23,239 nt of DNA from an uncultured bacterium (GCA_964534375.1 CAZHPN010000086.1:1-23239); one strand, 5' to 3'. Shown: positions 1 through 23,239, counted from the stretch's first letter. Program-made: numbers and translations. Notes: a model not told the origin generated them from the letters alone.

Positions 1-53
1 CGCCGACCGCGGAAAGGGGGCGATCAAGAAGAAAAATTAGATGCGTTTACCCT

Positions 54-117
54 GGTGAACCGCGAACAATGAACAGTGAGACCTTGCGGACCTCGCTCAC
101 AGTTTTCTCGATCGCGG
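54..117. repeat. Degenerate 7-nt-period repeat (GGTGAAC/CGCGAAC/AATGAAC/AGTGAG) with an imperfect inverted partner, forming a hairpin
   Basis: CCGCGA..GAACAGTGAG (60-80) can pair with CTCACAGTT..TCGCGG (96-117). Same unit family as the CAGTGAA array at 4850-4877. Confidence 0.5.
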
Positions 118-135
118 CAAGAGACCCGGCAAGAC

Positions 136-190
136 GATCCCGTTGATCCCCCGCCTCCGCGGGGCAGGCTCGGTTGATCCTGTCAAAAAA
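136..190 (+). repeat. 9-nt-period repeat (GATCCCGTT/GATCCTGTC type) interrupted by a small GC palindrome; holds an unoccupied copy of the IS110-like target
   Basis: GTTGATCC occurs at 142-149 and 173-180. GTTGATCCTGTCAAAA (173-188) equals the reconstructed empty site of the element at 17299-17956. Confidence 0.65.
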
Positions 191-203
191 TCCCTCAATC
201 CAT

Positions 204-1595
204 TCATCCCAATTCCGCCAGCGCCTTCCGCAGCCGCGCCGCGACCTCCTCGCGGCCGATCAGCGCGATCGTCGCGTCGATCGGCGGGCTGACCGTCGAG
301 CCCGTTAGCGCCAACCGCAGCGGCTGCGCCACCTGCGCCAGCTTGACGTTCAACTCGGCCGCGAGCTTTTCGATCAGTTCCAGCGCGCCCGCGGCGTCGG
401 CCGGCGCGTCGCTCTGCAGCCACGCCACGAAGCGGCGCAGCGCTTCCCGCCCCGCGTCGTTCCAGAATTTCTTCACCGCGGCCGGGTCGTACGCCGCCGG
501 CGGCTCGAAGAAGGGCCGGCATTGGTCGGCCAGTTCAACGAGCGTCTTCGAGCGCTCCTGCAAAACCGCGACGATCCGCGGCAGGCGCGCGTCGCCGTCG
601 GCCGCGAAGCCGCGCTGGATCAGAAACGGCAGCAATTGCGGCGCAACCTCCTCCGGCGTCAGCGCCCGCAATTTCGCGGCGTTGAGCCAGTTGAGTTTGT
701 CCATGTCGAAAACGGCGTTGGCCGCGTTGACGTCGCGGATGTCGAAATAACGGATCATTTCCTCATCGGTGAACAGTTCCTGATCGCCGTGCGCCCAGCC
801 GAGCCGCGCGAAAAAGTTACGCAGCGCCTGCGGCAGGTAGCCGAGGTCGCGATAGTCGAGCAGATTGGCGGCGCCGTGCCGCTTCGAGAGCTTGCTGCGA
901 TCTTTGCCGAGCGTCAGCGGCAGGTGGCCGAACCGCGGCGGTTCGAGGCCGAGGTGACGGTAGAGCGGCAACTGCTTGTGCGTGTTGGTCAGGTGGTCCT
1001 CGCCGCGCACGACGTGCGTGACGCCCATGTCGGCGTCGTCGACCACCACGCAGAAGTTGTAGGTGACCGTGCCGTCGCTGCGCGCGATGATCCAGTCGTC
1101 GAGTTCGGCGTAGTTCACCTCGACGCGGCCTTTGATCAGGTCGTCGAGCACGCTGACGCCCTCGGTCGGCATGGCGCAACGGATGACGTGCGGCTGCTCC
1201 GGCCCGTAATGCTTGCCGCGGCAGGCGCGGTCGTACACGTACTTGCGCTTGTCCGCTTCGGCCGCGGCGCGCTGCGCGTCGATCTCGGCGGGCGTGCAGC
1301 GGCACCGGTACGCCCCGCCGTTCGCGAGCAGCTTGTCGATCGCCTGGCGGTACAGGTCGGTCCGCTGGCTTTGAAAGACGGGGCCTTCGTCCCAGTCAAT
1401 GCCGAGCCAGCGCAGGCCGTCGAGGATGACCTGCACGTTTTCTTCGGTCGATCGTTCCTTGTCCGTGTCTTCGATGCGCAGGGCCAGCTTGCCGCCCTCG
1501 TGGCGGGCCAGCAGCCAGTTGAACAGCGCCGTGCGGGCGTTGCCGATGTGCAACACGCCCGTCGGACTCGGGGCGAAACGGGTGCGAACGGTCAT
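204..1595 (-). CDS. gltX: Glutamate--tRNA ligase
   Basis: RTRFAPSPTG, HIGN (HIGH motif), LRIEDTD, CRC zinc-binding region, RGEDHL and KLSKR (KMSKS motif); 463 aa. Confidence 0.98.
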   Translation of the reverse strand: MTVRTRFAPSPTGVLHIGNARTALFNWLLARHEGGKLALRIEDTDKERSTEENVQVILDGLRWLGIDWDEGPVFQSQRTDLYRQAIDKLLANGGAYRCRCTPAEIDAQRAAAEADKRKYVYDRACRGKHYGPEQPHVIRCAMPTEGVSVLDDLIKGRVEVNYAELDDWIIARSDGTVTYNFCVVVDDADMGVTHVVRGEDHLTNTHKQLPLYRHLGLEPPRFGHLPLTLGKDRSKLSKRHGAANLLDYRDLGYLPQALRNFFARLGWAHGDQELFTDEEMIRYFDIRDVNAANAVFDMDKLNWLNAAKLRALTPEEVAPQLLPFLIQRGFAADGDARLPRIVAVLQERSKTLVELADQCRPFFEPPAAYDPAAVKKFWNDAGREALRRFVAWLQSDAPADAAGALELIEKLAAELNVKLAQVAQPLRLALTGSTVSPPIDATIALIGREEVAARLRKALAELG

Positions 1596-1727
1596 GACTT
1601 ACCACCTTCGATTGAGAGGCTGAGAGGCCAATAGGTCTCATAGAGACTGCCGATAAACTGCACCCCCGCCCGCCGACCACCGATAACTGCGAACTCGAAG
1701 TTTTTGGGGCGCGCAAAGCGAAATGTT

Positions 1728-1813
1728 GAATGGCGAATGGCGGATGGCGAGTTTCCGGCGGCGTCGGTAATTCTGCATTCGCCATTCGCCATTCGCCATT
1801 CGCCATTCGCCAT
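1728..1813. repeat. Heptamer tandem array (CATTCGC)x5 facing an inverted (GAATGGC)-type array
   Basis: GAATGGC GAATGGC GGATGGC at 1728-1748 and five CATTCGC units at 1776-1810. Confidence 0.9.
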
Positions 1814-1872
1814 CGTGCGGAGGATGCCTTCGCAAGAATCGATCAACTCGAGAAAATCGACGGCCTCTGTTT

Positions 1873-1937
1873 ATAGGGCGAATAGATCCTATAGGTCCCA
1901 TAACTCCTATAACTCCCATGATTCCCATGACGCCCAT
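1873..1937. repeat. Degenerate 9-mer tandem repeat (ATAACTCCC-like), about 7 units
   Basis: atagggcga atagatcct ataggtccc ataactcct ataactccc atgattccc atgacgccc; a related array lies at 13163-13198. Confidence 0.8.
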
Positions 1938-1965
1938 CTCGCCGACTGATTGCCGCAATCGATGT

Positions 1966-2772
1966 TCACCCTCTCTCGAACAGCGTCCAGAAAAACCGCC
2001 CGGCGACCAGCAACAACGCCAGCGCAAAGAGTTGTTTGAGCCGCAGCGGGTTGATGCGGTGCCCAAGCGCCGCGCCCACGGGCGCCGTGATGATGGCGGC
2101 GGGCGCCAAAAAGATCAAGGCGAGCAGGTGCACGCCGCCGGCCGCGTACGGCACGCCGGCGGTCTCCCGCCAATCCGCAAAAACGTACGTCGCGGCGCCG
2201 CCCGCGCCGAGGATGACGATCATCAACGTCGACGTCGCGATGGCCCGCGGCGGGTCGAAGCGCGCCCACCACAGCAGCAGCGGCACGGCCACAATGCCGC
2301 CGCCAATGCCGAAAAAGCCCGCGACGACGCCGGCGAGCGCGCCGATCCAGTACGCCTTGCCGGCGCCGCCCGTCGCGCCCGGCGCATGCACGCTCTGGCT
2401 GCGCAGCAACTCCGCGGCGGCCGCGACCAGCAGCGCGGCGAACGCCGGCTTGAGCGTCGCGGCCGGCAGCAGGGAAGCGACGTAGCCGCCCAACACCGCG
2501 CCGGCCAGGCCCCCGACGCCGGCGCGCCAGCCGAAGCCCACGTCGACTTTGCCCCGGCGGTGGTGCGCCCACGCCGCGCTGGCCGCGGTGAAGACGATCG
2601 CCGCCAGGCTGGTGCCGAGCGCGAGGTGGAACGATGCGTCCGCCGCGACGCCCTGCCGGCGAAAGAGGAAGTCGAGGATGGGCACGTTGATCAGCCCGCC
2701 GCCAACGCCGAGCAAGCCGGCGACCACGCCGGCGAACAGGCCGGTGAGCAGATACAACGGTCCGTAGGTCAT
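1966..2772 (-). CDS. Sulfite exporter TauE/SafE family membrane protein
   Basis: Two half-repeats (GLLGVGGG..VP..GTSLA and GFFGIGGG..VP..ATST); highly hydrophobic. Likely start is ATG 2772 (MTYGPL), just after the stop of the upstream gene. Confidence 0.88.
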   Translation of the reverse strand: MTYGPLYLLTGLFAGVVAGLLGVGGGLINVPILDFLFRRQGVAADASFHLALGTSLAAIVFTAASAAWAHHRRGKVDVGFGWRAGVGGLAGAVLGGYVASLLPAATLKPAFAALLVAAAAELLRSQSVHAPGATGGAGKAYWIGALAGVVAGFFGIGGGIVAVPLLLWWARFDPPRAIATSTLMIVILGAGGAATYVFADWRETAGVPYAAGGVHLLALIFLAPAAIITAPVGAALGHRINPLRLKQLFALALLLVAGRFFWTLFERG

Positions 2773-2773
2773 C

Positions 2774-3793
2774 TTACGCGGTGGTGAGGTCGAGGACCTG
2801 CACGGAGAGATCGGAGACCGCGAGGTCCCAGCGTTCGCGGAAGCCGGCCGCATCGCCGCCCATCTGGATCGGCCGCGGCTTGTCGAGTTCGACCGTCACG
2901 CGTTTGGCGAGAAAGTCTTTGAAGCCCGCCGGCTGGTAGGTTCCGGCGAAAATCCCGCGCCAGTGCGACAGGCAATCGAAGACGCCCGAGGAAACGATGC
3001 GGAAATTCATGAAGCCTTCCTTCGCCCGCGCGAACGGGAAGGCCGTGAGGTTGAAGCCGTAATAAGGCGTCGTGCTGCCGCCGAAGACGTTGGCCGGGCC
3101 TTCGTACAGCGTGTCGCCGACGCCGATGCTCAGCGGTCGCGGCGCCTGGTTGAGCCGGCACTCGAAAATTTCGGGGTCTTGATTGATAACGCGGATGTGC
3201 GGCGGCTCGCGCTCCATGAGTTGCTGCGGAATCGTCTTCACGATCATACTGGCGAGGTAGCCCTGCAGGCCGCTGACGAATCTCTTGAACGGCCCGAACC
3301 CGAACCGCTGCTTGAATTGGTTGTAGTCGGCGAGGATTTTCGCATCCCAACCCATGCCCGCGAAATGGAAGAGGCGGTCTTCGGTTTCCAGCAGGTTGAA
3401 ACTGGTCATCCGCCAGTCGTCGGGGTTGGCCATCTTCGGCAGCGACCGTTTGCCGTTGTCGACGCCCATCATGCCCGCCCAGCCGTTGCCGGTGCCGAGC
3501 TTGAGGAAGCCGAGCTTGGGCATGGCCGAGTCGCTCTGCCCGAACTCGCGCAGGGATTTGCGCAACTGATTGATGATTTCGACGAGTGTGCCGTCGCCGC
3601 CGCCCAGCACCAGGTGGCTGTAGTTGCGTTTGACGATCTCGCGCACGTAATCCTGCCCCTCGTCCAGCGTTTTGCTCACGTAAAGCTGCGCCTCGGGCAC
3701 GAAGCGCTTCACGCGCTCGACGATCCGATTGCTGACCTTGCGCGCGTTGGCGTTGAGGATGACCGCAACGTCGCGATCCCAGAATTTGTCCAT
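2774..3793 (-). CDS. Diacylglycerol/lipid kinase family protein
   Basis: ILNANA, GGGDGT and LGTGN motifs, AGMGWDA, and C-terminal QMGGD. Confidence 0.88.
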   Translation of the reverse strand: MDKFWDRDVAVILNANARKVSNRIVERVKRFVPEAQLYVSKTLDEGQDYVREIVKRNYSHLVLGGGDGTLVEIINQLRKSLREFGQSDSAMPKLGFLKLGTGNGWAGMMGVDNGKRSLPKMANPDDWRMTSFNLLETEDRLFHFAGMGWDAKILADYNQFKQRFGFGPFKRFVSGLQGYLASMIVKTIPQQLMEREPPHIRVINQDPEIFECRLNQAPRPLSIGVGDTLYEGPANVFGGSTTPYYGFNLTAFPFARAKEGFMNFRIVSSGVFDCLSHWRGIFAGTYQPAGFKDFLAKRVTVELDKPRPIQMGGDAAGFRERWDLAVSDLSVQVLDLTTA

Positions 3794-3829
3794 GATTATC
3801 CCTCGGCGACGAACTGACTCAGGAAGCGA

Positions 3830-3858
3830 AACATAAGCGCTTGTTCTGGAACCGTCAA
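3830..3858 (-). promoter_or_regulatory. Putative sigma70 promoter for the lipid kinase-TauE unit
   Basis: TTGACG-17 nt-TATGTT on the minus strand, 36 nt upstream of the ATG. Confidence 0.5.
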
Positions 3859-4056
3859 TCGAGAAATTGTCCGAGAGGATCCGGGCGATTTTGAATTTTT
3901 ACCGCTTTGGAAGAGGGCATGGGAAGGCAGGAAGGCCGCGCGCGGGCAAACTGTTCGCGTGGCGCACGCACAACCAGTCTCCGCCCCGGCCGCAATCTTG
4001 TCGAATCGGCGGGGCCGGTGAGCAACGGGCAATAGATCCCAAGTCGAAAGTCGCTG

Positions 4057-4740
4057 CTACACCGAGCAGCGCACGTATTTTTCGTAGCGCCGTTCGACGT
4101 CTTTCCAGTCCACGACGTTCCACCAGGCGCCGACGTATTCGGCGCGGCGGTTCTGATATTTCAGGTAGTACGCGTGCTCCCACACGTCGACGAGCAACAG
4201 CGGGATCGCGCCCTGAATGTTCAGGTTCTGGTGGTTCATGAACCCCATCGTGTAGAGGCGGCCGAAGGTCGGATCGTAGACCAGGGCGCCCCAGCCGCTG
4301 CCCTCGACGGTCACCGCCGCGTTGGTCAGTTGCTCCTTGAGTTTTTGCACGCTGCCGAAATCGAGTTGGATATGCGCGAGCAACGCGCCTTCCGGCTCCG
4401 GTTTCGCCTGCTCCTTGGGCCGCATGTTGTTGAAGAAAATGAGGTGGTTGGCATGGCCGCTGCCGTGGAACGCGAGCTGCCGTTCGGCCAGCGCGATCGA
4501 CTTGTAGTCGCCGCTCTGCCGCGAATCGCGCAGCGCGATTTCCGCCTTGTTAAGGCCGTCGACGTACCCCTGCTGGTGCTTGGAGTGATGCAGCTTCATG
4601 GTCGTCGCGTCGATGAACGGCTCCAAGGCGTCGTAGTCGTAGGGAAGATTCGGCAGGGTGTGTTCGCCGATCTTCACGTTCGTGAAGACCAGGATCCCGC
4701 CGCCGGTTCCCGTTCCCGTTTCGATGGGTCGAGCGCTCAT
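4057..4740 (-). CDS. sod: Fe/Mn superoxide dismutase
   Basis: LPYDYDALEP, HHSKH, GHANH, GSGW and DVWEHAYYLKYQN motifs; AAGGAG RBS upstream. Confidence 0.96.
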   Translation of the reverse strand: MSARPIETGTGTGGGILVFTNVKIGEHTLPNLPYDYDALEPFIDATTMKLHHSKHQQGYVDGLNKAEIALRDSRQSGDYKSIALAERQLAFHGSGHANHLIFFNNMRPKEQAKPEPEGALLAHIQLDFGSVQKLKEQLTNAAVTVEGSGWGALVYDPTFGRLYTMGFMNHQNLNIQGAIPLLLVDVWEHAYYLKYQNRRAEYVGAWWNVVDWKDVERRYEKYVRCSV

Positions 4741-4809
4741 GATGTCCGTCTCCTTCTTTTGTTGGCTCGTTCTGTTCTCGATTCCGATCGTTCGTTCGCC
4801 AGCTTCGAA

Positions 4810-4837
4810 AACCTAACCGCGGTCGGGGAGTTGGCAA
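4810..4837 (-). promoter_or_regulatory. Possible sigma70 promoter for sod
   Basis: TTGCCA-16 nt-TAGGTT on the minus strand. Confidence 0.3.
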
Positions 4838-4849
4838 GTGGGCAGGGGT

Positions 4850-4910
4850 CAGTGAACAGTGAACAGTGAACAGTGGAGATCTCGCGTCCCGACTCCCGAA
4901 TCCCGAATTC
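4850..4910. repeat. Heptamer arrays (CAGTGAA)x3-4 and TCCCGA(A/C) units
   Basis: cagtgaa cagtgaa cagtgaa cagtgga, then tcccgac tcccgaa tcccgaa. Confidence 0.85.
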
Positions 4911-4963
4911 AGCCTCGTCCTCTGCGGCGCCTCCGTGGCTCCGTGTGAGGCCCGGAAATTCCG

Positions 4964-5026
4964 CATTCGCCATTCGCCATTCGCCATTCGCCATTCGCCA
5001 TTCGCCATTCCCCATTCGCCATTCCC
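4964..5026. repeat. Heptamer tandem array (CATTCGC), 9 units including two CATTCCC variants
   Basis: Directly visible; same unit as 1776-1810. Confidence 0.92.
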
Positions 5027-5124
5027 GCCCTTGACGCCCACCAGCGGCTGCGGTGAGATGCATCCAAATAACAATCCTTTCGAACGGCGCTACAAAATCG
5101 GACCGGCGCGAAGGAGGCGGCAAA

Positions 5125-6870
5125 ATGCGGAACTACGATCGCGTGAATGCGCGGCGGCCGGCGGGCGTCGAGCAGCGGCGCGCGTACATCGTCGGCGGGG
5201 GCATTGCGGGCCTCTCGGCCGCGGCCTTCCTGTCCCAGGACGGCGGCATGCCGGCGGAAAATGTGACGATTCTGGAGGCGCTGCCCGTCGCCGGCGGGTC
5301 GCTCGACGGCGCGGGCGACCCCGCGCTCGGCTACATCAGCCGCGGCGAGCGCGAGCTGGAGCCGAACATGGAGTGCCTGTGGGCGCTGTGCGCGATGGTC
5401 CCGTCGCTCGACGAGCCCGGCCGGACGGTCCTCGACGAAACGCGCGAATCCAACCAGCGCACGCCGATCCACTCGCGCTATCGGCTTACCGAAAAACAGT
5501 TCCGCAAACGTGACTGCACGGTGAGCGGCCTGACGCGCCGCGATCGCGACGACTTCATCCGCATGATCCTCACGCCCGAGCCCGAGCTCGAAGACCTCGC
5601 GATCGACCAGTGGTTCCAGCCGAGCTTTTACCAAAGCAATTTTTGGCATTACGGCTCGAGCATGCTGGCCTTTCAGCCGTGCCACAGCCTCGTCGAAATG
5701 CGCCGCTACATGCTCCGCTTCATGCAGCACCTGCCCGGCGTCGATCACCTGCGAGGCGTGCTGCACACGAAATACAATCAATTCGAATCGCTCGCGTTGC
5801 CCCTCATCAAGTGGTTGCAGGACCTTGGCGTCCGGATGGTCCTCAACGCCGAGGTGGCCGATCTCGACATCGACTCCCGCGGCGGCGAGAAGGTCGTCAC
5901 CGCGATTCGCCTGACGCGCGACGGCGCGGCGGAGACGATCGCGGTCGGCGAGCGCGACCTTGTGCTCGTGACCAACGGCTCGCTGACGCAGAACTCCACC
6001 AGCGGCTCGATGACGCGGCCGGCCGTGCGCAACGACGACGCGGCGCATCGCGGGTGTTTCACCTTATGGGAGAAGCTGGCGACGCGGCATCCCGAATTCG
6101 GCCGGCCGGCCAAGTTCCTCGGCGACCCCGAGAAAACGCACTTCGTCAGTTGGACGCTGACGCTCGCCGACTACCCCGGACTCGTCGACTACCTCGTGCA
6201 CACAACGGGCAACGAGCCCGGCTCCGGCGGCGCGGTGACGATGGTCGACTCGGCGTGGTTTCAGACGTTTCACGTGCCGCTGCAGCCGGTGTTCCGCAAT
6301 CAGCCCGCCAACGTGCAGGTGCTGTGGGGCTACGGGCTGTACGACCGCGCCGTCGGGAACCACATCCGCAAGCCGATGAGCGAATGCACCGGCGAGGAAA
6401 TCCTCCGCGAATTTCTTCATCACCTCGGCCTGGCGGCGAAGGCGGACGAAATCGCGCCGCACGCCAATTTGATCCCCACCATGTTGCCCTACGTGATGAG
6501 CCAATTCATGCCCCGCGCGCGCGGGGATCGGCCCGACGTCATCCCGCCCGGCAGCAAGAACCTCGCTTTTATCGGCCAGTTCGTCGAAATTCCGGGCGAC
6601 GTGGTTTTCACTGTCGAAACCAGCGTGCGCACGGCGATGGCGGCGGTTTACGGGCTGCTGAACCTCGATAAACCCGTGGTCCCGATTTACGCCGGCCAGT
6701 ACGACGTGCGCGTGCTCCTCGGCGGCGCCAAAAAAGTTCTTGACATGGCCGCGATCTCGCCGCGCGGCCTGGCGCGGCTTAACCCGCTGCGGCTGCCCGG
6801 CCTGGCCCGCGCGCTATGCCAGGCGGTACGCTCGGTTCCAGATGTGGAAGAGCGGGAGATTATGTATTGA
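5125..6870 (+). CDS. ohyA: Oleate hydratase (myosin-cross-reactive antigen family, FAD-dependent)
   Basis: AYIVGGGIAGLSAA Rossmann motif, GGSLDG, GYISRGERE (variant of RGGREM), TKYNQFES, TNGS and DVVFTVETSVRTA. AAGGAGG RBS at 5111-5117 supports ATG 5125. Confidence 0.93.
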   Translation: MRNYDRVNARRPAGVEQRRAYIVGGGIAGLSAAAFLSQDGGMPAENVTILEALPVAGGSLDGAGDPALGYISRGERELEPNMECLWALCAMVPSLDEPGRTVLDETRESNQRTPIHSRYRLTEKQFRKRDCTVSGLTRRDRDDFIRMILTPEPELEDLAIDQWFQPSFYQSNFWHYGSSMLAFQPCHSLVEMRRYMLRFMQHLPGVDHLRGVLHTKYNQFESLALPLIKWLQDLGVRMVLNAEVADLDIDSRGGEKVVTAIRLTRDGAAETIAVGERDLVLVTNGSLTQNSTSGSMTRPAVRNDDAAHRGCFTLWEKLATRHPEFGRPAKFLGDPEKTHFVSWTLTLADYPGLVDYLVHTTGNEPGSGGAVTMVDSAWFQTFHVPLQPVFRNQPANVQVLWGYGLYDRAVGNHIRKPMSECTGEEILREFLHHLGLAAKADEIAPHANLIPTMLPYVMSQFMPRARGDRPDVIPPGSKNLAFIGQFVEIPGDVVFTVETSVRTAMAAVYGLLNLDKPVVPIYAGQYDVRVLLGGAKKVLDMAAISPRGLARLNPLRLPGLARALCQAVRSVPDVEEREIMY

Positions 6871-7169
6871 TGGCGGACCTTGCTGAAGGTTCTTCGATAT
6901 CCTACACCCAGAAGCCCTTGGCGCGCGAGGCGCGCGGCTCGGTCGGCCAGCCCTACCGGGGCTGGCCGGCGCCCCAATTCACGTGAACTTCCGCTTTCGC
7001 GGGAAATAAGCGCCACGTGCTTGAGATACAATATCTACTTCCGCATTCTTGTCACACCTTACCCCGGCCGCTGCCCGGGCGAATCAACAAAAGTCAGTGA
7101 ACATCCGACGCCAACGCCGCGGCAGTGAACAGTGGTCGGCCGCCCTTTTTCGAACCAGGCCCTCCGAAC

Positions 7170-7223
7170 TCGGAGCCCCGGACCCGAACCCCGAGTCCAG
7201 AACCCCGAGTCCCGAGTCCCGGA
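7170..7223. repeat. Degenerate heptamer array (GAGTCCC/GAACCCC)
   Basis: ggacccgaaccccgagtccagaaccccgagtcccgagtcccgga; CAGTGAA units nearby at about 7095 and 7123. Confidence 0.7.
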
Positions 7224-7284
7224 TCGGTTCCGTGGACATCTTCGGTCGCTTGTGAAAACATGCCCCGATCGCAAAAGGCAGACG

Positions 7285-8424
7285 ATGAAAAACATCGCGG
7301 AAAACATCAAAAAATTCAAAGATCGGGGGCGGAAGGTCGTCGGCTGCTTTCCGCTATATCCCCCGCTGGAGCTTTTCCACGCCCTGGATCTGACTCCCAT
7401 TACCCTGTGGGGGCTCCGGGATTTTATCCCCCGGGTTGAACACAGCGATCGGCACATCCAGCCATACGCCTGTTCGGTGGCCCGCCGCCTGCTGGAATTT
7501 GTGTTTGCGGAAAGCGGCGCCGCCCTGGACGGACTGTTCATGTACAATGCCTGCGACACCCTGCGCAACCTGCCGGAGATCATCGATTGCGGGCTGGCCG
7601 ACGTCGGCCGCGCGCTGCCGATTTTCAAAATGCACCTCCCGATGGTCCCGCCGGCGCAGCCGGAATGGCCGGCTTATCTGCGCGAGCGGATCGAGCGGTT
7701 GATTCGAGATCTCGAGCAGGCCTACCGCGTGACCTTTTCACCCGAGAAGTTTCGGCAAAGCGTCGCCCTGCACCGTGAAATGAGAGAGCTTGCCAAATCC
7801 CTCGAAACCCGTGTGGCGGAAGGATTCCTCAATTATGGCGAGTTCTCGCGAATCACCACGGAAGGTTGGTTCACTTGCGTTGAAGACCAGATCCTGGTTC
7901 TTCGGAAAGCCCTCCGGGACGAGGTCGGCGCCGAAAATGCGCTTGCCAGGAAATCGCGGCGCGTGGTCGTCAGCGGCATCCTTCCCCCGCCGCGGCGAAT
8001 GATCCGCGACCTGGAGAACGCGGGCGTCACGGTCGTCGGAAACGACGTCGCCTCGCAGAATCGTGCGCTGTATTATTCCCCGCCGCTCACGGACAATCCG
8101 GTCGATTACTATGTTGATTTTTATCAACGCCATTACCCATGCACCACACTGCTGTATACGGCAGACCGGCGCGTGTTCGCCATTCGGGAACTCGTTTCCG
8201 GCGTCCAAGCGCAGGGCGTCGTGTTTGTTGGAGAAAAGTTCTGCGAGTACGAATATTTCGAATTTCCCCATCTGGATCGCGTCTTGAAAAATATGGGCGT
8301 GCGAACCCTGTTCCTCGACGTTTCGATCGATGACGATGAACATGCCGCCGCGCAAGCAACCCGAATTGAGACATTTGCCGAATTGCTGGATTCCGCCGGT
8401 GCGGGAGGTTTTCATGACCAATGA
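7285..8424 (+). CDS. 2-hydroxyacyl-CoA dehydratase family subunit (HgdB/FldC/BcrC-like)
   Basis: VVGCFPLYPPLEL, YACSV, NACDT, KFCEYEYFE and TRIETFAELL, with the Fe-S Cys pattern of the HGD-D family. Likely start is ATG 7285. Confidence 0.88.
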   Translation: MKNIAENIKKFKDRGRKVVGCFPLYPPLELFHALDLTPITLWGLRDFIPRVEHSDRHIQPYACSVARRLLEFVFAESGAALDGLFMYNACDTLRNLPEIIDCGLADVGRALPIFKMHLPMVPPAQPEWPAYLRERIERLIRDLEQAYRVTFSPEKFRQSVALHREMRELAKSLETRVAEGFLNYGEFSRITTEGWFTCVEDQILVLRKALRDEVGAENALARKSRRVVVSGILPPPRRMIRDLENAGVTVVGNDVASQNRALYYSPPLTDNPVDYYVDFYQRHYPCTTLLYTADRRVFAIRELVSGVQAQGVVFVGEKFCEYEYFEFPHLDRVLKNMGVRTLFLDVSIDDDEHAAAQATRIETFAELLDSAGAGGFHDQ

Positions 8425-9706
8425 AGCCACCGTGAAATCCGGCCATCAGAAGAGCGAGGCCGGCAAACGATTAAGCACAATCATGTTCAGCGATTACGTG
8501 AATCTGCACCAACGGGCCCGCGACGGCGCCTTTGTGGTCTGGATCGCCATCGTCGTCCCCGCGGAATTGTTCGCCGGCTTTGACAACGTGGTGTATGGCG
8601 TGCCGGAAAGCCACGCCGCCATGAGTGCCGGAAAAGGCGTCGGTCCGTTGCAGTGCGAAAAGGCGGAACGGCTCGGCTACTCGCTGGATCTTTGCTCGTA
8701 TGCGCGGATCGACCTCGGAACCGCGTTCGACGGCGGCAAGGATTCTCCCACGATGGGCCTGCCCAAACCGCACCTGATCGTGTCGAACAACAACAACTGC
8801 TCGCTGCTGGTCAAGTGGTTCGACATTTATCATCGGACGTGGAATGTTCCGCACTTCCTTCTGGATGTGCCGTTTTGTTACGAACCGCAGAGCGCCCGCG
8901 ACCTCGACTATATCGTTGCCCAATACCGCGACCTGATCCGGACCATCGAAACTTTGAGCGGCCAGACGTTTCACATCGAGCGGGTCCGCGAGGCGCTGGA
9001 ACACACGCGGGACGCCCTGGCAAGCTGGAAACGCTTCCTGAAAACGGCGGCGTCGCGCCCGGCAGGTTTGACCGTCTTCGATTCCTTCGTGCAAATGGCC
9101 CCTTTCCTCACTTCACGGGGCACAAAGACCCTGGCCGAACATTACCGCCTGCTGGCCGAGGAGACCGAGGAAAATATCGCAAAAGGCGTCTTCCCCGTGC
9201 CCAATGAGCGATATCGGCTGCTTTGGGACAACATTGCCCCGTGGCATCAATTGAGCAAAATGTCATCGCGCCTGGCGTCGCTCGACGCGAACCTGATTGC
9301 GGCTTCCTACACCTATTGCATGGGCAGCCTGGAGGGCGAGTTCGATCTATATGCCTATGATGGCGGCGATCCGCTCCGCTATCTGGCGCGGACGCAAAAT
9401 TTCTCGATCTGCCCGCATGGGATGACGCTGCGTTTCCAGGCCATGCGCCGCGCCATCGACGCCCTGGGCATCGACGGCGTGATTTTCGCCAGCAACCGAA
9501 GCTGCAAAGTATATTCGGTCATGCAGATGGACCTGTTGAAGCGCGTAACTTCCGAGCTCGGCATTCCCGCCGTGATGATCGACGTCGATCATGCGGACGT
9601 GCGCAAATACAGCGAAGAGCAAGCTTTTACGCGCATCGAGGCGTTATTGGAGTTGATCGAAGCCCGGCGGAAAGAGCCGAAGAGCTTGCCCGGCCGCCCG
9701 GCTTGA
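8414..9706 (+). CDS. 2-hydroxyacyl-CoA dehydratase family subunit (HgdA/FldB/BcrB-like)
   Basis: PESHAA, GYSLDLCSYAR, NNNC, RLLWDNIAPW, NRSCK and TRIEALLE. GGAGG RBS before ATG 8414; overlaps the previous gene. Confidence 0.9.
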   Translation: MTNEATVKSGHQKSEAGKRLSTIMFSDYVNLHQRARDGAFVVWIAIVVPAELFAGFDNVVYGVPESHAAMSAGKGVGPLQCEKAERLGYSLDLCSYARIDLGTAFDGGKDSPTMGLPKPHLIVSNNNNCSLLVKWFDIYHRTWNVPHFLLDVPFCYEPQSARDLDYIVAQYRDLIRTIETLSGQTFHIERVREALEHTRDALASWKRFLKTAASRPAGLTVFDSFVQMAPFLTSRGTKTLAEHYRLLAEETEENIAKGVFPVPNERYRLLWDNIAPWHQLSKMSSRLASLDANLIAASYTYCMGSLEGEFDLYAYDGGDPLRYLARTQNFSICPHGMTLRFQAMRRAIDALGIDGVIFASNRSCKVYSVMQMDLLKRVTSELGIPAVMIDVDHADVRKYSEEQAFTRIEALLELIEARRKEPKSLPGRPA

Positions 9707-9740
9707 ATTATCGTCGGCGCATTCAAACGGAGTTTGAGCC

Positions 9741-10553
9741 ATGCCTGTCAAAACCGAGTGGATTCGCTATGGCGAGCACCTGGGCTATTTGGCCCGGCCC
9801 GACCGGGCAGCGGGGCCGCTTCCCGCGGTGATCGTGATCCAGGAGATTTGGGGAGTCGACGTGCACATCGAGGACGTCACACGGCGAATTGCGGCCGCCG
9901 GGTACGCCGCGCTCGCGCCCGATCTTTTTGCCGCCGACGGCGTCCGGCCTCCCGCGCTTTCGGCCGAGCGGATCGCCGTGCTCCAGGCCTTTATGAGCGC
10001 CCTGCCGCCGGGCGCCTGGGCCAACCCGGCCGTGTTCGACGCCGAACTGGCGAAACAGCCCGAGCCCGGCCGAACGCAGATTGGCGAGACTCGCAAAACT
10101 CTCTTTTCTAACTTGGAACGCCGCGAGCGGTTCGTGGCGCCTCTGACCGCGGCGGCGCAACACCTGCGCCGAGAACGAGACCTCGCCCAAGCGCAAAAAG
10201 TGGCTTGCGTCGGCTTCTGCATGGGCGGCGGACTTTCGGCGCTGCTCGCCTGCGAGAACCCGGAGCTGGCGGGCGCGGCCGTCTACTACGGCGCCTCGCC
10301 GCCCGCGGAGCAAATCCCGCGGATCGCCTGCCCGATCGTCGGTTTCTACGGCGGGCTCGACGAGCGGGTCAACAGCGGCGTGCCCGCGTTCGCCGAGGCG
10401 ATGAGGGCCGCAGGGAAAAGCTTCGAATACTGGACCTATGAAGGGGCCCTGCACGGCTTCTTCAACGACACGCGCCCGAGCTACAACGTGAAAGCAGCCC
10501 GCGATTCCTTTGCCCGCTTTCTGGAGTTCCTGCGGCGGACCATCGGCACGTGA
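9741..10553 (+). CDS. Dienelactone hydrolase family protein
   Basis: VIQEIWG, APDLF, GFCMGG nucleophile, YGGLD and HGFFNDTRPSY. Confidence 0.93.
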   Translation: MPVKTEWIRYGEHLGYLARPDRAAGPLPAVIVIQEIWGVDVHIEDVTRRIAAAGYAALAPDLFAADGVRPPALSAERIAVLQAFMSALPPGAWANPAVFDAELAKQPEPGRTQIGETRKTLFSNLERRERFVAPLTAAAQHLRRERDLAQAQKVACVGFCMGGGLSALLACENPELAGAAVYYGASPPAEQIPRIACPIVGFYGGLDERVNSGVPAFAEAMRAAGKSFEYWTYEGALHGFFNDTRPSYNVKAARDSFARFLEFLRRTIGT

Positions 10554-11818
10554 GCGGCGCGACGACTGACCCGGACGGCCGCCGCGCCGCCCGCCGCGCC
10601 GCCTTCGCGATCGCCCCGGGCGTTTTGTTCGCCGGCGTCGCGGGCGGCATTGCCTTTCCCATCCTGCCGATCGTGGGCCTGCACGCGGGCCTGCCGTTGC
10701 CGTTCATCGGGCTGATCCTGGCCGCGAACCGGATCGCGCGCATCTTCGCCAGCCCGGCCGTCGGCGTCCTGTGCGACCGGCTGGGCGGGCGGCTGATGCT
10801 GCTCGGCGGGCTCGTCGTCCAGATCGCGGTCATGGCGCTTTATTGGGCCGGCATCGCCTTCGATCGCCCCGGCATCTTTTTCCTGTTCGGGCGGCTGCTG
10901 CACGGCCCCGGCTCGGCCGGAATATTCGTCGCCGCCCAGGTGCTGGCGCTGCAGGCGGGCGGCCGCTTGCACGGCGGCATGACCGCGGGCATCGTGCGCG
11001 CCTCGCTCTCGGCGGGGATGCCCGTGGGGATGGTCGTGGGCGGCCTGCTCAGCGCGCGCTTCGGGGACCAGGCGACCTTCGCCGCGGCGATGGCGGCCGT
11101 GGCGGTCGCCGCCGTGGTCGCGTGGCTGCGCGTGCCGGACCTGCGCACGGCCGGCGCCGGGCAAGCGTCGATGCGCGCCCGGCTGCAGGTCATGGCCCAG
11201 CCGCGCGTGCTCGCCCTCGGGACCCTCAATTTCGCCACCTTTTTTTCGGCGCAAGGCACGGTGCTGACGACGCTGGTCCTGCTCATCGCCGCGCGCCATC
11301 TGACGCTCGACAGTCTGAGCGACAAGACCATGGCCTCGCTCAGCATGGGCGTGCTGGTGGTGTTCTCGGCGGGCGCCAGCGTGATCGCCGGGCGGCTGGG
11401 CGACCGCTGGCGCGCGCACACCGGCTTTGGCCTCGGCGGCATGGCGATCCTGATCGCGGGGCTCGTCGCCATGATCTGGGCCGACTCGCCGGCCGCGTTA
11501 TTCGCCGCGACCGGCCTGGTCGGCTGCGGCATGGGAACGATGAACCCGTCGCTGGTGGCGCTGGTGGGCCTTTTCGTCAAGGCCGAACTGCGCGGCAGCG
11601 CGGTCGGCGCAGTGCAACTCCTGGGCGACATCGGCGGGTCGCTCGGCCCGGTGGTCGGCGCCACGCTGCTCATGCGTTCGACCGGGGCGCCGTTTGCCGT
11701 CAGCGCCGTGGTGGTGGCGCTGGCGCTATTGATCGGTCCGTGGCTGGTCCGCGCGGAGCGAGCGTCGCGGGCCGGCGCCGAATTGGAAACGATCGCGGAA
11801 TCCCGGGGTGAACCATGA
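10550..11818 (+). CDS. MFS transporter
   Basis: About 12 hydrophobic segments, motif A-like GVLCDRLGGR and GRLGDRWR; GTGA overlap with the upstream stop. Confidence 0.9.
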   Translation: MSGATTDPDGRRAARRAAFAIAPGVLFAGVAGGIAFPILPIVGLHAGLPLPFIGLILAANRIARIFASPAVGVLCDRLGGRLMLLGGLVVQIAVMALYWAGIAFDRPGIFFLFGRLLHGPGSAGIFVAAQVLALQAGGRLHGGMTAGIVRASLSAGMPVGMVVGGLLSARFGDQATFAAAMAAVAVAAVVAWLRVPDLRTAGAGQASMRARLQVMAQPRVLALGTLNFATFFSAQGTVLTTLVLLIAARHLTLDSLSDKTMASLSMGVLVVFSAGASVIAGRLGDRWRAHTGFGLGGMAILIAGLVAMIWADSPAALFAATGLVGCGMGTMNPSLVALVGLFVKAELRGSAVGAVQLLGDIGGSLGPVVGATLLMRSTGAPFAVSAVVVALALLIGPWLVRAERASRAGAELETIAESRGEP

Positions 11819-13044
11819 CCGCGCCGCGCGATTGTCTGGTCATGGCCAAGCCGGCCGGGCCGCGGTGCAACCTGCGTTGCGAGTATTGCTACTACCTCGG
11901 CAAGGCCGAACTTTTTCCGGCGGGCGAGCCGTGGCGCATGTCCGAGGAGCTGCTCGAGCGGTACATCGCCGAGCGTCTCGCCGCCGCGCCGGGCCCGGCC
12001 GTGCACTTCGAGTGGCACGGCGGCGAGCCGACGCTACTCGGGCTCGATTATTTCCGCCGCATTGTGGAGCTGCAGCGGCGGCATGCGTCGCCCGGCCTCA
12101 AAATCGCGAACGGCCTGCAGACCAACGGCGTGCTCCTCGACGAAGCGTGGGCGGATTTCCTCGCGGCCGAGCGCTTCTCGGTGGGGCTGAGCCTCGACGG
12201 ACCGGCCGACCTTCACGACGTCTACCGGCGCGCGGCCGATGGGCAGCCGACTCATGCCGACGTCGTGCGGGCTTTCGCCCTGCTGTCGCGGCGCGGCGTC
12301 CATGTCGATGTGCTCTGCGTCGTGCACGCGGCGAACGCGGCGGAACCGCTCCGGGTCTATCAATTTTTTCGGGAACTCGGGGTCAGGCATCTCCAGTTCC
12401 TGCCCCTCGTCGAACGCTGCGCCGGCGCCCCGGGCATCGTGACCCCGCGGACGGCCCGCCCGGAGGCGCTGGGGGAATTCCTGTGCGCCGTCTTCGACCG
12501 CTGGATCGCGCGCGACCTGGGCCGCGTCGTGATTCAGTTCTTCGACGAGGCGCTCCGGCCGGCGCTGGGGCTGCCGCACGCGCTGTGCATTTTCCGCGAG
12601 ACGTGCGGCGAGGCCATCGTGCTGGAGCATGACGGCGGGCTCTACGCGTGCGACCATTTCGTCGATCCTGCTCATCGGCTGGGCAACCTGCGCGACCGGC
12701 CGCTCGCCGAGCTCACGGCCGATCCCGCGCTGGTCGCGTTCGGCGAGGCGAAGCGCGACCGCCTGCCGCGCCGGTGCCGCCGCTGCGACGTGCTCGCCTG
12801 GTGCAACGGCGGCTGCCCCAAGGACCGCATCGTGACGCAGGGGCCGGGTGAAGGCGCGTTGTCGTTCCTTTGTCCGGCTTACCGGCGGTTCTTCCGGCAC
12901 TGTCGGCCGGTCATGGCGCGGCTGTCTGCGCACTGGCGCGCCGGGCTGCCGCTCGGCGATTTCGTCGCCTTTCCAGAGGCCGCTCGGCGGCCGAATGAGC
13001 AAGCTAAACACAGCGGGCGCCGAGGGAAGACGCAGAGAGCTTAG
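11815..13044 (+). CDS. Anaerobic sulfatase maturase-like radical SAM/SPASM enzyme
   Basis: AKPAGPRCNLRCEYCYY, WHGGEPTL, LQTNG, SLDGP, CIFRETCG, YACDHFV and CRRC..CNGGCPKDR; ATGA overlap with the MFS gene. Confidence 0.92.
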   Translation: MTAPRDCLVMAKPAGPRCNLRCEYCYYLGKAELFPAGEPWRMSEELLERYIAERLAAAPGPAVHFEWHGGEPTLLGLDYFRRIVELQRRHASPGLKIANGLQTNGVLLDEAWADFLAAERFSVGLSLDGPADLHDVYRRAADGQPTHADVVRAFALLSRRGVHVDVLCVVHAANAAEPLRVYQFFRELGVRHLQFLPLVERCAGAPGIVTPRTARPEALGEFLCAVFDRWIARDLGRVVIQFFDEALRPALGLPHALCIFRETCGEAIVLEHDGGLYACDHFVDPAHRLGNLRDRPLAELTADPALVAFGEAKRDRLPRRCRRCDVLAWCNGGCPKDRIVTQGPGEGALSFLCPAYRRFFRHCRPVMARLSAHWRAGLPLGDFVAFPEAARRPNEQAKHSGRRGKTQRA

Positions 13045-13062
13045 CGCGGCAAAGCCGCACCA

Positions 13063-13198
13063 GATTTCGGATTGCGGATTGCGGATTGCGGACCGAGCCG
13101 GCGCGGGGCCCGCGTGGTTTTCTCGCGCCCGGTTGGCGAACGGGCATGGCGCCGAAAATCCGATGAGTCCCATTGGCCCCATAAGTCCCATTAATCCC
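13063..13198. repeat. Heptamer (GATTGCG)x3-4 array plus degenerate 9-mer (ATAAGTCCC-like) x4 array
   Basis: gatttcg gattgcg gattgcg gattgcg at 13063-13090; atgagtccc attggcccc ataagtccc attaatccc at 13163-13198. Confidence 0.8.
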
Positions 13199-13199
13199 A

Positions 13200-13819
13200 G
13201 GCGCAACAACGGTGCAGCGAAAATCTTGGCGCAGGTCCATTTGCCGCCCGTTTTGTGCAGCGCGAATCCGCCAGCAATTTGACCTGAATACACCGCCGCG
13301 GACGCCCGACAACGTCTTCGTCGCGCCGCTGTTCATGCCCGACCACGAGAAGCCGTCATAGCGCAGAATCACGCCGCCGGCGCCCACCGCGAGCACATCG
13401 GAGAAAGAACTGCCCCAAACGCCCGACAACATCTCGGCCGTCCCGCTCGCCATCGCCGACCACGTGGTGTCGTCGTCATCATCGGGAGATTGGTCATCAT
13501 TGTCATTGTCGTCATTGTTGTCGTCGTTGTCGTCGTTGTCGTCGTCGTTGTCGTCGTCGTTATCGTTGTCATTATCATCGTCATTGTCGTCGTCATCGTC
13601 CGGCGATTGGTCATCGTTGTCGCCATCGTCGTTCGGGCTGGCGTCATCGTCGTCATCCGCCGGGCTGGCGTCGTTGTCGTCGTCATCCGCCGGCGGCGAG
13701 GCGTCATCGTCGATGGCGGTCTTGCTGGTCGACGACCCGCCGGCGCATGCGGCGAGCAGCGCGGCGAGGAAAAGAATCGCGGCCAACCGGATCGCCAGCA
13801 AAACACGCCGCTTGCACAT
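13200..13819 (-). pseudogene. Truncated/frameshifted lipoprotein with an Asp-rich linker and the start of a beta-propeller-like repeat domain
   Basis: MCKRRVLLAIRLAAILFLAALLAA-C lipoprotein signal, about 80-aa D/N-rich tract, then WSAMASGT..LSGVWGSSFSDVLAVGAGGVILRYDGFSW. The repeat pattern is lost near 13295, while another frame reads GGFALHKTGGKW. The 3' boundary is approximate. Confidence 0.6.
13469..13715 (-). repeat. Low-complexity GAC/GAT/AAC codon tract (poly-Asp/Asn)
   Basis: Runs of tcg/tca/ttg triplets on the plus strand; repeated DDDDxxSP units. Confidence 0.9.
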
Positions 13820-14096
13820 CGTTCGCTCCCGCGCCGTGGTCATCTCGGCGGGCCGTGAACGGCTGCATTTCATGGCGTTGCCTCCGAACATGAGCCCGTC
13901 CCGGCTTCAAAACATCTGGGATAATCGGTTGCTGTTTCCAGAGATACGCGCCCCAGTTGACAGAGTCAACGTGAAACAAGCGCAGCGTTGGCGCATCTGT
14001 TCGCGGCGGCCGGCGCTTGCGGCCGACACAGCGGGATTCGGGATTCGGGCAATCGACAGATTACGTAGTGCTTGAGTCCGAAAGTTCGGTGATGTA

Positions 14097-15256
14097 TTAC
14101 GCAGCGGCGACTTTGGCGGCGGCGGCGAGCGGGATCGCCAGTTTCGCCAAGACTTTGTTCATATCGGCTCGGCCCGGGTGAATTTCCATTCAAAGGGTTT
14201 GGCGACGAATTCATAGTGGCGTTCGAACGCCGACAGTTGGCGTTCTAGATCGGCCAGGGCGGGGAAGTCATTGGGCGTCAAAACCTTTCGTTGGACGATG
14301 GAGAAATAGACCTCGACTTGGTTCAGCCAACTGTCGTGCACCGGCGTGTGAACCGGGACGATCGTTGGCCACCGTTCCGGCAGACGAAGATCCGACCGTT
14401 GGCCGCGGTGCGCCGAGCCGTTGTCCATGATCCAGAACACGCGTTCGGCCGAGCGATAGGGCTTCTGGTCTATCACTTGCTCGACCAACCGCTGAAACGG
14501 CGCGACGCCGCCCCGGCGTTCGCATCGGCCAAAGATTTTCGCGCGGCGGACGTCCCACGCCGCGAAATAGGTCCACGCCCCCATTTGATGGTGCTCGTGC
14601 TCCACGCGCATCGCCTCCCCGGCGGCGGGCGGCCGCGTGGCGTGCAGACGACGCTGGGCTTGAATGCGGGTCCTCTCGTCGGTGCACAGCACGGAATCCT
14701 TGTCGGTCAAGGGTTGCCTTCCCAGATCCCGGCGAAGAGATCCAGCACGTGCCCGGCCTTCGCCGCGAACTGCGGATCCCGCGGGAAGATCCAGCTTCGA
14801 TGACGCCAAGGCCGGATCGCATCCTCCGTCAGCCATCGCCAAATCGTGGTGTCGCCGACGGCCGCCACCAAGCCGCGGCGGATCGCTTCTCGGCGAATTT
14901 CGGGAAACCTGAGTTGGGACAGCGGCAGGCGATGCTCGTGCGGCAGTTCGCAGGCCAGCGCCTTAACGGCCACGATGACGTCCGGGGGGGGAAATGGCCG
15001 GACGACCGCGACGCGGGGCTTCCTCCAGCCCGGCCAAACCCGCCGTAAAAAAGCGTTTCCGCCACTTGCTGACGATTTGCCGCGGCGTGTCCAGCCGCGA
15101 CGCGATTTGATCGTTCTCTAGCCCTTGCGCGGCGTACAGGATGATCTTCGCACGGATCACTTCGCGATACGATGACGTATATTTTCTGGCCGTGGATTCC
15201 AGAACAGCGCGAGTGCTGGGGTCCAGAGCGATCACATATTGGCTTTTTCTCGGCAT
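14097..15256 (-). pseudogene. IS630-family transposase, split over several frames
   Basis: HTH (RAKIILYAAQG..VSKWRKRF..RRGRP), KALACELP..IRPWRHRSWIFPRDP, and DDE residues in TDE, MDNGSAH and WLNQVE. Frame breaks at the C8 run (14984-14991), near 14715 and at 14164-14173. Confidence 0.88.
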
Positions 15257-15279
15257 AACCGCCTCCTTTGTTGGACGCA

Positions 15280-15308
15280 ATTATGAGCCGCAACTCGTCG
15301 CACGTCAA
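15280..15308 (-). promoter_or_regulatory. Putative sigma70 promoter of the IS630 transposase
   Basis: TTGACG-17 nt-CATAAT, followed by an AAAGGAGG RBS and ATG 15256. Confidence 0.65.
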
Positions 15309-15400
15309 TAATATTACGTAATCGTATTTAATGATTGCACTACTAAGCCCTCTGTGCCTTCCCCTGTGCCTGCGGTGTTTAGATTCCCATATTCCCGAAC

Positions 15401-17095
15401 CTACGAAAGCCGCACCAGCGTCTCCTGGCGGAAGCGATGCTCCGGGTCGTTGCGCACCAACTCGGCGGCCAGCGCCCGTCCGTAGCGTTCGAGAATCGCC
15501 AGCACCGGCGGCGCGTCCGTCTTGCCCAGCGCCGAACGCAGCCAGCGGGCGAGGTCGCGCCGCTTCGCCGCCGGCAGGTCGGCCCGGCCGCGGGCGACGG
15601 TCATGAGCGGCGCGAGCGTCGTCAGGTCGGCCCCGGCCAGCGGTTCGGGCGACGGTTCCCGGCCCAGCAGATCGCGGCCGAGAAACGTATTGAACAGCAC
15701 GCGGTAGCTGAGCTCGACGGGGTCCGCGATGTTGCAGCCGGCCAGATCCAGGCCGCGGATTTTTTCCGGCGTAAAGCCGAAGCGGCCGCCCATCAAGTCG
15801 ACGAACCGCTCGGCGATCTCGACTACCCGGCGCGTCTCGAGCACCTGCGCCATTTCGGTCCAGAGTTGGTCGACGCCGTCCGCCCGGCGCGTCGGTTCCG
15901 CCGCGAGCAGGCCGGCAAGTGCGTCGCCCTCGGGGCCGTCGAGCAGCAGCTTGTTCGGGCTCCGTCCGTCGACGGCCAATCGGGGCAGCAGCTTGTGCAC
16001 GCGCCGCGCTTCGTTCATCACCAGCGTGCGTCCGATCTTATGGATGTCGATGACGCGGCTCTCGACCAACTGCGCCGCGGCCTTGACCGGATCATCGCCG
16101 ACCAGGTGCTCCAGCCCGATGCTGATGTAACCGTCGGTGCGCGCGACCAGGCGGCTGACGCGGTCGAGTTCCAGGAACGGTGTCTTTTCGGCAACGGTGG
16201 CCATGTTGGCCAGACCCATGATTTCGACGGCGACGTCGTCGCGGCCGTCGAACGGCAGGGCGAGCGCCCGCCGCAGCAGCGAATCGCGATGCTCGTACTT
16301 GACCAGGTACCGCGAGCCGCTGATCCGCGCCCCCGGTTCCTTGGATTTCTGCAACGGCGCGGTCTTGCGGCCGGGCTGAAACCGTTCGAGATCCACCGTC
16401 ACGAGGATTTCCAGCGATTGGTAATAATCCGGGAAGCCGCGGCTTTCCAGGCGCTTGACGCGGTCCTCGTACGCGGCCTCCTCGGTTTCCGTGCCGGTTT
16501 CCCAATGGATCGCTTCCAGCAGGTTGAGAAAGAAATCCACGTCCAGTTGCGCGATACGGGCGAACAGGCCGTTGATCAGCTTGCTGATTTCCACGCTGCA
16601 GGTGTACTCGATCAAGTGGCGGTTGTCGGGCGTGACGAACGTGACGCCGTCGATGTCGAATTCGTCGTTGCGGTCGTCGAGGATGTGGATGGTCAGGTGC
16701 GCGCCGAAAAACGCGACCAGCAGCGCCAGGTCCATCTCCTGGACGTCGCGAATAAACGCGTCGTCGTCGAGTTCGTTGAGCAGCAGGAACCAGGTCCGCG
16801 CCTTGGCCAGGTCAAGGCGGTCGCGGTCCCAACAATCGATGTCGATGAACCCCTGCACCTGCTCGGTGGAGGCCATTTCCAGCAGTTCGAGCGCGTCCTG
16901 CGTGCCGATTTCCTGCAACATCAAGTACAGGCTCTCGGTCGGAATCAGCGCGACAATCTCCGCCGGTTGCGGATGCTCGAGCAGCAGCTTGTACGCGTCG
17001 GGCGCGCTCAGACCGGCCAAGAGCCCCACGCCGTCCTCCGGCGCCGCCGCCGCCATCGCCCCGGCCAACTCGTTCGTTTGCACTTTGTCGGTCAT
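15401..17095 (-). CDS. Conserved hypothetical protein, DUF6178-like
   Basis: Long ORF with GC-rich third positions. Motifs QVQGFIDIDCWDRD and EEAAYEDRVKRLESRGFPDYY resemble DUF6178 as recalled (not searched). AAAGGGG RBS supports ATG 17095. Confidence 0.7.
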   Translation of the reverse strand: MTDKVQTNELAGAMAAAAPEDGVGLLAGLSAPDAYKLLLEHPQPAEIVALIPTESLYLMLQEIGTQDALELLEMASTEQVQGFIDIDCWDRDRLDLAKARTWFLLLNELDDDAFIRDVQEMDLALLVAFFGAHLTIHILDDRNDEFDIDGVTFVTPDNRHLIEYTCSVEISKLINGLFARIAQLDVDFFLNLLEAIHWETGTETEEAAYEDRVKRLESRGFPDYYQSLEILVTVDLERFQPGRKTAPLQKSKEPGARISGSRYLVKYEHRDSLLRRALALPFDGRDDVAVEIMGLANMATVAEKTPFLELDRVSRLVARTDGYISIGLEHLVGDDPVKAAAQLVESRVIDIHKIGRTLVMNEARRVHKLLPRLAVDGRSPNKLLLDGPEGDALAGLLAAEPTRRADGVDQLWTEMAQVLETRRVVEIAERFVDLMGGRFGFTPEKIRGLDLAGCNIADPVELSYRVLFNTFLGRDLLGREPSPEPLAGADLTTLAPLMTVARGRADLPAAKRRDLARWLRSALGKTDAPPVLAILERYGRALAAELVRNDPEHRFRQETLVRLS

Positions 17096-17119
17096 CGTCG
17101 CCCTTTCGTTCGCTCGTTG

Positions 17120-17148
17120 ATTGTAGTGCCGCACCGGCAGGCGGGCAA
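17120..17148 (-). promoter_or_regulatory. Putative sigma70 promoter for the DUF6178-like gene
   Basis: TTGCCC-17 nt-TACAAT, 24 nt upstream of the ATG. Confidence 0.55.
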
Positions 17149-17187
17149 TGAAGAAAGAGGCTGGGAGGCCGAGAGGCTGGGCGGCCG

Positions 17188-17236
17188 GCAGTCGGCTTCG
17201 TGGGGGCGAACCTCGTGTTCGCCCGGCCGACTCTGC
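17188..17236 (+). repeat. REP-like palindrome
   Basis: GTGG + GGGCGAAC-CTCGT-GTTCGCCC (17200-17224), enclosed by AGTCGGC/GCCGACT. GTRG followed by a hairpin is the layout of RAYT-type REPs. Confidence 0.6.
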
Positions 17237-17329
17237 GTGACCCCTGGCGGGGAAAAAACACCCCTCGGGAAAATGATTTCGTCGATCGCGTTGATCCTCC
17301 TCCGAAAGGACCCCCGGTTGTCAAGATAT

Positions 17330-17495
17330 ATTTTCGCCCTGCCCTCAAGAAAGGACCCACGCTTACCCTCCGGACGACTCACTCGCGAATAGTACAGTCG
17401 GCGCCCGATCCCGGATCTCTGTCAGGGAACTCGTTGCCGGGCGACGGCTCAAGGATCAACGGCGCCCCGCCACGGGCGTCGTTCTCCGGGCGCCG
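17330..17495 (-). ncRNA. Candidate bridge/seek RNA in the downstream non-coding end of the IS110-like element
   Basis: Enclosing stem CGGCGCCC/GGGCGCCG (17495-17488 with 17406-17399), internal hairpins, and loop segments CGTTGATCCT and TGACAG matching the two strands of the insertion site. Boundaries approximate; no expression evidence. Confidence 0.5.
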
Positions 17496-17847
17496 TCACG
17501 CCGCTGCGGCGGCGCGCCGGACCAATCGATTCACCACAAAATCCTCCCGGCGGACGGCCATCGCCCGGACCGCCGCGGCCAGTTTGCGTCCCAACATCAT
17601 CTTCGCCTCGTTAGCGAGTGCACCGGCGGCCTGCGGTTGTCCGGCTTGAGCAAGCCGCAGACCAGCCACGGCCAGTTGCACCCGGCCTCCACCGCCGCCA
17701 CGATCCGACCGGGGCAACGTTGCCGCGCCACGTCCAGCGCCTCCCAGGCGTTCGGCGCGTTCGCGCTGCGCCCGACTTCCCCGGACGAGGCGACGCCGTA
17801 CAACCACGAGGACGCCGCGTGCAAATCAATCCGCCGATACGTTGCAA
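17496..17847 (-). pseudogene. IS110-family DEDD transposase remnant (N-terminal ~70 and C-terminal ~40 codons)
   Basis: (M)QRIGG/IDLHAASSWL..GEV..PN..AAVEAGCNWPWLVCGL matches the IS110 GIDLH..AVE..NW.WLV start; AKMMLGRKLAAAVRAM..REDF matches the C-terminal A..ALARKLA helix. The central region is absent. Confidence 0.75.
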
Positions 17848-17985
17848 TCTTCCTCGGACCGGCCTCCCTTTTGGTGCCACGGGGTTGTACCCCATTTATG
17901 CCGACCGTTTCGGCGGCCGAGCATCTACGACCGGGAGTCGGTTTTTTCCATGATCAGTCAAAAGAATCGAATCAAATAAATCAGC

Positions 17986-19236
17986 TCAATGCCGGCGGAC
18001 GAAATCGAGGCTGTCTTGCGGCTTGAGGAACGTGTCTTTGGTGGGTATCGGCTGCTGCGGGTCGACCTTCACCGGCTCGCCGAAACGGATCAGATCCAGC
18101 ACCCATAGCGCGTAGAGCGTCTGGTAGAAACGCAGCAACTCCATGCCGGCGCGGGTGCGCACCTGCGCCGCGGTCGTGTGGCCGTCGGCCGCATTCAGCA
18201 GGCGCCGGGCCGGCACGGTCAGTTCGCCCGTGTGCGGCGTCGTCGGAATCAGCGGCCGGCGCAGGCGTTCGCGTTTCGAGAAAATCATCTCCAGCCGTTC
18301 GCGATCGTAGTGCTGGCCGATGCCGGCGAAGATCACGTCGCGCAGCGGAATTGCGGTGTGCACCTGGATCTCGCCCGGCTCGGTCGCCGCCTCGTACTGC
18401 CAGCAGGCGTCGTACCAGCGCCACGAAAAAACGGCGGTCAGCTTCTGCATCGCCTGGTCGCGCAGTTGCTGCTCCAGTTCGGCCGGCGTCAGATACCCGT
18501 GTTCGCAAAGCCACTCGCCGAGCCGTTTGCCGGCGGCGATCTGCTGCTGCGCTTCGGCGATGATGTAGCGGCTGACGCGCCCTTGGACGATCAGCATCTG
18601 GCCCAGCGACATGTCGGAGATGAACGAACTGGAAAGGCCGTTCACCGTCTCGCCGCTCACCCAGACGCGCAACCACTGGCTGCGCCGCTCGACGCACACG
18701 CGGCCGGCGCCCCGCCGGCCCGCCAGCACGAGCACGCGCGCAAACGGCAGGGCGCTGATCGCGCCGCTGTCCGCCAGCGCCGGGGCCGGGTCGATTTCGA
18801 TTTCGTCTTTCGGCGCGGCGTCGCTGATCTCGACGCCCACCCACTGCGTGACCGCGCCCGCGAGCCGGTCCTCATCGAGCGGCTTATGCAGCCAATCCTG
18901 CGGGCCGGCGCTCGCCAGATGGGCGCGATAGTGCTCGGCCTGCAAGGTCGTGGCAAGCATCAACACGGGAATTTTCGCCGTGCGGCGGGCGCCGCGCAGT
19001 TGGTGGACCAGTTCCAGCCCGGAGCCGTCGTTGAGATAAAAGTCGACGAGCAGCAGCGCCGGCGGCCGGCGATTGATGATGCTCAGCGCCTGCGCCATGC
19101 TGCCCGCGGGCTCGGCCCGAAAGCGCAGTTTGCGCAGCATGCGGCACAGTTCCTGCGCGGTTTGGCCGTCGCCGGAGACGCACAGCACCCCCTCGGGCGC
19201 CGGGAAGTTATGCCGATATGAGCGTTGCGCCGTCAT
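17986..19236 (-). CDS. Response regulator: receiver domain plus DUF4388-like domain
   Basis: LLLVDFYL..SGLELV..TAKIPVLML..WLHKP receiver; then SGAISALPFARVL, SLGQML..GRVS, KRLGEWL..GYLT..L..QLRDQ and VFSW. Confidence 0.8.
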   Translation of the reverse strand: MTAQRSYRHNFPAPEGVLCVSGDGQTAQELCRMLRKLRFRAEPAGSMAQALSIINRRPPALLLVDFYLNDGSGLELVHQLRGARRTAKIPVLMLATTLQAEHYRAHLASAGPQDWLHKPLDEDRLAGAVTQWVGVEISDAAPKDEIEIDPAPALADSGAISALPFARVLVLAGRRGAGRVCVERRSQWLRVWVSGETVNGLSSSFISDMSLGQMLIVQGRVSRYIIAEAQQQIAAGKRLGEWLCEHGYLTPAELEQQLRDQAMQKLTAVFSWRWYDACWQYEAATEPGEIQVHTAIPLRDVIFAGIGQHYDRERLEMIFSKRERLRRPLIPTTPHTGELTVPARRLLNAADGHTTAAQVRTRAGMELLRFYQTLYALWVLDLIRFGEPVKVDPQQPIPTKDTFLKPQDSLDFVRRH

Positions 19237-19290
19237 ACTGAATTACTTTAACCACTCCGTTGCGCAAAACCACCGCGCCGCGCGGCCGCG

Positions 19291-20199
19291 TCAGGGTGTT
19301 TTTGCGCGCAACAGGTCTCGCAAAATGCCTGTCAGATTACTGGCATCCGCGTTTTCGATGTTCCGGATGAGAACCACCGGGTCTTCCGCGGCGTCGACGC
19401 GTTCCGCCAGTTTGCCCGCGGTCGCGACGTCCCGCCGGTCGCCCTCCAACACCACGGCGTTGCTGCGCGGCTCGGGAATCGCCGTCAGCCCGCCCGCCGT
19501 TTGCCGCGGCTGAAACCGGCCGCCCTCGTAGAAACTTGTCGCAAAAATGCGCGCCAGCATCTCCGCGACGGCCGTCGCGTTGGCCCGTTTGAGCCGTACG
19601 ACCTGCGTTTCGTCGCGTTGGCCCGGGGCGTCGAGTTTTTTCAGCGTCAGCCGCACCCGTTCGATGTTCGCCGCCGTGGCGACGACCAGCAACCGGCCCT
19701 GCGCGGGCAGCGGCACGACCTGCCCTTCCTTGCCGACCAGCGGCGTGATTTGCGACGCGATTTGCATGGGATCGGTGTTGTTGAGCTCGAAAACGGCCGT
19801 CACAAGGCTCTCGTCGACGGGTTTGGTCACGGATGGGCCGAGCACCACGGGGCCGTCCTGGCTCGCCAGTTCCTGCCGGCTGACGACCCGCGCCACCTGC
19901 CCGTGCAGCACCACGCCCCAGCCGGTTTTCGCCAGCGCCGACAGATATAGCCGCCACAAGTCGTCGGCGGTCAGGTTCCGCTTCGCGGCTTCGAAATGCA
20001 CGGCGCCGTGGAATTCCGCGCCGTAAAGAATCGTGCGGCCGGTGGCTGTCGCGACCAGCGCGGTGAGGTCTTTGAGGTCGAGATCGCCCGAGTCGACGGT
20101 CCAGGTTTGTTTGGCCTCGGCGGCGACGGCCAGGCACAGGAAAACGACGAGCAACCCGACAAGCCGCCCGGCGAACACGCGTGGTTTTTCAAAGCCCAT
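19291..20199 (-). CDS. Exported protein with type II secretion GspD-like N0/N1/N2 domains and no secretin domain
   Basis: Signal peptide (AEA-K); N0-like DLDLKDLTALVATATGRTIL; NolW-like repeats (VFELNNTD..ITPLVGKEG, VVRLKRANATAVAEML..EPRSNAVV..D); stops at 302 aa. Confidence 0.8.
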   Translation of the reverse strand: MGFEKPRVFAGRLVGLLVVFLCLAVAAEAKQTWTVDSGDLDLKDLTALVATATGRTILYGAEFHGAVHFEAAKRNLTADDLWRLYLSALAKTGWGVVLHGQVARVVSRQELASQDGPVVLGPSVTKPVDESLVTAVFELNNTDPMQIASQITPLVGKEGQVVPLPAQGRLLVVATAANIERVRLTLKKLDAPGQRDETQVVRLKRANATAVAEMLARIFATSFYEGGRFQPRQTAGGLTAIPEPRSNAVVLEGDRRDVATAGKLAERVDAAEDPVVLIRNIENADASNLTGILRDLLRAKTP

Positions 20200-20258
20200 A
20201 TTGCCGAATGCCCCTGACTCCCCCGCCCGCCGGCCTCGGCTGGCCGCGAGCGCCGGCA

Positions 20259-20267
20259 GTATACCAG
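20259..20267 (-). promoter_or_regulatory. Extended -10 promoter candidate for the GspD-N gene
   Basis: TGgTATACT on the minus strand, about 60 nt upstream of the ATG. Confidence 0.4.
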
Positions 20268-20330
20268 AAAACGCTTAATTTGCCAGATTTTTCCGCGCCG
20301 GCGGCGATGGTTTTCCGAACACGGCGGTCG

Positions 20331-20675
20331 TCAGTATTCGCAGGTCAGCCACGCCTTCAGTTTGGTTTTTTCGTCGTCAGTGGGTCGCGGCGGCTCCGGC
20401 GGCATTTGGCTTTCGCGGATGACCCATTTCACGATGTCGGATTTCGCTTTTTTGACGCCGGCGGCGGTGTCGAAATTCACCTTGTCCGGCGCGCCGTTGC
20501 GGTCGGCGGCGGCCTTGGCGGAGTCGTGGCACGCGACGCAGTATTTTTGCATGAACGCCCTGCCGAAGTTGTCGTAGGTCAAGTCGCACGTCTTGTCGGC
20601 CGCGAAAACCATCTGCCAGGCCGCCGCCGCGACCCACAACGCCGCCATCGCGCCGAAAAAGATTGCCCGTCGCAT
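20331..20675 (-). CDS. Exported monoheme c-type cytochrome
   Basis: Signal peptide, CVACH heme motif, distal MPP; AAGGAG RBS. Confidence 0.88.
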   Translation of the reverse strand: MRRAIFFGAMAALWVAAAAWQMVFAADKTCDLTYDNFGRAFMQKYCVACHDSAKAAADRNGAPDKVNFDTAAGVKKAKSDIVKWVIRESQMPPEPPRPTDDEKTKLKAWLTCEY

Positions 20676-20693
20676 GTGTGGCTCCTTGATTCG

Positions 20694-21659
20694 CTAAGGG
20701 AAAAGCGAGATGGCGTCGCGTGCTTCGACGCGCACGGCGCCATCCGCCATCACGTTTTGCACGAATGTTCGCTGCACGCGGCCGACCGCCCAGCGCCCGG
20801 CCGCCGTCCGGCCGATGTCGATCTTCACCGCAATGCCGTACGAATAAGCCGCGAAACGCGCGCCAAAAAAACAGAAATCGCCGAGGGAATAGGCGAGCAG
20901 GCGGGCCGGCGCATCGCCGTCTTCTGCAATCGCCGTGACCGGTTGCGGCGTGTGCGAATGGTGCCCGATGACGGCGTCGAATTTCGCCAGCAGCTCGCGC
21001 CCGGCGGCGACCGTCTCGGGGCGCGGATAACACTCCAACTCGTAACCCCAATGCGGAAAGAAAACGCGCAAGGCGTCCGCCCGCGACTCAGCGGCGTTCA
21101 CCGCGTCCCAATGCGATATCGCCGGGCAAGGGCGGTTGCTCCACCGCGTCGCCGACGAGACGAACAACTCCGGCGCCACGCGAACTCCTGGCGCGTCGGC
21201 GGTCCCAAACACGCGGAAGCCGGCCGCTCGTATCGTCGCCAGCGACTGGACGAAGGCTTCCGGCCCGAAGTCGCCGCCGTGATTGTTGGCGACGGAAAGC
21301 CACGTTTTCTCCGGCGGAAACAGGTCGCCGAGCGCGCGCAGGATATCGTCGTCGTGCGCCTGGTCGAAAGGCGCCCGCCGCGGCGCGCCGGTCACCGTGC
21401 CCTCGAAATTCCCGATCAGGGCGTCGCAATCGCGCACAAAGTCGGCGAGTTCGGCGGCAACGAGCAGGCGGCGGCCGCGCAGTCCCATGATGTCGCCGAT
21501 GAACGCGGCCCGAAAACGCGGCGCGATGTCGTTCAAAACGACGTCGTCCGGCAGAAATCCTACGCCGGCCGGGTTGCGCCGGCTCGGGCCGACGAGGTTG
21601 CGCCACAGCCAGCCGAGCGTTTCGCGCGCGTTGTACGGCGTGGGGAGGTTCTGAATCAA
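20694..21659 (-). CDS. CapA/PGA_cap family metallophosphatase-fold protein
   Basis: FIGDIM, GNFEG, VANNHGGDFG, HWGYE, IGHHSH and YSLGDF motifs; TTG start with an AGGGGG RBS. Confidence 0.88.
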   Translation of the reverse strand: MIQNLPTPYNARETLGWLWRNLVGPSRRNPAGVGFLPDDVVLNDIAPRFRAAFIGDIMGLRGRRLLVAAELADFVRDCDALIGNFEGTVTGAPRRAPFDQAHDDDILRALGDLFPPEKTWLSVANNHGGDFGPEAFVQSLATIRAAGFRVFGTADAPGVRVAPELFVSSATRWSNRPCPAISHWDAVNAAESRADALRVFFPHWGYELECYPRPETVAAGRELLAKFDAVIGHHSHTPQPVTAIAEDGDAPARLLAYSLGDFCFFGARFAAYSYGIAVKIDIGRTAAGRWAVGRVQRTFVQNVMADGAVRVEARDAISLFP

Positions 21660-21703
21660 AGATGCCCCCTTGAAGACGGATTATGGACGAAAGTGGTCTT
21701 TTT

Positions 21704-21796
21704 ATCCACAGATTGCACAGATAACACAGAAAAAAATGACCGGGTGTTTTAGATTCTTACATAAAATAATCTGCGAAATCTGTGCAATCTGTGGAT
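21704..21796. repeat. Perfect 19-bp inverted repeat made of 9-nt-period units
   Basis: ATCCACAGATTGCACAGAT (21704-21722) and ATCTGTGCAATCTGTGGAT (21778-21796). Confidence 0.9.
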
Positions 21797-21850
21797 GCCT
21801 TCGTTGCTCCCTCCCATTCCAATCCCTCGCTTCCATGTTATAGTCCCTCC

Positions 21851-23044
21851 GTGGATTCCCTTTACGCCATCGCGTCGTTATTCGCCGGCCCGGGCATTGG
21901 CAACACCGCGTCGCGCGCGGCGCTCGGCCTCTGGCGCGCGGGCCTGCTGCACAAGCTGGTCGCGCTCGGCCACAATCCGACCGACATCGCCGAGGACCGC
22001 ATCGTCGACGTCTGGTTCCCGCCGCGCGGCGCCCTGCGTTTCCTGAGCGACAAACCGTTCTATTGGCTGAAAAACCGCCGCTTCGACAGGGTCTGCCGTC
22101 GCCATGCCGATGGCGACTTCGACGTCGTGCACCTTTGGAACAACCAAGCGTCGCGCACGGCGGCCGAGGTCAAGGCGCGCGGCCAGAAGCTGATCATTGA
22201 GCGCGCCAACTTCCATATCCGCCCGCAATCGCGGCTGCTCACTGAGGCCTACGAGCGCTTCGGCATTCATTATCAGCCGACCTACCAGGAAACGATCGAC
22301 CGCTGCGCGCACGAGTACGAACTGGCCGACCTCGTGCTGACGCCCAGCCGCGCCAGCCGCGCGAGTTTCGTCGGCGAAAACGCCGACCTGGGCAAGGTCA
22401 TCCGCTGCCCGTTTGGCGCCGACCTCGCCCGTTTCGCGCGGCGCGAAAAGCCGCCCGCGCAATTCCGCGCGATCTTCGTCGGCCAACTGGGCGTGCGCAA
22501 AGGCATTTTGACGCTCTTGGAAGCGTGGAAGCGGGCCGCGCTCGACGGCGAATTGTGGCTGGTGGGCGGGCCGGAAGAAGCGATCGGCGCGCAACTCGCC
22601 CCGTGGCGCACGCGGCCCGACGTGAAATTCATGGGCTTTCGCCGCGATGTGCCGGAACTAATGCGCGCGTCGTCGGTGTTTGTCTTCCCGAGCCTCGAAG
22701 AAGGCAGCGCGCTCGTCTCGTACGAGGCCATGGCTTGCGGTCTGCCGCTCATTCTCACCGACGAAACCGGCAGCGTCGCACGCGACGGCGTCGAAGCGCT
22801 GATTATCAAGCCGAACGACGTCGACGGCCTCGCCGCCGCCCTGGCCGCCCTGGCCGCCGACCCCGACCGCGCCGAGCGCATGGGCGTGGCCGCGCGCCGG
22901 CGCGTCGAGCAATTCCCGTGGACCGACTACGGCGATCGCATCGCGCTCATACACCGACTGCTGGCCGAAGGGCGATCCGGCCCGGAGATTCAGCACGCGC
23001 TGGAAGCGCAATGGCCGGCGATGGCGGAAAAAAATATGGGTTGA
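21851..23044 (+). CDS. Glycosyltransferase family 4 (GT-B fold)
   Basis: FVGQLGVRKG and FVFPSLEEGSALVSYEAMACGLP (EX7E). The start is uncertain; GTG 21851 is preferred because the further upstream part overlaps the inverted repeat. Confidence 0.92.
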   Translation: MDSLYAIASLFAGPGIGNTASRAALGLWRAGLLHKLVALGHNPTDIAEDRIVDVWFPPRGALRFLSDKPFYWLKNRRFDRVCRRHADGDFDVVHLWNNQASRTAAEVKARGQKLIIERANFHIRPQSRLLTEAYERFGIHYQPTYQETIDRCAHEYELADLVLTPSRASRASFVGENADLGKVIRCPFGADLARFARREKPPAQFRAIFVGQLGVRKGILTLLEAWKRAALDGELWLVGGPEEAIGAQLAPWRTRPDVKFMGFRRDVPELMRASSVFVFPSLEEGSALVSYEAMACGLPLILTDETGSVARDGVEALIIKPNDVDGLAAALAALAADPDRAERMGVAARRRVEQFPWTDYGDRIALIHRLLAEGRSGPEIQHALEAQWPAMAEKNMG

Positions 23045-23047
23045 AGC

Positions 23048-23125
23048 TCACGCGGAGATGCGGAGGTCGCGGAGCAAAACAAGACGGCCCGGCAAGTCCT
23101 CCGCGCTCTCCGAGTCTCCGCGTGA
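23048..23125. repeat. 27-bp imperfect inverted repeat of CGCGGAG-type units directly after the GT stop
   Basis: TCACGCGGAGATGCGGAGGTCGCGGAG (23048-23074) against the complement of 23099-23125, 23/27 match. Confidence 0.85.
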
Positions 23126-23239
23126 CGCCTTGGCCCGGAAAAAACAAACATCGCGCTGCGCAATCAAAAGGCTTTCTCAGCGATTTTCTCTAACCCAACT
23201 TCGCCAGTTAGGAAAAAAATGAGGGCTGATTTCGCCTGC

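Follow-up and report, generated by a model that had tools for sequence, protein, structure and literature searches.

A degenerate IS1111-type element of the IS110 family with guide-like segments that match its own target in a dispersed bacterial repeat

The closest described counterparts of the element reported here are the IS1111 seekRNA elements ISEc11, ISPa11 and ISKpn4 (PMC11187229). Hallmarks of the IS1111 group given in that account include the protein motif GL-P-4 residues-S/T-G and a long non-coding region downstream of the transposase gene, and the IS1111-type seekRNA is described as lying downstream, with a match to the top strand of the target placed 5' of a match to the bottom strand, the two overlapping in the target. 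Sub-terminal repeats of IS1111 elements are put at 7-17 bp, and their bridge RNAs are predicted in the right end (RE; PMC11208160). For ISEc11, the same seekRNA account describes an 82-nt RNA with only the target matches that moved a mini-IS with ends of 50 bp and 46 bp when transposase was supplied elsewhere (PMC11187229). The clade described below is like these elements in its transposase of ~345 aa, its long downstream non-coding region, its sub-terminal inverted repeats without a long target duplication, and a predicted RNA whose top-strand match is 5' of its bottom-strand match, with overlap in the target. It is unlike them in being remote (≤34% identity to any plasmid-borne IS110-family gene), in its serine motif, which is GL-P-4 residues-SAG and not GL-P-4 residues-S/T-G, and, for the copy studied here, in having no working transposase and a truncated RNA region.

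The bridge RNAs of IS621 and IS110 (PMC11208160, PMC11208158) offer a second point of comparison, since there too each target strand has a separate guide, an internal loop is present, and the core is 2 nt long; IS621 has CT as its core, and the core here also reads CT on the plus strand, or AG on the strand of the element. The catalytic residues of IS621 are D11, E60, D102, D105 and S241, and the concept of handshake guides comes from the same work (PMC11208158). In our locus the sequence just past the 3' guide resembles the recombined junction, as handshake guides do, and its relatives carry a second loop-like block whose 3' side repeats the RE end and the core. In contrast to IS621, the RNA is in the right end and not the left, the guide order is reversed, and the inverted repeats are long; further, a donor loop can be proposed only for the relatives and is absent from the copy studied here.

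Multi-copy repeats are usual targets in the IS110 family, as described for ISPpu9 of Pseudomonas putida, which inserts in REP sequences (PMC12288879), and for IS1111, which targets QMITE2, a repeat in Coxiella burnetii (PMC5896051). The ISPpu9 account also describes circles, closed at AG dinucleotides, of tnp alone, tnp with ssr9, and ssr9 alone (PMC12288879). Features shared with ISPpu9/ssr9 are the AG crossover dinucleotide, insertion into a dispersed extragenic repeat, the occurrence of copies with and without a downstream segment and of the segment alone, and a non-coding part that needs transposase in trans. However, ISPpu9 belongs to the IS110 group, without sub-terminal repeats, and its ssr9 is an sRNA gene in its own right, with boxes of its own on either side, whereas the terminal segment here is the element's ordinary right end and its several forms are better explained by deletions. 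The Coxiella burnetii system as described (PMC5896051) is similar in being IS1111-type with a short target motif inside a multi-copy intergenic repeat, and different in repeat, in host, and in that the IS1111 copies there are intact.

Anatomy, boundaries and relatives of the element

The stretch of DNA analysed, hereafter the window, is the 23,239-nt contig C86 of an uncultured bacterium (GCA_964534375.1 CAZHPN010000086.1:1-23239). The host assembly comprises 6.3 Mb in 381 contigs with 64% G+C and is 94.4% complete, and DNA runs that contain the locus are labelled wetland or peat metagenomes; no RNA run was found among those listed for it. Positions 17299-17956 on the minus strand are a 658-bp IS1111-type copy of the IS110 family with internal deletions, situated between two minus-strand genes, for a response regulator with a DUF4388 domain (17989-19236) and a DUF6178 protein (15404-17095). 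Both of its ends are still there, together with 80 transposase codons from the N-terminus, 38 from the C-terminus and 199 nt of downstream non-coding region. Read on the element strand, the junctions are TTCTTTTGAC-TG-[LE ... RE]-AG-GATCAACG, and the features in that direction are as follows.

17957..17966, minus strand: left target half, TTCTTTTGAC on the element strand, part of a dispersed repeat (from the repeat consensus)
17955..17956, minus strand: 5' copy of the core dinucleotide, TG (AG in C128 and C111, AA in C5; from the junctions of four copies)
17849..17954, minus strand: left end (LE), non-coding, with a degenerate sub-terminal inverted repeat at 17937-17950
17609..17848, minus strand: N-terminal transposase remnant, 80 codons, IDLH aspartate and VEAG glutamate motifs kept (from alignment)
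17496..17612, minus strand: C-terminal transposase remnant, 38 codons and stop codon, in a frame different from that of the N-terminal piece
17452..17461, minus strand: 5' guide, complementary to the top strand of core and right target half (10/10 to the flank at 17289-17298)
17427..17450, minus strand: conserved hairpin between the two guides (9 pairs across 8 sequences)
17419..17426, minus strand: 3' guide, in the sense of left target half and core, CCTGAC-AG (varies with the 5' flank in relatives)
17299..17418, minus strand: terminal part of the RE, with the sub-terminal inverted repeat at 17302-17315 and the conserved TCTTGACAAC at 17317-17326
17289..17298, minus strand: 3' copy of the core, AG (17297-17298), and right target half GATCAACG

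The LE is thus 106 nt long. The flank GTCAAAAGAA begins at 17957, and the same T-run and GAC stand 5' of three other copies in this genome, on contigs C128, C5 and C111.

Relatives were found by a protein search with a read-through of C128, the longest paralogue, which returned ten proteins. Seven of them are 329-352 aa long, carry PF01548 and PF02371, and are 40-67% identical. The three tested (P0004, P0005 and P0007) score 165.7-176.9 bits against NF033542, "IS110 family RNA-guided transposase" (cut-off 140), and match both Pfam domains; the paralogue C128 matches PF02371 only. DNA of relatives was taken from metagenome contigs, which gave 13 loci, five of them the genome's own loci again (L021-L023 are C128, L028 is the window, and L027 is a join of both). 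Two fragments (L032, L033) were set aside, and L031 has no right end.

A preliminary description of the window had placed a miniature element without its recombinase at 17299-17956 on the minus strand, and both the boundaries and the strand prove correct. In all five full-length relatives (L024, L025, L026, L029, L030) the downstream region ends in TCTTGACAAC, 5 nt, GTCCTTTC, ~7 nt and then the flank, and the last ~50 nt of the window RE align with these RE ends (5/5). Since the relatives share the end motif of 17299-17345, the boundaries are right, and C128 and the copy at C5:15135 are copies without the terminal 120 bp. An early reading had set the element end at 17419, where three paralogues diverge and where 17283-17422 matches an IS-free site on C5; it was rejected because every full-length relative carries the terminal motif. 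The sub-terminal inverted repeats, which had been said to persist, are present in the window in degenerate form, the LE (17937-17950) and RE (17302-17315) agreeing at 6/9 core positions by manual count. In the three relatives with both ends they are clean and 9-10 bp long, and LE and RE vary together: the sequence (LE; RE reverse complement) is GGAAAGGAC in L029 and L030 and GGAAAGGGC in L026, and the relatives' LE carries TGGAAAGGAC, the reverse complement match of their own RE.

Only the transposase termini are left, as first described. In alignment with the full-length relatives, codons 17848-17609 correspond to residues 3-67 and 148-161 (57% identity) and codons 17612-17499 to the final 38 residues (66%). 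Pfam recognised no family in either of the two protein fragments from the window. The similarity to IS110 transposases on which the preliminary description had staked its reading is found by way of the relatives, which pass NF033542, PF01548 and PF02371 and to which the remnant aligns. An 80-codon gap (alignment columns 68-147), present also in C128 and C5, removes the AKNDRxDA motif, a stretch that aligns with the position of D102 and D105 of IS621. The window copy has also lost everything from residue ~161 to the last 38, the SAGK serine region included. The catalytic set is thus incomplete: of the four DEDD residues two are gone, as is the serine domain, and the IDLH and VEAG motifs remain.

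The architecture of the group, with a protein of 329-352 aa, a long downstream non-coding region, a short LE and sub-terminal repeats of 9-10 bp, points to IS1111 as its probable affiliation. From stop codon to 3' end, three relatives measured have 270-340 nt and the window has 199 nt. The relatives' serine motif, CGL(A/T)P + 4 residues + SAGK, is one residue off the published IS1111 motif. The clade is remote: the best plasmid-borne IS110-family gene is 33.6% identical, and the ISCro4 transposase was the only match in a search of PDB sequences (E = 0.0035). Among GTDB representative contigs, a protein pattern gave 54 stretches with no relatives, and a DNA pattern of the second hairpin described below gave three matches, none with other features of the family; 35 stretches from viral contigs likewise contained no relatives.

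Guide segments, target repeat and predicted RNA structure

The plus strand at 17289-17298 reads CGTTGATCCT and has its exact reverse complement at 17452-17461 (10 nt, 100%), so that the identity between the minus-strand segment 17461-17452 and the left flank, noted in the preliminary description, was recovered in full (10/10). As RNA, this 5' guide (17461-17452) would read CGUUGAUCCU, the exact complement of AG-GATCAACG. The second segment of that description, TGACAG at 17424-17419, is equally found, as CTGTCA on the plus strand at 17419-17424; the 3' guide of which it is part (17426-17419, CCUGAC-AG as RNA) repeats the left flank and the core. The two segments do overlap on CT, which is the AG core on the element strand. 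Guide order and downstream location agree with those of described IS1111-type seekRNAs.

Guides and flanks change together among the relatives. GTCATCC-type 5' guides accompany GATGAC or AATGAC flanks (L024, L029, L030) and a GCGACCC 5' guide accompanies a GATCGC flank (L026); 3' guides ending in GAC-AG accompany GAC-AG flanks, and those ending in CTC-AG accompany CTC-AG flanks. In a sample of five relatives with about three target types, for which the permutation floor is 1 in 120, cognate identity of the 5' guide in the five elements with a known 3' junction is 42/50 against a permutation mean of 35.8, a value reached by 4/120 permutations, and cognate identity of the 3' guide in five independent elements is 20/30 against a mean of 12.6, again reached by 4/120. 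The 5' guide matches its own flank at 7-10 of 10 positions in all five elements with a known junction, and L026, L029 and L030 match at only 7-8 of 10. For L029 and L030, the 5' guide has 8 and 7 of 10 matches, respectively, to the element's own 3' flank but 9 and 10 of 10 to the 3' flank of the other; this could reflect chance among similar targets, tolerated mismatches, or guidance by the RNA of a sibling element. The right flank of C5:15135 matches the guide at only 4/10.

On the element strand, the target is the 16-nt TTTTGAC-AG-GATCAAC. Related copies occupy the same target, a point on which the preliminary description had made its interpretation depend: the C128 flanks join to the same 16-mer as those of the window, and the joined flanks of both share TTTTGACAGGATCAAC. 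The 6.3-Mb genome contains 37 exact copies of the 16-mer, 91 with ≤2 mismatches and 148 with ≤3. They belong to a dispersed, intergenic repeat with the consensus T7-GAC-AGGATCAAC-AGGATCAAC, followed by variable short tandem units; it can also be described as a T-run, GAC, and then GGATCAAC units. Examples are window 173-188 (minus strand) and the empty-site sequence around 17289-17298 and 17957-17966. Among neighbouring repeats within 600 bp of each other, 13 of 19 pairs face each other with T-runs outward and lie 84-167 bp apart, and the repeat may form the ends of a small palindromic or MITE-like unit. Candidate natures for it are MITE ends, a REP-like unit, and a promoter with a TTGACA box.

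In the five relatives, an outer stem of 11 pairs and an inner hairpin of 9 pairs enclose an internal loop, with the guides unpaired on its opposite sides. Guide segments buried in stems and constant across targets would have spoken against the preliminary description; they are instead in the loop and co-change with the flanks. Across 28 pairs in the five relatives, a second hairpin included, 95% of cells are paired and 10 pairs have changed on both sides, a structure whose observed value is reached by none of 500 shuffles and for which slid controls are 26-46% paired. The inner hairpin, in eight sequences that include the genome's own copies, has 93.1% of cells paired and three pairs changed on both sides, against 31-41% paired in slid controls; none of 500 shuffles reaches its paired fraction or its covariation score, and two of five measures are no better than shuffles (both-side changes 265/500, further pair types 266/500).

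The window itself keeps part of this structure. The claim that a structured downstream region of ~200 nt persists holds for its presence, at 199 nt, but the region is shorter than in the relatives and folds no better than shuffled sequence: the 197-nt stretch is not unusually stable (-76.1 kcal/mol, z = +1.08; 172/200 shuffles fold at least as well). An Rfam scan of 16500-18800 at E ≤ 1 gave no match. The 3' arm of the outer stem is displaced or lost, and a block 3' of the 3' guide in all five relatives is absent from the window, where 122 nt separate the 3' guide from the 3' end, against 191-272 nt in the relatives. The hairpin of this second block (helix 3) has 8 pairs in the relatives, 97.5% paired and two of them compensatory. 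The 3' side of the block contains a segment that repeats the RE end, the core and the first bases of the flank (11 nt identical in L029). Its 5' side contains CATGATCT, which is complementary to AG-ATCATG, the start of the LE in this genome; the match of this side to the LE of the relatives is imperfect by eye. For the outer closure of this second loop, inspection by eye shows several competing pairings. From these resemblances, the second block is probably a donor-binding loop with handshake-like extensions. An RNA from the window would probably be incomplete, because the non-coding region is truncated and has no second hairpin block. Loss of that block need not be fatal in itself, because a target-only seekRNA of 82 nt sufficed for ISEc11.

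It could be objected that G+C-rich DNA yields inverted repeats by chance, that the 10-nt match is one of them, and that RNA guidance never played a part at a locus that is only an inactivated transposase pseudogene. The 751-nt region does contain 14 inverted-repeat pairs, four others of which are perfect at 9 nt, and the ordinary fold and the empty Rfam scan would suit this explanation. Yet one arm of the repeat stands exactly at the element boundary, and an origin by chance is unlikely: when the 197 nt of 17299-17495 were shuffled by mononucleotide 200,000 times, the exact 10-mer turned up in only 17 of the shuffled sequences. The equivalent position matches the flank in all five elements with a known junction, and the loop is bounded by covarying stems. 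We consider this explanation very improbable. The proposal of an RNA-guided element whose target can be read from its own sequence is instead supported by homology, by copies in the same target, and by covariation of guides with flanks.

Paralogues, shared deletions and probable past movement

A blastn search of the genome found three further degenerate copies and one solo segment.

C128:12594-13587: longest paralogue, with 444 bp more at breakpoint 17612/17613 and a TAG stop
C5:15135-15805: paralogue with 122 bp more at breakpoint 17612/17613
C111:10249-10647: paralogue cut at both ends
C5:57472-57612: solo terminal RE segment, 84% identical to window 17283-17422

The extra sequence in the first two defines the breakpoint in the window copy, which is the only one of the five related loci in the genome to have both ends. 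Identity among the copies is 92-96%. The identical 80-codon deletion occurs at three different repeat sites, in the window, C128 and C5:15135, and C5:15135 and C111 share a further deletion junction. Because paralogues at different copies of the repeat have the 80-codon deletion in common, we conclude that defective copies moved in the past, probably with transposase supplied in trans, which is the simplest reading of the shared deletions; gene conversion between copies could be an alternative route for their spread.

Several observations concern the ends of individual copies and their representation in assemblies. For C128 and C5:15135, either the same terminal deletion arose twice or a copy without a normal right end moved. 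In C111, the 5' deletion lies between two AGAT repeats and the 3' break lies inside the 5' guide, leading into an inverted, left-target-like GTCAAAATAATTC; these ends suggest recombination with an oppositely oriented copy of the repeat. The solo segment C5:57472-57612 has ~20 nt more of RE-like sequence than the corresponding part of the window, and GATGGAC, a variant of the right target half, comes after it. The 27.9-kb metagenome contig L027 joins the 5' flank and left end of C128 to the rest of the window locus across a shared 354 bp, which is either a chimeric artefact of assembly through the repeat or the product of true recombination between two copies. Summed contig depth at 17464-17510 and 17887-17933, a measure of contig depth and not of copy number, is ~3-10x that of the flanks in three runs, and the community may contain copies beyond the four that were assembled.

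The preliminary description had allowed for either a cassette mobilised in trans or a relic that points to an intact parent. Past movement in trans is what the shared deletions favour, but neither present movement nor an intact parent was found. In the genome itself, PF01548 had no matches (15 candidates scored) and PF02371 matched only the broken C128; 60 related genomes gave three distant matches only, of 27-31% identity; and the nearest full-length protein in a search of 5.8 billion proteins is 67% identical. Contigs of four DNA runs showed no joint across the element and no empty site, and the loose ends listed match known paralogues. The marks of a MITE, several two-ended copies and insertion polymorphism, are likewise wanting, with one two-ended locus in five and no empty-site joint in the four runs.

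These results bear on whether the window copy might be a currently active, MITE-like cassette that carries its own guide and is excised and re-inserted today by an intact transposase elsewhere in the cell. In favour of this, several repeat sites did receive deleted copies, the window copy is alone in this genome in having both ends, the mini-IS of ISEc11 is described as moving with transposase and an 82-nt seekRNA from elsewhere (PMC11187229), and an intact IS could be unassembled, since the assembly is 94.4% complete and in 381 contigs. Against this stand the searches for a transposase just described, the 5' core of TG and not AG, the degenerate LE repeat, the missing second hairpin block, the modest identity among copies, and the lack of a joining contig in four runs. 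Present activity therefore seems improbable to us, and the window copy looks immobile today because of its DEDD and serine deletions, the missing second block, the 5' core of TG, and the lack of an assembled intact transposase.

A different challenge comes from the positions at which copies break. Alignment of C128 and C5:15135 with the window breaks off right behind ...CCCTGA(C/T)AG (17419), at the AG of the 3' guide, and both lack the terminal 120 bp; in C128 this AG abuts the proper right target half GATCAACC. C111 breaks inside the 5' guide and is joined to an inverted left half. One might then regard the locus as a composite of two mobile modules in the manner of ISPpu9, a core from LE to 3' guide and a 120-bp terminal module (17299-17418), with AG crossover points for each and the 3' guide doubling as an alternative right end. 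The forms that such a composite would produce are all seen, namely core alone (C128 and C5:15135, ending ...GA(C/T)-AG), core with terminal part (window), and terminal part alone (C5:57472-57612). The direct joining of the 3' guide to the correct right target half in C128 would also fit, as would the resemblance of the bases after the 3' guide to the LE start (an identity of 11 nt in L030, covering the guide and the 6 bases after it) and the set of circles described for ISPpu9 at AG (PMC12288879). However, in all five full-length relatives the terminal part is continuous with the RE and holds its only inverted repeat, which makes it an ordinary element end and not a passenger. Moreover, the solo segment, ~20 nt longer and without a proper left target half, fits a deletion remnant better, and ordinary deletions at short repeats (ACAG, AG) account for all forms. 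We therefore hold a two-module composite, including the doubling of the 3' guide as an end, to be unlikely.

A related and similarly doubtful idea is that the guide-encoding DNA is itself a substrate of the element's recombinase and provides built-in alternative ends. Were the breaks the work of the recombinase, the element would shed sub-modules, some of them guide-only cassettes that spread in trans, and RNA-guided IS elements could decay or diversify in this way. A loop-only RNA of the kind that the window copy would encode could, besides, occupy target repeats or transposase without delivering a donor. Ordinary deletion at short repeats would explain the same forms, and we keep to decay by deletion in preference to breaks made by the recombinase.

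Proposed history and significance

Taken as a whole, the locus is very likely a non-autonomous fossil of an IS1111-type element whose parent was RNA-guided into TTTTGAC-AG-GATCAAC. By analogy with the relatives and the literature, the parent would have worked through a DEDD/serine recombinase of ~345 aa acting with an RNA transcribed from the long right end. The 5' segment of its internal loop would pair with the top strand of the core and right target half and the 3' segment with the bottom strand of the left target half and core, both overlapping on the AG core (CT on the plus strand), and the guides would thereby direct insertion into the 16-nt site at the edge of the dispersed repeat. The window copy has kept both ends and the target-binding loop and has lost 80 codons of the RuvC-like domain, nearly all of the C-terminal domain, the second-hairpin block, and the original AG of the 5' core. 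Transcription of the guide RNA is presumed.

The finding does not overturn current understanding: the mechanism was described recently, and the locus illustrates it cleanly but without surprise. A decayed copy proves sufficient for reading the target of an IS1111-type element, and the reading could be checked in the genome, which contains the predicted 16-mer 37 times in exact form. The clade added here is remote and, in the searches made, was met only in metagenome contigs and in this genome; its predicted right-end RNA has two hairpins, which widens the pool of natural bridge/seek RNA designs. The nested and shared deletions are a natural record that copies without an enzyme were moved, and the breakpoints at guide segments hint at how such elements fall apart.
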